64,000 nucleotides of DNA from positions 64,001-128,000 of the forward strand of contig CABMCB010000071.1 in the NCBI GenBank assembly GCA_902384455.1, in the 5' to 3' direction. This DNA is from an uncultured archaeon. Its GTDB lineage: Archaea; Altiarchaeota; Altiarchaeia; IMC4; SCGC-AAA252-I15. Below, one piece after another: positions 1 to 64,000 of the stretch. A model generated the notes under the pieces. It did no database searches and had not been told where the DNA came from. It saw only the letters and a list, made by a program, of their open reading frames with translations. A program made the position numbers and the translations under genes. Positions within the stretch are counted from its first letter, which is position 1. Each line of letters starts with the position of its first letter.

Positions 1-809
1 ATTGTGGGGCGTCGTCCTACTGCGACCAGCACTGCGTCTGCTTGTAGAGTTTCTTTTCCGGCGGGCGTTTCGATTGTTATCGTCCGGGATTTTGTGTTTA
101 TTGATTCTGCTTTGGTTGATGTGAGGATTCTTATTCCGTCTCTGGTCATCTGTCTGGTTGCTTCCTTTGAGATGTCTGGGTCGAGGGTGGGCAGTATTGT
201 TGGGAGTGATTCTATGATTGTTGTGTTTGTTCCGAGTGAGTTTAGTATGCTTGCGAATTCGCAGCCGATGACTCCTCCGCCTATTATGGCGAGTTTTTGC
301 GGTTGGGTTTCGTTTGCAAGTAAGCTTCGGCTGTCGTGTATGAATGTGCCGTCTGGTGCGAATCCGGGAGGAAATATGGAGTGGGCTCCCCACGCGATTA
401 TGATGTTTTTTGCTGTTATTTCGGCGGGCTTTTCTCCTTCAACTCGGACTTGTGTCGGAGATACTGGAACGCCTTTTCCGCGTATTATGTCGACGCCGTA
501 TGTTCTGAGCAGGTTTTCAGTGCCCGTTGCAAGTGTGGCGACGACCTGATTCTTCCTTTTGATGAGCGCCCTGTAGTCGACCGTTGCTTCAGCGGTTATT
601 CCGAAGCGACGGGATTTCTTGTCCAAGTCTTTCTTGATGTGCGCCGCTGCCTGAAGGGTCTTGGTCGGTATGCATCCGTGGTTGGTGCATTCGCCACCTA
701 CACCTTCCGCTTCGACTACTGCAGCGCTTCCTCCGTTTTGAGCTACTCGGAGTGCGGTCATGTATCCGCCCGGTCCGCCTCCAAGCGATATGGCGTCGTA
801 TGTCTTCAT
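1..809 (-). CDS. lpdA: Dihydrolipoamide dehydrogenase (GCS L protein), 3'-truncated by window edge
   Basis: Not in the ORF track. Manual translation from ATG at 809 gives MKTYDAISLGGGPGGYMTALRVAQ...GVGGECTNHGCIPTK, with the GxGxxG FAD motif and the redox disulfide motif CxxxGC. ATGA overlap with the lplA stop. Confidence 0.93.
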   Translation of the reverse strand, partial: MKTYDAISLGGGPGGYMTALRVAQNGGSAAVVEAEGVGGECTNHGCIPTKTLQAAAHIKKDLDKKSRRFGITAEATVDYRALIKRKNQVVATLATGTENLLRTYGVDIIRGKGVPVSPTQVRVEGEKPAEITAKNIIIAWGAHSIFPPGFAPDGTFIHDSRSLLANETQPQKLAIIGGGVIGCEFASILNSLGTNTTIIESLPTILPTLDPDISKEATRQMTRDGIRILTSTKAESINTKSRTITIETPAGKETLQADAVLVAVGRRPT

Positions 810-1567
810 CTTTTGTTGTTCCATGCGTCTGAACTGTATTTTGCTTGCAGTTCTGCAGTCTCTTCTTTTTCCTGCTGCGTTAGTGATCCTTCCGTTAATG
901 TGATGTGTAGTGCTTCTTCGAATCCTTTTTTGAGGGCTTTTTGCGTTTCGTCGAATTTGACGTCGCGCTTGAGGATTTCGCTTGCGCTTGTGACTCTTTG
1001 TTTGACGTCTTGTATCACCCTTCCTTTTTGCTTTTCGTTGGGCACTAGCAGTACTTTGAACATCTCGTCTACGTCAACATTCAGGAGTACTGTGCCGTGT
1101 TGAAGCAGCACGTTTTTTCTGCGGGTCTGGGCGTTTCCGCTGATCTTCTTCCCGTTTGTGATGATGTCGTTTAATGGCGCAAACTCCGAATTAATGCCCA
1201 AGTGCGTAAGTCCTTTCGTAAGCCCCTGGCATATCAGACGGTAGCTTTCCAGAATGTTTTTTGGTGTTATGGGGTGCGCTTCAGGTACGTGTACGCTGTA
1301 CGTCACCTCCTCCTTGTGGTAGACTGCTCCTCCGCCAGTCATCCTTCTTACGACGTCAACACCCAGTTGCCTGCACAGGCGGACATCCACTTCTGCCGCT
1401 AGGCTCTGGAAGTACCCTACCGTGACGCAAGGCGGATTCCAGCCGTAAAGGCGAAGTGTAGGCGGGCTTTTTCCCTCGCTCACCGAGTTCAGCACCGCCT
1501 CGTCAAGGGCCATGTTGTATGGGCCCCACTGGAAGCCTGTAAGAAGCAGCCTCCACTTCTCTTTCAT
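806..1567 (-). CDS. lplA: Lipoate-protein ligase A family, catalytic subunit (LplA-N / LipM-like)
   Basis: NMALDEA, RRMTGGGAVYH and KKISGNAQ..LQHGT motifs; located in the gcv operon. Confidence 0.9.
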   Translation of the reverse strand: MKEKWRLLLTGFQWGPYNMALDEAVLNSVSEGKSPPTLRLYGWNPPCVTVGYFQSLAAEVDVRLCRQLGVDVVRRMTGGGAVYHKEEVTYSVHVPEAHPITPKNILESYRLICQGLTKGLTHLGINSEFAPLNDIITNGKKISGNAQTRRKNVLLQHGTVLLNVDVDEMFKVLLVPNEKQKGRVIQDVKQRVTSASEILKRDVKFDETQKALKKGFEEALHITLTEGSLTQQEKEETAELQAKYSSDAWNNKR

Positions 1568-1839
1568 TCGGCGGCCTCCGCTGCTGAGGCGATTAGTTCT
1601 TCGGGGGTTATGCCGTAGAATTCGACCGGGTGTTTTTTAAGCAGTTCGCGTATTTTTGTGGCGACGTCTTTGGTGGGGCATCCTATGAGTTCGGCTTCTA
1701 GTTGTTCGACGGCTTCTTCCGGGTGGGCGAAGTAGTCGCCGGTGAATTTTATTGAGATTATTTTTCCTCCGTCTGTGCGGGCTATAGTCCTAAGTAGTTT
1801 GCCTCCGGGAGATTTGCGAAGTACTGCGTTTTCTTTCAT
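1564..1839 (-). CDS. lplB: Lipoate-protein ligase accessory subunit (LplB, stand-alone C-terminal domain)
   Basis: KSPGGKLL...IKFTGDYFAHPEEAVEQLE..L.G; overlaps the lplA start. Confidence 0.8.
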   Translation of the reverse strand: MKENAVLRKSPGGKLLRTIARTDGGKIISIKFTGDYFAHPEEAVEQLEAELIGCPTKDVATKIRELLKKHPVEFYGITPEELIASAAEAAE

Positions 1840-1881
1840 GGGGTGCCGGTTCTTTACCCCATTTTGTCGTCTCCGCTTAAA

Positions 1882-2751
1882 TCAGAGTTTTCTCGCCGAC
1901 AGGTAAGATTCGCGGGCACGGTAGCTTGTGCGGGCCAGCGGGTGAGCTACTACAATGGGGAATCCCATGTCGCACGCTTTTTTTCTGAGGGCTTCGAATT
2001 TTTCCGGGTGGACGTACTCCTTAACCGGAAGGTTGCTGGGTGTGGGCTGCATGTACTGCGTCAAAACTAGTATGTCGCATCCGGCAGCCCGTAAGTCGCG
2101 TAGGGCCGCTGTTATTTCCTCGTCTGTTTCTCCTACGCCGAGCATTAGGCTGCTTTTGGTGAGGGTGTTTGGGGAATTTTTTTTGGCGTTCTCTAGTGTT
2201 TCTAGGCTTTTGGTGTAGCAGAAGCGGGGGTCGCGCACCAGAGGCGTCAGACGCTGGATGACTTCTATGTTGTGGGCGAGGACGTCTACTTTGGCGTCAA
2301 GCATTTTTTTGATGCCGTTCTCGTCGAAGTCGGGAATCAATGCTTCTACGGGGACGTTCGGGAGTTTCTTTTTCACTGCTGCGACGCATGCGGCAAAGTG
2401 TTCTGCTCCGCCGTCCGGCAGGTCGTCGCGGGTGACGCTTGTGAGAACTACATATGAGAGGCCGAGTTTTTTTGCGGCTTCAGCTATTCTTTCCGGTTCT
2501 TTTGTGTCGAGGGGGTTTCCTTTTAGTGATGTTTTGACTGCGCAGAATCTGCAGCCTCGAGTGCACACGTCTCCCAACACCATAAAGGTAGCGGTCCCTG
2601 CATTCCAGCATTCGCCTCTGTTGGGGCATTTGGCTTCCAGGCAGACTGTGGTAAGTTGAAGGTGGTTTAGGATGTTGGAGACGGCCGCGTATTTTTCTCC
2701 TCCGGGTAGTGGGGCTTTAAGCCAGGCGGGTTTTCTTTCTGGGGGATTCAT
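1882..2751 (-). CDS. lipA: Lipoyl synthase (radical SAM)
   Basis: RKPAWLK, CLEAKCPNRGEC (CX4CX5C), CTRGCRFC (CX3CX2C), C-terminal RTSY. Confidence 0.96.
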   Translation of the reverse strand: MNPPERKPAWLKAPLPGGEKYAAVSNILNHLQLTTVCLEAKCPNRGECWNAGTATFMVLGDVCTRGCRFCAVKTSLKGNPLDTKEPERIAEAAKKLGLSYVVLTSVTRDDLPDGGAEHFAACVAAVKKKLPNVPVEALIPDFDENGIKKMLDAKVDVLAHNIEVIQRLTPLVRDPRFCYTKSLETLENAKKNSPNTLTKSSLMLGVGETDEEITAALRDLRAAGCDILVLTQYMQPTPSNLPVKEYVHPEKFEALRKKACDMGFPIVVAHPLARTSYRARESYLSARKL

Positions 2752-2756
2752 TTGGT

Positions 2757-4205
2757 TTATCCGCCGTTTTTCTTTGGGGTCCAGCGTAGTACGGGGTTTC
2801 TTGCGGCTTGTGTTTCGTTTAGTCGTCTTACTGGCGTGTTGTGTGGGGCTGTTTTGATTTTTTCGGGGTTTGTTTTGGCTTCCTGCCTGATTTTTAGGAG
2901 GAGTTCTGCGTATGCGTCGAGGGTGTCTTTGTTTTCTGTTTCAGTTGGCTCTATCATCAAAGCTTCTGGGACTATGAGGGGGAAGTATATTGTGGGCGCA
3001 TGTACGCCGTAGTCGAGGAGGCTTTTGGCCACGTCCAGCGTGTGCACTCCGGTTTCGTCTGCGAGTGGTTTGCCTGTAAGTACGACTTCGTGCATGCATG
3101 TGCGGTCTATTGCGGGGGGGTAATCCTTTAGTTTGACGCGCATGTAGTTGGCGGACAACACCGCCTGCTCAGACATCCTCTTTAGTCCCCGTCCGCCGAG
3201 GCTTCTCATGTAGGCGTAGGCGCGAACCATCACGCCGAAGTTTCCGAAGTAGCTTCTGACGCGGCCTATGCTTTTTTCGCGGTTGTAGTCAAGCCGTATT
3301 CTGCCTCCTTTTTTCACAAGTATTGGCGCGGGCAGGTACGGTTCAAGGTCTTTGGTGACGCCTACCGGTCCTGAGCCGGGTCCTCCTGAGCCGTGGGGTG
3401 TTGCGAATGTTTTGTGTAAGTTTATGTGCAGGACGTCGAAACCCAAGTCGGCTGGGCGCGTTATCCCCACTATGGCGTTAAGGTTGGCTCCGTCTCCGTA
3501 GACGTATCCGCCCGCGTCGTGGATAATTTTAGTGACCTGAAGTATGTTCTCCTCAAACAGCCCCAGCGTAGAAGGGTTGGTGAGCATCAAAGCGGCCGTG
3601 CGGTCGTCGGCTTCCGCGGCAAGAAGGTCCAATGAAATGTTTCCTCTGCCGTCGCTTGGAATCTCGACTATCTCAAACCCTAAGGCTGCGGCTGAAGCCG
3701 GGTTTGTTCCGTGGGCACTGTCTGGGATTAGTATTCTGTTTCGGCGCGTCTCATTTTTGTCTTTGAGTGCGGCTTTGATTATGAGCAGTCCCGTGAGTTC
3801 TCCGTGCGCTCCTGCGGCCGGTTGCAGTGTGAATGCGGGGAATCCTGTTATTTCGGAGAGCATTGTTGAGAGCGTGTACATTAGGCGCATGGCTCCTTGG
3901 GTTTCATCTTCCTCCTGTAGGGGGTGCAGGCGGAGGAATCCTTCTTGGTTTGCCGCGTCTTCGTTTATTTTGGGGTTGTACTTCATTGTGCAGCTTCCAA
4001 GAGGGTAGAATCCTTTGTCTACGTTATAGTTTCGGGAAGCAAGCTCTGTGAAATGGCGCACCACGTCAACTTCGCCAAGTTCGGGAAGATGAAGCGACTT
4101 CCTTAAAGCCTCCTTAGGCAGGGCAATCGGTTCACCTGCCGTGCCGCGCGGAGGTATGACTCCTCGTCTGCCGTTCCTGCTTTTTTCAAATATGAGATTT
4201 GTCAT
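2757..4205 (-). CDS. gcvPB: Glycine dehydrogenase (decarboxylating) subunit 2
   Basis: YPLGSCTMKYNP, SAHGTNPAS, PLP-lysine motif NLHKTF, EPTETE. Confidence 0.96.
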   Translation of the reverse strand: MTNLIFEKSRNGRRGVIPPRGTAGEPIALPKEALRKSLHLPELGEVDVVRHFTELASRNYNVDKGFYPLGSCTMKYNPKINEDAANQEGFLRLHPLQEEDETQGAMRLMYTLSTMLSEITGFPAFTLQPAAGAHGELTGLLIIKAALKDKNETRRNRILIPDSAHGTNPASAAALGFEIVEIPSDGRGNISLDLLAAEADDRTAALMLTNPSTLGLFEENILQVTKIIHDAGGYVYGDGANLNAIVGITRPADLGFDVLHINLHKTFATPHGSGGPGSGPVGVTKDLEPYLPAPILVKKGGRIRLDYNREKSIGRVRSYFGNFGVMVRAYAYMRSLGGRGLKRMSEQAVLSANYMRVKLKDYPPAIDRTCMHEVVLTGKPLADETGVHTLDVAKSLLDYGVHAPTIYFPLIVPEALMIEPTETENKDTLDAYAELLLKIRQEAKTNPEKIKTAPHNTPVRRLNETQAARNPVLRWTPKKNGG

Positions 4206-5527
4206 TTTGCCGCCTCCGTTGCCGCTTCTATGTAGGAGTCCAAGTCTCCTTTAGTGTGGAGCTCAGTCGTTGCAACAAGCAGTCCTCGCGGGTACTCCTT
4301 TTGGGCTATGGGCAGCCCCGGCTGGAATCCTGCTTCAGTCAGGCGTTCCAGTGCGCCCTTAGGCGGAGTAAGAATGAATTCATTGTAGAACGGGCGGTTG
4401 AAAGGCGCCTCCCAACCAGCCTTCTCAATGAGGTTGCGGCGTAAGTAAACAGCGTTCCTGTGGCTTGACTCCGCCACATGCCTGAAACCTTTAGTCCCCA
4501 AAAGAGCAAGGTGCGCGACAGCCTGGATGGCCATGAGGCTCTGGCTTGTGCAGATGTTGCTTAATGCTTTCTCCCTTCTTATGTGCTGTTCTCTCGCCTG
4601 CAGCGTTAGCACGTATGCTCGTTTTCCGTCCGCATCCACCGTCTCCCCCACGAGCCTTCCGGGCATCTGCCGGACAAAGCTCATCTTCGTGGTGAGGAAT
4701 CCGAAGTGCGGACCGCCGAAATTCAAAGGTAAGCCTAAAGTCTGTCCTTCCCCCGCGACTATGTCCGCTTCTGTCGGCGGCGCAAGAAGTCCCATGCTTG
4801 TGGCCTCAAGCACGCTGACGATAAGCAGCGCGCCTTTTTCGTGCGCTATTTTGGATATTTGCTGGACGTCTTCCGTGTGGCCTAGGAAGTTGGGGTGCTG
4901 GATTACTATTGCGCCTGTTTGGGGCGTGATTGCGTTTGCTATTGTTTGCGGGTTTGTGGCTCCGTCTTTTAGGGGTATTTCCGTGACCGGGTGGTTTGTG
5001 TTTGCGCCGTATGTGGAAAGGACTCCTCTGACGTGGGGGTGGACTCCCTGTGAGACGAGTATCTGCGGTCTTTGTGCGATGCGGGTGGCCATGAGGGCTG
5101 CTTCTGTTGTGGCTGTGGAGCCGTCGTACAGTGTGGCGTTGCTTACTTCCTGGCCTGTTAGTTCGCACATCAGCGTCTGGTATTCGAATAGGGCTTGGAG
5201 TGTTCCTTGGCTGACTTCCGCTTGGTAGGGTGTGTAGGCGGTTAGGAATGCGGGTTGTTGGGCTAGTTTGGGTGCGGCGGACGGGATGAAGTGGCGGTAA
5301 AGTCCTGCTCCCAGAAAGCAGCGGCCGTCTGCGGGTATTGTGCCGTCTTCCGCGAGAGTTTTTATGTGTGCTATTAGTTCGTATTCGGTTAGTGCTGGTG
5401 GGAGTTTGATGTCTTTTGTGAGTCGGGCTGATTCGGGTATGTCTTTGAATAGTTCCAGAGTTGAGTGGATGCCCACTGCCTTTAGCATCGCCGCCTTTTC
5501 TTCTATGCTTACTGGAACGTATGTCAT
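4202..5527 (-). CDS. gcvPA: Glycine dehydrogenase (decarboxylating) subunit 1
   Basis: FLTAYTPYQAEVSQGTLQ, FGGP, REQHIRREKALSNICT. Confidence 0.96.
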   Translation of the reverse strand: MTYVPVSIEEKAAMLKAVGIHSTLELFKDIPESARLTKDIKLPPALTEYELIAHIKTLAEDGTIPADGRCFLGAGLYRHFIPSAAPKLAQQPAFLTAYTPYQAEVSQGTLQALFEYQTLMCELTGQEVSNATLYDGSTATTEAALMATRIAQRPQILVSQGVHPHVRGVLSTYGANTNHPVTEIPLKDGATNPQTIANAITPQTGAIVIQHPNFLGHTEDVQQISKIAHEKGALLIVSVLEATSMGLLAPPTEADIVAGEGQTLGLPLNFGGPHFGFLTTKMSFVRQMPGRLVGETVDADGKRAYVLTLQAREQHIRREKALSNICTSQSLMAIQAVAHLALLGTKGFRHVAESSHRNAVYLRRNLIEKAGWEAPFNRPFYNEFILTPPKGALERLTEAGFQPGLPIAQKEYPRGLLVATTELHTKGDLDSYIEAATEAAK

Positions 5528-5534
5528 TGCTGTT

Positions 5535-5924
5535 TCAGTGTTTTCCTGAGGCGGTGTGTTTTTGGTAGTCTGCGGCGTTCATCAGCCGGTTCAGTTCGTT
5601 TTTGTCTGAGGGCTTTATCTTAAGTATCCACCCTTTTCCGTAGGGGTCTTTGTTGATTAATTCCGGGGTGTCAATTAAGTCCTCGTTTATTTCGGCGACT
5701 TCCCCTGAGGCGGGGGCGTATATGTCGCTCACTGATTTCACCGACTCAACGACAGCCGCGGCCTTTCCTTGCATTGTTTTTGCGCCTATTTTTGGCAGTT
5801 CTACGAATACGACGTCGCCTAGGGCGTTTTGCGCAAAATCAGTGATTCCGACTGTTACGAGGTCTTTTTCCTCTTTCGCCCACTCATGGTCCTTGCTGTA
5901 TTTTAGGGTTTCCGGTGTTTTCAT
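5535..5924 (-). CDS. gcvH: Glycine cleavage system H protein
   Basis: HEW, GITDFAQ..LGDVVFVELP, lipoyl-Lys motif VESVKSVSD, DPYGKGW. Confidence 0.97.
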   Translation of the reverse strand: MKTPETLKYSKDHEWAKEEKDLVTVGITDFAQNALGDVVFVELPKIGAKTMQGKAAAVVESVKSVSDIYAPASGEVAEINEDLIDTPELINKDPYGKGWILKIKPSDKNELNRLMNAADYQKHTASGKH

Positions 5925-5928
5925 TTCC

Positions 5929-7038
5929 TTACCTCTTTCTTTTGTAAAACGGTATTTCGACTACTTCTGCGGATACTTCCTTCCCGCGTATGACTACCTT
6001 AAGGGGTGTTCCAATGTTTGCGTACTCTGTCGGGACGTAGCCTAAACCGATTCCTTCGCTTAATGTGGGGCTGAAAGTTCCGCTTGTGACGTCGCCAATT
6101 TTTTCCCCGTTGCCAGTTATTTCGTAGCCGTGGCGGGGTATGCCGCGCTCGGTCATACTGAAGCCCACAAGCTTCTTCCTTACTCCTTGCTCTTTCTGCT
6201 TAAGTAGTATGTCCCTGCCGACGAAAACTGTCTTGTTGAGTTTCACAGTCCAGCCAATTGTCGCTTCAAGGGGTGTGGTCGCGTCGGTTATGTCGTTGCC
6301 GTAAAGCATTAAGGCGGCTTCAAGCCGCAGTGTGTCGCGCGCTCCAAGCCCGCAGGGAACAAGCCCGCTGGAGCTTCCGGCTTTTGTGAGCGCTTTCCAC
6401 ATGCTGGCAGTGTCTTTCTCTTCAACGAGCAGTTCGAATCCGTCTTCTCCCGTGTATCCAGTGCGCGAAACGGTCGTGTTTATGCCGGCGACTGTTACGT
6501 CGGGGATGAAGTGGAAGTATTTCAGCTGCGCAAGGTCTGCGGCAGTAAGCGTCGTAAGTATTTTTTCTGCGTTTGGCCCCTGCAGGGCGATTAGTCCGTA
6601 CTTGTCGCTTTCGTTTGTAAGCCGAACCCCTTTAGCGGGCAGGTGCTGTTTGGCCCAAGCAAAGTCTTTCTCTATGTTGGCGGCATTCACCACCATAAGA
6701 TACTTCTCATGGTTAAACCGGTATATGACGAGGTCATCAACTATTCCGCCCGTCGGACGGCACATGGGCGTGTAAAGGCAGCGGCCGTCCGTCATAGACG
6801 TCACGTCGTTTGTGACAAGGTTGTTGAGGTATGTTTCGGCGTCCGGGCCTTCTACTAGGAATTCTCCCATGTGGGATACGTCGAATAGTCCTGCGTGTGT
6901 TCTGACTGCGGTGTGTTCGGCTATGACCCCAGAGTACTCGACTGGCATCTCCCAGCCGCCGAAGTCCACCATTTTAGCCAAAAGCGCAACGTGGGTTTCG
7001 TATAGCGGCGTCCTCTTCAAAGCACCTTCAGCCATCAT
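5929..7038 (-). CDS. gcvT: Glycine cleavage system T protein (aminomethyltransferase)
   Basis: RTPLY, FDVSHMG, RTGYTGEDGFE, GLGARDTLRLEA. Confidence 0.97.
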   Translation of the reverse strand: MMAEGALKRTPLYETHVALLAKMVDFGGWEMPVEYSGVIAEHTAVRTHAGLFDVSHMGEFLVEGPDAETYLNNLVTNDVTSMTDGRCLYTPMCRPTGGIVDDLVIYRFNHEKYLMVVNAANIEKDFAWAKQHLPAKGVRLTNESDKYGLIALQGPNAEKILTTLTAADLAQLKYFHFIPDVTVAGINTTVSRTGYTGEDGFELLVEEKDTASMWKALTKAGSSSGLVPCGLGARDTLRLEAALMLYGNDITDATTPLEATIGWTVKLNKTVFVGRDILLKQKEQGVRKKLVGFSMTERGIPRHGYEITGNGEKIGDVTSGTFSPTLSEGIGLGYVPTEYANIGTPLKVVIRGKEVSAEVVEIPFYKRKR

Positions 7039-7129
7039 GCCACCCGAAACGTATTAGCCGAAGAACATTAAAAAGAAGCCGAGACCGGTTAGGCACGTTT
7101 TTTACGGGAAACCCACTAATTAATCCGCC

Positions 7130-7744
7130 ATGAGAGAAATCGTCAGCTTCGCAGTTGCGGTCGTTCTAGCATTCATATGCCTTATCTACGTTCAGGACCA
7201 TAGGCCGCAGCAGCCGTTTGGCGGTTTGCCTCATTCGGCTTCGACGACCACTACTACTATTCCTCCTCGCGCATCTAACCGTCAGCTTCTTGCGGACGGC
7301 GGGGATATGATATGCGCAGTTCAGGCGCAAGACGGAAGCCACCCCGTAATATATGTGTCTCAAGAAGACATCCGAGTGGAGTTTACGGCTCCCGACAACG
7401 AAGGGACATTAATCGAAATACTCCACAACGGCACAATGTACGTAAACAATCCCCCCTCACCGAACTGGATCTCATGGAGCATAAAAGACAAGGAGTCCTC
7501 AGTCGGGAAGCTGACCGGGCTGTACGACATGACAATAGACCGCGAGGAAATAACCCGACAGCTTGACCTTATGTCCTGCGAACGCGCAACACTTGACAAA
7601 ACACTTTTCACCCCGCCCAAAGACGCAAACATCACGCAAGTAATCAACCCCGAAGGAACCAGCGACTTATGCCAAATCTGCGATTACGCCCCAACACCCG
7701 CAGAAGCAGCCTCCTGCAAAGCCGAATGCGCAAACGGAGGCTAG
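7130..7744 (+). CDS. Hypothetical membrane-anchored/secreted protein
   Basis: N-terminal hydrophobic helix, Thr linker, LFTPP motif, C-terminal CxxC..CxxxC. Confidence 0.7.
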   Translation: MREIVSFAVAVVLAFICLIYVQDHRPQQPFGGLPHSASTTTTTIPPRASNRQLLADGGDMICAVQAQDGSHPVIYVSQEDIRVEFTAPDNEGTLIEILHNGTMYVNNPPSPNWISWSIKDKESSVGKLTGLYDMTIDREEITRQLDLMSCERATLDKTLFTPPKDANITQVINPEGTSDLCQICDYAPTPAEAASCKAECANGG

Positions 7745-7745
7745 A

Positions 7746-8411
7746 ATGCGCGTAGCATTCCACGTCCACACAACAAAATCAGACGGCACAGCAACACCAA
7801 AAGAAATGGTAGATGCCGCAGCCAAACTAGGCCTAGACGGAATGGTCATAACAGACCACGACTCCGTCTTAGGCGGACTGGAAGCTCAAAAAAACTGCCC
7901 GCATGGATTCCTCATAATAACAGGCGCTGAAGTAAGCTCTTCCGACGGCCACATACTCGCAGTCGACGTCAAAGAAAACATTCCACCCGGCCTTTCAGCC
8001 AAAGAAACAGTCGAAAAAATTCACGCGCTTGGAGGATTGGCCGTAGCACCTCACCCATACGACCTATACCGCGGAGGAGTAGGCGACTTAATCAAAACGG
8101 TCCCCTTCGACGCGGTAGAAACAATAAACGGCCACACGACGCTAAACCGGAAAAACCCGGCGAAAGCAGCGAAAGAAACAGGGCTGCCGACGATAGGCGG
8201 CCAAGACTCCCATACGACATACGAGTTAGACAACATTTTGATTGAGTACGAAGGAGACCTACGGCAGGCAATCAAGGAAAACCGCGTCCGAACAATCAAG
8301 CAGCCGCCATCCGTCATAATACCCCGCCACATACGCTACCTGATTATGCGCTGGAGGCACCCCAAAGAACGGCTGAAAACATTCATAAAACGACTAAGAA
8401 AGAAGGCGTGA
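7746..8411 (+). CDS. PHP-domain metal-dependent phosphoesterase
   Basis: HVHTTKSDG, ITDHD, GAEVS, AHPY-like, GQDSH motifs. Confidence 0.88.
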   Translation: MRVAFHVHTTKSDGTATPKEMVDAAAKLGLDGMVITDHDSVLGGLEAQKNCPHGFLIITGAEVSSSDGHILAVDVKENIPPGLSAKETVEKIHALGGLAVAPHPYDLYRGGVGDLIKTVPFDAVETINGHTTLNRKNPAKAAKETGLPTIGGQDSHTTYELDNILIEYEGDLRQAIKENRVRTIKQPPSVIIPRHIRYLIMRWRHPKERLKTFIKRLRKKA

Positions 8412-8468
8412 CGCCGTTACGCTTATATTTCCATAAGGCGATATTTCTTGGACACTGGTACATCTCAC

Positions 8469-9554
8469 ATGGACAAATTGCGAGTTGGAGTATTGGGGGC
8501 CACCGGAATGGTAGGTCAGAATTACTTGCGGCTTCTTGAGAATCACCCCTGGTTCGAGGTGGCGTACGTAGCCGCCTCTCCAAAAAGCGCAGGCAAACCC
8601 TACGCTGAGGCGGTAGCCGGCAGATGGAACCTCGACAAGCCCATTCCAGAAAAAGTCAAAGGCCTTATGGTTGAGGACGCCTCCAACATTGCGGCTGCTA
8701 AAGGCAAGGCGGACTTCGTTTTTTCCGCGCTTGATTTGCCCACAAAAGACGAGACTAAGGCATTGGAATTGGCGTACGCCAAAGAAGGATTCCCCGTGTT
8801 TTCCAACAGCAGCGCCAACCGGTGGACAGAAGACGTCCCAATGCTGATTCCAGAAATCAACCACGGCCACCTGAGTCTCATAGAGTCCCAGAAGAAGAAC
8901 CGCGGGTTCAGCAAGGGCTTTGTGGTAGTGAAACCCAACTGCTCGCTTCAGTCATACATTACGCCAATCCACGCTCTTGAGCAGAAGGGGCACAAAGTCG
9001 AACTGCTAGTCATAACGACCCTTCAGGCAGTTTCCGGCGCAGGATACCCCGGAGTGCCGTCGCTTGACATGGTAGACAACATCGTCCCCTACATCGGAGG
9101 CGAAGAAATAAAGACCGAAAAAGAGCCAAGCAAAATATTCGGTAAAATAGCCGCCGGAAAATGCGTCCCAGACGAATCAATCAAAATCACGTCCACATGC
9201 ACAAGAGTACCCGTCGTAGACGGCCACACAGCGTGCGTCACAATGAAGTTTAAGGGCGCAAAACCCTCCAAAGAGGAAATAATAAAAATATGGCGCGACT
9301 TCAAGTCCGCGCCTAAGGAGCTAAAGCTCACCTTCGCGCCCGAAAGACCCATAATCTACATTGAAGAAGAAAACCGGCCTCAACCGCGCAAAGACCGCGA
9401 CTCAGAGAAGGCAATGGCCGTCACATGCGGCCGCTTGAGGGATTGTCCGGTTTTCGACTACCGGTTCGTGGGGTTGTCTCACAATACTGTGCGCGGAGCT
9501 GCTGGAGGCGGAATACTCAACGCTGAGCTCGCCTATAAAAAGAATCTGCTTTAG
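8469..9554 (+). CDS. asd: Aspartate-semialdehyde dehydrogenase
   Basis: GATGMVGQ, PEIN, catalytic PNCS, QAVSGAG, LSHNTVRGAAGG. Start taken at ATG 8469 (MDKLRV). Confidence 0.95.
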   Translation: MDKLRVGVLGATGMVGQNYLRLLENHPWFEVAYVAASPKSAGKPYAEAVAGRWNLDKPIPEKVKGLMVEDASNIAAAKGKADFVFSALDLPTKDETKALELAYAKEGFPVFSNSSANRWTEDVPMLIPEINHGHLSLIESQKKNRGFSKGFVVVKPNCSLQSYITPIHALEQKGHKVELLVITTLQAVSGAGYPGVPSLDMVDNIVPYIGGEEIKTEKEPSKIFGKIAAGKCVPDESIKITSTCTRVPVVDGHTACVTMKFKGAKPSKEEIIKIWRDFKSAPKELKLTFAPERPIIYIEEENRPQPRKDRDSEKAMAVTCGRLRDCPVFDYRFVGLSHNTVRGAAGGGILNAELAYKKNLL

Positions 9555-10051
9555 GCGTTGGCAAGTTCGCGGAGGGTTTTGGGCCAAGCGTCCCCAAACT
9601 TATCTTTGAATTGCCGAGGGGCATTCGCGTATTCGTCTACTACCTGCGGCGGATTGCTGCCGGTGTAAGGCGCTGACCTGAATATGAATGCGACGTGAGT
9701 GCCTTCTGCAACATTCATTCCATTAATGAGGCATTTGGCAGCTTTCACGTAATCCCCCGGGTTGGGGTTGCTTTCATGAGATCCGGCTTCAAACGCTAAG
9801 ACGCCTGAACTCAGGAGTCCTACGACAAGTTGATTCACACGTCTTGAACTTACGCCATCTAGGAACCCGTGATGGGGTCCGGCGTGAACGATAGTGCCGT
9901 CTTCTCCGCTGGCGGGGTCAAAAGCGAAAACAAGAGGGTCCCTTAAGCCCTGACTGAATTCCGTGAACATCCTGCCGACTTCGGCAGAATCCATGACGTC
10001 GTTCCCCTCTAGGTACGTGCGGTCCCGCTGGGCTCTTGTCACTTCCGGCAT
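9551..10051 (-). CDS. Hypothetical (orphan) protein
   Basis: 166-aa ATG ORF that fills the gap and converges on asd; no motif recognised. Confidence 0.6.
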   Translation of the reverse strand: MPEVTRAQRDRTYLEGNDVMDSAEVGRMFTEFSQGLRDPLVFAFDPASGEDGTIVHAGPHHGFLDGVSSRRVNQLVVGLLSSGVLAFEAGSHESNPNPGDYVKAAKCLINGMNVAEGTHVAFIFRSAPYTGSNPPQVVDEYANAPRQFKDKFGDAWPKTLRELANA

Positions 10052-10068
10052 TTCATTAAAACACGCAG

Positions 10069-10293
10069 TTAAACCAGTCTCCGGGGACTGCCGTGAGGAT
10101 GCTCCTTTATGCCTACCGCATGAAGTCTATCCAGGGGGGAACGATGGACGGGACCGAAAGGCATCTCCTCCTGAAACAAGGGGTCCCCTCCGCCCGGAGG
10201 CTCATCTAGTTCACGCAGCATTTGACGGAACTGCCTTCCGGTATAATCCGGTGGATGCTGTTCCTTAATCGCATCCCCCTTTCCTGGAGCCAT
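10069..10293 (-). CDS. Small hypothetical protein
   Basis: ATG at 10293 (MAPGKG), TTTTAAG box about 21 nt upstream; co-directional with 9551-10051. Confidence 0.5.
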   Translation of the reverse strand: MAPGKGDAIKEQHPPDYTGRQFRQMLRELDEPPGGGDPLFQEEMPFGPVHRSPLDRLHAVGIKEHPHGSPRRLV

Positions 10294-10373
10294 CAATAAA
10301 AACCCGTATCGCAAGCTTAAAACCGCCAAAAACGGTTAATAAGGAGGTATAACGCAAAAAATTAGACTACACG

Positions 10374-10868
10374 GTGGTACAAATGGACATAGAAATCCGC
10401 CTACTGAAACTACTGGAAGAAGACGCGACGACGCCCACAAAAGACCTAGCCTCAATGCTGGGGGCAAAAGAGGCGGCCGTCGCAGCCGCAGTCAAAAAGC
10501 TAAGAGACAGCGGCGTAGTCACAGGCCAGAAGGCGGTCATAAATTGGAAGAAAGCCGGAGCGCCATACGCGTCGGCGGTCATCCAAGTCAAGGTGGTGCC
10601 TCAAGCAAAAGACGGCTTCGCCAAAATATGCAAAGACATAGCCAAAAACCGCATAGTAGAAGACGTTTTGGTCGTCAGCGGAGAATACGACCTCATGCTT
10701 ACCGTCAGGGCCGAGTCCATTCAGGACATAAGTGATTTTGTGACTGAGGTTTTGGCGCCTAAGAAGGAGGTTGTGGGGACTAACACTCACATAGTTTTGT
10801 CTGAGTTTAAGCGGCGTGGAGTCTCGTTTACCGACGAGACGGGCAAAAGGCTTCCCGTCTCAATCTGA
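10374..10868 (+). CDS. Lrp/AsnC family transcriptional regulator
   Basis: N-terminal HTH and a C-terminal RAM domain (VSGEYDLML, TNTHIVL); coupled to an aminotransferase as in Bacillus yugG-yugH. Confidence 0.9.
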   Translation: MVQMDIEIRLLKLLEEDATTPTKDLASMLGAKEAAVAAAVKKLRDSGVVTGQKAVINWKKAGAPYASAVIQVKVVPQAKDGFAKICKDIAKNRIVEDVLVVSGEYDLMLTVRAESIQDISDFVTEVLAPKKEVVGTNTHIVLSEFKRRGVSFTDETGKRLPVSI

Positions 10869-10870
10869 AA

Positions 10871-12025
10871 ATGGTCGCTAAACGAGTCAGTGAGATACCT
10901 TTTTCGGGTATCCGGAAGTTCTTCGAGCTTGTGGAGCAAAGCAAAGGCATAGTCAGCCTGGGTGTTGGCGAGCCCGACTTCAATACTCCCCGGCCGATTT
11001 CAGACGCGGGAATACGCGCTATTGAAGCCGGTTACACAAGCTACACCAGCAACTGGGGGCTTTTGGATTTGAGGGCGAAGATAGCCGAGAAACTTAAGGT
11101 AGAGAACGGCTTACATTATTCGCCTGAAAATGAGGTCTTAATTACTGCTGGAACCAGCGAGGCGCTTGACCTTGCGTTTAGGGCGCTGATTAATCCCGGC
11201 GACGAAGTGCTTGTTCCTGAGCCAAGTTACGTCAGCTACAAGCCGTGCGTGTGGTTCGCTTATGGAACTCCGGTTGCAGTGCCAATGAGGGAGGAAAACG
11301 ATTTCCGCGTTCAGGAAGACGACTTGCGCAAGAAAATCACAAAGAAGACCAAGGCGATAATAGTCGCCTCCCCAAACAATCCGACTGGAAGCGTACTCAC
11401 CAAGAAAGACCTGAAGGCGATTGCTGCAGTAGCCCAGGAACACGACCTGTGGGTGATAAGCGACGAACTATACGAATACCTAATATACGACGGGGAAAAA
11501 CACGTCTCCATAGGAAGCTTCCCCGGAATGCGAGAACGCACAATAACAATAAACGGATTTTCCAAAGGACACGCATTCACCGGATGGAGAATAGGATACG
11601 CCGCAGGCCCGGCAGAAGTAACTGAGCTTATGATGAAAATCCACCAGTACACGATGCTTTGCGCGCCAACAATAGCCCAACACGCCGCGCTTGCCGCATT
11701 CAACTGCAAAAAAGAAGTCAAAGCGATGCAGGAGGAATACGACCGAAGACGCAGACTGCTGGTAGCCGGATTAAACGAGCTTCCAGGCGTAACCTGCCGC
11801 ATGCCCAAAGGAGCATTCTACACCTTCCCAAACATAACCGGAACAGGAATGGACAGCGAAACATTCGCCCAACGGCTCGTAAAAGAAGCGCAAGTAGCGG
11901 TAGTCCCAGGCCACACCTTCGGCCAGACCGGAGAAGGACACGTCCGATGCAGCTACAGCGTAAGCCGCGACATAATCACGGAAGCGCTCTCCCGAATGCA
12001 AAAATTCCTGGCGAAAAAAGTGTAA
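10871..12025 (+). CDS. PLP-dependent aminotransferase class I/II (AspAT/AlaT-like)
   Basis: SGIRKFF, GEPDF, SPNNPTG, SDELY, NGFSK..FTGWRIG. Confidence 0.93.
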   Translation: MVAKRVSEIPFSGIRKFFELVEQSKGIVSLGVGEPDFNTPRPISDAGIRAIEAGYTSYTSNWGLLDLRAKIAEKLKVENGLHYSPENEVLITAGTSEALDLAFRALINPGDEVLVPEPSYVSYKPCVWFAYGTPVAVPMREENDFRVQEDDLRKKITKKTKAIIVASPNNPTGSVLTKKDLKAIAAVAQEHDLWVISDELYEYLIYDGEKHVSIGSFPGMRERTITINGFSKGHAFTGWRIGYAAGPAEVTELMMKIHQYTMLCAPTIAQHAALAAFNCKKEVKAMQEEYDRRRRLLVAGLNELPGVTCRMPKGAFYTFPNITGTGMDSETFAQRLVKEAQVAVVPGHTFGQTGEGHVRCSYSVSRDIITEALSRMQKFLAKKV

Positions 12026-12135
12026 CAGAAACCTCCAGACTAGAAAAACCGCAGTTTTCGGCCGTTTCCGGCGGAAAAGAATAAATAATAGGCAGTCTGC
12101 CTCTTATCACTATTTAGCAGGGAGTATTAAGTGTC

Positions 12136-14142
12136 ATGGGCAGCAGCAGGGGCGAATCCCCCTTAGGGAAATTAAAGCGGATGGTACTTGGGGGAGCCCG
12201 CAATCCCCACGACCCGCAGCTGTTCCATAAGCTCTCTCTCATAGCGTTCTTCGCTTGGGTTGGCCTTGGGGCCGACGGACTGTCTTCTTCATGTTATGGT
12301 CCTGAGGAAGCGTTTCTTTCTCTTCAGGGGCACGTCTACTTGAGCATTTTCGTTGCGTTGGCTTCGGCGGTAACCATATTCATCATCAGCTCAAGCTACT
12401 CTCAAATAGTCGAGTTGTTCCCCACCGGCGGAGGAGGGTACCTTGTGGCCAGCAAGCTCCTTTCGCCTTCGTTGGGAATGATTTCCGGATGCGCCCTTAT
12501 GATAGACTACGTACTCACCATATCCTTATCTATAGCAAGCGGCTCCGATGCGTTGTTCAGCTTCCTGCCGCCCCATCTGTATTCATTCAAACTCGTTTTC
12601 GCTATCTCAGGAGTGTTGGTTCTCACCCTACTCAACCTGCGGGGCATCAAGGAATCCGTAATCCCCCTCGTGCCCATATTCATCCTGTTCCTGTTAACCC
12701 ACGCATTCGCAATCGTCTACGCAATAGCAACCCACGTGCCAGAAGTCGGGACAGTAATCGATGCGACTGCCGCAGACGTCCAAACAACAAGCGCAGAAAT
12801 AGGGATAATCGGGATGCTGCTGCTAATACTGCGCGCATACAGCATGGGAGCCGGAACATTCACAGGAATAGAAGCAGTAAGCAACGGCATACCCATACTG
12901 CGGGAACCCAAAGTCCAGACGGCCAAAAAGACGATGCGCCTAATGGCAGTCTCACTCGCATTCATGGTAATAGGTCTTATGATAGGATACCTGCTCTACA
13001 ACGTAGGCCATCAGCAGGGGAAGACGCTGAACGCAATATTCCTGGAAAAAATGACATACAACTGGGGGACAGTCGGCTACGCGTTTGTACTAATCACCCT
13101 GCTGTCCGAAGCCATACTACTATTCGTTGCCGCCCAGACCGGATTCTTGGACGGACCCAGGGTACTATCCAACATGGCGTTAGACCGATGGTTCCCATCC
13201 AGATTCGCCATACTATCCGACCGCTTCGTCACCCAAAACGGCATAATGCTCATGGGCGCGGCAGCATTCGTTCTGATGATAGCCAGCCAAGGCTCAGTGA
13301 AACTCATGGTCGTCCTATACAGCATAAACGTATTCATCACATTCCTACTCTCACAACTGGGGATGGTACGCCACTGGTGGGCCGAAAAAGCGACATCCCC
13401 CGGATGGGAAAAGAAAATAATAATAAACGGGATAGGACTCATACTCACGGCATTCATACTTGTGACTGTGGCATACCTAAAGTTCGAAGAAGGCGGCTGG
13501 ATAACAATATTCATAACAGGCTCCCTAGTATGCTTCGCCCTAATAATACGCCGCCACTACGACCACGCGCAACTGCGCCTCGAACGCCTAGACGGCCTAA
13601 TCCGCGACAACCTGCTTAAAGACGCAGACTTCTCAAACCCCAAATGCCTGCCCCAACAAAAAGAAGAATGCACGCCAGAATTCGACCCCAAAGCAAAAAC
13701 CGCAGTCATACTCGTCAACGGATTCAACGGACTGGGCCTGCACACAATACTTAACGTACTGAAACTAGGCGACATAAGAAACTTCTTCTTCGTCGAAGTA
13801 GGCCTTATCGACGCAGGAAACTTCAAGGGTCTGGAGGAGTTCGAGAAGCTGAAGAGCCACATAAACGACGAATTAGGCCACTACGTGACGTTCATGCAGA
13901 AGCAGGGCTTCTACGCTGAAGGACGCTCGGACATAGGAATAGACGGCGTAGACGAAACGTGCGCATTAGTCAACAAAATCATCGAAGCCCACCCCGACGC
14001 TGAAGTATACGGCGGACAGTTGGTTCTGCCTAAAGAGACTTTCTTCTCCAAGTTGCCTTACAACCAGACGACTTTTGCGGTGCAAAGGCGGCTTGAAGAG
14101 CAGCAGGTGCCATTCAGGATACTGCCCATACAGTTGGGTTAA
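12136..14142 (+). CDS. APC-superfamily transporter, KimA/YdaO-like (probable K+/H+ symporter)
   Basis: ADGLSSSCYGPEE, GGGGY, DYVLT, TGIEAVSNG; about 12 TM helices plus a soluble C-terminal domain. Confidence 0.8.
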   Translation: MGSSRGESPLGKLKRMVLGGARNPHDPQLFHKLSLIAFFAWVGLGADGLSSSCYGPEEAFLSLQGHVYLSIFVALASAVTIFIISSSYSQIVELFPTGGGGYLVASKLLSPSLGMISGCALMIDYVLTISLSIASGSDALFSFLPPHLYSFKLVFAISGVLVLTLLNLRGIKESVIPLVPIFILFLLTHAFAIVYAIATHVPEVGTVIDATAADVQTTSAEIGIIGMLLLILRAYSMGAGTFTGIEAVSNGIPILREPKVQTAKKTMRLMAVSLAFMVIGLMIGYLLYNVGHQQGKTLNAIFLEKMTYNWGTVGYAFVLITLLSEAILLFVAAQTGFLDGPRVLSNMALDRWFPSRFAILSDRFVTQNGIMLMGAAAFVLMIASQGSVKLMVVLYSINVFITFLLSQLGMVRHWWAEKATSPGWEKKIIINGIGLILTAFILVTVAYLKFEEGGWITIFITGSLVCFALIIRRHYDHAQLRLERLDGLIRDNLLKDADFSNPKCLPQQKEECTPEFDPKAKTAVILVNGFNGLGLHTILNVLKLGDIRNFFFVEVGLIDAGNFKGLEEFEKLKSHINDELGHYVTFMQKQGFYAEGRSDIGIDGVDETCALVNKIIEAHPDAEVYGGQLVLPKETFFSKLPYNQTTFAVQRRLEEQQVPFRILPIQLG

Positions 14143-14193
14143 TCGGCCCAGGTTATTTGGGATTTAAAGTTCTGGTTTCCAGAAATTAACGTC

Positions 14194-15510
14194 ATGGTCA
14201 TCCGTGAGGCATCCGCTGGCGGTAATATGGGCGATGTTGACGCCAGAATACTTTCGGCTTTGGGCGGGGGAAGCTCGCTTGAACTGGGAAACGCGATTTT
14301 CGCCAGCCGCCAGCCCCGCTCAGTAAGCGAACAACGCGGATTAGAGGCCAGCGAAGCCGCACAGCAGCCCCGTCCAATAGACGCGTCAAACACTGACACG
14401 TCATCGGTTGGCGCGGCAGCCAGAGGATTCTACCGCATCCTAATCAACGAACCGCCCCAAACCGGAAACTTCCTTAAGGCGCGGCTTCTGGCCGACCCCA
14501 CGGAACTATTCGCGTCTGTCGCAGAATTCCAAAAAAGAAGGACTGGGGCACTGCCATTAGCCGATGACCCGCCAGTGGCCGTAGAAGGCTTTCCGTCCCC
14601 CGCAGGTATGGCAAACATCAACGCGGCAATACTCCTCTACAGGCGGCTCCGCAATTATGCCGACGAACACCCGGACGACCAGCCTTTCGTCGCCGCGGCC
14701 TTCCTAAACAATCCCGGCGAAACAGTCAGTTTCCTGTCTGGTCACGTAAGCGAACGCTTCAGGCAGCTTGCCGGCACCACACTAAATTATTATCAGACCA
14801 CACCAGACGTCCTAGGGTACCCGTCCGACGTTAACGTGGCGGTAAACGGCGCGGCAAGACTTCTTCAGGCGGTGAACCTTTATGTTCCGCCCGACCATCA
14901 GGTTGCGGTTCTGCATAGGGTGGCGGATGCTGTAAGAGTCGCCGACCCGTCAAGACGAGCGGCGGTTGCAGAAGCCATCGGAGTGGCGATAGAAGAGGCG
15001 GTGAACAAGGACTTTCCAGGTTCTATGATACGCTTTGAAGTCGATGACGCCCTAAGAGACGTGACAGTGCAGGAAAAACAAACCCTACACGATTTAAGCG
15101 GCCTGAAGCGAAGGCGTCTTGCGGGCCGCAACTCATTGACTGGGCAAAGCGTTTCCAGCAAGGAATTATATGGTGTCCCGGTTTTGGGTGCGTTTGTTCC
15201 TGCGTGGGGTGGAATAGGTCGGCACATTGACGGTTTGGAGGGGGATGCCCGCAAAAGAGAAACCCTTCATGGTGTCCTGTGGTCTGTAGCGGTGGACGAC
15301 GTGAAAGAGGCTTTAAGCGCGGCTTTTTCGGGTGCTTCTCAGACTTTTGAGCGGGATTGGACGGGTGTTGTCAGAAGTTGGCTTAAGGATTCAATGCAGC
15401 ATCCTGCGCGAGGAGGATTTAGCGCAAACTCTCCGGAATACCAGGCGACACTTACCGCAACAAAAGTAGTGAAAGAAGGAAACCTCCCCGAACTGCACGA
15501 AACGCAATAG
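14194..15510 (+). CDS. Hypothetical (orphan) protein
   Basis: 438-aa ORF; ATTTAAAG box about 25 nt upstream; no motif recognised. Confidence 0.75.
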   Translation: MVIREASAGGNMGDVDARILSALGGGSSLELGNAIFASRQPRSVSEQRGLEASEAAQQPRPIDASNTDTSSVGAAARGFYRILINEPPQTGNFLKARLLADPTELFASVAEFQKRRTGALPLADDPPVAVEGFPSPAGMANINAAILLYRRLRNYADEHPDDQPFVAAAFLNNPGETVSFLSGHVSERFRQLAGTTLNYYQTTPDVLGYPSDVNVAVNGAARLLQAVNLYVPPDHQVAVLHRVADAVRVADPSRRAAVAEAIGVAIEEAVNKDFPGSMIRFEVDDALRDVTVQEKQTLHDLSGLKRRRLAGRNSLTGQSVSSKELYGVPVLGAFVPAWGGIGRHIDGLEGDARKRETLHGVLWSVAVDDVKEALSAAFSGASQTFERDWTGVVRSWLKDSMQHPARGGFSANSPEYQATLTATKVVKEGNLPELHETQ

Positions 15511-15563
15511 AATGGGCGGTCGCCCCTCTTTTTTATCCGCTTCTTCCAAAGGTTTTTTCTACG

Positions 15564-18401
15564 ATGACGGAATACGAGCATTCTGCGGTTGAATCTAAGT
15601 GGGGGCGGCGGTGGAAGGAGGCTCGGGTTTTCGAGAGCAACCCAGATGGCCGCGGCAAGTTTTTTCTGACTGTTCCTTATCCGTACGCTTCCGGTGCATT
15701 GCACGTGGGCCACGCCAGAAGTTACACTCTCGGCGACGTGACAGCGAGGTTCCAGAGGATGCTTGGCAAGAACGTCCTATTCCCGATGGCCAGCCACATC
15801 ACGGGCACGCCTATTCTTGCAATCTCGACTAAGATTCAGCAGAAGAATCCTAAGGCGCTCGCAAGCAACAAAGAGTACGTCGGGTTCTACGTGAAAGACG
15901 AGAAGAAAGTCGAAGAGATAGTGAACTCTTTCACAGAGCCGCAGAACGTCGCCAACTTCTACGCCAACGCCATAATACAGGACTTTGAGAGCATGGGATA
16001 CTCAATAGACTGGAGGCGCTTCTTCACGACAGGCGACAAGGAATACAATGCTTTCATACGCTGGCAATACCACCACCTCAAGGAGCGCGGCTACCTTGTG
16101 AAAGGCAAGCACCCCGTATTCTACTGCCCCCGCGAAGACAACCCCGTAACCACAGACGACATAGAAAGTGGAGATGAATACACCGTGGAGATGGCGCAGT
16201 TCAACCTGCTCAAAGAACCATTCCAAGACGGCTATCTCGTCGCGGCGACTCTGCGCCCCGAAACAATATTCGGCGTCGTCAACGTCTGGGTGAACCCTGA
16301 CAAAGAATACGTAAAGGCGAAAGTGGACGGGGAATTCTGGTACGTTGCGCCCCAGTTCGTCGAAAAATACAAGAGCCAACAGCACGAAGTCGAAATCATA
16401 GAACGCCTCAAAGGAAAAGACCTCATCGAAAAGAAAGTCCGCATCCCGCTCGCAGAACGCGACGTACCCATACTGCCTGCGCCGTTCGTGGACGTAAACA
16501 TCGCGACAGGAGTAGTCAACAGCGTCCCAGCGCACGCCCCATACGACTACGTCGCAGGCGAAGAAATCAAGGCCAAATACCCACAATACGACCTTAAACC
16601 AATCACATTAATCCGCACATCCGGCTACCAAGAAAACCCCGCGAAAGACCTCATAGAAAAAGAAGGAATCAAAAGCCAAGCGGACGTCGAAAAGTTGGAG
16701 AAAGTGACGGCAGACCTGTACCGCGACGAATTCTACCGCGGCATCACCAACAAAAACTGCGGCGAATTCGCCAACATGAAAGTGCAGGAAGCCAAAGAAG
16801 CAGTCACAGACGAACTTAAGGCGAAAAAACTCCTCGCCACAATGTACGAAAACGGCATCAAAGACAAACAAGGCAAACCCGTAATAGAACCCCACTGCCG
16901 GTGCGGAAGCCCAATAATAATCAAAGTACTACCAGACCAATGGTTCCTCGACTACGGAAACCGCGGATGGAAAGACGACGCCAAAAGCCTCCTCGAAAAC
17001 ATGCGGATAGAACCCGACAGCTACCGCAGAGGATTCGAACACACAATAAGCTGGCTACACGAATGGCCATGCACCAGAAACCGCGGATTAGGAACAAGAC
17101 TCCCATTCGACGAACGGTGGGTGATAGAAAGCCTGTCCGACAGCACAATATACATGGCGTACTACACATTCGTACACAAAATAAGAAACAAAGTCCCCGC
17201 CGAAAAACTATCCGTAGCACTATTCAACCACATATTCCTGGGACTAGGCGACACAAAGAAAATCTCCCACGAAACAGGCCTAACCGAACACGCAATAAAA
17301 GAACTCCGCGACGAATTCACATACTGGTACCCAATGGACGAACGCCGCACAGCAACAGCCCACATAAGCAACCACCTCACATTCATGATATTCCACCACG
17401 CAGCACTATTCCCAGCAAACCTCTGGCCCAAACAAATCAGCCTAAACGAAATGCTCATCGCAGAAGGCCGCAAAATGAGCAAGAGCCTGGGCAACGTCAT
17501 ACCCATCCGCCACGGCGTCGAACGCCTAGGCGCAGACACAATGCGCATGTACCTAGTGTACGCGGCAGACCCGGCCACAACACTCGACTGGAGGGAATCC
17601 CAGGTAGACAACGCCCGAAAAAGAATAAAACAGTTCTACGACATAGCCACAGAAATAGCGACAAAGCCAAAAGAAGCAGGCGAAGAAAACGAATTGGACC
17701 TGTGGATGCTCAACCGGGTGGATGAGGCCGCGTATTATTCTCGGTCTGCTCTTGAGGAAGGTAACGTCCGCAAAGCAGTTCAAGTAGCGTTCTACGACAT
17801 GCTCTCAAACTACAACTGGTATGTGCGCCGCAGCGGAAACCACCCCGGCACATTAAGGCATTTCGCTGAAACGTGGGTGAAGCTTATGACGCCCTTAACG
17901 CCGTTCCTTTGCGAAGAACTATGGGAGACGCTTGGGAAAACGCCTTTCGTGTCAAACGAAAAATACCCTGAAGGCAAACAAGCCGACCCGGAAGTGGACG
18001 CGGGCGAAAACATGGTGAAACTGCTGCTTGAAGACGTGCAAAAGATTCTTGAAGTCACAAAAGTCGCGCCAAAGAAAATTCACCTCTACGTAGCGCCAGA
18101 CTGGAAACGAAAAGCATACGCCCTAATCAAAGAAGGAAAAACGATGAAAGAGGCGATGGCAGACCCTGAAATACGCCCCCACGGCAAAGACGCCGCGAAA
18201 ATAATGCAGTCACGCAAAGAAGAGCTTCCTCAAACAATCTACTCCAAAGAAAAAGAAACAAGCATACTAAATGGCGCAAAAGAATTCATAGGCAGAGAAT
18301 TCAACGCTGAAGTCACAGTCCACACGGACGCCTCCCACGACCCGCAAGGCAAAGCCAAATACGCGTTGCCTATGCGCCCGGGAGTCTATGTGGAAGCGTA
18401 A
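15564..18401 (+). CDS. leuS: Leucine--tRNA ligase, archaeal type
   Basis: PYPYASGALHVGH (HIGH), ATLRPET editing domain, IESLSDSTIY, KMSKS, C-terminal ALPMRPGVYVE. Confidence 0.97.
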   Translation: MTEYEHSAVESKWGRRWKEARVFESNPDGRGKFFLTVPYPYASGALHVGHARSYTLGDVTARFQRMLGKNVLFPMASHITGTPILAISTKIQQKNPKALASNKEYVGFYVKDEKKVEEIVNSFTEPQNVANFYANAIIQDFESMGYSIDWRRFFTTGDKEYNAFIRWQYHHLKERGYLVKGKHPVFYCPREDNPVTTDDIESGDEYTVEMAQFNLLKEPFQDGYLVAATLRPETIFGVVNVWVNPDKEYVKAKVDGEFWYVAPQFVEKYKSQQHEVEIIERLKGKDLIEKKVRIPLAERDVPILPAPFVDVNIATGVVNSVPAHAPYDYVAGEEIKAKYPQYDLKPITLIRTSGYQENPAKDLIEKEGIKSQADVEKLEKVTADLYRDEFYRGITNKNCGEFANMKVQEAKEAVTDELKAKKLLATMYENGIKDKQGKPVIEPHCRCGSPIIIKVLPDQWFLDYGNRGWKDDAKSLLENMRIEPDSYRRGFEHTISWLHEWPCTRNRGLGTRLPFDERWVIESLSDSTIYMAYYTFVHKIRNKVPAEKLSVALFNHIFLGLGDTKKISHETGLTEHAIKELRDEFTYWYPMDERRTATAHISNHLTFMIFHHAALFPANLWPKQISLNEMLIAEGRKMSKSLGNVIPIRHGVERLGADTMRMYLVYAADPATTLDWRESQVDNARKRIKQFYDIATEIATKPKEAGEENELDLWMLNRVDEAAYYSRSALEEGNVRKAVQVAFYDMLSNYNWYVRRSGNHPGTLRHFAETWVKLMTPLTPFLCEELWETLGKTPFVSNEKYPEGKQADPEVDAGENMVKLLLEDVQKILEVTKVAPKKIHLYVAPDWKRKAYALIKEGKTMKEAMADPEIRPHGKDAAKIMQSRKEELPQTIYSKEKETSILNGAKEFIGREFNAEVTVHTDASHDPQGKAKYALPMRPGVYVEA

Positions 18402-18407
18402 AAGCTA

Positions 18408-19415
18408 TTAAGGCGTTGAAGCCGCAGCCTCCGCCTCCTCCCTCTTCTTCTTCCGGTGATACAGATACCAGCCTACGAAAGGCCCGGTGAAAACTCCAAA
18501 CGGAAAATTAATTACTCCCCCAGCGACCATGCCTCCAACGACGTACAAAGCCGCCTCGTGTTTAATCGGCTCTCTAGGCGAATATGGTTCGCCTCTGCGA
18601 CGCCGCTCAGACGCCTCCTTATCCGCCTGCTCCTCTACGTGACGCAAATACAATCCGACAGCAGCCCCCGGAATGATGCCCGGCAACCCGAAAACAAGCA
18701 GTCCAACAGCAGCGCTGACTCCACCCCACTTACTCACGTCCTTAACGTTATCCCAAGTGAACTTGCTCGGCGGCTTATAATCCTCCGGAAGACCATGCGC
18801 CTCAAGCCAATCCCTCCTCTCCCTCTCCCTATTAGAAACACGGTAACGAGACCCGACCCCACCCTGCTTTTCAACAGCCTTCTCAACGTAATGACCGATG
18901 ACATAACCAGTAGCCGCGCCCAAAGACACGCCGACCACACCCATAGGCAAAGCAAGCAATGCCGCTCCAGCAACCGACATGCCAGCAGGAGTACGCAAAA
19001 ACTGCGCAAAATCCTCCACCCTACTTCGGAACTTTCCAACATCCCTCTCCCGCCGCTCATCCAATCTCCTAGCCGCCCGTTCAACCTCCTCCATGGTTAC
19101 GCTGCGGCGTCCCGGAATATGAGCGTCCTCCAAATCCACAATCGGCTTGACTCTATCCAGGTAAGTGTCGCGGTATACGTTATAAATCCTCTGCTCCTGC
19201 TCTGTCGTCAATCCTGCGCCAAATTGCGTGCGAAACCTGCGGAAACCCCCATGCTCATTAAATTCCCTACGCCGCGGACCACCCCGTATGGCGTCATCCA
19301 CTGACGCATCAAGGCTTTTCTGCAGTTCAGGATCCCTAAAATAAAACCGTCCGCCCCTCTCCTCAACATCAGCAGCATCAGGAGGGGCAAAAGTCCGTCG
19401 CCTGGAAACAGCCAT
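18408..19415 (-). CDS. Hypothetical membrane protein with three Gly-rich hydrophobic hairpins
   Basis: Arg/Glu-rich N-terminal half followed by three GxxxG-rich segments; CTTAAGTA box about 25 nt upstream. Confidence 0.75.
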   Translation of the reverse strand: MAVSRRRTFAPPDAADVEERGGRFYFRDPELQKSLDASVDDAIRGGPRRREFNEHGGFRRFRTQFGAGLTTEQEQRIYNVYRDTYLDRVKPIVDLEDAHIPGRRSVTMEEVERAARRLDERRERDVGKFRSRVEDFAQFLRTPAGMSVAGAALLALPMGVVGVSLGAATGYVIGHYVEKAVEKQGGVGSRYRVSNRERERRDWLEAHGLPEDYKPPSKFTWDNVKDVSKWGGVSAAVGLLVFGLPGIIPGAAVGLYLRHVEEQADKEASERRRRGEPYSPREPIKHEAALYVVGGMVAGGVINFPFGVFTGPFVGWYLYHRKKKREEAEAAASTP

Positions 19416-19518
19416 AACAGTTACTTACGTACATTACCAGTACTTAAGCGGCATCAAAGCGCAACATGCACTCCTGCCTTCCACTCTCATAACCGCAAAG
19501 GCAACAGACCTAACTCAC

Positions 19519-20292
19519 CTACTTCTTTCCAGCAGCCTTAGAGGCGCATTTGTCAGCGAAATCCCTCACCACAGACAAACTGCTTAACCCACCAACCAAA
19601 GAAGACGCATCAGCAGGACAGAACAACTGAGGCACAACATCCTTATTCAAATAACTCCCCAAGCACTCATCCAAAACCTGCGTATCCACAGCAACACCAG
19701 CATCAAAAGTCCTAACCCTATAAGGAACCCCAGACTCAGACGTAAGATTAGCCAACTCACCCACAAACTTAGCCGCCTCAACGCACGGACCGCAAGTAGG
19801 ATTAGAATAAAGCAAAACAGTATCCGCAGAAACACCCTTACCACTCAAGCAATCCCTAATCTTGCCGCTATCCGAAGCAAGACGATCACACGCCTTCTGA
19901 GAACGAGCATCCCTACACAAAGTAGCAGTAATAGCCGAAAGAGAACGCGCATCACCCAAAGTCACAACGCCATCCCCCGCAACCAAAACCTTAGGCTCCT
20001 TAACCGCAGGACTAACAAAAAAAGGAAGAGAAACACCAACATCCTGACCAATAGCAGACAAAACCGCCTGAGACCTAAAATAACCATTACACAAAACACA
20101 CGAAGGCATATCCTGACCACCACAAGACGAACAATCAGAAGGATAAAGATAATAAACCGCCGCACCACCCGCAACAGGCAAAACAACCTGACCCCCAACA
20201 CCAGACGAAACATAAAGGAAACGGCCTAAGGCAACACCCACAATCAAGCCGGCAACAACGCCGGCCACAATACCCCACTTGGTCTCAGCCAT
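19519..20292 (-). CDS. Membrane-anchored Cys-rich protein with thioredoxin/glutaredoxin-like CxxC motifs
   Basis: N-terminal TM helix; YPSDCSSC..CVLC; LYSNPTCGPC; VPQLFC. Confidence 0.65.
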   Translation of the reverse strand: MAETKWGIVAGVVAGLIVGVALGRFLYVSSGVGGQVVLPVAGGAAVYYLYPSDCSSCGGQDMPSCVLCNGYFRSQAVLSAIGQDVGVSLPFFVSPAVKEPKVLVAGDGVVTLGDARSLSAITATLCRDARSQKACDRLASDSGKIRDCLSGKGVSADTVLLYSNPTCGPCVEAAKFVGELANLTSESGVPYRVRTFDAGVAVDTQVLDECLGSYLNKDVVPQLFCPADASSLVGGLSSLSVVRDFADKCASKAAGKK

Positions 20293-20404
20293 AAACTAGA
20301 TTTATTTACCGCAAACCCTAAAAACAATACCCGTAATCCATAAGCCGAGGTAGGCGCTAACCACAAGGGTTAGCTAACCGCGGCTTACGTCAAGACATCC
20401 AAAA

Positions 20405-20490
20405 GCCGAGGTGGCGGAGTTCGGACTAACGCGCGAGCCTGGAAAGCTCGTCTCCGAAAGGAGGCTTGGGTTCAAATCCCAACCTCGGCG
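20405..20490 (+). tRNA. tRNA-Ser(GGA)
   Basis: Acceptor GCCGAGG/CCTCGGC, anticodon arm CGAGC-CTGGAAA-GCTCG, long variable arm, T arm TTGGG-TTCAAAT-CCCAA, discriminator G; no encoded CCA. Confidence 0.96.
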
Positions 20491-20576
20491 TGAGCCCTTT
20501 CTTTCTTAAGAAGAAAGAAAGTGCTTCACCCCAAAGAAAGAATTCGGCAACCTACGGTTGCCTCAAACTATGCGCT

Positions 20577-20661
20577 GCCGAGGTGGCGGAATCCGGCTAT
20601 CGCGCACGCCTCGAAAGCGTGTTCCCACAAGGGAGTTTGGGTTCAAATCCCAACCTCGGCG
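20577..20661 (+). tRNA. tRNA-Ser(CGA)
   Basis: Acceptor GCCGAGG/CCTCGGC, anticodon arm CACGC-CTCGAAA-GCGTG, long variable arm TTCCC-ACAA-GGGAG, TTCAAAT T loop. Confidence 0.96.
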
Positions 20662-20725
20662 TTTCGAACGAAGTGAGAAATGCGAGGTTAGCAAGTCGAA
20701 AGAATTGCGCAAACCTCGGCGTTTC
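20652..20725 (+). repeat. 14-bp direct repeat of the tRNA-Ser 3' end
   Basis: AACCTCGGCGTTTC at 20652-20665 and 20712-20725. Confidence 0.85.
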
Positions 20726-20779
20726 CAGAAAACTCATCCACAAACAAAAAAGTTGTGAGTATAAAGGCGAGGAACGTCT

Positions 20780-21940
20780 TCAGATTGCTTTGACGATTGC
20801 GTCTTCGACTTTCTCCCCGATGACCTTGTTTGCTCTGTCTTCAGCCGCGAACTTCACCTTATCCAAAAGTCCCGGATAAGCCCTCGTATACTGCTCCTGG
20901 CAAAACCCTTTAGTCTCCTCATTTTTTATCCCGTCGCACATCGAGATGTTTTTGGCGGCTACCGCTACTTTGGACACGCAGCCGTCCGTGTCGTAAGGCA
21001 TAGACCTGCATTTCTGCGGGTCCTTCCACGCCACTGCGACATCTTCGATGCAGGAAACAGTGTTTGAGATGTCTTTAGTGCAATACAGCTCGTTCCCTCC
21101 GTTCATGGCGACTCCTGCGTAACATTTCTGCTGGTAGCCGTGGAGCTGGTCTGCCGAAAGTTTTGCGCAAATCTCAGGGTTAATTGAATTTATTCCGACT
21201 TCAGTCAAGCATTCATCCGTTCTGTCGCCGGTCATATTACATGCGGAAGCGTCCTTACCGTTGGCCGCTATGCAGAAGGTTCGGCTTTTTTCGTCGGTTA
21301 TTTTTTTGCATACGTCCGGGTCTTTTTTGCTTACGCCGACTTCCGTGTTGCAGTCGTCTCTAATCGAGATGTTGTTAACCTTGTCGCATTGGGTTGAGTC
21401 TCTGAGTGTCTTGCCTAATTCGACTTGGCAGTTCGTTTTCGTCTCCTCGTCGTTTACTATCTTATCGCATGCTTCCGTGCTGTTGCTGTATTTAGCAAAT
21501 CTTTCAAGGCAAAAATTCTTGGAGCCTGAATCGCTCAATTTCTCGCAAGTACTGACGTCATTTCCCGTTTGGGCGATTCCGAGGTAGCACCTAGATTTTT
21601 CAGTTTCATCCGATATCATGTCGCAGTATGTGGTGTCGCCACCTCTTTGAGCGAACTTATAGAAGCATGATTCCCGCGCCTTGTCTCCCTTGATGAGGGC
21701 GCACTTCTGCGGGTCGGTCACGGCCAGAGCAACGGCGTTGTAGCAATCCTGTTTCGCCTTATCTGTCGTCTGCTGCTCGCATATAGTCGGATCGCCCTTC
21801 TGCTTCGCATCATCGGTTATGGGGTCAGAATCGCCGAAAAGGCAGCCGGAAGAAAACACAAGCAAAACTACTGCGGTCAGCAAAACGAGCAAAAACACAG
21901 TTCCATACTCCCCACGAGATTTAATGGAGCACTTACTCAT
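20780..21940 (-). CDS. Secreted/lipoprotein-like Cys-repeat protein
   Basis: Hydrophobic leader ending SSGC; about 12 repeats of about 26 aa, D/NxxxCxxIxxxxxxxxCxxxxAxxxx. Confidence 0.85.
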   Translation of the reverse strand: MSKCSIKSRGEYGTVFLLVLLTAVVLLVFSSGCLFGDSDPITDDAKQKGDPTICEQQTTDKAKQDCYNAVALAVTDPQKCALIKGDKARESCFYKFAQRGGDTTYCDMISDETEKSRCYLGIAQTGNDVSTCEKLSDSGSKNFCLERFAKYSNSTEACDKIVNDEETKTNCQVELGKTLRDSTQCDKVNNISIRDDCNTEVGVSKKDPDVCKKITDEKSRTFCIAANGKDASACNMTGDRTDECLTEVGINSINPEICAKLSADQLHGYQQKCYAGVAMNGGNELYCTKDISNTVSCIEDVAVAWKDPQKCRSMPYDTDGCVSKVAVAAKNISMCDGIKNEETKGFCQEQYTRAYPGLLDKVKFAAEDRANKVIGEKVEDAIVKAI

Positions 21941-21999
21941 GCTTACCTTCCCCCGATATACTATTAGATAGAAATACGGTCTATGTTTAATAACGGCGT

Positions 22000-22206
22000 C
22001 TATCTCAGCCTTTCGTTCAGCAAGACGACTATCGCCTCTACCTGAAGCGGCTCAAGGTAAGGGCATTTATCTACGCCCTTAATGTCAGTGAACTCGTCAG
22101 AAAGAAACAACGCGAAGTCTTTACAAAGTTTAACCCCGCACTCCCCGCAGTCTCTGAGAGGCAGGTTCTTGTAAATCTTCATCGCCAAGACCGGGTCTGT
22201 CGCCAT
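22000..22206 (-). CDS. Small Fe-S-binding protein (stand-alone domain like the RnfB/CdhE N-terminus)
   Basis: IYKNLPLRDCGECGVKLCKDFA...KCPYL. Start taken at ATG 22206 (MATDPV), 68 aa. Confidence 0.8.
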   Translation of the reverse strand: MATDPVLAMKIYKNLPLRDCGECGVKLCKDFALFLSDEFTDIKGVDKCPYLEPLQVEAIVVLLNERLR

Positions 22207-22215
22207 TTTAGGTGT

Positions 22216-22375
22216 TGGTGTTCTGCGCCGGGTTGGGTTACAGTCACCCCATCCGGAGTTCATCACTCCCCCGGGAACCTTTTGGGTTCGGTCTTGCAAG
22301 AGCCTATATCCAGCGCAGTGTCGCCCCCCATTTGCGTTCCACATCATTAAATCAGCGGACTCTTCGCAGGCGGGC
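22216..22375 (-). ncRNA. Putative two-motif box H/ACA-type small RNA
   Basis: Hairpin 1: GCCCGCC/GGGGGGC, internal loop, UCCGC/GUGGA, K-loop CUGA-UUUA-AUGAUG, then G-ACA. Hairpin 2: CUGCGCUGG/CCGGCGCAG, then A-ACA-CCA. TTTAATTA box at 22406-22399. Confidence 0.6.
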
Positions 22376-22489
22376 TTACTTAAGATACGGCAAGAAGCTA
22401 ATTAAACAAACGACCGACCCCGGATTCTTCGTCCAACAACGTTAAAGGCCGTTCCCCTCTTTTAAGCCCGTTTTGGTAATCCTTGACGT

Positions 22490-23137
22490 ATGGGCCGTCG
22501 GACGGTAATTGTATGCGCGGGAGATGGTGTTGACCCGGGTTTTCTCCGGAGCTTCCTGCAAAAAGGCGACGTAGTCTATGCTGTAGATGGAGGGGCAGAC
22601 TACGCGCTCAAAGCGGGCATAATGCCCTGCTGCGTAATCGGGGATTTGGATTCGGTAAGCCCTGGTGCTCTTAGGGAATTCAAGTCTAAGGGAGTGCGCG
22701 TTCTGAAGAAGCCCGACCAGGAGAAAACCGACGCGGAATGCGCCGTGGAAAAAGCCCTCTCAGACGGTGCAGACGAAATCGTCCTCGTATGCGCTTTAGG
22801 CGGAAGAATAGACCATGAACTCGCCAACATACTTCTTGCGGCGTCGCTGACTGTGCCTGCGCGCATAATCGACGAGAAGACCGAGATCCAGGCGATCCAT
22901 TCAAAGGCAACCTTAGAGGGCGAAATCGGCGACACAGTCACAATACTCCCCCTAACGCAAGCAGCCGAAGGAATAACCCTCAAAGGATTCAAATACGAAA
23001 TGGAAAACGGCACTTTACCGTTCGGCTCGACCAAAGGCGTGTCCAACGTCCTAAATAAGAAGAAGGCAGTAATTTCAGTCACAGACGGCGTCATACTTGT
23101 CATCAAAACGAAAGGCGGAAAAAATGAAACAAAATAA
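22490..23137 (+). CDS. thiN: Thiamine diphosphokinase
   Basis: AVDGGA, IGDLDS, DQEKTD, GGRIDH, GVSN. Confidence 0.92.
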   Translation: MGRRTVIVCAGDGVDPGFLRSFLQKGDVVYAVDGGADYALKAGIMPCCVIGDLDSVSPGALREFKSKGVRVLKKPDQEKTDAECAVEKALSDGADEIVLVCALGGRIDHELANILLAASLTVPARIIDEKTEIQAIHSKATLEGEIGDTVTILPLTQAAEGITLKGFKYEMENGTLPFGSTKGVSNVLNKKKAVISVTDGVILVIKTKGGKNETK

Positions 23138-24173
23138 ACCCGAGTACTTGGTTGCTGCAATGGCTTTCACAGTTTTTGTCGCATTATGCCTAAACGGCGG
23201 CGAAACAAACAATACTCCCCCAAATTTGACTGCAAAGCCTACGCTAACAGTCTACACATACGACAGCTTCAACGCAGAATGGGGACCTGGCCCAAAAGTA
23301 TTCCCAATATTCGAATCCCAATGCAACTGTAAAGTCAACGTCATAACAGCAGGAGACACAGGCCAAGTACTGAACCGATTAATCTTGGAGAAGGACAATC
23401 CCAAGGCCGACGTCGTAGTGGGTATTGATAATAGTTTCCTTTCTAAGGCGCTTTCTGCCGGAATACTTGTTCCGTATTCTTCCAGAAACATCGAGAAAGT
23501 GCCTCAGCGCTTGCGCTTCGACTCAACAGGCAGCCTGACTCCTTATGATTACGGCTACGTCACATTCGTCTACGACAGCAGCAAAATAAGTCCGCCTAAT
23601 TCACTGCTGGACCTGCTTGATCCGAAGTACTCTAAAAAGTTTATTCTAGAGGACCCTAGGACTTCGAGTCCCGGCCTTATCTTTTTCATGCAGACTGTTC
23701 AGGCGTTGGGCGAAGACAAAGCATGGGTTTACTGGCGGAACCTGAGCAAGCAGGCGCTGGCGATCGCTCCAAGCTGGGACGAAGCTCAGACGCTTTTTTC
23801 CTCCGGCGAAGCCCCGATGTACTTAAGTTACGCCACAAGCCCAAGCTACTACGTTGAATACGAAAACAAGACCAATTTCCTCGCAGTAGATTTCTCAGAG
23901 GGGCTGTTGGAGCAGGTTGAAGGCTCCGGAATAGTTAAAGGGACTAGGAATGTAGAACTTGCTCAATCCTTCATAGACTTCACGTTGACTCCTGAATTCC
24001 AGAATGAACTCCCTCAGACGCAATGGATGTTTCCCGTGCTGCCTGACGCAAAAATACCTGAAAGCTTCAGTTACGCGGTCAAACCCAATAAAACGCTGAC
24101 GTTAAACACTAATCTAACCAGCGAAGACACCCAACGATGGCTTGCCCAATGGGAAGACGCAGTCAAAGCCTGA
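23124..24173 (+). CDS. thiB: Thiamine ABC transporter substrate-binding protein
   Basis: LTVYTYDSF..EWGPGP, PYDYGY, DPRTSSPG, SYATSP, QWMFPV. Start at ATG 23124. Confidence 0.92.
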   Translation: MKQNKPEYLVAAMAFTVFVALCLNGGETNNTPPNLTAKPTLTVYTYDSFNAEWGPGPKVFPIFESQCNCKVNVITAGDTGQVLNRLILEKDNPKADVVVGIDNSFLSKALSAGILVPYSSRNIEKVPQRLRFDSTGSLTPYDYGYVTFVYDSSKISPPNSLLDLLDPKYSKKFILEDPRTSSPGLIFFMQTVQALGEDKAWVYWRNLSKQALAIAPSWDEAQTLFSSGEAPMYLSYATSPSYYVEYENKTNFLAVDFSEGLLEQVEGSGIVKGTRNVELAQSFIDFTLTPEFQNELPQTQWMFPVLPDAKIPESFSYAVKPNKTLTLNTNLTSEDTQRWLAQWEDAVKA

Positions 24174-25744
24174 TAAACGCATCGCCCGCAATACTACTTC
24201 TGACTGCGGGACTGCTCATACCGCTTCTTGCAGTCCTACGCCTAACTTCCACGCTAACAGCGCAAAAAGCCGTTGAAATAATAGCGGGAAACTCCGACGC
24301 AATATTCTACACAATAATACAGGCAACAGCATCCACAATAGGGGCATTAGCGTTAGGGATACCTGCCGCATACCTGCTTGCCCGCCGCAGACTCCCGTTC
24401 CACAACGTAATCCGGGCGGCGACGCTCACGCCATTCGTAGTCCCAAGCATACTGGTCTCGCTCTCATTCGCGCTCTTCTTCGGAAACAACGGACTACTAA
24501 ACCGTGCACTAATGAGCGCGTTAAACCTCACGTCCCCCCCTCTGCCGATACTGTACGGATTCTGGACCATAATACTCGCCCACACAGTCTACAACTTCCC
24601 GGCAGTCGCGCGATTCGTCTCAGACAGCTGGGAACGCGCAGACGCCTCAACGCAAGAAGCAGCGGAAACACTCGGAGCCAGCAAATGGACTATATTCAGA
24701 AAAATAACATTCCCCCACATCAAAGGAAGTCTACTATCAATAAGCGTCCTAGTCTTCACATACTGCGCACTAAGCTTCGCCATACCCCTAACACTCGGAG
24801 GCATAAAATACGGGACAATCGAAGTAGCCATATACCAGACAGTAACACGCGACCTAAACCCCGCAGCAGGAGCACTACTAAGCCTACTACAGGCAGCATT
24901 CCTAATAGCATTCTCAACGCTAACCCTCTCCACGCAAAGAACACTAACATTCACAGGAAAAACAAACTACCGAGAAAAACTCCCACTCAAAATAAACCGC
25001 AACAACATATGGGTCATACCATACGCACTACTCATAACCCTAATAACACTCGGCCCCGCAGCATCAGTAATAGCATACTCACTCACAGCCAACAACGGCC
25101 AACCAACGCTCACATGGTACCAACAAATAATCGGACTAACACCCCAAAGCGCAATAGGCGCCGGCGGCCTCATAGCAATAAGAAACACACTGCTCATAGG
25201 AATATCCGCGGCAACATTGGCTGTAATAGCCGGATTCAGTTTGGCCGTAGCCCGCAAAACACATCCTACTTTGGCTAGAACCATAACTTATGCGCCGGTC
25301 GCATTCTCCACAGTCACGTTAGGCTTGGGTTTCCTGCTCACATACCCCACAGGACGCTGGTGGACCATCGCATTCGCCCACGCCGTAATAGCCCTACCAT
25401 TCACAGCCCGCATACTCACCCACGCGCTCGAAAACCTGCCGCCAGCATACGCTGAAGCAGCCGAAACGCTGGGGGCAAACCGCAAGCTATTGGCGCGAAA
25501 AATAACGCTACCTCTTCTTACCCCCTCCGTAATAACAGCCGGAAGCTTCGCCTTCGCAGTATCCGCAGGAGAACTCGCCGCAGTATCACTACTGTCCGAC
25601 GGCGCATGGCCGACTATGCCAGTCTACATATACAGGTTTCTCGCCAGCCGCCAACCCCACGGCGCAGCAGCAATGGGCGTAACACTCGCCCTTATTACCC
25701 TCGCGGCATTAATCGTCATAGAGAAAGCAGACAACAAAAAATGA
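24137..25744 (+). CDS. thiP: Thiamine ABC transporter permease
   Basis: Two EAA motifs (EAAETLGA), AHTVYNFP, 12 predicted TM helices; exact start uncertain. Confidence 0.88.
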   Translation: MACPMGRRSQSLINASPAILLLTAGLLIPLLAVLRLTSTLTAQKAVEIIAGNSDAIFYTIIQATASTIGALALGIPAAYLLARRRLPFHNVIRAATLTPFVVPSILVSLSFALFFGNNGLLNRALMSALNLTSPPLPILYGFWTIILAHTVYNFPAVARFVSDSWERADASTQEAAETLGASKWTIFRKITFPHIKGSLLSISVLVFTYCALSFAIPLTLGGIKYGTIEVAIYQTVTRDLNPAAGALLSLLQAAFLIAFSTLTLSTQRTLTFTGKTNYREKLPLKINRNNIWVIPYALLITLITLGPAASVIAYSLTANNGQPTLTWYQQIIGLTPQSAIGAGGLIAIRNTLLIGISAATLAVIAGFSLAVARKTHPTLARTITYAPVAFSTVTLGLGFLLTYPTGRWWTIAFAHAVIALPFTARILTHALENLPPAYAEAAETLGANRKLLARKITLPLLTPSVITAGSFAFAVSAGELAAVSLLSDGAWPTMPVYIYRFLASRQPHGAAAMGVTLALITLAALIVIEKADNKK

Positions 25745-26598
25745 ACCTAAAGCTGGAAAACACCACAGTCACACTCGGCAACTGGACGCTCCCGCCCACA
25801 ACAATCACAGAACCCTCCGGCACACTAACGACAATACTAGGCCCAAGCGGAAGCGGAAAAACAACAATACTACGACTAATATCCGGACTAACAACTCCCG
25901 ACGGAGGCCGCGTATTGTTCGACGGCTTAGACGTAACTGGCATTCCTGCTTCCAAGAGAAACGTCGGCTATGTCTTCCAGCAGAACGCTCTTTTCCCGCA
26001 CATGACCGTCCTTGAGAACATAATGTTTGGAGCTCAAGCGCGAGGAATCAAAAACCCCAAAGAAACAGCGGAAAAACTGTTGCCTCTCGTGGAGCTTAAG
26101 GGATTTGAAGGCCGCGCAATAGACGGGTTATCCGGGGGGGAGCAGCAGCGCGTTTCCATAGCTCGTGCGCTTGCTTCTCGCCCGAAGATTCTTCTTTTGG
26201 ACGAACCGTTGACTGGGTTGGCCGCCAACCTGAAGGAAACCCTCAAGTCCCTCATAAAAGACGTGCAACGACGACTTAATCTGACGGCGGTATATGTGAC
26301 TCACGACCAGGAGGAAGCATTCTACCTGTCAGACCGCATCTGCGTCTTTTCCCACCGCGGCGTGGAGCAGGAAGGCACGCCAGAAGACGTCTACCGGAAC
26401 CCTAAAACAGAATTCGTCAAAAACTTCCTATCAAACCACGTTCTATCAGAAGCCGAAGTCAAAAAAGAAAAAAATGAAAATTACGCGGAAGGAAAAATCA
26501 GGATGCCGCTCCCACAAAAATTCAAGGCAGGCGACCGAATACTCCTGTCTCTAAACAAAACAAACATCAAAAAGAAGGAAAAACAGGACAAAATTTAA
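25741..26598 (+). CDS. thiQ: ABC transporter ATP-binding protein (ThiQ-like)
   Basis: GPSGSGKT, LSGGEQQR, LLLDEP, VTHDQEEA; ATG at 25741 overlaps the thiP stop. Confidence 0.85.
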   Translation: MNLKLENTTVTLGNWTLPPTTITEPSGTLTTILGPSGSGKTTILRLISGLTTPDGGRVLFDGLDVTGIPASKRNVGYVFQQNALFPHMTVLENIMFGAQARGIKNPKETAEKLLPLVELKGFEGRAIDGLSGGEQQRVSIARALASRPKILLLDEPLTGLAANLKETLKSLIKDVQRRLNLTAVYVTHDQEEAFYLSDRICVFSHRGVEQEGTPEDVYRNPKTEFVKNFLSNHVLSEAEVKKEKNENYAEGKIRMPLPQKFKAGDRILLSLNKTNIKKKEKQDKI

Positions 26599-26643
26599 TT
26601 TTTCTGCTCAAAAAGTGGAGTAATATATACGAGAGGCACAACG

Positions 26644-27375
26644 ATGGTACAAACACAACCACCACAGGAACGAGGAAGTCCGGCCGTAGACGCCTTCAGA
26701 GGAGTCGAGCAAGTAATCGGAGAGGTGCGAGTCACTCGTGAACTTGTGCGGGAGGCAACGGAAGGGTCAGTCAAATTCTTCACCGACCTAGCCCAAGACG
26801 CGCAGATGCCCAAGCTCCTCAACCAAGCGAGAGCCGAAGAAGCCCACATACGATCCCTCAAGCGGAGAATGGGAATATCCGACAGGGAACTGCCCGACGT
26901 AAGGCCCGTCATCGAAATAGGCTTTTCCTCCCTCGACAAGATGCTCGAGCAGAGAATAGACGACCCGCGGGAAAGAGCCCAAGTCAGAGGCGAAATACGA
27001 AAATTACTCCGCGGAGTGCCCAACGCGCTCACAGTCACCCTCGACACAGACGGAGAAGCCATAACAGCCTCATCAACATTCGACGCGACCCGACGGCGGC
27101 TGTTTAGAGGATACACCGGAAAAGACCGGGAAATATCCACACAACCAGACGAACTAACTACATTCGCCACAGACCTCGCCCTCAAATACCCCCAACTCGC
27201 CCTCAAATACCCAGAACTGGGAGAACAGCTAGGCACAGCAACGACAACCCCCCTACTCGAAATAGGGCTCGCATGCGGCCTAACCCAGCTAGGCGAGAAC
27301 CTCCGAATCGCGCGAGAAACCATACAAAAAAGGTTCCCCACCATAGAGCCGCCCACACAAGGCGGACAACCGTAA
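26644..27375 (+). CDS. Hypothetical (orphan) protein
   Basis: 243-aa charged, helical-looking ORF with ATG start; LALKYP tandem duplication. Confidence 0.65.
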   Translation: MVQTQPPQERGSPAVDAFRGVEQVIGEVRVTRELVREATEGSVKFFTDLAQDAQMPKLLNQARAEEAHIRSLKRRMGISDRELPDVRPVIEIGFSSLDKMLEQRIDDPRERAQVRGEIRKLLRGVPNALTVTLDTDGEAITASSTFDATRRRLFRGYTGKDREISTQPDELTTFATDLALKYPQLALKYPELGEQLGTATTTPLLEIGLACGLTQLGENLRIARETIQKRFPTIEPPTQGGQP

Positions 27376-27380
27376 TAACA

Positions 27381-27482
27381 ATGGAAAAAAACGACGACGT
27401 ACGGAAGCTAATCAATGACATTGACGAGACGATAGCGTTAATCCAAAGCATTCAAAGACGCTACGGTCCAGGAACCGCATAG
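27381..27482 (+). CDS. Possible 33-aa peptide
   Basis: MEKNDDVRKLINDIDETIALIQSIQRRYGPGTA; starts 5 nt after the previous stop; amphipathic helix. Confidence 0.35.
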   Translation: MEKNDDVRKLINDIDETIALIQSIQRRYGPGTA

Positions 27483-27535
27483 TATTCCCCCCCCGGTTTC
27501 GTCGCATTGTCCCCCCGTACTATACATACGCCCAC

Positions 27536-28429
27536 CTAATTATCGAACACAGTCTCCTTACTCCTAGCTTTCTCTATCAGCTTTAGCCTCTCCACCGTGT
27601 CCATGTCTTCCACGAGCGAAGGGTAAGGCCCAGGTTCTATGTGAACTCCAGACTTGCTTCTGTACTCTTGCTTCACAAGAAGAGCCGTAAGAAGCCCCTC
27701 AAGCTCTGAAACTCCCACGCCTGCGCGCTCATACCTGCGCAGTATCGAATGCGCCTTAATCACTCCGCTTACGCCCTCGCTGAAAGAAACCCGGAATACC
27801 CTCTTAAGAAGCGCAGGCGTCATCTTCCAGGCGTTGCCCCTCAATCCCATAGTCCTGCGGGGATACACCGCGTCAAAAATGTCTCCAATCAACTCAATGT
27901 CAAGAGCACCAGGCTTAAACACAAGAAGATTACTATGGCAGAAATCCCGCACAACACCCTCCATTATGATGCGGTAACCCCTCTTATCAAACGACACAAG
28001 ATCCGCATCAACAACCCCAATAACAAGCCCACAACCCAAAAAAGGGCCGACTGCATCCATATACGCCTTAATCTCATCCACCTTCGGCATGACGTCATAA
28101 TAAATCAAAGCAAAAGGCGACTGTTCACCATACCTCCCAGACATGAAGTCGCATACACCCCGGATGTTTGAGCCCACAGAACCGTCAACATCAATAATCT
28201 CCGACCCAACAAGACCCCCATAAACCCTGCGCGGACCAGCAACCAAAACATCAGAAAAACAACCAGACTCCTCCAGAACCCTAATCAACTGCAAAATCAA
28301 AGGCCGACCCAAAAAAGAAACCTCCGCCCCCTTATACACTCCCTCAAGCGTGCCTTCGCCGTGAACCTTCTGCGTCTGACTGAAACGGGCGTTTGAGCCG
28401 GCAAGAACCACAACAGGAATATTACCCAT
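27536..28429 (-). CDS. NTP-transferase (MobA/GT-A fold)-like protein
   Basis: VVVLAG, KGAEVSFLGRPLI, IYYDVMP, C-terminal EDMDT. Confidence 0.65.
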   Translation of the reverse strand: MGNIPVVVLAGSNARFSQTQKVHGEGTLEGVYKGAEVSFLGRPLILQLIRVLEESGCFSDVLVAGPRRVYGGLVGSEIIDVDGSVGSNIRGVCDFMSGRYGEQSPFALIYYDVMPKVDEIKAYMDAVGPFLGCGLVIGVVDADLVSFDKRGYRIIMEGVVRDFCHSNLLVFKPGALDIELIGDIFDAVYPRRTMGLRGNAWKMTPALLKRVFRVSFSEGVSGVIKAHSILRRYERAGVGVSELEGLLTALLVKQEYRSKSGVHIEPGPYPSLVEDMDTVERLKLIEKARSKETVFDN

Positions 28430-28460
28430 ACGCTAAACTATTCCCCCCAACTTAGAAAAA

Positions 28461-29258
28461 CTACGTGCCAGCCCTACAAGAATTAGCAAAAGAAGAAACA
28501 GAAGCAACAGCCGCCAAACAACCCGCCGCAACAAAAAAACTATTGCCCACCTCCAAACCAAAACTTACCGCCCAAGCCGCAGCCACCAAAGCATCCACCC
28601 CAAAATCCAAAAACCTACCCCTCCTAGACGCAACACCCGCTGCCCGCGCAATCATACCATCCAAAGCGTCAAATCCAAAATACAACAAAAAACAAGCCAA
28701 CATCAAATCAAGCCTAAGATTCCAAAAACCCCAAACACCAGCCAAACCAAAAAAAGCGGCAACCAAAGTAACCCTATTAGGAGTAAAACCCAACCCGTAA
28801 ACCCCCCTCAAAAAACTAGTAACCCCCTCCGGGAGAGGCCGCTTCAAAGAAGAAACCAAACCATACTGAAACCCGCCGGCAAAAACAATGTACGCAGCCA
28901 ACAAAACAGGAACAAGACCCTCATAATCAAAAGCAGAGGCCGCCAACCCCACGGCAGTGAAACGCAAAATAAACTGGCTCAGACGCACGCCCCTATCGCT
29001 CTCAGTATTTGTCGCACGCGCCAAAGCGCCATCCAAATAACTGGCCAACTCAAACAAAACAAAACACAAAATCGCTAAAGACGGGTTAGAACGAGCGTAC
29101 AAAACCAAACCGCACGCAGGCAAAGCGCTCAACCACGTCAAATCCTCCGCAGTCAAGCCCCGGCGACTCAAAATCCGCAGAAAAGGAGCAACCCACCCGT
29201 CAACAACCGCCCTCACACCCAAAACCCAACCCCAAAAAGAAGACACTTCTACCCTCAC
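28461..29258 (-). CDS. CDP-alcohol phosphatidyltransferase family, two tandem domains
   Basis: GLTAEDLT..YLDGALAR..SDRG and GFTPNRVT..FDALDGMIAR..SRRGRFLDFGVD. Confidence 0.8.
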   Translation of the reverse strand: MRVEVSSFWGWVLGVRAVVDGWVAPFLRILSRRGLTAEDLTWLSALPACGLVLYARSNPSLAILCFVLFELASYLDGALARATNTESDRGVRLSQFILRFTAVGLAASAFDYEGLVPVLLAAYIVFAGGFQYGLVSSLKRPLPEGVTSFLRGVYGLGFTPNRVTLVAAFFGLAGVWGFWNLRLDLMLACFLLYFGFDALDGMIARAAGVASRRGRFLDFGVDALVAAAWAVSFGLEVGNSFFVAAGCLAAVASVSSFANSCRAGT

Positions 29259-29314
29259 CGCCGCAATAACGATTTTTTATAGGCCCAACCCCCTTAAATA
29301 ACTTCCACTCACCC

Positions 29315-29388
29315 GCCCGCGTGGGGTAGCTTGGATATCCTAGGAGCTTGCGGAGCTTCGGACCTGGGTTCGAATCCCAGCGCGGGCA
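29315..29388 (+). tRNA. tRNA-Arg(GCG)
   Basis: Acceptor GCCCGCG/CGCGGGC, anticodon arm GGAGC-TTGCGGA-GCTTC, T arm CTGGG-TTCGAAT-CCCAG; CTTAAATA box upstream. Confidence 0.96.
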
Positions 29389-29407
29389 ATGAACACTTTG
29401 TTCGTAG

Positions 29408-30244
29408 TTATTTTTGTGTGATTGATCTGAGTGTTGCGGCGTCGTTGGCTTCTTTTATGCAGTTCATTCTCGTGGTTTGGTTGTTTAGTTGGTCGCAGAA
29501 TCCTGGGCGGGCGAGTCTCATTGCGGTGAGGGCGATGCATTTGTCTGCGTCTTCTGGTGGGAGTTTCTTGCAGAATTCTACGGTGCCTGTTTCCATGCTT
29601 AGTTTGAAGGCGACTTCGCTGGAGCAGGTTTTTTGAAGGTCTTGATTCGTTATTTTTTTGCAGGCGTTGTTGTCGCTGAAGGAGTATGCGACTGCTTGGC
29701 GGCAGTTGTTTGCTTTTTCCTCCGCGTCTATTTTTGCGCAGACGTCTGGGTCTTTGTACTTCAGAGCTGACTTCAGGAGGCACTCCGCCTTTTGGAAGTC
29801 GTCTTTCTCTCTTTCGCAGTAGGCTCCTTTGCCGTAGACTGCGTCATACAACTCTTTAGCTTTCTCTTGGGCGGCTTCTGCGGCTTCTATCCCGTAAATT
29901 AAGCCGACTTTCGCCATGCATGCTTTGTTCTGCGCGGAGTCGTTGAGTTCGTCGCAGACTGAGAAGTCTTTTTTGTTGGCTGCGACTATGGAAACGCAGG
30001 GTTCCCTGTTTTCAGGGTCCTTAAGGAGCGCGCAGGCAGCGGTAGAATTGGTCTGGGAGGCGACCGACTTGAGGCAGCTGTCTATCTTCTCCTGCGGTTG
30101 AGGCTGGTCGGCAAGGTTTTTCTCGCATAAGCTGGGGTCGTTTGCTTTGATTGCGTCGTTGACTGCTTCTTCTACCGGTGACTTGTCGCAGCCGCAAGCT
30201 AATACAACTAAAGTTAGCGTTAAAGCAATTACTGCCGTTCGCAT
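29408..30244 (-). CDS. Secreted/lipoprotein-like Cys-repeat protein
   Basis: Leader ending LACGC; about 8 DxxxC-x(10-16)-C repeats; same repeat type as 20780-21940. Confidence 0.85.
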   Translation of the reverse strand: MRTAVIALTLTLVVLACGCDKSPVEEAVNDAIKANDPSLCEKNLADQPQPQEKIDSCLKSVASQTNSTAACALLKDPENREPCVSIVAANKKDFSVCDELNDSAQNKACMAKVGLIYGIEAAEAAQEKAKELYDAVYGKGAYCEREKDDFQKAECLLKSALKYKDPDVCAKIDAEEKANNCRQAVAYSFSDNNACKKITNQDLQKTCSSEVAFKLSMETGTVEFCKKLPPEDADKCIALTAMRLARPGFCDQLNNQTTRMNCIKEANDAATLRSITQK

Positions 30245-30354
30245 ACGTTAACCCTTACTCCTCAAGGATAAATACGCCATTTCACGCTCTATGTCTGAAT
30301 GTGATTCTCTGTCCTTCCACGGTCTTATTCTAGCTGTTTTTGTTCGGTTTAGTC

Positions 30355-30786
30355 TTAGTTTCTGCGTGGTTTTTTCGTCCTGCGGTAGCAGCTCCACACC
30401 ATTATCTTCTGGACTCTAAGTAGCAGTTCAGGGATGTTTATCGGCTTCGCCATGAAGTCGTCTGCGGTCAGCATGCCCATCTTCTTAGTCATTTCGTAGT
30501 CGTACTTTGCCGTCACGTAGATTACCGGAACATCAGATGCTTCCGTCATTTTCAGCTTCGCCCGGAGGGCGAATCCGTCCATGTCCGGAAGCGCAATGTC
30601 CAACAGAATCAGGTTCGGCTTCTTTTGCATAACGTATTTCAGGCATTCCGAGGCGTTTTTGACGCAGTCAACCGCGTATCCCCTGTCGTAGGACTCCATG
30701 CCACCCTTAACAGAAGAGAGAACCTCTTCGTCGTCGTCCACAATCAGAATCGTCGTCTTAACGGCCATTATTCCCCTCTCATTCAC
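30355..30786 (-). CDS. Single-domain response regulator (receiver)
   Basis: ILIVDDD, LILLDIALPDMDG, VIYVTAK, DFMAKP; true start may be ATG 30768. Confidence 0.92.
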   Translation of the reverse strand: MNERGIMAVKTTILIVDDDEEVLSSVKGGMESYDRGYAVDCVKNASECLKYVMQKKPNLILLDIALPDMDGFALRAKLKMTEASDVPVIYVTAKYDYEMTKKMGMLTADDFMAKPINIPELLLRVQKIMVWSCYRRTKKPRRN

Positions 30787-30794
30787 GTTAGGTG

Positions 30795-32333
30795 TTATCC
30801 CCTCCTTGCTAGTCCCCCCCTTGTCTGGGTTTTAGGAGGCTCAGTGAAGTCCGTAAGTAGTTGTTCCCTGTTGCCATATACGCCGAGTATGGCATCTTTC
30901 ATGAACGCAGTGAATTGTTCGACTTCCATTTGGTACTGAGGATTTGCTTCGTCTACCGTGGTTATCTCGGATTCTTTCAATGCTGCTGCCTGGATTCTGG
31001 GGTCGTCGGTTACGCCGGGTATAGGCTCCCTGTGAAGGCTCCTTGAAACAATCAATTCGACGGTCGAATCCTCAGTGGACGTGCGCTGCGAACCGTATGC
31101 CAGTAGGCCGTTTCTGGCTCCTGCTGCTCCCACGAGGTTGTTGAACAGCACTTGGTCTCTTATGTCTTTGCTTTGCCAGATTGCAGCGTGGGGTTGCTCT
31201 GAGTCGCCTTCGTGAAAGTTGAATACGAGGCTGCCTTTTTCATGGGCGAGCGCGCTTGTGAAGTCTCTTGCCGGGGCTGCAGGATTATGTTGTTCCCATT
31301 CAGTGAACGAATGTCTGAGTCTTTTTGCGGTTTCGAAGGCTTCAGCTGCCATGCCTGAGTCAGCCCCTTCTGCGGTCATCTGATTCAGGACTACGTCCCG
31401 GACTCCGTCGCCGTAAGAAATCATTCCTCCGCCTGCTACGCGGGCTTTTCTGGCGGCGTCAAGCACTAAGGGGGCAAGGTGGTCGGGCACGTCAATGCCT
31501 ACTCCTTCAGAATCCCTCCAAACCCTAAGGCGGCTTACGTAGTCGCTGGCTCCATACTCCATATGCTCCCTAAAATCAACCACCTCCAAAATTTCAGGGT
31601 CGGCCGCAAGCCTCCTCATGACTTCTATGGGGGTGGGCTCAGAACTGCGGTGTTCCCCCCATAATATCACGGGTTTCATTTCCAGCGCCTGCGCGGCCGT
31701 GTGCGCATTATCGAGGGTGCCTGTTGCGTCGTCTGCTTTGTGGGCGGCAAGGACTTCATTAAAGGGTCTGCCGTATCTTTGGCAGGCTTCTAGTGTGAAC
31801 GATAGGTCGTCTATCATGTTTTTTCTGGGTGTTGCGCCGTCTTCTTCGAAGAAGAGTTTTCTTAAGGCGGCGGTTCTCTCGGGTTCTATTGTGTCGGGGT
31901 AATGTAGGTTGGCTACTGCGTAAAGCACGTCGTGCGCTTGCTGCCGTCCGGCTCCCAGCGCAGTTGCAAGCATTTTTTCGGTGGCAACCGCTGGGGTGTC
32001 AGACCTCACTTCAGCCGGCAGCAATTCTAGTTCAGTTAAGCTGTGTTCCCTGTGGATTTCGACGAACCTGTCCGACTGAGTGAGGAATCCTGACCTCCTC
32101 AAATCGTCGCTTAAGCGCGCAGGCTGAGTTCGCGCCATCTTCAAAAAGTCTTCGCCTGCCTGCATCTTATCGCGGTCGTGACCTTCAAGCAGACCGCTTT
32201 TTTGTAGAACCCTGATTCTGCTGTTGGACGAGAAGACGTTGGTAACCAAGGAATCAACTTCCTCCGCGGTTAAATGGCTGAGATACTCCGCCCGCGCCTC
32301 AGGCGCCTTGCCTCCCCGCTCAACTACAGCCAT
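30795..32333 (-). CDS. Hypothetical (orphan) protein
   Basis: 512-aa ORF; GGAGG SD-like element and CTTAAAC box upstream; no motif recognised. Confidence 0.78.
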   Translation of the reverse strand: MAVVERGGKAPEARAEYLSHLTAEEVDSLVTNVFSSNSRIRVLQKSGLLEGHDRDKMQAGEDFLKMARTQPARLSDDLRRSGFLTQSDRFVEIHREHSLTELELLPAEVRSDTPAVATEKMLATALGAGRQQAHDVLYAVANLHYPDTIEPERTAALRKLFFEEDGATPRKNMIDDLSFTLEACQRYGRPFNEVLAAHKADDATGTLDNAHTAAQALEMKPVILWGEHRSSEPTPIEVMRRLAADPEILEVVDFREHMEYGASDYVSRLRVWRDSEGVGIDVPDHLAPLVLDAARKARVAGGGMISYGDGVRDVVLNQMTAEGADSGMAAEAFETAKRLRHSFTEWEQHNPAAPARDFTSALAHEKGSLVFNFHEGDSEQPHAAIWQSKDIRDQVLFNNLVGAAGARNGLLAYGSQRTSTEDSTVELIVSRSLHREPIPGVTDDPRIQAAALKESEITTVDEANPQYQMEVEQFTAFMKDAILGVYGNREQLLTDFTEPPKTQTRGGLARRG

Positions 32334-32460
32334 AAAATCATCCTCCGTAGAATATCCCGTAAAATAAGTTTAAGACCTCTCCACGCAAAGCTCAAAGAGG
32401 TTTATCGTGGAGGATTTTTTTTTGTCGGGTTATAACGCCCGTTGAGCCTCCCGTATTTTA

Positions 32461-32691
32461 TTAGTCTCCTGGTCCGCCTCTGCCGCCGGGTCCGCCTCCG
32501 CCGAAGGGTATCAGTATGTTGCCTGCTCCTCTCCCCCCGCCGGTGTTGCCGCTGCCTGAGGATATTGCGTTCCCGGTATTTGTTGCGTCGTTGAGGCCTA
32601 AGTATGTAATTAGTAGGTAGCTTGCTGCAAGTAAGGCGAGTATTATTGCGGCGACTTCCAGATAATCCAGTTCAGTACCTAATATTTTCAT
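32461..32691 (-). CDS. Small membrane protein with Gly-rich tail
   Basis: One TM helix, then G/P-rich tail; last gene of the ABC operon. Confidence 0.65.
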   Translation of the reverse strand: MKILGTELDYLEVAAIILALLAASYLLITYLGLNDATNTGNAISSGSGNTGGGRGAGNILIPFGGGGPGGRGGPGD

Positions 32692-32721
32692 GTTATTTTT
32701 CCCTACTGTTTCTTAGTTGGG

Positions 32722-33186
32722 TCAGTTAGGTTGTCCTGCGTTAGGTGGCTGGTCTTGCGGATTCATGTTTCCGTCTGGCCGAGGGGGTCGTCCTGTGAAG
32801 TTGCCGGGCCGTTGTCCTGTCCTGTTTATTGTGCAGGTTAGTTCTCCGGTTTGTTCTGTCTGGCATGTGCCGTTTCTGGTTCTGTTCCCGAACGTGACGT
32901 CGCATGTGTCGCCTGGGTTTTTGCCGGCGCAGAGTTTAATCAGTTCCTGAGTCATGTTTGCTCCGATTGGGCCACCTGGGAATTGGTCGCGCGTGTAGTT
33001 CGATGAGTTTCCGCGGTGCATTGGGTAGGGCGGTTGTGGTCCTGCGTTAGGCTGCTGCGGGGGTTGCTGGTTGTCCTGCTGTATTTGCTGGTTATTCTGC
33101 TGTTGCTGGTTATCCTGCATGTCGGTTTGCCCCAAGCATCCTGAAACAATAAGGCATAATCCGATTAACATTAAAATCCTTTTCAT
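32722..33186 (-). CDS. Gln/Pro-rich lipoprotein-like protein
   Basis: Leader IVSGC; Q-rich linker; CAGKNPGDTC...GTC...LTC small Cys domain. Confidence 0.75.
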   Translation of the reverse strand: MKRILMLIGLCLIVSGCLGQTDMQDNQQQQNNQQIQQDNQQPPQQPNAGPQPPYPMHRGNSSNYTRDQFPGGPIGANMTQELIKLCAGKNPGDTCDVTFGNRTRNGTCQTEQTGELTCTINRTGQRPGNFTGRPPRPDGNMNPQDQPPNAGQPN

Positions 33187-33899
33187 TTTCTTGTTTCCTC
33201 CTTTGTTTTTTCGGCCGCTGCTTTGTGTATCAGGCCGTCTTGTATCTGTATTATGTGGTTTGATGTTTTGGCTATGCCTGGGTCGTGGGTTACAACTACA
33301 AGCGTCTTATTCTCCTCTTTGTGGAGTCTGACGAGGAGTTCCATAATCTTTTTTCCTGTTTGGGTGTCGAGGTTTCCGGTGGGTTCGTCTGCCATGATAA
33401 TCTTAGGGTTGTTGGCAAGCGACCGCGCCACAGCGACACGCTGCTGCTGTCCCCCGGACATTTCAGTTGGTTTGTTGTTCGTCTTATCCTCAAGACCCAC
33501 AAGAGAAAGGAGTTCATCAGCCCTTTTTTTCCTTTCTGCGGCTGGAGTGCCCTCAAAGCGCATGGGTAACTCAACGTTTTCGAAGGCCGTCATGTTGGGT
33601 ATGAGGTTGAACTGCTGGAAGACGAAGCCCAGTTTTTCCCTCCTAAGTTTAGCCTTCTGGTTGCCATTTAATCCGCTTATTCCGACGCCTTCGATGTAGA
33701 CTTCGCCTGACGTGGGAGAATCAAGACAACTTATGAGGTTTAGGAGGGTGGATTTGCCGGAACCCGACGGACCCATAATGCTTACGAAACTGCCGTCCGC
33801 TATGGTGAGGTTTATCCCCTTCAAAGCCACGAACTCGTTCTGCTGGCCTACATTGTATGTCTTCACCAAATCCTTGCAGGTTATTTCTCCGTCATTCAT
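33183..33899 (-). CDS. ABC ATP-binding protein, LolD/MacB-type
   Basis: GPSGSGKST, GFVFQQFNL, MSGGQQQRVA, ADEPTGNLD, VTHD. Confidence 0.95.
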   Translation of the reverse strand: MNDGEITCKDLVKTYNVGQQNEFVALKGINLTIADGSFVSIMGPSGSGKSTLLNLISCLDSPTSGEVYIEGVGISGLNGNQKAKLRREKLGFVFQQFNLIPNMTAFENVELPMRFEGTPAAERKKRADELLSLVGLEDKTNNKPTEMSGGQQQRVAVARSLANNPKIIMADEPTGNLDTQTGKKIMELLVRLHKEENKTLVVVTHDPGIAKTSNHIIQIQDGLIHKAAAEKTKEETRK

Positions 33900-35076
33900 A
33901 GCGCAACACCCGTATAGGATCGAGCTGTGAGGCGCTCCACGCGGGATATAAGCCTGCTCCCATGCCCAGGAATATGGAGAAACCTAAGCCGATTGCCATA
34001 AGTTGCGGCGTCATTATGGGCGTGAAGGAGGTGTACTGCGGGACTATTCCTACGGCTAAGTAACCCAGCGACAGGCCTACTGCGCCGCCCATAAGGCTCA
34101 TTATGGCGCTTTCCTGGAGGACCTGTTTGAGTATCATGCCTGTTGTCGCGCCTATGGCCTTCATTACGCCTATTTCCCGTCTGCGTTCCATCACCGACAT
34201 TATCATGGTGTTCATGACTCCGAGTCCGCCGACGATTACCGATACTGCCCCGATTCCATATACTGCGAGTTGGACGGTTTGGAGAGAGGACTCTATCTGG
34301 CGCACCATTGTTATCATTGAGCTGGCTCTTACGCCGTCGACTTGGTCGTTTATCTCCTGAGTAGTGTTTTCCACAGTGGATACGTCGTTTAGTTTCACCT
34401 TCAAAGACTCTATCCTATCGTCGTTTTCTATCTCCTGCATCGTCTTCAAAGGCACGTAAGCTGCTCCGTCTATGCTGGAATCTCCAGTCTGCTCTAGTAT
34501 CCCGATGACTGAGAAATAATAGCTTTCTACGGTCGAAGTCCCGTTTACCCTTTGCTGGTACTCAATCTCGTCTCCCACATTCAGGTTCTGATCCTGGGCG
34601 GCCGTATAACCCAAGAGGACTACCGTCTGGCCGTCGTCTGTAGACTCCAGTTTTCGGCCTTCGGTGGCTTCTATGGTGTCGCCTATCATGTAGTCTTGGT
34701 CGTCTGGGTTGATGGCGGTGAAAGTCACTGAATTCGAGCCGCCACTCCTCCCGAAATTAAGGGGGCCTCCGAAGTCTCCTCCTCTGCTGAAGCTTCTTGT
34801 GATGCGGTATGTGCCTATGGGTATGACGCTTGAGACTTCGGGCATACTCGCTATCTGGTCTATGCTGTCCTGCGTTATTCCTGTTTGAGTGTCAGAGGAG
34901 TCCCTGACGTCGATGACCGCCGCGACATCTCCGAATCGCGCGTTCATCTGCTCGTTAAGCCCTTCGCCGATGGAGCCAAGCGCAAGAATAAGGCCTATGC
35001 CCATGGCTATTCCGGCTATTGTTAAGGCGCTTCTAATCTTCTGTCTGAAGACGTTTTTTACCGCTATGTCCAGCAT
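33892..35076 (-). CDS. ABC permease, MacB/FtsX-type
   Basis: RSALT..GIAMGI, NTMIMSVMERRREIGVMKAIGA, GLYPA..ASQLDPI..LRYE. Confidence 0.93.
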   Translation of the reverse strand: MLDIAVKNVFRQKIRSALTIAGIAMGIGLILALGSIGEGLNEQMNARFGDVAAVIDVRDSSDTQTGITQDSIDQIASMPEVSSVIPIGTYRITRSFSRGGDFGGPLNFGRSGGSNSVTFTAINPDDQDYMIGDTIEATEGRKLESTDDGQTVVLLGYTAAQDQNLNVGDEIEYQQRVNGTSTVESYYFSVIGILEQTGDSSIDGAAYVPLKTMQEIENDDRIESLKVKLNDVSTVENTTQEINDQVDGVRASSMITMVRQIESSLQTVQLAVYGIGAVSVIVGGLGVMNTMIMSVMERRREIGVMKAIGATTGMILKQVLQESAIMSLMGGAVGLSLGYLAVGIVPQYTSFTPIMTPQLMAIGLGFSIFLGMGAGLYPAWSASQLDPIRVLRYE

Positions 35077-35077
35077 T

Positions 35078-36772
35078 TTAGTGTTTCTTCTTGGCTTTCA
35101 GCTTCCTATACCCCAGGTAAGCTAGGGCGAGGACTATCGCTATGGCTGCGTATGTGGTCATGCTGGTTCCGCCGCCGTTTAAGTTACCTCGCAAACCTGA
35201 GAACGTGCTTCCTCCGCTTGAACCCAAAGTTATCCTCTCGGTTTGAGTGACCCTCTGGTTGTTGAGGCCTGTGTACTCCAACTCTAATGTTGCGGGGCCT
35301 GTGGCGGTAGTAGAGAACGTGAACGTCGTCTGTTTGCTCGGCTTTATGTCGGATTTGTATGATATGATGCGTTGGTCCGTCTGCAGCTGGCTGCCGGTAA
35401 TATTCCTTCTGAAACCTGCATTTTGGTTGTCGCTGCCGTTTTGGACTTGGGCGCCTTGGTCTGGACTTCCGGTTTGGTTTCGCTGGAATCTGCCGCCTTG
35501 GAAGCCGCTTGTGTCGTTTGAGACGCCGGATACTATAAGCGTCGCCTTGATTCCGTCCGCTTCTCTTGTGCCTATGTTGGCGACGTCAATGCTTATGCTT
35601 CCGCTTGAGGACCTCACAGCCATTACTTCCAGCACTATTCTGCCTGCTACGTCGAGCCCTATGTCTTTGGTGACGTTGTATGTTGTGCCTCCTACTTTGT
35701 ATGTGATAATCAACGGTATTGTGTAACTTGTCGTGGAGGCGCTCCATCCTACAGCCACCTTAAAGTTGGCGTCAACTGTTCCTTGGGATGGGACATTTTG
35801 GAAGTAACTTTCTGTTGTGGTGACAGGCGAGAATGGGTCGGTGAGGTCTAGGTTCAACGTCACGTCGTCTGCGTTGGCGCTGCCGACGTTTTTAAGGCTT
35901 ATCTTCATCTCCGTTTCCTCTCCTGGACCGGTCGGGGTGGTGCTTATGCTAACTACCTTAAAGTCTACTCCCGCGTCCTCAATGTTTAGGCCTATTGAGG
36001 CGTTGTCTGAGGCTTTGCTTCCTGAGGCGTCTGTGTAGGAGAGGCGTATTGATGTGGTGCATGCGCCTGATGTTGAGGGTTTTATGGGGTATGTTAAAGT
36101 GAATTTCTGGTTTGATGCTACGTCTCCGACGTATTTGCTTGATGAGCCCATTATTGTGGCGCAGCTTGAGGATAGTGTTACTGTCAGGTCTTTTACGGCG
36201 TCTTTTGTTGTGCCTTCAAGGACTAGGTTGTCGAGGGTGTCTCGGTAGTAAGTTGTTTTTGTGGGGTTTATCTGGAATAGGGGGTTGCCCAGTATGTTGA
36301 GCGGTATCTCCCATGTTGTGAACGCGTTGTTGTCTTTAGAGCCGTCTGACTTGTAGCCGTTGTATGTTATCAGCACCTGTATGGCGGTTAGCCCTGTTTT
36401 TGCGGTTGGGTTGATTGTGAATATCACTGGCATGGCTTTTGAGTCTCCTGGGTCCATGCCTCCTATGTAGTATGTTTTGTCTGTGGTGACTGTTGCTGTG
36501 CTGGAAAGCAGCACTTGGACGTTATCTGCGCTCTGTCCGCCGGTGTTTTTTATGACTAAATTAAGGATTCCGCCGTCTCCAGGCCGCAGGTTGGAGTCTA
36601 CTGAGGTGGTTGTGAAGTCTACGACCATGTTTGTCGCTGCGGTGTTTGTGGATGAGGCTGTGCTTGTTGAGCCTACTGTGGCGGCGTTGGCCGTTATGCT
36701 GAGTAATCCTATTATGGTTAATGCTATTAGCAGTGTTTTTCCGTAGTATCTGTGATTTTGCTTTTCTATCAT
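35078..36772 (-). CDS. COG1361 S-layer-domain family protein
   Basis: Signal peptide, repeated Ig-like PG..L.IKN.G..A.NV modules, C-terminal TM plus basic tail; typical partner of MacB-type ABC systems. Confidence 0.8.
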   Translation of the reverse strand: MIEKQNHRYYGKTLLIALTIIGLLSITANAATVGSTSTASSTNTAATNMVVDFTTTSVDSNLRPGDGGILNLVIKNTGGQSADNVQVLLSSTATVTTDKTYYIGGMDPGDSKAMPVIFTINPTAKTGLTAIQVLITYNGYKSDGSKDNNAFTTWEIPLNILGNPLFQINPTKTTYYRDTLDNLVLEGTTKDAVKDLTVTLSSSCATIMGSSSKYVGDVASNQKFTLTYPIKPSTSGACTTSIRLSYTDASGSKASDNASIGLNIEDAGVDFKVVSISTTPTGPGEETEMKISLKNVGSANADDVTLNLDLTDPFSPVTTTESYFQNVPSQGTVDANFKVAVGWSASTTSYTIPLIITYKVGGTTYNVTKDIGLDVAGRIVLEVMAVRSSSGSISIDVANIGTREADGIKATLIVSGVSNDTSGFQGGRFQRNQTGSPDQGAQVQNGSDNQNAGFRRNITGSQLQTDQRIISYKSDIKPSKQTTFTFSTTATGPATLELEYTGLNNQRVTQTERITLGSSGGSTFSGLRGNLNGGGTSMTTYAAIAIVLALAYLGYRKLKAKKKH

Positions 36773-36844
36773 TTGTTATCAACTCCATTATTTTTTATAG
36801 GTGCTTTTCCTATCATTAGCAGAAACAGTATAAAAGCTGATCGT

Positions 36845-36878
36845 GTAACAAACTGAAACAAGTAACAAACTGAAACAA
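36845..36878. promoter_or_regulatory. Perfect 17-bp tandem repeat, putative operator
   Basis: GTAACAAACTGAAACAA x2 (36845-36861, 36862-36878) in the divergent promoter region. Confidence 0.6.
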
Positions 36879-36883
36879 ACTCT

Positions 36884-37507
36884 ATGGAAAGCAATCTCAA
36901 ATATACGGTTGTGATGGTTTTGGCCTTTATGCTTAGCGGATTCATGCTTAGCACATATGTTTTTTCGGCTTACTCAATGCTTTGGGATAGTCGTGAACCC
37001 CCTCACGACCTGCCGTTTAGCAATCCTAACAATACGGTGAATCTCTCTAACGCGGCAGAAAATCTTACTTTTCCAAACCACGAGACTTCGCAAGTTAGGC
37101 CCACTAGAGAATTGCCCGAGATACCGCCGTTCATACCGCGAAGGACTATGATGAGGGGGAGTACTAGCCTAATTGAACTTTTGTTGTCGCCATTCATGAT
37201 GTTCCTTCTCATAGGCGGGTTGATTTCGCTGTCAAGCGCCATAGCCATACGAACGCTCACGCATAAGAAAGCCATAAAGAAGCTGAAGGACGACTTAACT
37301 GAGCTGTACCTCACCGACGAAGAGAAAAAGGTGGTGACTGTACTGCAATCAGCATCATCCGAGATGACTCAAAAAGAGTTGACGGACCGGATGGGATATT
37401 CGCGCGTCAAAACCCACAGAGTGCTTCAGAGGCTAGAGTCAAAAAAAATTATCCGGAAAATACCCAACGGCCAAACGCATAAGATACTTCTTGAGGACAA
37501 GGTATAG
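36884..37507 (+). CDS. Membrane-anchored winged-helix regulator (COG2512-like)
   Basis: Two TM helices, then LTDEEKKVV..MTQKEL..YSRVKTHRVLQRLESK.II.K..GQT. Confidence 0.8.
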   Translation: MESNLKYTVVMVLAFMLSGFMLSTYVFSAYSMLWDSREPPHDLPFSNPNNTVNLSNAAENLTFPNHETSQVRPTRELPEIPPFIPRRTMMRGSTSLIELLLSPFMMFLLIGGLISLSSAIAIRTLTHKKAIKKLKDDLTELYLTDEEKKVVTVLQSASSEMTQKELTDRMGYSRVKTHRVLQRLESKKIIRKIPNGQTHKILLEDKV

Positions 37508-37750
37508 TTCTGCTTGCGTCGGTTCTGTCTGGTTTAGATTGCTCTGCGCGTAACTATTTTGGCATTTTTACGCCTTCCGTGTATTACTTTTGGTTGAGTA
37601 GGTCTTGTTTTCTTTTGTCTTTGATGTTTGAACCAACTGGTTTTTAAGCGGGTTCGAGCGGTGAACCAAAAGGGGTTTTAAATGAGGCGAAAATATTCAA
37701 GTGCTAGAAGGATGTGCGCCTTTTGGCAATCGATAAAGGAGGTGTATGTC

Positions 37751-37927
37751 ATGCACGGAAGAATGGAGATGAACCGGAGAATCAATAGGATAATGGAGGA
37801 AATCCGGAAGGAAACTGAGAGACCAGTCGTCAACCAGGTCCGAATAAAGGAGCTTTTATGGCGGATTCAAGTCCTTCGTAGGGATGCTCGTATGACGCAG
37901 TGGAAGACGAGTGGGGTGGGCGGATAA
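37751..37927 (+). CDS. Small basic hypothetical protein (58 aa)
   Basis: Strong SD AAGGAGGTG 6 nt before ATG 37751; TTTTAAAT box at 37677-37684. Confidence 0.6.
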   Translation: MHGRMEMNRRINRIMEEIRKETERPVVNQVRIKELLWRIQVLRRDARMTQWKTSGVGG

Positions 37928-37936
37928 ATGGTGATG

Positions 37937-38026
37937 TAGGGGCGCGGTTTTACGTCCCGTAGAGAGGGGTGCTTCGGACCGGTAAAAGTCCGACAATTCT
38001 CTGCGGGAGCCGCGTTCCCGGCCCTA
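37937..38026 (+). other. Long irregular RNA hairpin (ncRNA, 3' UTR element or terminator)
   Basis: Nested stems TAGGG/CCCTA, GCGCGGT/GCCGCGT, TCCCGTAGAGA/TCTCTGCGGGA, TCGGAC/GTCCGA, followed by CCTTTT. Confidence 0.55.
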
Positions 38027-38070
38027 GCCTTTTATGCCGCAATGTTTTAGACGTTTAATGTGATACTCCC

Positions 38071-38472
38071 ATGATAAGGCCGGTTTACTATACTGTATTG
38101 AGCATCGTATTGTTGTCTACCCTAGCATTCATCCCCTGCCTAGTTGCGGCAGATGCGCCGCCCCGTGAAGGGGCGGGTGCCGCTTACCGCCCGTTCCCCC
38201 TTATTCCCTTCCTAAGTTTGGTCGCGCTCGTTCAGATAGGCGTGGGCGGCTTAGCATTCATCCTTTTTTTAATATCCCTCCTAGCCTACAAGCGAGATCG
38301 CAGAACCAAGTTCCTGGCAGTATCCATATCTTTCCTCCTCTTCACTTTGAAGGGAGTGTTAAGTTTGTGCGGCCTTATGAATCCGGTGGATTCGCTTTTC
38401 ATGATACCTTTCTCGGATTCGTTTGACTTCCTTATCCTGCTTCTGCTGTTTATTGCAGTCCTAAAGGATTGA
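38071..38472 (+). CDS. Small integral membrane protein partnered with a wHTH regulator
   Basis: 4 TM helices, LLAYKRDRRTKFLAVS..F; overlaps the next gene. Confidence 0.75.
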   Translation: MIRPVYYTVLSIVLLSTLAFIPCLVAADAPPREGAGAAYRPFPLIPFLSLVALVQIGVGGLAFILFLISLLAYKRDRRTKFLAVSISFLLFTLKGVLSLCGLMNPVDSLFMIPFSDSFDFLILLLLFIAVLKD

Positions 38473-39026
38473 ATATGCTACGACTCCCTAAAGATGAAGT
38501 TCTCGAGTTAGACGTCCGAAGGAAGATTTATGAGGAGATAGTAAAGTCTCCGGGACTGCATGTAAGGGAGCTCCAAAGGAGGGTTAACATAGCTTACGGA
38601 GCATTACAATACCACCTGTCATTTCTTGTGAAACACAACCTTGTGGCAGAGGAAAAAGGCGTAGAATACTCCCGTTTTTTCCCTACAGAATTCAAGTCAA
38701 TTCGAGAGCGTGAACTCATGTCTTTGTTGCGGCAGGAGAGCATTAGACGCATCCTTTTGCACCTGCTTAATACTCCTGCGGCCAGAAACAAGGAGTTGGC
38801 GGAAGGGGTTGGTTTGTCTCCTTCAACAGTCTCTTGGCACATAAGCAAGTTGACGGAAGTGGGGGCTGTAGTGCAGGAAAATAAGGGCGGTGACGTTCTT
38901 TTCAGAGTCAGCGAGCCGGAGGTCGTAACGCGTCTCCTTGTCACGTACAAATCCAGCTTCTTAGACACTATAGTCGATCGGTTCGTCGAAGTTTGGGAGA
39001 AGGAAAACATTAAGACGGCAAAGTAA
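38469..39026 (+). CDS. Double winged-helix transcriptional regulator (COG3398-like)
   Basis: RRKIY..I..SPGLH.REL..GALQYHL; second HTH LSPSTVSWHISKL. Confidence 0.88.
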   Translation: MNMLRLPKDEVLELDVRRKIYEEIVKSPGLHVRELQRRVNIAYGALQYHLSFLVKHNLVAEEKGVEYSRFFPTEFKSIRERELMSLLRQESIRRILLHLLNTPAARNKELAEGVGLSPSTVSWHISKLTEVGAVVQENKGGDVLFRVSEPEVVTRLLVTYKSSFLDTIVDRFVEVWEKENIKTAK

Positions 39027-39083
39027 TTGTGCTTATTTAAGTCGCCTTTTATGCCTGCCGTCTTATTCTCTCATAAGGGGGTT

Positions 39084-39500
39084 ATGATGGACAAGAAGAT
39101 TGTTGTTGGCATAGTCGTGGTCTTAGTTGTGCTTGCGCTAGTCGGCGTTATTTTGGCCGTAGGCGGATTCTTTGTCGCCAAGGGCGCGTTAAACAGCGGC
39201 GACGAGTCCCCCGTAAAGCAGGTGACTACTTCATCCTCCATATACGCATCGTCCGGACAAGAAACAGGTGGAACAGTAATAAGTTCCGGCGACACTACCG
39301 TCTCATCACTTCCTGCGGATGCCGGCACAGGTGATTCCGGAAGCCAAGCGACCTCCGACTCCACGTTGTGCGAAGACAAAGACCCGACTCACAGGTACGT
39401 TTCTCACAGCACCAGATACTGCGCCCAGACCCGGTGGACATGCCAATCCGACGAGAAGCCTTTCACCAACGTCTGCGGATGCGGGTGCAAGCCAAAATAA
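39084..39500 (+). CDS. Membrane-anchored protein with small C-terminal Cys domain
   Basis: TM helix, Ser/Thr linker, C..RYV..C..W.C..PF...CGCGC. Confidence 0.75.
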   Translation: MMDKKIVVGIVVVLVVLALVGVILAVGGFFVAKGALNSGDESPVKQVTTSSSIYASSGQETGGTVISSGDTTVSSLPADAGTGDSGSQATSDSTLCEDKDPTHRYVSHSTRYCAQTRWTCQSDEKPFTNVCGCGCKPK

Positions 39501-39512
39501 GAGGCAGTTACT

Positions 39513-39899
39513 ATGACTTTAGAAGTGTCTTTTCCGGGCGGCGTCAAGGTAAACGTCACCTACAAAGGTTTTACCACAACAACAGACCAATCCAAAGCAG
39601 ACGGCGGAGAAAACACGGCGCCAAACCCATTCGACCTGTTCTTAATATCCGTTGCGTCATGCGCCGGATACTTCGCGCTAACATACTGCACAAAAAGAAA
39701 ACTGCCGACAGACGGCCTCAAGGTCAGTATGGAGCCGACATTTGACGGCGGCAGGAACGTGGTTTCAGTCGCAATTAAGGTGACTCCCCCAAAGGATTTT
39801 CCCGAAGGACAGAAGGAGGCGTTGCTTCGCTCTGTTGCCGCATGCAAAGTAAAGAAGCATTTGGAGAACCCGCCGAAGTTCGAGGTAGAACTGGCCTAG
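39513..39899 (+). CDS. OsmC family protein
   Basis: TDQ..DGGE..AP.PFDLFL.S.ASCAG...ACKVKK. Confidence 0.9.
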   Translation: MTLEVSFPGGVKVNVTYKGFTTTTDQSKADGGENTAPNPFDLFLISVASCAGYFALTYCTKRKLPTDGLKVSMEPTFDGGRNVVSVAIKVTPPKDFPEGQKEALLRSVAACKVKKHLENPPKFEVELA

Positions 39900-39906
39900 A
39901 CTCGCG

Positions 39907-41019
39907 TTAAGGAGTTATTAGTCCAGTGCATCTCCAGTTTATCTCCGTCTGCTGTGTCTCCTCGGATACGACGCACGCTGGGTTGCATCCTGACTTAGGC
40001 TGTTTAGGTTCGATGTCTACCCACCATGTTTTGCTGTTTGGGTTGTAGTAAGGCGTTCCTTTTGGCGTGCCGTCGCTTGCGCATTTGGCGCTGGCGATAG
40101 TCAATGCTTCGTCGGCTGTCATTGTAGAAGTTGATTCTGTCGGTTTGACGTCCTCCATCCTGTCGACGGTCCAGTTGGTGAGGGTGAGTTTGACTTGTTC
40201 GCCTTCTTTGGACAATGTTACAGCAAAGCAACCGGGGCATTTGTAGACGTCCACCTGGATGACTGTCAAGGCGTAGGATTTGCCTAAGTATGAGACTGCG
40301 GTTGACGCAGCCTTCTTCTGGCTTTCGTCTTTAATCTCCCAGCTTCTTGTGCACGCGCCGACTGCTTCATCGAAGCTGTACCCTGCCGGCCCAAGGCAGC
40401 CGTGCTCGTCTTTTTGGCCTCCTATCAATTGGGTGTCATTTTCGGGGCATTCTCCCGTAACATAGGAGTCTATTTTGGCGCTGCATGCTCCGCAGCCGTT
40501 GCCGTACGTTTTTCCGTCGCTTCCGCAGACGGGGTTGTAATCCATGGTGCAGGCGATATTCTGCTTCTCAGATTCAGTGCATGCGTGGGTTTCAGTTTCC
40601 TCCTGCCTGCATGTTGGCGGGCCTCTGCAGCCGCAATCGTCCACTTTGCCCTGTATCTTAGTTCCGTTTTGGCACCAGCCTGGTGCGGGAGAAACAAGTT
40701 GCGGGCAAGGTCCGCAGTTCTTCTTGTCGACGGATGCTTCCTGCGTTTCTCCGCTACTTTTTGGTTCAGAGGCGTTTGTTGTTTTGCATGCGTACTCGCA
40801 CGCGGATTTTTCGAGACTATACCTCCATCCGCCAGCGCAAGTTTCGTGAGGTTTGTCGATGTTCTGCCTGAGGCAGCATTCGTCGCGGCCGGTTGGACTT
40901 ACTGTCCCGCAGCTTCCGCCGACAATAGGAGGCTGCCGGTTCATCTCAACCAGCCCCAAGATTCCTATCACAACAACAAGCAAAAACAATCCTATCAAAA
41001 TCTCCTTTACGGTGTTCAT
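39907..41019 (-). CDS. Multi-domain Cys-rich extracellular protein with a Kazal-type domain
   Basis: [21 protein letters not shown]; [16 protein letters not shown]; GCNPACVV...EINWRCTG. Confidence 0.8.
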
Positions 41020-41109
41020 TGTTCCTAATCCTCACTTAACGATGGGTGCAGGCGCATTTAAAAGCAGGCGATTAATTTCGGCGGCGGCCGAAAAATTATT
41101 CTGGGGGTT

Positions 41110-42159
41110 CTATACGTTTATGTTAAATGTTATTGTTGCGTTTTGTGTTTCGCCTGCTTTGCCTATTGTTAGTGTTGCTGGTCCTGACGCGTTTTTTGGC
41201 ACTCCTGTCATCAGTAGGTATCCTCCGTTGCTCACGTCGGGGTAGACCTCTAATACGTCTATGGTGCTTGCGTAGTCTTTATTGTATTGTTTGTCTCCTA
41301 TGGTGAGTGTGGCGTTGTAAGTGTATATTTGGTTTTGTTTTGCGTCTGTGGTTTTGGCTGTCAAGTCTATCCTATAATACGTTTTTTCTTCGTCGCGCAC
41401 GACTTTGCTGTAGAACCCGTGCCTTATGAGGTTTACTTGAACTGTGTTTACTGTCTTTTGAGCATCCGACTCCTTGGACGCATTCAAGTACTCTTTCTCA
41501 AGCAGGCGTTCGAGTTCATCGTTGGTGTACGCTGGAATTCCGATTACTGTGCCGTTGGCCAATAGCGTCCTGTCTTTGGTGGTGAAGTAGACGGTAATTT
41601 TTGCGGTCGGAGTCTTGCTTTTGCTTATTTTGGCCGTGTTCACTCTCCATTCTATTGCTTTCCCCATTTTTTGGCCGGTTAATGAAAATTGGTAGTCGAC
41701 GAAGTCTTTTGTTTGGACTGTGAATTTGTCCGTGTAGAGGGTGTTTTGGGTGTTGTCTTTTATGAAGAAGTTTATGTCTCCGTCTGCCGGGATTACGTTT
41801 CCGGTAGCGTCCTGAAGCTGTAAGTAGAAGCGGAAGAAGGCGCCGTCTTGAGCTCCTCCCAGCTGTTTTATTGAGGCGGCTTCTCCGTTTAAGCCGCCGT
41901 TTAATACGGTGGTTGAAGAGCCTGTCGAATCATTTTGCGGGATTCCAGTTTCACCTGCGCACTCGACAATGTCAGTCACTTTCATTCCGTTGGTGCATGT
42001 GAAGTTCTGTGTGGCTGCCGGCTCAGAATTGTTCCTAAACCCGCTCATCCACGCAAGCAGCTTAGGGGGGCCCATAAACATGGCAATAATGAAAAGCGCG
42101 ATCACAAGCAGCTGAATTAAACTAGTGATTTTTATCTTGCCGGATTTTCCCAAATCCAT
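41110..42159 (-). CDS. Hypothetical membrane-anchored protein (beta-rich)
   Basis: TM helix near the N-terminus; start taken at ATG 42159 (MDLGK). Confidence 0.7.
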   Translation of the reverse strand: MDLGKSGKIKITSLIQLLVIALFIIAMFMGPPKLLAWMSGFRNNSEPAATQNFTCTNGMKVTDIVECAGETGIPQNDSTGSSTTVLNGGLNGEAASIKQLGGAQDGAFFRFYLQLQDATGNVIPADGDINFFIKDNTQNTLYTDKFTVQTKDFVDYQFSLTGQKMGKAIEWRVNTAKISKSKTPTAKITVYFTTKDRTLLANGTVIGIPAYTNDELERLLEKEYLNASKESDAQKTVNTVQVNLIRHGFYSKVVRDEEKTYYRIDLTAKTTDAKQNQIYTYNATLTIGDKQYNKDYASTIDVLEVYPDVSNGGYLLMTGVPKNASGPATLTIGKAGETQNATITFNINV

Positions 42160-42263
42160 ATTAAATATCCTCCGCCGCCTGATAAACGCTAGTCTGGACA
42201 TCAAAACAATAAGCTGCTTTTACCTGCGACATCCTAATCCTACTCACCGTAATACACCCTACA

Positions 42264-42452
42264 ATGAGCATCGAAGGCATAAGAAAAATCCAACCCATTA
42301 CTCCGCCGGCCCGCCCCCGGAAAACTGGAGAAGGCGACAGTGAAGAAGACGCCGCCGAACGGCAGCTGCCAGATCCAATGCCTCCGGAGAAAAGACGGAA
42401 AGCCCTCAGTAAAAAGAAAGGCTGGAAGACGGGGGAAGACCCCTACGCGTAA
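42264..42452 (+). CDS. Small hypothetical protein
   Basis: 62-aa charged, disordered ORF co-directional with the next gene. Confidence 0.45.
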   Translation: MSIEGIRKIQPITPPARPRKTGEGDSEEDAAERQLPDPMPPEKRRKALSKKKGWKTGEDPYA

Positions 42453-42473
42453 ACCCTTCAATCCACTCAACAA

Positions 42474-43328
42474 ATGCCTGAAATAGTAAATCCCTACCGG
42501 CGAAGCATTGTGGCAGCGGCCTGCTTAACGCTCGCTTTCTCAGCTCCAGCCGCAGCAGCATTAGCACTCGTAGTCCTTCTCGGATGGACTCCAATAATCC
42601 TTTTTTTCGCGGCCGCATTCTGGGGCCTATTATACCTGGCGTTGCTCATCACGTGGTTTATGGGCGTAAGAGACAAGCGCAGAATCCGCGAATTCCTCGA
42701 AAGCACCCGCCCCCTCATAAGGTGGACGTACATGGAACACGAATGGAACGAAATCGCGCAAAAAGAGTGGGCCGAGGAAAAAGACGACTGGAAAATCCAG
42801 ATATTCGGCCTGACATTCATATTCGGCTTGGTAGGAGTGTTAACCGGCTTAATGCTTCTTGATGAAGACATATTCTTCCTGCCGATGTGTTCGGCCGTGG
42901 GCATTGGCGGAGGATTCCTTCTCGGCGTTGTTATCGCGGCATCAAACTACTTGGCCGCGAAAATTGATTATGCGACAAGCAAGCCGGTTGTGGCTTTAGG
43001 CGAAAACGAAATATACTACGGCGGCCAGTATTTCAGGGCGAACGGCGGCAACTACGCAATCAGAAACGTCGCATTAAACAAAGGGCCCCCGGCGACTTTA
43101 GAAATACAGGTTTATTCCCATCCTTCATTCTCCAAGACGCACGGCGACCTGACGTGGACGATTCAAATACCCCCTCAACTGGTCAAAGAAGTCGAACTGC
43201 GAATCCCCTCAATCAAAGTAGTCAAAGACGATTTTGAGGAAGACCTGTCCGACTTAGACGAAGCCGAAGAAAACAGCAGCAACGAACCCGTAAAATCCCC
43301 TGAAACGCGCAAGAGGGGCCTAGAATAA
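42474..43328 (+). CDS. Hypothetical membrane protein
   Basis: 4 TM helices, PLIRWTY...EW motif, acidic tail. Confidence 0.75.
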   Translation: MPEIVNPYRRSIVAAACLTLAFSAPAAAALALVVLLGWTPIILFFAAAFWGLLYLALLITWFMGVRDKRRIREFLESTRPLIRWTYMEHEWNEIAQKEWAEEKDDWKIQIFGLTFIFGLVGVLTGLMLLDEDIFFLPMCSAVGIGGGFLLGVVIAASNYLAAKIDYATSKPVVALGENEIYYGGQYFRANGGNYAIRNVALNKGPPATLEIQVYSHPSFSKTHGDLTWTIQIPPQLVKEVELRIPSIKVVKDDFEEDLSDLDEAEENSSNEPVKSPETRKRGLE

Positions 43329-43394
43329 TCCGGCAGACTTCTCAACAACTTTTATCCCTTCGAACACAAGAACTGAACCATCCAACACTCACCA

Positions 43395-44522
43395 ATGAAA
43401 GTCCTCATCTTCACATGCGGAGAAGGCCTAGGCCACGCGACCCGGTGCATATCCATAGGCCGGCAGCTTGTTGAGTCCGGCCACGAAGTCGCGTTCGGCT
43501 CATACGGTTACTCCAAGAAAATAATCGAGGACTCAGGGTACAAAGCATATACTGTTCCCCCTGAAATGACTCTCGTAGGTAAAGACGGAGCCTTCGACCT
43601 TGTCGCATCCGTAAGCTCCTCCATACGGCACACCAGCCCCCTTGGCGTGGCATCAGTGTTGAAGACAGTGGACGAAGTCAAACCGGACGTAATACTGTCC
43701 GACAGCTACATGCTGGGCGTTTTGGCGGGAAAAATAAGGAAAACAAAATCGCTCCTACTGCTAAACCAAATGAACATGGTGGCCTTCTTCCAGAACCGCA
43801 GCCTGCCGATTCAAGCCGTGGGAAAAGTGGCGAAACTATTCTACGTAAGGGCATTTGAGCACGTGGAAAAAATCCTCATCCCAGACTTTAAGCCGCCGCA
43901 AACAATATGCGCCAAAAACCTCTCCTTCACAAAAAAGATGACGGAAAAAACAGAGTTCGTAGGACCTCTTGTCCGGCGGAAATACTCTGAGGAAGCGGAA
44001 CTGCCGCTGCGCAAACCCCAAGTACTGTCCATGATTGGCGGATTCGGATACAGGGAGGGCTTGCTCAGAAACACCGTCAGAGCCGCCTCATTGGACGACA
44101 GCATCAATTACACCCTGCTTATGGGCCCAAACATAGACTCAAAAATATTCTCTCAGGCAGGAAGAAACGTCGAAACACTCGAATTAATGGTCAACCCCTT
44201 TTCCCGCCTAAAATCCTCGGACCTCGTTATAGCCCCAGGCGGACACAGCACAATAATGGAATGCATGTCCTACGGGAAACCAATGCTATCAGTCCCAGAC
44301 GCCAACCAAGTAGAGCAGGAAAACAACGCTCAGATGCTAGAAGAACTGGGCTTGGGAAAAAGAATAAGCTACGCAACACCCCCGGAAAAAATGGTCGAAC
44401 ACATAAAAGAAATACTCGCAGACGCCAAAATGAAAGAAAGATGCGAAAAAATGAGGCAAATATCCGAAGAAATGGACGGCCCCAAAAAAGTCGTCGATAT
44501 TCTTACGAAGTATTCAAGCTAA
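43395..44522 (+). CDS. GT-B glycosyltransferase, MJ1255/GT28-like
   Basis: CGEGLGHATR, FVGPL, PGGHSTIME..YGKP, EQENNA. Confidence 0.88.
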   Translation: MKVLIFTCGEGLGHATRCISIGRQLVESGHEVAFGSYGYSKKIIEDSGYKAYTVPPEMTLVGKDGAFDLVASVSSSIRHTSPLGVASVLKTVDEVKPDVILSDSYMLGVLAGKIRKTKSLLLLNQMNMVAFFQNRSLPIQAVGKVAKLFYVRAFEHVEKILIPDFKPPQTICAKNLSFTKKMTEKTEFVGPLVRRKYSEEAELPLRKPQVLSMIGGFGYREGLLRNTVRAASLDDSINYTLLMGPNIDSKIFSQAGRNVETLELMVNPFSRLKSSDLVIAPGGHSTIMECMSYGKPMLSVPDANQVEQENNAQMLEELGLGKRISYATPPEKMVEHIKEILADAKMKERCEKMRQISEEMDGPKKVVDILTKYSS

Positions 44523-45334
44523 TCCAGGCATAATACGGCGTCTACCCTTCCGTTGTTGACGTAGGCGTTGCAGCCGACGGTCATCATCCAACTGGTGCAT
44601 CTGCCTTTTGTTATAAGCGGCCTATCAAGCTTTTCTCCAATCAACTCCTGCGGCAGTTCGGCTATGCACGCGCCAACGCACTCGCTTTGGCCGGAACACT
44701 CCTTTCCTCCGTCAGGTGTTGGAAGATTACACTGCGGCTTAGGATTCAAGCCCATTGGCCCCCACTTACCCCCGACTACGACGCAAGAATCCTTGTCCGA
44801 CGGCGTAACATGTTGGGGCGCAAGCAAAGACCCGTTTACTTGAGCCCACCTGCAAGAGTTATTCTCACAGCGGCAGCCTAAGCCGTACGCAGCCGCATTG
44901 TAGCACTCCCTGTATTCGCAGGTGGAAACCAAAGGCTCATCATTTTTAGACTGGCATATTTGTCCTGAACATCCGCCAGCGACGCAATCGCCGTCAATCC
45001 TACAAGCCCCCTCAGTGGATCTGCCGCAGAACCCTCCTGTTTTGTTGACTGAAGACGTATCGTTTCTCCCGCCTAACGGAACGCAACTTCTCCCGTTACT
45101 GATATAAAACGACCATTCCTCGCATACTCTACCGTCCGCAAGAACGCAGTAAACCGCCTGACCCGCGGCTGTTTCATTCACAAGTATTCTTCCGCTTTGG
45201 TTGAGGCAATAAGCCGCCGCTGGATTAGCAATGCTAGTCACATTCTCGCCTCCCTCGCTTATGCAACCAGAAATAAAGCAGGAAGCCAGCAAAACCCAAA
45301 TCATCACCCGTGAACTGCCAGTCATATACGTCAA
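44519..45334 (-). CDS. Lipoprotein-like protein with DUF333 and eight-cysteine-cluster domains
   Basis: ISGC leader; IANPAAAYC...CEEW; FCGRST..C..D.DC..GGCSGQIC...STC. Confidence 0.82.
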   Translation of the reverse strand: MTYMTGSSRVMIWVLLASCFISGCISEGGENVTSIANPAAAYCLNQSGRILVNETAAGQAVYCVLADGRVCEEWSFYISNGRSCVPLGGRNDTSSVNKTGGFCGRSTEGACRIDGDCVAGGCSGQICQSKNDEPLVSTCEYRECYNAAAYGLGCRCENNSCRWAQVNGSLLAPQHVTPSDKDSCVVVGGKWGPMGLNPKPQCNLPTPDGGKECSGQSECVGACIAELPQELIGEKLDRPLITKGRCTSWMMTVGCNAYVNNGRVDAVLCLD

Positions 45335-45397
45335 TATGTTATGCTTTTTTCCCGGCTATTAAAGGGTAAGCTTTGTTCCAACAAACTGAAATGTCAG

Positions 45398-45736
45398 TCA
45401 ATTCAGCTGGCATCCTGAGGGCGCTATCATCAAGACGACAAAGACCGCGATTTGAACTATTATGAGGCCGATTATAGCGTGTATTATGGATGAGTATGCG
45501 CTGCTTTTGCGTTCTTTGTCGTGTCCGCTGGTCATGACCTTTAGTCCCTGCAGGGTGATGACCAAGGCGGCTACTCCTCCGGCTATGTAATACATGAATT
45601 TTACTGCAGTGTTTAGCAGAGGGCATATTAGTTGGAGAGCGCTGCTTGCGTCTGTGGTTTGTGCTTGTGTTGATGTGGCGGCGGCTATTAGTGCTGTTGC
45701 GGCTGCCATAAGTGTCAATGTTTTTTGCAGGTTCAT
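45398..45736 (-). CDS. TrbC/VirB2-like pilin
   Basis: Cleavable-looking leader (TQAQ), two hydrophobic helices joined by the charged loop GLKVMTSGHDKERKSSA, AIIGLII. Confidence 0.65.
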   Translation of the reverse strand: MNLQKTLTLMAAATALIAAATSTQAQTTDASSALQLICPLLNTAVKFMYYIAGGVAALVITLQGLKVMTSGHDKERKSSAYSSIIHAIIGLIIVQIAVFVVLMIAPSGCQLN

Positions 45737-45809
45737 CTGTTGGTCGTTACGTAATTGGTTTTAGGTTATAAGTCTTTGATTTAAGGGCGCATTTTTCGTA
45801 TTTTGTTTT

Positions 45810-47723
45810 GTGGGTCAGGTGGAACTGCTGTCTCCGGCGGGAAATTGGGATGCGCTTAAGGCGGCAGTCTATAATGGGGCAGACGCTGTTTATTTCGGTG
45901 CGGGTCGCTTTAATGCTCGGCGTAGGGCCGAGAATTTTTCGGTTGAGGATTTGCCCAAAGTTGTTGGTTTTTGCCATGAGAATGGCGTTAGGTCCTATTT
46001 GGCTGCGAACACGCTTGTGAAAAATGGCGAGTTGAAGGAGTATTTTGATTTGGTTTCTGCTGCGTATTTGGCTGGAGTTGATGCGGTTATCATTCAGGAG
46101 GTCTCTTTTATCCCGCTTATTAGGAAGCATTTTCCCCATCTTTTAGTGCACGTTTCGACGCAGGCGGGGGTATTCAATTCGTACTTTAAGGAGGTGCTTG
46201 AGGGCGCTGACCTTGTTGTGCTTCCTCGCGAGTTCACTTTAAGTCAGGTCAGGGATTTCAGGGAAAAAACGGGTATTCCAGTAGAAGTTTTCGTCCAGGG
46301 AGCTCTTTGCTTTAGCGTGGGGGGGCAGTGCTTGATGTCTAGTTTCCTGGGCGGGCGAAGCGGCAACCGCGGCTGGTGCGCTCAGCCGTGCAGGAAGCTC
46401 TATAATGGAAAGTACGCCCTCTCAACAAAGGACTTATGCTTAATCAGAGATTTGCCGGCGCTTGTTTCGGCAGGTGTCAGTTCGCTAAAAATTGAGGGCA
46501 GACTGCGCAGTCCAGAATACGTGGGCGCAACTACTGCGCTATACAGGAGAGCGTTGGATTCCATATCCTACGGGAATTTTAGCGTTGATGAAGACGCTTT
46601 TTCCGACGTCGCCCTCGAATTCAACAGGGATTTCACCAAAGGCCTGATGTTCAAGGACTCAGACGTAGTTAACCCTGTTGCGGCCGGCAAGAGAGGCGTG
46701 CGTTTGGGCACTCTTGGAAGGGGCGGTTTAATCAGGATTGAGGCGCAAATCAAGGTGGGCGACGGCGTAGGAGTAGTTTCAGGGGAAAATATTCACGGCG
46801 ACTTAATCCGAAAGATAGAGCAAAAAGGAGTCTTAGTTGAGGGAGCAGAAAAAAACCAGCAAGTTAGACTTTTCCTTAACGCCAAGGAAGGCGACGAAAT
46901 CTATTTGACCTCCGGCGCCAACCGCAGGAAAACGCAAGCGTTGAAAAAAAAGACGCCAATCACAGCAAACCGGCAAAAGCCCTCTGAAGTGATACTCCCT
47001 GCAGGGGGCGGCAAATTCTCAGACATCAAACTACTGGTGAAAACACATTCGCTTGAGGATGCGGACGAAGCGATTGCGGCGGGTGCTGATGTGGCGTATT
47101 ACAGCATCTTCGCAAAAGATTTCCCCCGGGCAGATTCGCCAGTAAGCCCTTATGTCCCGCGGTGCCTTACTGAATGGAACGCTAAGAACGCACTTGATTT
47201 AATTGATGCAATTAATCCTGCATCAGTTCTATGCGGCGACTTGGGCGTTGCGGTTCACATCCAAAACAGGGAAGTCTACGGGGACATTTCAATCAACGCC
47301 TTCAACGACTTAGACGTCGGATTCCTTAATGAACGCGGAATAACACCCGTCATTTCCCCGGAATTATCTCTGTCGGAGCTTGCTGGTTTATCTGACAAAC
47401 GCTTCGCAGTTTACGCTCATGGCAGACTGCCTCTTATGACAACCAAATACCTCCTGAACGAAGAAAAGCTAGCCGACGAAAAAGGATATGTCTTCCCCGT
47501 ACGCGGCGAACTCGACTACAAGCAAGTGCTAAACAGCGTGCCTATCGGTCTTTACGGCGAAATCCTAAAGTTGAAGGAGGCGGGGATTGTGCGGTATCTC
47601 CTTGATTTAGAAAACGACATTTCTGAAACAGTGCACGCATACAGGCAGATAATCTCCGGCGAAAAAGTGAAAAAACACCCCGGAACTTACACGCTAGGCC
47701 ATCTAAAAAAAGGGGTTGAATAA
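45810..47723 (+). CDS. Peptidase U32 family protein (probable RNA hydroxylase, RlhA/TrhP-like)
   Basis: ELLSPAG, GADAVY.G, HVSTQ, EVFVQGALC..GQC..SGNRG.CAQPCR, SLKIEGR. Confidence 0.9.
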   Translation: MGQVELLSPAGNWDALKAAVYNGADAVYFGAGRFNARRRAENFSVEDLPKVVGFCHENGVRSYLAANTLVKNGELKEYFDLVSAAYLAGVDAVIIQEVSFIPLIRKHFPHLLVHVSTQAGVFNSYFKEVLEGADLVVLPREFTLSQVRDFREKTGIPVEVFVQGALCFSVGGQCLMSSFLGGRSGNRGWCAQPCRKLYNGKYALSTKDLCLIRDLPALVSAGVSSLKIEGRLRSPEYVGATTALYRRALDSISYGNFSVDEDAFSDVALEFNRDFTKGLMFKDSDVVNPVAAGKRGVRLGTLGRGGLIRIEAQIKVGDGVGVVSGENIHGDLIRKIEQKGVLVEGAEKNQQVRLFLNAKEGDEIYLTSGANRRKTQALKKKTPITANRQKPSEVILPAGGGKFSDIKLLVKTHSLEDADEAIAAGADVAYYSIFAKDFPRADSPVSPYVPRCLTEWNAKNALDLIDAINPASVLCGDLGVAVHIQNREVYGDISINAFNDLDVGFLNERGITPVISPELSLSELAGLSDKRFAVYAHGRLPLMTTKYLLNEEKLADEKGYVFPVRGELDYKQVLNSVPIGLYGEILKLKEAGIVRYLLDLENDISETVHAYRQIISGEKVKKHPGTYTLGHLKKGVE

Positions 47724-47741
47724 TCCATTAACTCGTCCCCA

Positions 47742-49238
47742 TCATTCCACATGCACTTTTGCGGAAGAATTAATGTTTTTCACCTTGATAGTCAGCGAAG
47801 CCCAAGACCCTATAAAAAGAAGCCATGCCGCAACAGTGAACACAGTCCTATACGCCAAAATCTGCGCCTTAAGCGGTATAAGAACGGCCACAGAACCGTA
47901 AACAGCAGGGTCTGTCGTGTGAACGATGCTGTTTTGAGCTAAGGCCAAAACATTGCTTTCGGTTGCATACGTAAGTAGCGTCGCAAAAAAAGCAATTCCA
48001 AAAGCGCCAGCAATATTGCGCGCCAAAGCAAGAACAGACGAAGCAACCCCAATCTCATCCGTAGGCACTGAAGAAGCTATGATGTTGGTCCTAGCCGCCA
48101 TCCCGAAACCCATTCCAAAGGCCATGACGCTCACGGGAAGTATTATGTCAGTAGCCGGCGAACGAGGGTCCAGGCGGGTGAAAAGAAGCATACCAATTGA
48201 CGCCACAAGCGTGCTAGCAAAGATTATGTAACGCGGCTGAATTCTCCCCGTAAGGTTCCCGCCCAAAGGCGCAGCAAGCATCATCATAAACGCCATAGGC
48301 ATGAAAAGATAGCCCGTCTGGGTAGCCGAATACCCAAGGAAAGTTTGGGCAAACACCGGAATAATAAATACTCCCCCCATCATGGCCATGAAAACAATAA
48401 AGTTGTTGGCGAGAGTCGCCACAAAAACATTCTGCCTGAAAAACTTGAAGTCCACGATAGGCTCAGGATGACGGGAATCAATCCGATAAAATATGCAGGC
48501 AAAAACAATCACGGTAACGTACGACAAAACGCTGCTTACAGAAAGCCAACCCCAATCCTGACCCCTGTCCAAAACAAGAACAAGAGCCGACAAAGTAATG
48601 CCCAAAGTCAAAGCGCCCCAAACGTCAAAATGAACAGTCTTCTTCTCCGAAACGGACTCCTTCACAAAAATAAGCGCCATAGCAAGCCCAATAATCCCCA
48701 CCGGAAGATTAACCAGAAAAACACTCCTCCAACCAAAATTATCTATCAGCGGCCCGCCAATCAAAGGCCCAAAAACAGTAGCCGCAGCAAAAGCACTCGA
48801 CCAAATACCAAGAGCCTGAGCCCTCTCCCGCCCCTCCCTAAAAGTGACTGCCACAATAGCCATGGCAGTCGGATAATCAGCCGAACCCGCAATCGCCTGT
48901 ATTATACGAAAGACTATCAGGGACTTGAGATCCCAAGCAAATCCCGCCAAAATAGAGCCGAATATGAACAGGGTAAAACCCATTATGTAAACCTTCTTCC
49001 GGCCTATGGTGTCTCCAAGCTTGCCCCAAATGGGGACAAAGATGGCGTTCGCCAAAATGTAGGCCGTCGCAATCCAGCCGGCTGAGGAAACAGTAATGTT
49101 AAACTCCTGAATAATCTTGGGCAACGCCAAGTTCACTATAGTCTGATCAAGCCGGCCCAAAAAAGTCCCTATTATGACCGTGAGAAGAATCCACCACTTA
49201 AGGCCATTCCCGTTTTCGGACTGGCTTTGTTCGTTCAT
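47742..49238 (-). CDS. DHA2 (EmrB/QacA) MFS efflux permease
   Basis: LDQTIVNLALP, WGKLGDTIGRKK, GPLIGG, WRSVFLVNLPVG; 14 TM helices. Confidence 0.93.
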   Translation of the reverse strand: MNEQSQSENGNGLKWWILLTVIIGTFLGRLDQTIVNLALPKIIQEFNITVSSAGWIATAYILANAIFVPIWGKLGDTIGRKKVYIMGFTLFIFGSILAGFAWDLKSLIVFRIIQAIAGSADYPTAMAIVAVTFREGRERAQALGIWSSAFAAATVFGPLIGGPLIDNFGWRSVFLVNLPVGIIGLAMALIFVKESVSEKKTVHFDVWGALTLGITLSALVLVLDRGQDWGWLSVSSVLSYVTVIVFACIFYRIDSRHPEPIVDFKFFRQNVFVATLANNFIVFMAMMGGVFIIPVFAQTFLGYSATQTGYLFMPMAFMMMLAAPLGGNLTGRIQPRYIIFASTLVASIGMLLFTRLDPRSPATDIILPVSVMAFGMGFGMAARTNIIASSVPTDEIGVASSVLALARNIAGAFGIAFFATLLTYATESNVLALAQNSIVHTTDPAVYGSVAVLIPLKAQILAYRTVFTVAAWLLFIGSWASLTIKVKNINSSAKVHVE

Positions 49239-49244
49239 GAGTCC

Positions 49245-49973
49245 TTACTTGTAGACCAGCATTTTCGCTGACATGCCGTTCCTCAGTTCCGGATACAGGT
49301 CGCCGTCGAACGTCGCTTTCACGTCAAATTCTTTTTCCTGTCTCTTGTCTGAAATGCTGAAGACAATGTCTGATTCCCTCGACGTGGGACTTATGCTGTC
49401 TATGACGCCATTATACTCCTTAGGTCCGAAAGCGTCAACAGTAAAAACCACTTTTTGGCCGACGCGAATTTCGCTCAAACCTTTGTCTTCCTCAATCCTG
49501 CCTACGACCCTAAATTCCCTGGGGTCGATCATCTGGACTACCGGCGTCTGAGCGCTGACTATTTGGCCTGGAGTATTTGTCACAGCAACAATTATTCCGT
49601 TTGTCTGGGCTCTAATGGGGATGCCGCCGACTTCGGCAACAACGGTGTTCTTGTGCACTACGTCTCCCTCGTTAACCTTAATCTTATCCAGGGTTCCGGG
49701 GACGGAAGGCGAAAGAGAAATTATGGGGGCGTAAATCTCCGCCTTCTCAATGGACACTCTGCTGTCCATAATCCTAAGTTCAGTCAATATCGCCACTGCC
49801 GCAACAAGAACAAGGAAGCCCAGAATCTTCAGGGCCATAGGGCGCGAGACGCGGCCTAATGGGCCTTTCTTGCCGGGTGGTTTGCCGTTTTCTGTGGTTG
49901 TCGCCTCCTGTGCGGTGCCTTCGTCTTTGTGCGTATTATCCTTCGCATGGGCGTATTCGGGTTTTCTGTTCAC
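49245..49973 (-). CDS. HlyD/EmrA-type membrane fusion (adaptor) protein, short form
   Basis: TM helix, lipoyl-like halves, E..LSEIRVGQKV.F.VDAF, LRNGMSA. Confidence 0.85.
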   Translation of the reverse strand: MNRKPEYAHAKDNTHKDEGTAQEATTTENGKPPGKKGPLGRVSRPMALKILGFLVLVAAVAILTELRIMDSRVSIEKAEIYAPIISLSPSVPGTLDKIKVNEGDVVHKNTVVAEVGGIPIRAQTNGIIVAVTNTPGQIVSAQTPVVQMIDPREFRVVGRIEEDKGLSEIRVGQKVVFTVDAFGPKEYNGVIDSISPTSRESDIVFSISDKRQEKEFDVKATFDGDLYPELRNGMSAKMLVYK

Positions 49974-49992
49974 TTTTGATTCTACCTCTTAG

Positions 49993-50439
49993 CTAGTCGT
50001 CTATTTTTGATAGTATTATCCTTACGTTCTCCAGCGACACCCAGAGGGTCTTTAAGTCGTCGTCGCTTAGGCTGGAAAGATTTCTCTTTATGTCTTTCTT
50101 AATTAGCTTCTTTCGTTCTTTCATAAACCGTTTGCCGCCTTCAGTGATGGCTATGTTCACGATTCGGCGGTCTTTTTTGTCGGGAAACCTTTTCACCTTA
50201 CCTTCCTTCACCAGTTTCTCGACCAATGTGGTCATGTTAGGCTTGGAAACGCAAAGTCGCCTGCCAATTTCAGACACGGGAAGAGGGCCGTGCTCTATGG
50301 TCATGCCTAAAACTTGGTATTGCTGCCGTGAAGGTCTGCCGCAGTTTAGGTGGTGTTCTCCTTTCGCCAGTCTTCTGTGGAATAAAGGGAAGAACATTAG
50401 CGCGTGGTCTGCGATGCAGTCTAGTTCGGTGTCTTTCAT
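49993..50439 (-). CDS. MarR family transcriptional regulator
   Basis: SEIGRRL.VSKPNMT.LVEKL...DRR...IT.GG. Confidence 0.92.
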   Translation of the reverse strand: MKDTELDCIADHALMFFPLFHRRLAKGEHHLNCGRPSRQQYQVLGMTIEHGPLPVSEIGRRLCVSKPNMTTLVEKLVKEGKVKRFPDKKDRRIVNIAITEGGKRFMKERKKLIKKDIKRNLSSLSDDDLKTLWVSLENVRIILSKIDD

Positions 50440-50447
50440 TACTGTGC

Positions 50448-50489
50448 AACTATGTAGTTATTAAAAGTAACAATTATAACATTATAACC
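50448..50489. promoter_or_regulatory. Putative MarR operator
   Basis: AACTA-TG-TAGTT and GTTATT-AAA-AGTAAC inverted repeats plus ATTATAAC x2 immediately upstream of marR. Confidence 0.4.
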
Positions 50490-50708
50490 ATTTAAATACC
50501 TGTTGGTCTGTCGGACTGCCGAGAAAGGGCGCAGACTGGCTGACGTAGTCCCCATAACTTACGCAAAACACCTTAAAAACATCGCATCAACGTTAATACT
50601 GTATTCCTACGCAAAAGCGGCATGAAACTATTACTGGAACTGCCTGTTTTCAAAGAGGTTTTCCCCCTTTTAAAGGCAATAAAAACCAAGTTCATGGCTG
50701 CTATCTAT

Positions 50709-50722
50709 TGAAACTGGTTTCA
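50709..50722. promoter_or_regulatory. Palindromic operator candidate upstream of the copper cluster
   Basis: TGAAAC-TG-GTTTCA perfect inverted repeat. Confidence 0.5.
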
Positions 50723-50781
50723 TAGTCGGGGTCTTATCCTGTTTCAGCCTGGTACTACTCATACGATTGAGGTGATCATTC

Positions 50782-50991
50782 ATGAAAGATTTGAAATTAG
50801 AAGTGAAAGGCATGCACTGCCACAGCTGCGAGATGCTCATAGAAGACTCTCTCGCAGAAGTCGCGGGGGTGCGCAAAGTCAAAGCCGACCACAAAGCCGG
50901 TTTAGTCAGAATCACAGCCGACGATTCAGTTAACCTGAACGCAGTGAAGAAGGCGATTGTGAAGGAAGGATACGAGGTAGTTGAGGAATGA
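50782..50991 (+). CDS. HMA copper chaperone (CopZ-like)
   Basis: VKGMHCHSC...GY; GAGGTGA SD. Confidence 0.88.
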   Translation: MKDLKLEVKGMHCHSCEMLIEDSLAEVAGVRKVKADHKAGLVRITADDSVNLNAVKKAIVKEGYEVVEE

Positions 50992-52853
50992 AAAACAATA
51001 TGATGAAAGAAAAATTCGGCGTCGAAGGCATGACTTGCAGCGGCTGCGAGCGGATAATAGAAAAGAAGGTGTCTAAGCTGCCGGGCGTTACTAAGGTTTC
51101 CACGGACTTTCGGACCGGGAAAGGCAGCATAACCTACGACAAAAGCGCAGTAAGCCGCGAAGACATAATGGCCGAAATGAAGGATTGCGGGTACGTATGC
51201 TCTTTTGGCGAAGGAAAAAAGACGAGTCCCTACGCAGGCATATCCATCCTTTTGGGTGCGCTCATAGTTTTGGGCGGAGCCTACGTCCTCGCTGCGCCAC
51301 GCATAGAAGGATTAATCCCCTCAGTAGACCAAAACACGTCGCTTATACTCCTATTCATAGTAGGACTGTTCACGGGATTCCACTGCGTAGCAATGTGCGG
51401 CGGATTCGTAGTATCCTACACCACAAAATCCGCGGCAGAAGGCAAGGCCGGATTCAACTTAGGTTCCCACGCAGCATACGCCGTAGGAAAAACACTCTCC
51501 TATACAGTAATAGGGGCTACGTTCGGATTCATAGGAAGCTTCTTCACGTTCACACCCTTCCTAAGGGGAGCGGCAGCAATACTGGCGGGAGCATTCCTCG
51601 TAATATTCGGGCTGTCAATGCTTGACGCATTCAGCCAACTACGAAGGTTCAGACTTAAAACGCCATCCGTCATGCAAAAACTCACATACAAATGGATGGG
51701 AAACAACTCAAACCCACTCATAATAGGACTACTGAACGGCCTAATGATAGCGTGCGGCCCCCTTCAGGCAATGTACCTGTTGGCTGCTGCAAGCGGAAGC
51801 GCCTACTTAGGCGGACTGTACCTTATGGCATTCGGCCTTGGGACGTTGCCTTTGCTTGTCGGATTCGGGGTTGTGACGTCGCTTGTTTCGGCGCAGTTCA
51901 CTCATAAGATACTCAAGTTTTCCGGCGTATTCGTTGTGATTTTAGGGCTCATTATGCTTAACCGCGGGTTGACGCTTACAGGCACAGGATACGATTTGAG
52001 TTCAATAGTGGCCGTCGCCTCCGCTTCAACGGCTATTCCGGAAGCTTCTGCGACCTCGCAGCAGCCGTCTTATCAGGAAATCCGGATGGATGTTACTGCG
52101 GAAGGATGGAGTCCGGACTCGTTCGTTTTGCAGAAAGGCGTCCCAGTAAAGTGGGTTATCAACGTCAAGGAGCTCACCAACTGCAACAAAGCGATACAGG
52201 TGCCTAAACTGGGCTTATACTTCAACCTTAAGCAGGGAGTTCAGACTATCGAGTTCACTCCAAACGAGTCTGGGGTTATACCTTGGAGCTGCTGGATGGG
52301 GATGATTCCCGGCAGGTTCATAGTCAAAGACGACGCGGTAGCGGCGGGCGCAAACCCGATAGCGGCTGAGCCGTTCAAAACGCAAAATCCGCCAGCAGGC
52401 CAAAACCCAGCTAATCCGGCCCCGACTACTACGATAGCGGCGCAGCCGACAGTCCAGGTTTTACCTGCAGACCCATCAAGCCCATCCAATTACCAGGAAA
52501 TCCGCATGGACGTAACGGCCTCAGGATTTTCCCCAAATAAGTTCGTGCTAAAGCGCGGAGTCCCGGTGAAGTGGATAATCAACGGGAAGCAACTCACAGG
52601 CTGCAACAGCGCAATCAAAGTGCCATCTCTAGGTCTGCAGTTCAATGTGAAAGAAGGCCTGCAGACGATAGAGTTCACTCCGAATGACGCGGGCACCATT
52701 CAATGGAGCTGCTGGATGGGTATGCTTCGCGGAGTCTTCGTAGTCCAAGACGACACGTCAAACGTTGCGGCCGCACTAAACACGGTCCAAGTTCCGCAAG
52801 GAGGAAGTTGTGGAGGCGGAGGTGGCGGCTGCGGCTGCGGGATGATGAGGTAA
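50988..52853 (+). CDS. HMA + DsbD_2-type TM domain + two cupredoxin-like domains
   Basis: GMTCSGC; HCVAMCGG; ACGPLQ; twice QEIRMDVT..P..FVL.KGVPVKW..C..WSCWMGM; C-terminal GGSCGGGGGGCGCG. Confidence 0.88.
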   Translation: MKNNMMKEKFGVEGMTCSGCERIIEKKVSKLPGVTKVSTDFRTGKGSITYDKSAVSREDIMAEMKDCGYVCSFGEGKKTSPYAGISILLGALIVLGGAYVLAAPRIEGLIPSVDQNTSLILLFIVGLFTGFHCVAMCGGFVVSYTTKSAAEGKAGFNLGSHAAYAVGKTLSYTVIGATFGFIGSFFTFTPFLRGAAAILAGAFLVIFGLSMLDAFSQLRRFRLKTPSVMQKLTYKWMGNNSNPLIIGLLNGLMIACGPLQAMYLLAAASGSAYLGGLYLMAFGLGTLPLLVGFGVVTSLVSAQFTHKILKFSGVFVVILGLIMLNRGLTLTGTGYDLSSIVAVASASTAIPEASATSQQPSYQEIRMDVTAEGWSPDSFVLQKGVPVKWVINVKELTNCNKAIQVPKLGLYFNLKQGVQTIEFTPNESGVIPWSCWMGMIPGRFIVKDDAVAAGANPIAAEPFKTQNPPAGQNPANPAPTTTIAAQPTVQVLPADPSSPSNYQEIRMDVTASGFSPNKFVLKRGVPVKWIINGKQLTGCNSAIKVPSLGLQFNVKEGLQTIEFTPNDAGTIQWSCWMGMLRGVFVVQDDTSNVAAALNTVQVPQGGSCGGGGGGCGCGMMR

Positions 52854-52873
52854 AAGGGAGGAGAGTGAAAAAA

Positions 52874-53356
52874 ATGTCAAATAAACAGATAGCGGCGGTT
52901 GCGTTCATACTGGTTGTGGCGGCAGCGTGGATGTTCGTCAAGCCCGGTCAAGCAAACGCAATTTCGGCAGCAAACAGTCAAGCACAGGGAACTACCCCCT
53001 CAGTTACGTCCGACTCAAACACGGTGAAAATACCGTTGTCCGAAGTATCTGCTTCAATGAGGAAATACACGGAAAACTTAGATGGGGCCTCAGTTAGGTA
53101 CATAGTGGTCTTAGGCTCCGACGGGCAGCCAAGAACGGCATTTGATGCATGCGAAGTTTGCGGCGGCGCAAAAGGATACCGGCAGGAAGGGAGTGAACTG
53201 GTGTGCAACAATTGCGGCAAGGCGTTTAGAGTTGACGACCTTGGCGCTAAGAATACGGCTGGAGGGTGCTGGCCGGTTAATCTGCCCCACAAAGTGGAAG
53301 GCGGCTACGTAGTAATAGCTAAGTCGGACCTGTCTGCAGGCAAAAGGTACTTTTAG
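52874..53356 (+). CDS. DUF2318-type membrane-anchored Cys/Fe-S protein
   Basis: AFDACEVC..GYRQ.G..LVCNNCG..F...GGCWP; start taken at ATG 52874. Confidence 0.82.
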   Translation: MSNKQIAAVAFILVVAAAWMFVKPGQANAISAANSQAQGTTPSVTSDSNTVKIPLSEVSASMRKYTENLDGASVRYIVVLGSDGQPRTAFDACEVCGGAKGYRQEGSELVCNNCGKAFRVDDLGAKNTAGGCWPVNLPHKVEGGYVVIAKSDLSAGKRYF

Positions 53357-53392
53357 TCCTCCAAAACGCTTTAGCAAGCAAATACAGCCAAG

Positions 53393-55573
53393 ATGAAGAC
53401 TAACTTGCGTATCTCCGGGATGCACTGCGCCAACTGCTCCACGCTCATAACCCGCACTTTAAAGAAGACGCCCGGAGTGACGGACGCAAACGTGAACCTT
53501 TCGACTGAAAAGGCGGCTGTTGATTACGATGAAACTAAGGTGTCTGTGCAGGAAATTATTTCCGCCGTAAAAAACAAGGGTTATGGGGCGCAGGTTTCGA
53601 CTGAAGCGGACAAGACGACTGAGGAACTGGAGAAGAAGGAGGAACTGGCAAGAACCAGTAAGTTGCTTTTTTTCAGCGTGATGCTGGCCGTTCCCGCCGC
53701 ACTCTTAGGGATGGTCTTTATGGAGCGCGTCCCCTACGCAATTTACTTCCTGTTTCTTCTTGCGACGCCAGTGCAGTTCATAGCGGGAGCCCGTTTCTAT
53801 AAAGGTGCGTGGTCCGCCCTGAAAAACAAGACGAGCAACATGGACACTCTGGTTGCGTTGGGGACGTCGGCGGCGTACTTCTACAGCGTAGTTGTGATGC
53901 TCACGAACCCGATGGGGAACCAGTACTTCGAGACCGCAGCAGTACTCATAACATTCGTGCTTCTTGGAAAGTACCTTGAGGCGAAGGCTAAGGGGAAAAC
54001 GAGCGAAGCAATAAAGAAGCTCATGGACATGAGCTCTAAGACGGCGACAGTAATCCGCGACGGCAAAGAACTGATTCTTCCCGTAGAGCAGGTCGTAGTC
54101 GGAGACATAATACTCGTTAAACCCGGAGAGAAAATCCCGGTGGACGGCACAATCATATCCGGCGCAAGCAGCATAGACGAATCGATGATAACCGGAGAAA
54201 GCGTTCCAGTCGAAAAAACAGCAGGAAACGCGGTAATCGGCTCAACGATAAACAAGCACGGAAGCTTCAAATTCAAGGCCACGAAAGTCGGCGCGGACAC
54301 GACGCTCGCTCACATAATAAAGCTGGTGGAAGACGCGCAAGGTTCGCGCGCCCCGATACAGCGGTTCGCAGACTCGGTCAGCAGCATCTTCGTCCCCGCA
54401 GTAATAACAATAGCAATACTCTCGTTCGCATTCTGGTACATACTCGCAGGAAAAACACTCGCATTCGCCCTCATAATAGCAGTATCCGTCCTTGTGATAT
54501 CCTGTCCCTGTGCGCTAGGCTTGGCTACACCCACCGCCATAATGGTGGGCATAGGCAAAGGCGCTGAGCTCGGCATACTAATCAAAAGCGGAGAAGCCCT
54601 TGAAACAGCCCAAAAAATAAACGCCGTCATATTCGACAAAACAGGCACCATCACAAAAGGAACGCCCTCAGTCACAGACGTAATACCTCTACCCGGATTC
54701 ACCGAAGAAGAAGCAATCACCTACGCAGCAAGCGTTGAGAAAAACTCAGAGCACCCGCTTGCCGAAGCAATACTCAAACACGCCAAAGAAAAAGACGTGA
54801 CGCCAACAGAAGTCACACACTTCACAGCAATACCCGGCCACGGAATAACTGCAACAGCCCACGGAAAAAAGATTATCTTCGGCAACAGAAAGCTAGCGGC
54901 AGAACAAAAAATAGACACAACCCCCTTCGAAGACCGGCTCACTGCGCTCGAAGACGAAGGGAAAACCGTTGTGATACTCGCAGTAGGCGGCACGCCTGCG
55001 GCATTGATTGCAATAGCCGACACAATCAAAGAAACGTCTCCTCCTGCAGTCGAAGAGCTGAAGAGAATCGGCGTCGAAGTCTACATGATAACAGGAGACA
55101 ACAAAAGGACCGCGAAAGCAGTAGCAAAGAAAGCCCACATCGACAACGTCTTCTCCGAAGTCCTGCCGGAAGACAAAGCCCGCCACGTCAAAGAACTGCA
55201 GGAAAAAGGCAAAAAAGTCGCAATGGTAGGCGACGGAATAAACGACGCACCCGCGCTCGCACAAGCAGACGTAGGAATAGTCATGGCCTCAGGCACCGAC
55301 GTGGCGATGGAGGCCGGAGGAATAGTATTGATGAAAAACAATCCGGCTGACGTAGTAAAGGCGATTCGTTTAAGCAGGACCACTATGAGCAAAATAAGGC
55401 AAAACATGTTTTGGGCGCTCGTATACAACACGCTTGGGATACCTGTGGCTGCGGGAATATTCTATCCGTTCACCGGGTGGCTTCTTTCTCCAATAATAGC
55501 CGGAGGCGCGATGGCGTTAAGTTCGGTGTCCGTCGTAAGCAACTCGCTGCTGTTGAAGTACAAGAAAATTTAA
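53393..55573 (+). CDS. copA: Cu(+)-translocating P1B-type ATPase
   Basis: [43 protein letters not shown] and MALSS. Confidence 0.95.
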
Positions 55574-55632
55574 TCCGAGTGGTACGGTCTCACTCCACAA
55601 GTACATAAAGACATAAAATCCCTAAAGGGGGT

Positions 55633-56262
55633 ATGTCTGTGAAAAAGTTAGATTCATCATCCCTCCACCTGATTCATTCTGCGGTTGGTTTAGCGCTGGT
55701 TCTAATTGCGATAACTGCGATGGTTTTGGGGTCTCTTGTTTACTATGTGGTGGAAAACAGCAGTCCGAAAGATGAAACTCCGGCAACAACTCAGGTATCT
55801 CAATTGTCAACAACCACTTCAAATTCTTCCGCAGAAACATCTACCCTACAGACTTCAACAACGTCAACCACCACAACATCCACGACCTCGATCTCTACGA
55901 CATCAACAACATCAACCTCCACAACCACAACAACCACATCCACAACCACCACAACGTCGACCCAAGTATTTTCAATCCCGACAATACCCACGTACTCACC
56001 CCAGATTCCCAAGAACCTTACCGGCAAAGGATACCACAAAATAGTGCTCAAAATAGTGATGCCGGCTCAAATAGACGAACCACGACAAAAAGAACTACTA
56101 TACAAATACTACCCCGACAAAGGCATCCTCTGGTTGGACATAAGAAGGACGGCCGATAGCGACACTATAGTCTACGACCCCAAACTGCTTTCTCAGGAAG
56201 ACGTCCTCAGGTTAACGTCATTGCAAAGCGACTCAACATTGATAGAAGACAAGGAAATATAG
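55633..56262 (+). CDS. Membrane-anchored Thr-rich protein
   Basis: TM helix, long Thr/Ser stalk (55850-55960), small C-terminal domain. Confidence 0.75.
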   Translation: MSVKKLDSSSLHLIHSAVGLALVLIAITAMVLGSLVYYVVENSSPKDETPATTQVSQLSTTTSNSSAETSTLQTSTTSTTTTSTTSISTTSTTSTSTTTTTTSTTTTTSTQVFSIPTIPTYSPQIPKNLTGKGYHKIVLKIVMPAQIDEPRQKELLYKYYPDKGILWLDIRRTADSDTIVYDPKLLSQEDVLRLTSLQSDSTLIEDKEI

Positions 56263-56273
56263 CGCGAATTCTT

Positions 56274-57332
56274 TTATTCTGGTTCTCCCGTGTCCTGCTC
56301 TATACGTTGGGCAGGCGTCTTTTTTGTGTAGTCGTCTGTTGTGAATTCTTTTTTGGACGTTGCGAGCGTGTGGTATTTTTCGAAGTCTATCCCTGTGTGC
56401 CAGCCGTCTTTTTTCTTGAATTTCTTTTTGGCAAGGAGCACTGCGCGCGACGGCGGGTGGTCTGATGCGATTTCATAGTCCGGCAAGTGCTTAAGTAGTT
56501 CCTGAGAGAACGCGAGCGCTTCCTCGTGAGTCGGCATGTTGGCTAAATTAAGCCTCTGCCGGGATGCGCCAACAAACATGTATCCTTTCGCTTCCACAAA
56601 GTCGGGGTCTGCTTTCTTGATTAGATTGGCGTATTCTTCGGCTTCCGTCATGTTCATGTCTTTGACTAATGTGAGTCGGATGCATGTTCTTTGTTTTTTA
56701 TTGGAAAGCTCTTCAAGGCTCATGTTAAGGCGTTCCCAGTAGTCCGGGAAAAGGGGCACATCCACTTTCTTCAAAAGTTCTTTTGTCGGCGCGTCCACTG
56801 AAAGATACAGTTGCGTCACAGGGGCAAGGTCGCGTATCTGCTTGGGGTACTGCGCGTTTGTGACAAGGAAAGTTGAGATGCCGCGCTCATCAAGAACATT
56901 AATCAGCTCGTTTATGCGCGGGTAAATTATGGGTTCTCCCGTAAGCGACAAAGCCGCGTGCTTGACGGTCTTAGACGCATCATACGCTGCGCGGTCAACC
57001 TTAGAGTTCCCCTTAAACCCCACAAGAAGGTCGTGGTGCGCAGCCAAACATCCGTCAACAATCGCCTCAGGCTCATCCACGCTCCACCCCCACTCCTTAG
57101 CGACAGGCGCCTTATACCCCCGCCAGCAGAAAACGCAGCGGTTAGCGCAGCTTAAACTCGGCGACATCTGAAGACAATTGCTGCTTACGACCCCGTAAAA
57201 CCTCATCTTATAGCAGCAGCCTTCCCCCCTAAGCATCTTCTTAGCCCAACCGCAGACTTTAACTGCGCTATGGCCACCAACTACCCTGTACTGCTGCTTC
57301 TCAAGCTCCCTACGGGCATCCTCATTCAACAT
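56274..57332 (-). CDS. taw1: 4-demethylwyosine synthase (radical SAM, Taw1/TYW1)
   Basis: HSAVKVCGW, CYK..FYG, CANRCVFCWR, SLTGEP, EAKGYM.VG.SR. Confidence 0.94.
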   Translation of the reverse strand: MLNEDARRELEKQQYRVVGGHSAVKVCGWAKKMLRGEGCCYKMRFYGVVSSNCLQMSPSLSCANRCVFCWRGYKAPVAKEWGWSVDEPEAIVDGCLAAHHDLLVGFKGNSKVDRAAYDASKTVKHAALSLTGEPIIYPRINELINVLDERGISTFLVTNAQYPKQIRDLAPVTQLYLSVDAPTKELLKKVDVPLFPDYWERLNMSLEELSNKKQRTCIRLTLVKDMNMTEAEEYANLIKKADPDFVEAKGYMFVGASRQRLNLANMPTHEEALAFSQELLKHLPDYEIASDHPPSRAVLLAKKKFKKKDGWHTGIDFEKYHTLATSKKEFTTDDYTKKTPAQRIEQDTGEPE

Positions 57333-57380
57333 GATGTACGGCAGATTCTAGCAAGCCCCAAAATAAAAGCAGACTATAGA

Positions 57381-57938
57381 CTATTGGTTCAGCTTAACCG
57401 TCTTGTCGCAGAACATCGCAACCTCCTTCTTCACTTCCCTGTCTGACTCGGCATTATAAGATAGGAGGCCGCAGCTTACTTGGCTTACTCTCAGTTTGGT
57501 GATTGTGGAGTGTATGAAGCGGGTGTAAACCGCGGGGTCGTTGTATATGAGCATTGAGCTTAAGGAGTCTATGAGGAGGAATTTTTTGTTTGGAAGAGTC
57601 CGGGCTGCTTCGCTTACGGCAATAGAGATGCTTGTGAGGTCTGATACGTCGTCCATGAACGCGACGTTCGCCGAGTCTTCAGTCTTAATCGTATGTTTGG
57701 AGAGGCAGTCTATGAAAAATATTTTACTGACATCAACCTTCTTCTCATTGTACACCCGCAATAGGTTAGTGTACGGTCTTCCCGCTGAAACCAGGATTAT
57801 GCTGTATCCTTCGCCAGCAAGAAACCTGACGACTTCAACGTTCACTTCCGTCGCGTCCTCGCCGTTTGCTTCAATCAGAACTATTGAGCCCTCCGGCAGA
57901 TTGTGCAGTCCAGTCCGGATTACTCGCGGGTTAATCAT
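57381..57938 (-). CDS. KaiC/RecA-like degenerate ATPase-fold protein
   Basis: FFIDC, DLTSISIAV, LLIDSLSSMLIYN, FCD; no Walker A motif. Confidence 0.7.
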   Translation of the reverse strand: MINPRVIRTGLHNLPEGSIVLIEANGEDATEVNVEVVRFLAGEGYSIILVSAGRPYTNLLRVYNEKKVDVSKIFFIDCLSKHTIKTEDSANVAFMDDVSDLTSISIAVSEAARTLPNKKFLLIDSLSSMLIYNDPAVYTRFIHSTITKLRVSQVSCGLLSYNAESDREVKKEVAMFCDKTVKLNQ

Positions 57939-58429
57939 TTTCTTCGCTTAACTGCGTGCGGTTTCCTGCAGGGAACACTCCTTTTCGCCTTCTTCACAAT
58001 AGGCTTCACGCCGAAAACGCAGTCGTAGATTTCCGGCTTATACGGCTTAATCAAAACAACCCTCGCCTTAAGCCCCGCTTTCTCAAGCTCCATCTGAAGA
58101 AGCTTTCCGTCAACAGGGTGATAACAAGTCAAAGCAATAACGTCCGGATTAACTTCCGCAATCCTCTGAAGAGACTTTTTAGTGCTCCCCAAAACCACCC
58201 GGTCCGCGATGCCCAACCCCTCAACAAGAGCCCTCCTCTCCGCCTCCGGCAGATTGTACTTGCGCGGCAACTTCCAACGCGCCCTATCGCGGCCAATAGA
58301 AACAACAAGGAAGCCTCCAAGTTTCTTCGCCGCCTTAAGGTAATACAGGTGTCCAGTGTGGACGCCGTCGAATGCGCCGAAAGCCATAACTACCTTTTTC
58401 TTTGGAGCAGAAGCAGTTTTCTTCATCAT
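57935..58429 (-). CDS. ribL: FAD synthase (archaeal cytidylyltransferase family)
   Basis: KKVVMAFGAFDGVHTGH..YL..AK.LG..LVV..GRD; PDVIAL. Confidence 0.75.
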   Translation of the reverse strand: MMKKTASAPKKKVVMAFGAFDGVHTGHLYYLKAAKKLGGFLVVSIGRDRARWKLPRKYNLPEAERRALVEGLGIADRVVLGSTKKSLQRIAEVNPDVIALTCYHPVDGKLLQMELEKAGLKARVVLIKPYKPEIYDCVFGVKPIVKKAKRSVPCRKPHAVKRRK

Positions 58430-58462
58430 TCAATTAATCTATACTGCCAACTAAAAAAGGGG

Positions 58463-59221
58463 TTAAACCTTAAGCCGTCTTCTGCTTCCGATGAGGTACC
58501 CTACGCATGCGCCTGCGACGAGAGTAAGTATGATTATCGCGGCAACATCAACATAAGGAATAGATGGTATGTGGCCTGCAACGCCGGTCTGGGCTACATG
58601 CTGGTAAGTATCGCTTACGTTCTGCACGGCTAAGGTGGCGGCTTCTTTTACCTTTTCAGAGGCATTCTCAACGGCAGGCGCAACAGCCCTCAACATGGGC
58701 GCAGGCGCTCCCGCCAAAGTGTCGCTCGCATTCAAAGAACCGGCGACTACTTCGTATGCGACTTCACTTGCGTTCCCTACTGCCGTCGTCATAACGCGAG
58801 GCGCCTCATCAGCAATCGTATTAACCCCAACTCCCCCCCACCCCGGAGGCTGAATATCACTGAATGATTGCATGGCTAGGCCTTGGATTCTCCCTATCAG
58901 CCTGAACGTCCAAAGCAGCCCCATGAACGCTGAAATGCCCAAAAGCACCCATACGGCAGTCTCCCTTGGGTGTACGACGCTTTTGCCTTTGCGGGTAAGC
59001 CGGTAATACTTCCATTTAGCCTCCGACGGCTCCTGCTCAATCAACCCTGCGGCAAGAAGCTTATCCAAATGCTCCTTAACGGTGGACGGCGACATGCTCA
59101 AATCGGAAGTCAAGTCTGTGAGAGTCGCCTTGTGGTCGTCAAGGCGCTTTAGAATCTCGACTCGGGTATCAACAGCCAAAGCCTTGAAAGTATCGCGGTC
59201 AAGCGTGATCTTATCGTCCAT
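58463..59221 (-). CDS. Membrane-tethered ArsR-type wHTH regulator
   Basis: FKALAVDTRVEILK.L..STVKEHLDKL..KWKYYRLT.KG, followed by two TM helices. Confidence 0.85.
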   Translation of the reverse strand: MDDKITLDRDTFKALAVDTRVEILKRLDDHKATLTDLTSDLSMSPSTVKEHLDKLLAAGLIEQEPSEAKWKYYRLTRKGKSVVHPRETAVWVLLGISAFMGLLWTFRLIGRIQGLAMQSFSDIQPPGWGGVGVNTIADEAPRVMTTAVGNASEVAYEVVAGSLNASDTLAGAPAPMLRAVAPAVENASEKVKEAATLAVQNVSDTYQHVAQTGVAGHIPSIPYVDVAAIIILTLVAGACVGYLIGSRRRLKV

Positions 59222-59291
59222 CCTACCTTACAAAATATGCGTCATAAGCCCTTTAAGAACGCGTTTTTACTTCGGCGCAGGCCGAAACACG

Positions 59292-59693
59292 TTATTTCAT
59301 CGCGACCTGCAGTTTTCTTCCGTCGCTTGCGTAAGCCGCCACATCCAGGATGCTCTGGTAGGGGTAACCAAGTATCAGGTGGATTCCCCCCATCTTCCCG
59401 AAGTAAACCAAGTCCATGTCACTGAACCTGTTGTCGCGGCTAGGGTGGCTGTGGACGCTGCCCACGACTCCCGCGTTCAAAGGCACCATCCAGTCTGGGG
59501 CGGACGAAAAACCGTCTCCGAAAGTGGATGCGGGAATAATTAGGACTTCAGTGATGAGGTTTCCTTCCCCCCTAAGCATCGCCATGAACTCGTCAGGGTA
59601 AACCTCCCTCGCCGCCCCCAACATAAGCTCAAGAGCCTCCCTGCGGATTAACACCGGTCCCCCGCCACTTCCAAAATCCTCCTTTTTCACCAT
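59292..59693 (-). CDS. JAMM/MPN+ metalloprotease
   Basis: YPDEF...GSVHSHPS....SDMD (E-x-HxH-x7-S-x2-D). Confidence 0.9.
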   Translation of the reverse strand: MVKKEDFGSGGGPVLIRREALELMLGAAREVYPDEFMAMLRGEGNLITEVLIIPASTFGDGFSSAPDWMVPLNAGVVGSVHSHPSRDNRFSDMDLVYFGKMGGIHLILGYPYQSILDVAAYASDGRKLQVAMK

Positions 59694-59753
59694 ATCTACG
59701 CCGCTATGCTACTATTTAACGCCCACTGATAAAGTACATACCGAGGTTTAACT

Positions 59754-60179
59754 ATGTCTAAAGCCCCAATTGGCAAACGGATAATCGCATACATAATCGA
59801 CTCAATAGTAATGATGATACTGGGATTCGGCCTTATGGCAGTCGCGTTCGTAATAAACATGACTCTGCTTGTGGCCACAGACAGCACATTACTTCAGCTT
59901 CTTAGCATGCTCCTGTACTTCCTTGCCGTCATCCCCATGATACTGTTCATGTTCCTGCGCGACGGACTGTTCGGCGGAACGGGCGTGGGCAAGAAACTTA
60001 TGGGGCTTAAAGTAGTGTCAGACGGCGGCAAACCCGCAGGATTCAAAGAAAGCATCCTGCGTAACATCACATGGTGCATCCCAATACTCAACTGGGCCGA
60101 ACTAATACTTCCTTTCGTAGACAAAGACGGGAAGCGAATCGGAGACAAGATAGCCAAAACTCAGGTAACCGAAAAATAG
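59754..60179 (+). CDS. RDD family protein
   Basis: KRIIAYIID, GKKLMGLKVV, LRN, KRIGDKIAKTQV. Confidence 0.9.
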   Translation: MSKAPIGKRIIAYIIDSIVMMILGFGLMAVAFVINMTLLVATDSTLLQLLSMLLYFLAVIPMILFMFLRDGLFGGTGVGKKLMGLKVVSDGGKPAGFKESILRNITWCIPILNWAELILPFVDKDGKRIGDKIAKTQVTEK

Positions 60180-60188
60180 GTTAAAACA

Positions 60189-60605
60189 ATGAAAGCATCC
60201 TTCGTAAAAAGGATAATCGCCTACTTCATCGACGGCGCAGTAGAAGGGGCATTAATCATAGTGCCCCTTATACTTACGATGTACGTCGCCATCAACATGA
60301 TGGACAGCGGAATAACCGGCATAGTCCTCTTCCTCGTGCTTCTAGCCGCCACAATAATACTCGGCTTAGCGTACCTGCTTTTGAAAGACAGCCTCTTTAA
60401 CGGATCAAGCCCAGGCAAAAAACTAGTAGGCCTCAAAGTAGTCAAAGGCGACGCGACGACAATCGGCAGGAAAGAAAGCGTGCTTCGCAACATCACATGG
60501 CTCATCCCAATACTCAACTGGGCCGAACTAATCCTCCCGCTAATAGACAAAAACGGCAGACGCATAGGAGACAAAATAGCCAAAACACAGGTCATAGAGA
60601 AATAA
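60189..60605 (+). CDS. RDD family protein (tandem paralogue)
   Basis: KRIIAYFID, SPGKKLVGLKVV, RRIGDKIAKTQV. Confidence 0.9.
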   Translation: MKASFVKRIIAYFIDGAVEGALIIVPLILTMYVAINMMDSGITGIVLFLVLLAATIILGLAYLLLKDSLFNGSSPGKKLVGLKVVKGDATTIGRKESVLRNITWLIPILNWAELILPLIDKNGRRIGDKIAKTQVIEK

Positions 60606-60648
60606 GGGGTGGCGGAATTCTCACGCGCAAAAGACCCCACGCCTTAGA

Positions 60649-61089
60649 ATGAAACTCAACCACATAACCCTCATCGTATCAAACATAGAAGAAAGCAAAC
60701 GATTCTACACCGAATCACTCGGATTAACCACCGGATTCGAAGAGGAAATAGGCGGCCCCGAATTCTCCAAAGTCACAGCCCGCAAAGACGTCCTGCTTCG
60801 TTTCGCAGTACTAAAAATACCGCAAACAGACGTCATACTGGAACTCGCCGAACTCAAGCGCCCCAAAGAAAAAAACAGCGCAGACTTCGGCCACATAGCG
60901 TTTGAAGTGGACGACGTAGACGAAACTTTCCGCCAGCTCAAAAAGAAAAAAGTCGCCACCCTATCCGAACCAGTCACAATAACCCGAAGCCACCCTAAAA
61001 TAAACGGAAAAAGATTCTTCTACGCGAAAGACCCCGACGGAAACCTAATCGAAATACTAAACCACAGAGAAAAAACATACTCCGACTAA
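60649..61089 (+). CDS. VOC/glyoxalase family protein
   Basis: LNHITL.VS..EES..FY...LG; HIAFEVDDVD; KDPDGN.IE. Confidence 0.9.
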   Translation: MKLNHITLIVSNIEESKRFYTESLGLTTGFEEEIGGPEFSKVTARKDVLLRFAVLKIPQTDVILELAELKRPKEKNSADFGHIAFEVDDVDETFRQLKKKKVATLSEPVTITRSHPKINGKRFFYAKDPDGNLIEILNHREKTYSD

Positions 61090-61568
61090 ACCACTTCCTC
61101 AAGAGAATCCACGTAAAACTCAGTATCAACCGAACCGCAAGCACTCTGAGGCGCCACCGGCATTTTCGCCTGAACCTCGCACGGTTGATAAACTTCTGTT
61201 GCAACACCCTTAAACCTCACAGTCGCATTACGCCCCACAAGCTCGTCAACCTTAAACAAAACCCTCTGCTCAAACGACACTATCCCAGAACGCCCACAAA
61301 GCGAAACAGGAAAACCCTTAACATCAGACTGAGTAATGCGGCCGGTGCACTCAAAACTCTCATTCCTAACGCAAACACTGCAGTCAAAACTCTCATTACC
61401 CCCGTCGCAAGACAACTTCTGGACAACAAAACCCTCCCTGCATAAACCGCTTGATGAACTCATGTTCGGCTTAACCGGAACAACAGAGTCGCCGCTCAAA
61501 ACAAGCAATAACGCCAAAATAACCACGAATCCGACAACGCCCGGAATAAGCAATCTCATATCCGTCAC
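61086..61568 (-). CDS. Hypothetical membrane-anchored Cys-containing protein
   Basis: N-terminal TM helix, 8 Cys; converges on the VOC gene. Confidence 0.6.
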   Translation of the reverse strand: MTDMRLLIPGVVGFVVILALLLVLSGDSVVPVKPNMSSSSGLCREGFVVQKLSCDGGNESFDCSVCVRNESFECTGRITQSDVKGFPVSLCGRSGIVSFEQRVLFKVDELVGRNATVRFKGVATEVYQPCEVQAKMPVAPQSACGSVDTEFYVDSLEEVV

Positions 61569-61578
61569 CTATAAAACT

Positions 61579-62868
61579 TTACCGTACTATCTTTCTTTTT
61601 TTAGCGATAAAAACGCAGTCTTCGTCGCCTTTCGCCAGGCAGTTTTTCTCGGTGACTTCATAGTTTCCGCCGGCCGCATTTAAGATTCCCTCGATGATGC
61701 CTGCCAGAAAGACGCACAGTTTCATGTTGATGTCGGCCACACCTGCGGCATAGACGCTTTCGTCCATGTGGATGAGGATGCGTTCTGAATCTGGTTTTTT
61801 GATGTCTGTAATGACGCCCGCCTTAAGGAACAAAAATAGGTCTTTTATGTAGTCCAATGCTAAATCAACGCCTTTTACGCCGGCTTTCTCTGCAATCTGT
61901 CTGCCGCATACTGCTCCAAGATGTTTTGACAGTATTGTGTGTCCTGGTGATGAAGATAGCCAGAAGTAGTTGTCGCATTGAGGCACCATCAAATATACGT
62001 AGTCGTCCACTACTTTCCGGAGTCTACGTCTGCTTGTCACGTCGTCGAATATGCTATCCAGAATCCGCTGTACTTCTTCCTCTTTAGGCATGTAAAATGA
62101 GGGCTTGTCTTCTGTCTCATGCCGATACACCCTGAATACGCAGGCTGGTTTGCCGTCGCGGGCGCACGCCACCTCATCGCAGTCCCAGAAACCGTCAAAC
62201 AGAGCCTCAACGCTGCCTGCAAGCACGCCGCCGTCCATTACGCACGCCGGCTTCTTTGTTGCCGGAAGCATCGACACGTCGGATTCCCGCAGCTCAAAAA
62301 ACACCCCCTTCTTCCGTTTGTCTACTTTGGTTATGCTTAAAATGCCGCCCCCGCAAGAGCGCCAACCTTCCGTGAACGTTTCCTTGATTTTCCTGCTCTC
62401 AAAAAACCTCCAGAACATCCCTCCCTTCTGAGCGGCACTAATCAGCGAACCCCACTTTAGCGCCCTCAGCCCACTCTCCACGTTATAGTAACCCTCCAGT
62501 TTGCTTATCAGATACAGTTCGCTCGCGAGTTTCGGCGAATAATGCAACGGAGCGAAAAACATGAGGTTACTAAGGTGCACGTGGCCGAAGTCGCCTAGTT
62601 GCGGACGGATCGGCTTGGATTTGATGTGCGGGTATACGCCGCTGTCGCGCACGGACCTGAAGTTGTCGTAGACAAGTTTCCCGCCGTTACGCCTCTCCCA
62701 CAGATACCTGATTCTCTCTATTGAATAGACCCCTTCGTCACCTTCATATTCGCTTAAATTGAAGCCGCAGACGGGACAAAAATTAAACGAAGCATCCGCG
62801 GCAACGTATCCGCAGAAGCTGCACTCCACCGCACCCTTCTTTCGGATTTCCTTCCTGCCTCTTTTCAT
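61579..62868 (-). CDS. Zinc-ribbon + double V4R-domain protein
   Basis: CSFC..FCPVCG; twice C...G.L.G...E..C...G...CVF. Confidence 0.82.
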   Translation of the reverse strand: MKRGRKEIRKKGAVECSFCGYVAADASFNFCPVCGFNLSEYEGDEGVYSIERIRYLWERRNGGKLVYDNFRSVRDSGVYPHIKSKPIRPQLGDFGHVHLSNLMFFAPLHYSPKLASELYLISKLEGYYNVESGLRALKWGSLISAAQKGGMFWRFFESRKIKETFTEGWRSCGGGILSITKVDKRKKGVFFELRESDVSMLPATKKPACVMDGGVLAGSVEALFDGFWDCDEVACARDGKPACVFRVYRHETEDKPSFYMPKEEEVQRILDSIFDDVTSRRRLRKVVDDYVYLMVPQCDNYFWLSSSPGHTILSKHLGAVCGRQIAEKAGVKGVDLALDYIKDLFLFLKAGVITDIKKPDSERILIHMDESVYAAGVADINMKLCVFLAGIIEGILNAAGGNYEVTEKNCLAKGDEDCVFIAKKRKIVR

Positions 62869-62882
62869 TCTCCCCCCTTAAG

Positions 62883-63572
62883 TCAAGGGTTTTCTGTTAT
62901 CGAAAGTACGTCTCTCAATCGTGAAATCAGGTAGTCTGGTTCCTGCAGGGTGTTCGCCGGTTTTTTGTCTGAGTGTTTCCCCTGCACAATCTGCGCTGCG
63001 TACAGTCCTGCGGCGTGCGCTCCTTCAACGTCCTTGTCAAGGCGGTCCCCCACCATAAGCGCCTCCTTAGGCTTAACCTTAGTTCGAGCAAGCGCTTCCT
63101 CAAAAGGTTTGACGGCCGGCTTTTCGATGCCCACCGACCCGCTAATCACAACCGCATCGAAAAAATGGTGCAGACCCAGCCGTATCAGCTTTTCCCATTG
63201 TTTAACCGGTACTCCATCGGTTATTACCCCCAGTTTAATCCCTCTGTCCCGCAGGGCTATTAAGGTAGGAACGGTGTCTGCGTAAGGGGTTAAGTATCCT
63301 GTTTTTGTGTTGTGGTACGCGACGACTCCTGCAGCTATCCAGTGGGGATCTTCAGGCAGATTAAACTTTTCTATCAGGCGGTTTAGGTGGTTGGGATAGT
63401 TGCTTCCGTGTTTTTGGACTATCCCCTCAAGCGCCTTAAGGGCTTCTTCCTCCTCTCTAGGCAGCCCAGCCTCAATCATGGCGCGCACGGCGTTTTGTCT
63501 TGCCATCGCCACTTGAAGAGTGCTGTCGTATAGAGTGTTGTCAACGTCGAAGAATACGGCCTTGAATTTCAT
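62883..63572 (-). CDS. HAD-superfamily hydrolase (archaeal TIGR02253-like)
   Basis: FDVDNTL, ITDG..VKQWEKLIRLGL, EKP, VGDRLDKD. Confidence 0.9.
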   Translation of the reverse strand: MKFKAVFFDVDNTLYDSTLQVAMARQNAVRAMIEAGLPREEEEALKALEGIVQKHGSNYPNHLNRLIEKFNLPEDPHWIAAGVVAYHNTKTGYLTPYADTVPTLIALRDRGIKLGVITDGVPVKQWEKLIRLGLHHFFDAVVISGSVGIEKPAVKPFEEALARTKVKPKEALMVGDRLDKDVEGAHAAGLYAAQIVQGKHSDKKPANTLQEPDYLISRLRDVLSITENP

Positions 63573-63591
63573 CCGGATTATCTTATGGGTT

Positions 63592-64000
63592 TTACTTCAA
63601 AATAATAAGGCAGATTAGTCCTCCAGCAACTGACCCGAGGAAATTAACGGTCGAGTTGCCCACAAAATGAGGGTTTTCAAGCGCCGCACCGAAGAAACTG
63701 TCTACAAGCATTCCGGCAACACCTGCGAAAGTGACGACCGCTACCGCAGTATGCGACGGAATCAAGCCCGCAGCGTAGGCGACGGCGGCAACTGCGAATG
63801 ATGCGCCGAGTCCTGCGAGGGTGCCGGGTATTGTTACTCCGCCGTTTGTTCCTATGGGGACTTCCTTGAGCGTCGTGATGAGGCGGGGTTTTCCTCCGTA
63901 TACTTCGCCTAGTTCGCTGCTTGCGGTGTCTGATGCTGCTGCGGCAAACGAGCCGACGTAAGCCGCAATAAATGGTAATGCGTTGTCGGGGTGCGTTGCG
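63592..64000 (-). CDS. DUF92 family membrane protein, 5'-truncated by window edge
   Basis: Not in the ORF track. Manual translation: AAAASDTASSELG..PRLITT...VPIGTNGGVT..GTLAG...DSFFGA.LE..VNF; stop at 63592. Confidence 0.85.
   Translation of the reverse strand, partial: ATHPDNALPFIAAYVGSFAAAASDTASSELGEVYGGKPRLITTLKEVPIGTNGGVTIPGTLAGLGASFAVAAVAYAAGLIPSHTAVAVVTFAGVAGMLVDSFFGAALENPHFVGNSTVNFLGSVAGGLICLIILK

Follow-up and report, generated by a model that had tools for sequence, protein, structure and literature searches.

On the minus strand of the window (the whole 64,000-nt stretch of archaeal DNA that was analysed), positions 22375–22219 contain what comparison of related sequences identifies as a previously unannotated small RNA gene of about 160 nt. 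Its product very probably guides Cbf5 to two uridines of 23S rRNA as a two-motif H/ACA sRNA, distantly related to Pab40/HgcG. Every sequence-level test that we ran supported the original prediction of a Cbf5/L7Ae H/ACA guide RNA, through covarying stems, a properly spaced K-loop and K-turn, ACA boxes at 14–16 nt, complementarity to rRNA, a match to HgcG and the presence of genes for Cbf5, Nop10 and L7Ae. Two hairpin domains, each terminated by an ACA, lie on the minus strand between 22375 and 22219, downstream of a TATA-like box, and all elements that had been listed for hairpin 1 and domain 2 were found where they had been placed. The box claimed upstream is likewise present, as TTTAATTA, 23 nt 5′ of the first stem base at 22375. 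The promoter element and the first domain comprise the following features.

22406–22399, minus strand: TATA-like box TTTAATTA, read directly from the sequence.
22375–22319, minus strand: hairpin 1, a complete candidate H/ACA motif, from covariation, conserved motifs and alignment to HgcG motif 1.
22375–22369 and 22329–22323, minus strand: hairpin 1 lower stem P1, GCCCGCC with GGGGGGC, sequence read.
22368–22360 and 22337–22330, minus strand: hairpin 1 pocket strands UGCGAAGAG and ACGCAAAU, sequence read.
22367–22362, minus strand: hairpin 1 5′ guide core GCGAAG, present in 39 of 39 copies.
22335–22332, minus strand: hairpin 1 3′ guide core GCAA.
22359–22355 and 22342–22338, minus strand: hairpin 1 upper stem P2, UCCGC with GUGGA, sequence read.
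22354–22352 and 22345–22344, minus strand: hairpin 1 K-loop, UGA and GA within C-UGA-UUUAAU-GA-UG.
22321–22319, minus strand: first ACA, within G-ACA at 22322–22319.

Hairpin 1 reads as a canonical archaeal H/ACA motif. Its P1 contains a single G·G mismatch that was absent from the earlier description, its pocket strands are partly complementary to each other (UGCG/CGCA) and its apex, C-UGA-UUUAAU-GA-U-G, has the shape of a box D′/C′-type K-loop. Both P1 and P2 covary among relatives: helices 1–3 of the RNA are 79–93% paired, with compensatory changes in 11 of 12 pairs. The distances are equally regular. From GCGAAG to the 5′ GA of the K-loop there are 8 positions in all 36 parsed copies, and the 3′ side likewise measures 8 positions in 27 of these. 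The K-loop pattern occurs in 39 of 39 copies, the pattern being a loose one whose 3′ GA reads GG by eye in two of them (L151 and L154), and the ACA is found in 38 of 39. Between the first base of the 3′ guide core and the ACA lie 14–16 nt in 32 of 36 copies. The original prediction was correct in placing an ACA here, and its distance of 16 nt has to be revised: measured from the guide base where pairing with the predicted target begins, the box of this genome stands 14 nt away. K-loop and ACA boxes, whose conservation among relatives had been singled out as critical, are both kept, at fixed distances from the pocket.

The second domain is laid out as follows.

22318–22311, minus strand: domain 2 P1 5′ strand CUGCGCUG; the helix is 100% paired in 38 sequences.
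22310–22300, minus strand: domain 2 5′ pocket strand GAUAUAGGCUC with guide core GGC; GGCG or GGC[CU] in all relatives read.
22299–22290, minus strand: domain 2 P2 5′ strand UUGCA (22299–22295), A, K-turn GA (22293–22292) and C-stem CC (22291–22290).
22250–22238, minus strand: domain 2 K-turn bulged strand, with GG (22250–22249), GGU (22248–22246), GA (22245–22244), C and UGUAA (22242–22238).
22237–22219, minus strand: domain 2 3′ end, with CCCAACC (22237–22231), CGGCGCAG (22230–22223), A and ACA (22221–22219).

Domain 2 starts directly 3′ of the first ACA and reads as a second H/ACA motif, with P1, a pocket, a 5-bp P2, a true K-turn and an ACA. The outer stem, formed by CUGCGCUG at 22318–22311 and CGGCGCAG at 22230–22223, can also be written as CUGCGCUG(G) with (C)CGGCGCAG, and is followed by A-ACA (22221–22219) and a further 3 nt. 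Three of the eight pairs of this stem covary, CUGCGCUG/CAGCGCAG standing against UUGCGGUG/CACCGCAA, the latter in six copies. P2 (UUGCA/UGUAA here) is 96% paired and covaries in four of its five pairs, with UUGUA/UACAA and CCUGCG/CGCAGG among the variants in relatives. The non-bulged strand of the K-turn, N-GA-CC, carries GA in 36 of 39 copies and AA in the other three, this genome's row having been read by eye. The bulged strand, NNU-GA-N-P2, is recognizable in 33 of 37 parsed copies; GG replaces GA in four copies from a single genus, and the third bulge base is U in all 37. The 2-bp distal stem of the K-turn is the weakest helix, at 63% paired. CAACC of the 3′ pocket strand, (A)CCAACCC, is retained in 38 of 39 copies, and its first C lies 15 nt from the ACA in 37 of 38 (14 nt here). 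The ACA itself is present in 37 of 39, the two misses being one truncated copy and one UCA; in one relative (G009) UCA replaces both ACA boxes. Across both domains, helices 1–5 are 79–100% paired, with compensatory changes in 18 of 25 pairs over 39 sequences. Muller et al. (PMC2377435) describe active Pyrococcus motifs as having 14–15 nt to an ANA box and 5–6 bp with a K-turn; the ACA spacings observed here fit that archaeal rule of 14–15 nt.

We then consider how widely the element is conserved. Of 61 related genomes, 12 gave blastn matches to pieces of the RNA. A covariance model, made from 12 sequences and a hand-drawn structure, matched 39 of the 49 genomes from this genome's order, each of them once and over the full length; 12 of the order's 13 high-quality genomes are among the 39. 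The same model matched none of 12 genomes from the phylum's two other families; a laxer search of five of those 12 returned a sole match of 15 bits, inside an apparent coding sequence. A pattern scan with the conserved 3′ end yielded at least 122 stretches, nearly all of them chance matches in bacteria, and among the matches listed three archaeal loci were put to the model, of which one matched.

Covariation among homologues had been proposed as a check, and in the model-fitted alignment of 39 sequences the stems covary strongly. Standard pairs fill 91.1% of cells, compared with 74.5% in shuffles, and 23 of the 31 modelled pairs show compensatory changes on both sides. The covariation score of 0.495 (0.189 in shuffles) was reached by none of 500 shuffles, and with the 3′ partners slid by 1–3 columns it was at most 0.116. 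Fitting this alignment to the covariance model biases the pair counts towards the structure; even so, an effect of this size, with up to six pair types at one position, exceeds what relatedness alone gives. It is this comparative evidence, the presence in 39 of 49 genomes together with the 23 of 31 compensatory pairs, that decides that the gene is real and beyond chance. Folding of the single sequence agrees in direction: the minus strand folds better than shuffles (z = −2.26, with 5 of 200 shuffles equally good) and the plus strand does no better than shuffles (z = −0.23). RNAalifold applied to the raw MAFFT alignment recovered the structure only in part because the stems were out of register, and model-based realignment was therefore used.

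The same comparisons bear on whether the region might instead encode protein, either as an N-terminal extension of the ORF at 22000–22347 or as the plus-strand ORF at 22212–22445. Both ORFs do appear in the mechanical ORF listing. Substitutions among relatives, however, keep base pairs rather than codons, and the element sits in unrelated gene neighbourhoods from one relative to the next. In the 115-aa ORF (22000–22347) the only domain signal falls after Met48, at residues 62–82, which places the real start at 22206. We assign a coding origin of the structure virtually no probability.

The gene that begins at this start raises a different possibility, in which the structure would be a cis-acting 5′ leader, as a riboswitch or a protein-binding regulator, of a small Fe–S gene located 12 nt downstream.

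22206–22000, minus strand: downstream small ORF of 68 aa with a weak Fe–S cluster domain (PF04060, 19.5 bits, cut-off 23).

Its ATG at 22206 is outside the RNA, separated from the second ACA by 12 nt that hold no T-run, and in five relatives as well the next ORF begins within 11–30 nt of the RNA; both points favour a leader. Yet what follows the RNA is not constant among relatives: it is the gene for acidic ribosomal protein P1 in 10 of 29 loci, that for the RNase P protein Pop5 in five of 29 and other genes elsewhere, and this variability rules out a gene-specific leader. In addition, a run of T follows the RNA in most relatives (25 of 36, counting runs of at least four T within 40 nt 3′; A runs occur in 13 of 36), no riboswitch family of Rfam matches, and the anatomy is that of a trans-acting guide. 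A leader function is thus extremely improbable. The divergently oriented neighbours encode a thiamine pyrophosphokinase and an ABC transporter; the TPP riboswitch that these genes brought to mind was discarded for want of an Rfam match.

The flanking signals are those of an independent transcription unit in part of the family. TATA-like motifs 27–41 nt upstream of P1 occur in 21 of 38 relatives, compared with 6 of 38 in a control window, a count that is a lower bound since the simple A/T-rich pattern used misses this genome's own box. This genome and the Pop5 loci lack a T-run between the RNA and the ORF that follows; there the RNA may be released from the 5′ end of an mRNA by processing.

The machinery that such a guide would require is encoded in the genome. 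Genes for Cbf5 (441 bits, cut-off 238) and Nop10 (57.3 bits, cut-off 27.2) are present, as are two L7Ae-family genes (87.9 and 49.9 bits, with L7Ae above its cut-off); a Gar1-like ORF scores 24.3 bits, below the Pfam cut-off of 29.3. By analogy with the solved Pyrococcus particle, L7Ae would bind each motif at its K-loop or K-turn, and the lower stem and ACA box would be held by Cbf5–Nop10–Gar1. The two strands of the internal loop would then pair with 23S rRNA on both sides of one uridine, which Cbf5 would convert to pseudouridine. To our knowledge, catalogues of H/ACA guide RNAs exist for only a few cultured archaea. Our literature search found no paper naming both Altiarchaeota and pseudouridine, and in the literature on Cbf5, box H ACA and snoRNA none of the matches listed mentions Altiarchae. 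A guide function for this RNA would extend the H/ACA guide system to a whole uncultured order, and the covariance model now provides a means of finding the gene in most of that order's genomes.

We asked Rfam how the RNA relates to known families. At gathering thresholds nothing was reported at the locus, and only three tRNAs elsewhere in the window. In the permissive search, HgcG (RF00064) was both the sole H/ACA family and the sole significant match among 4,227 families (19.3 bits, E = 0.0021), and it is one of the families that had been named for such a search; the other row, a eukaryotic lncRNA family at 12.6 bits and E = 0.59, was taken as chance. Five of 13 relatives also match HgcG, at 28.4–37.1 bits, and the other eight do not at E values up to 1. 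The RNA falls outside RF00064 itself both on score, with 19–37 bits against a gathering threshold of 77 bits, and on motif number, with two motifs against three.

Hairpin 1 aligns column for column with motif 1 of Pab40/HgcG, guide on guide, and with the same 8-position spacing to the K-loop GA. The guide strands read GCGAAG/GCAA here and GcGAgG/GCGA in the HgcG consensus. Domain 2 aligns with motif 2 over P1 and the AACCC of the 3′ guide. Motif 2 of Pab40 has an extra stem-loop and an ambiguous fold, just as domain 2 has extra structure, although this lies above the K-turn in domain 2 and in the 5′ guide strand in Pab40. Motif 3 of HgcG, the helix 69 guide, is deleted in the alignments and has no counterpart here; an extra 55 nt in one relative (G003) form two plain hairpins and not an H/ACA motif. 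The RNA is a distant, two-motif relative of Pab40/HgcG/Pf7/Pho40/Afu4 (Afu4 being that of Archaeoglobus), and hairpin 1 is most likely the orthologue of motif 1 of Pab40/Pf7/Afu4.

As 23S rRNA is absent from the assembly of this genome, targets were inferred from relatives that possess both the RNA and the rRNA. In 12 genomes, each U of the genome's own 23S rRNA received a score for its contiguous pairing with the two strands of the pocket; slight offsets at the pocket's top were tolerated, as were one or two bases left unpaired after the U. With hairpin 1, GCUUGC-U-A-CUUCGC ranked first in 12 of 12 genomes with scores of 8–12, tied with another site at 8.0 in one genome (G001); the pocket pairs with it over 6 + 4 bp and up to 7 + 5 bp. 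For domain 2, the leading candidate was the A-loop site GGGUUG-U-U-CGCC, where GGC(G) pairs with CGCC/GCC and CAACCC with GGGUUG. This site ranked first in seven of the 12 genomes (five at the first U, with 6 + 4 bp, and two at the second, with 7 + 3 bp), second in two, third in two and sixth in one. In the five genomes where it ranked second to sixth the pairing is 6 + 3, mostly with a third unpaired base. A score of 8 or more in every one of the 12 genomes was reached by the hairpin 1 site and the A-loop site alone. Other sites recur in at most two genomes, and those that recur fall in one genus; among them is a further strong candidate for domain 2, located towards the 5′ end of 23S rRNA and found in two genomes of one genus, which we treat as lineage-specific or due to chance. 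No better site was found in the 16S rRNA of three genomes.

Alignment to an annotated E. coli 23S copy of 2,902 nt places the two targets at 2494 and 2552. Judging by landmarks that we take to be A2451 in GAUAAC and Um2552–G2553 in the A-loop, this copy runs 2 nt behind standard numbering, so that the standard positions are 2496 (C in E. coli) and U2554. The predicted target of hairpin 1 is the U equivalent to E. coli 2496, which lies in the peptidyl-transferase ring at the base of helix 89. For domain 2 the predicted target is 58 nt further downstream, in the A-loop (helix 92), and is U2554 or, in some relatives, U2555.

This genome's own domain 2 guide, with the unusual 5′ strand AUAGGC, belongs to a weaker class, with GGC one base nearer P2, pairing of 5–6 + 3 bp and three unpaired target bases; in the genomes with this guide type (G026, G027, G028 and G024) the A-loop ranks only second to sixth. 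A gap of three bases has a precedent in the active Pab19 motif (PMC2377435). The target assignment of domain 2 is less secure than that of hairpin 1.

Hairpin 1 could accordingly be the sole working guide, with domain 2 serving as a non-catalytic binder of protein or of the A-loop (a chaperone or an assembly clamp) or acting on another target, such as tRNA or some other RNA. The short pairing with the A-loop (6 + 4, or 6 + 3 with a third unpaired base), its first rank in just seven of 12 genomes and the degraded K-turn of seven copies (GG in four, AA on the other strand in three) all lean this way, and motif 2 of Pab40 is itself described as weak and structurally ambiguous by Muller et al. (PMC2377435). 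Against this stand the 15-nt ACA spacing in 37 of 38 copies, covarying P1 and P2, CAACC in 38 of 39 copies and GGCG or GGCY throughout; and the A-loop is the only domain 2 site with a score of at least 8 in 12 of 12 genomes. We consider a non-guiding or differently targeted domain 2 unlikely, and continue with the reading in which both motifs guide.

The predicted targets can be set beside modifications that have been mapped elsewhere. Pab40 motif 1 guides Ψ2588 of P. abyssi 23S rRNA, which CMCT mapping confirmed together with reconstitution in vitro (PMC2377435, Table 1), and the authors call this position highly conserved in eukaryotic rRNA. An offset of 92, which maps P. abyssi 2697/2698 to E. 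coli 2605/2606, takes 2588 to 2496, and by this numbering, rather than by the Pyrococcus rRNA sequence, P. abyssi 2588 would correspond to U2496, the site predicted for hairpin 1. Motif 2 of Pab40 is active at 1932, P. abyssi 2678 has been proposed for Afu4/Pf7, and the equivalent of P. abyssi 2647 was proposed earlier for motif 2 of Afu4 (Muller et al., PMC2377435). The A-loop target predicted for domain 2 thus differs from the 1932 target of Pab40 motif 2; by the same offset, P. abyssi 2647 would adjoin the A-loop site.

A comparison with yeast is also possible through the modified pair Um2921/Gm2922, presumably the A-loop pair that is Um2552/G2553 in E. coli. In yeast 25S rRNA, Ψ2865 is guided by snR46 and Ψ2923 by snR10, directly after Um2921 and Gm2922 (PMC5699541). 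The snR46 and snR10 sites are 58 nt apart, the same spacing as that of our two predicted targets, which by numbering rather than by an alignment to yeast would be the positions of Ψ2865 and Ψ2923. The likeness drawn here is one of target positions: snR46 and snR10 are two distinct RNAs of eukaryotic type, which have H and ACA boxes but lack a K-turn. The prediction that emerges is that two pseudouridines which eukaryotic ribosomes conserve, those at the yeast Ψ2865 and Ψ2923 positions, depend on RNA guidance in this archaeal lineage too, provided by a single RNA.

Domain 2 had been described as far more branched than a standard motif. This applies to part of it: the core is standard, and the branching resides in an insert distal to the K-turn. 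Of the up to four sub-hairpins reported, all appear in the single-sequence fold, but not all are conserved, and comparison supports P2, the K-turn and two hairpins in this genome. The GUGAUGA noted in one sub-hairpin is indeed present, as the loop of the insert's one conserved hairpin, and is not the K-turn of the motif. The two hairpins of the insert are the following.

22289–22275, minus strand: variable sub-hairpin GAACC-CAAAA-GGUUC, from the single-sequence fold.
22274–22253, minus strand: conserved accessory hairpin with the box-C-like loop AGUGAUG at 22267–22261, present in 37 of 39 copies.

The first of these varies among relatives in presence, length and sequence, and several relatives lack it. 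The stem of the accessory hairpin is 86% paired, with covariation in three of its four modelled pairs. AGUGAUG is missing from two copies, one that ends at a contig end and one, in relative G021, that has no insert and carries a plain 15-nt K-loop at that place. In general structure the motifs resemble known archaeal guides. Single-hairpin H/ACA guides with a K-loop or K-turn, such as Pf9/Afu46 and Pab91, share the architecture of each motif. The distance rules are likewise the same, 5–6 bp to the K-turn and 14–15 nt to ANA (PMC2377435); above the K-turn these guides have a plain loop or a short stem, whereas here the distal stem opens into a three-way junction. The branched insert on the distal stem of the domain 2 K-turn would be a lineage-specific acquisition of this archaeal order.

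The loop of the accessory hairpin also suggests a composite RNA, in which domain 2 would combine an H/ACA motif with half a box C/D guide, AGUGAUG(A) being box C and GUGA box D. In this genome the loop fits the box C consensus RUGAUGA, with 12 nt to GUGA, and composite H/ACA and C/D RNAs are known in Pyrococcus (Pab21; PMC2377435). Against this, the putative spacer is 9–25 nt long, depending on the relative, and part of it is paired inside the hairpin stem, and this variable length ruled out reading it as a C/D spacer. The flanks of the two boxes cannot form a terminal stem, and GUGA is already accounted for as the bulged strand of a K-turn next to a covarying P2. We regard the composite as very improbable, and retain the reading of domain 2 as an H/ACA motif with an accessory hairpin.

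Three further ideas about this hairpin were set aside. Pairing of the AGUGAUG(C) loop with the 23S GCAUC between the two targets was rejected, as genomes with CAUUCCAUCC in their rRNA keep the same loop. As a recurrent module it was dropped: AGUGAUG occurs at 196 sites in this genome, 14 of them closed by a stem of 4 bp or more, and none of these resembles the accessory hairpin or belongs to a similar RNA. A role as a K-loop was doubted on K-turn geometry, with two bases between its GAs and flanks that are unpaired in that register.

The four copies that have lost the GA of the bulged K-turn strand still keep the AGUGAUG hairpin, which makes a role in protein binding worth testing. With considerable doubt, we offer as a tentative proposal that the hairpin grafted onto the domain 2 K-turn is a new functional module of the H/ACA particle. 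A second L7Ae or some other protein might dock there, or the hairpin might make a tertiary contact or touch the substrate, and it may replace the function of the K-turn where this has decayed. If so, with guides whose targets lie 58 nt apart and bracket helices 90–92, the RNA would be a clamp that helps to fold the peptidyl-transferase centre besides modifying it. A similar folding-aid role at the peptidyl-transferase centre has reportedly been proposed for yeast snR10. The role of the conserved accessory hairpin is open to reconstitution tests, for which the family supplies natural variants: one copy with a plain K-loop and many without, copies with decayed K-turns and a relative with UCA where the ACA boxes would stand. 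In one family of relatives the insert carries a third hairpin, which turns the distal three-way junction seen otherwise into a four-way junction.

The 23S rRNA around the predicted target of hairpin 1 (U2496, E. coli numbering) carries the sequence CUUCGCUGUCGG in all rRNAs read from the order and in two from a sister family (L018, a 23S locus of the related genome G007, at about 2500-2520, plus 13 other 23S sequences). Its E. coli counterpart is CCUCGAUGUCGG, and the 23S of genome G023 has the variant CUUCGCCGUCGG at the same place. The sequences read from the order, together with the two from the sister family, have C in place of the near-universal A2503. Further changes in these 23S rRNAs lie close by, with U at both 2496 and 2499, and the C at the A2503 position is itself paired with the hairpin 1 guide in the predicted interaction.

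Two copies of the guide RNA in related genomes depart from the common layout. The G009 copy (L177:1501-1680) has UCA in place of ACA at both boxes and a 10-nt A/U spacer between the hairpin 1 domain and domain 2, with all remaining features of the guide RNA retained. The G003 copy (L002:226-461) carries approximately 55 additional nucleotides after its first ACA, ahead of domain 2; these nucleotides form two plain hairpins lacking a pocket or K-turn.

The genome of G014, which is 78% complete, yielded no copy of the guide RNA. The 23S rRNA of G014 (L206) is approximately 350 nt longer than the others compared and diverges from them starting just 5′ of the A-loop, where it runs into a U/A-rich stretch that may represent an intron or insertion.

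Within the window, the guide RNA is accompanied by the following protein-coding and tRNA genes:

20405-20490 and 20577-20661, plus strand: a pair of tRNA genes, long at 85-86 nt and 90 nt apart
20780-21940, minus strand: repetitive, Cys-rich protein of 386 aa that looks secreted and matches no Pfam family
22490-25744, plus strand: divergent neighbours of the guide RNA, encoding thiamine pyrophosphokinase (PF04263/PF04265), a solute-binding protein and a long ABC permease
29315-29388: third tRNA gene

An Rfam search of the 115-nt spacer beside the divergent genes detected no TPP riboswitch.

Contig C72 of the window's genome (G000) contains GAGAAGUGAUGUUUUUCUGAUUU at about 47096 on the plus strand, in an intergenic-looking stretch. 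It comprises a box C-like GUGAUG with CUGA close behind, and on these motifs could belong to a box C/D sRNA.
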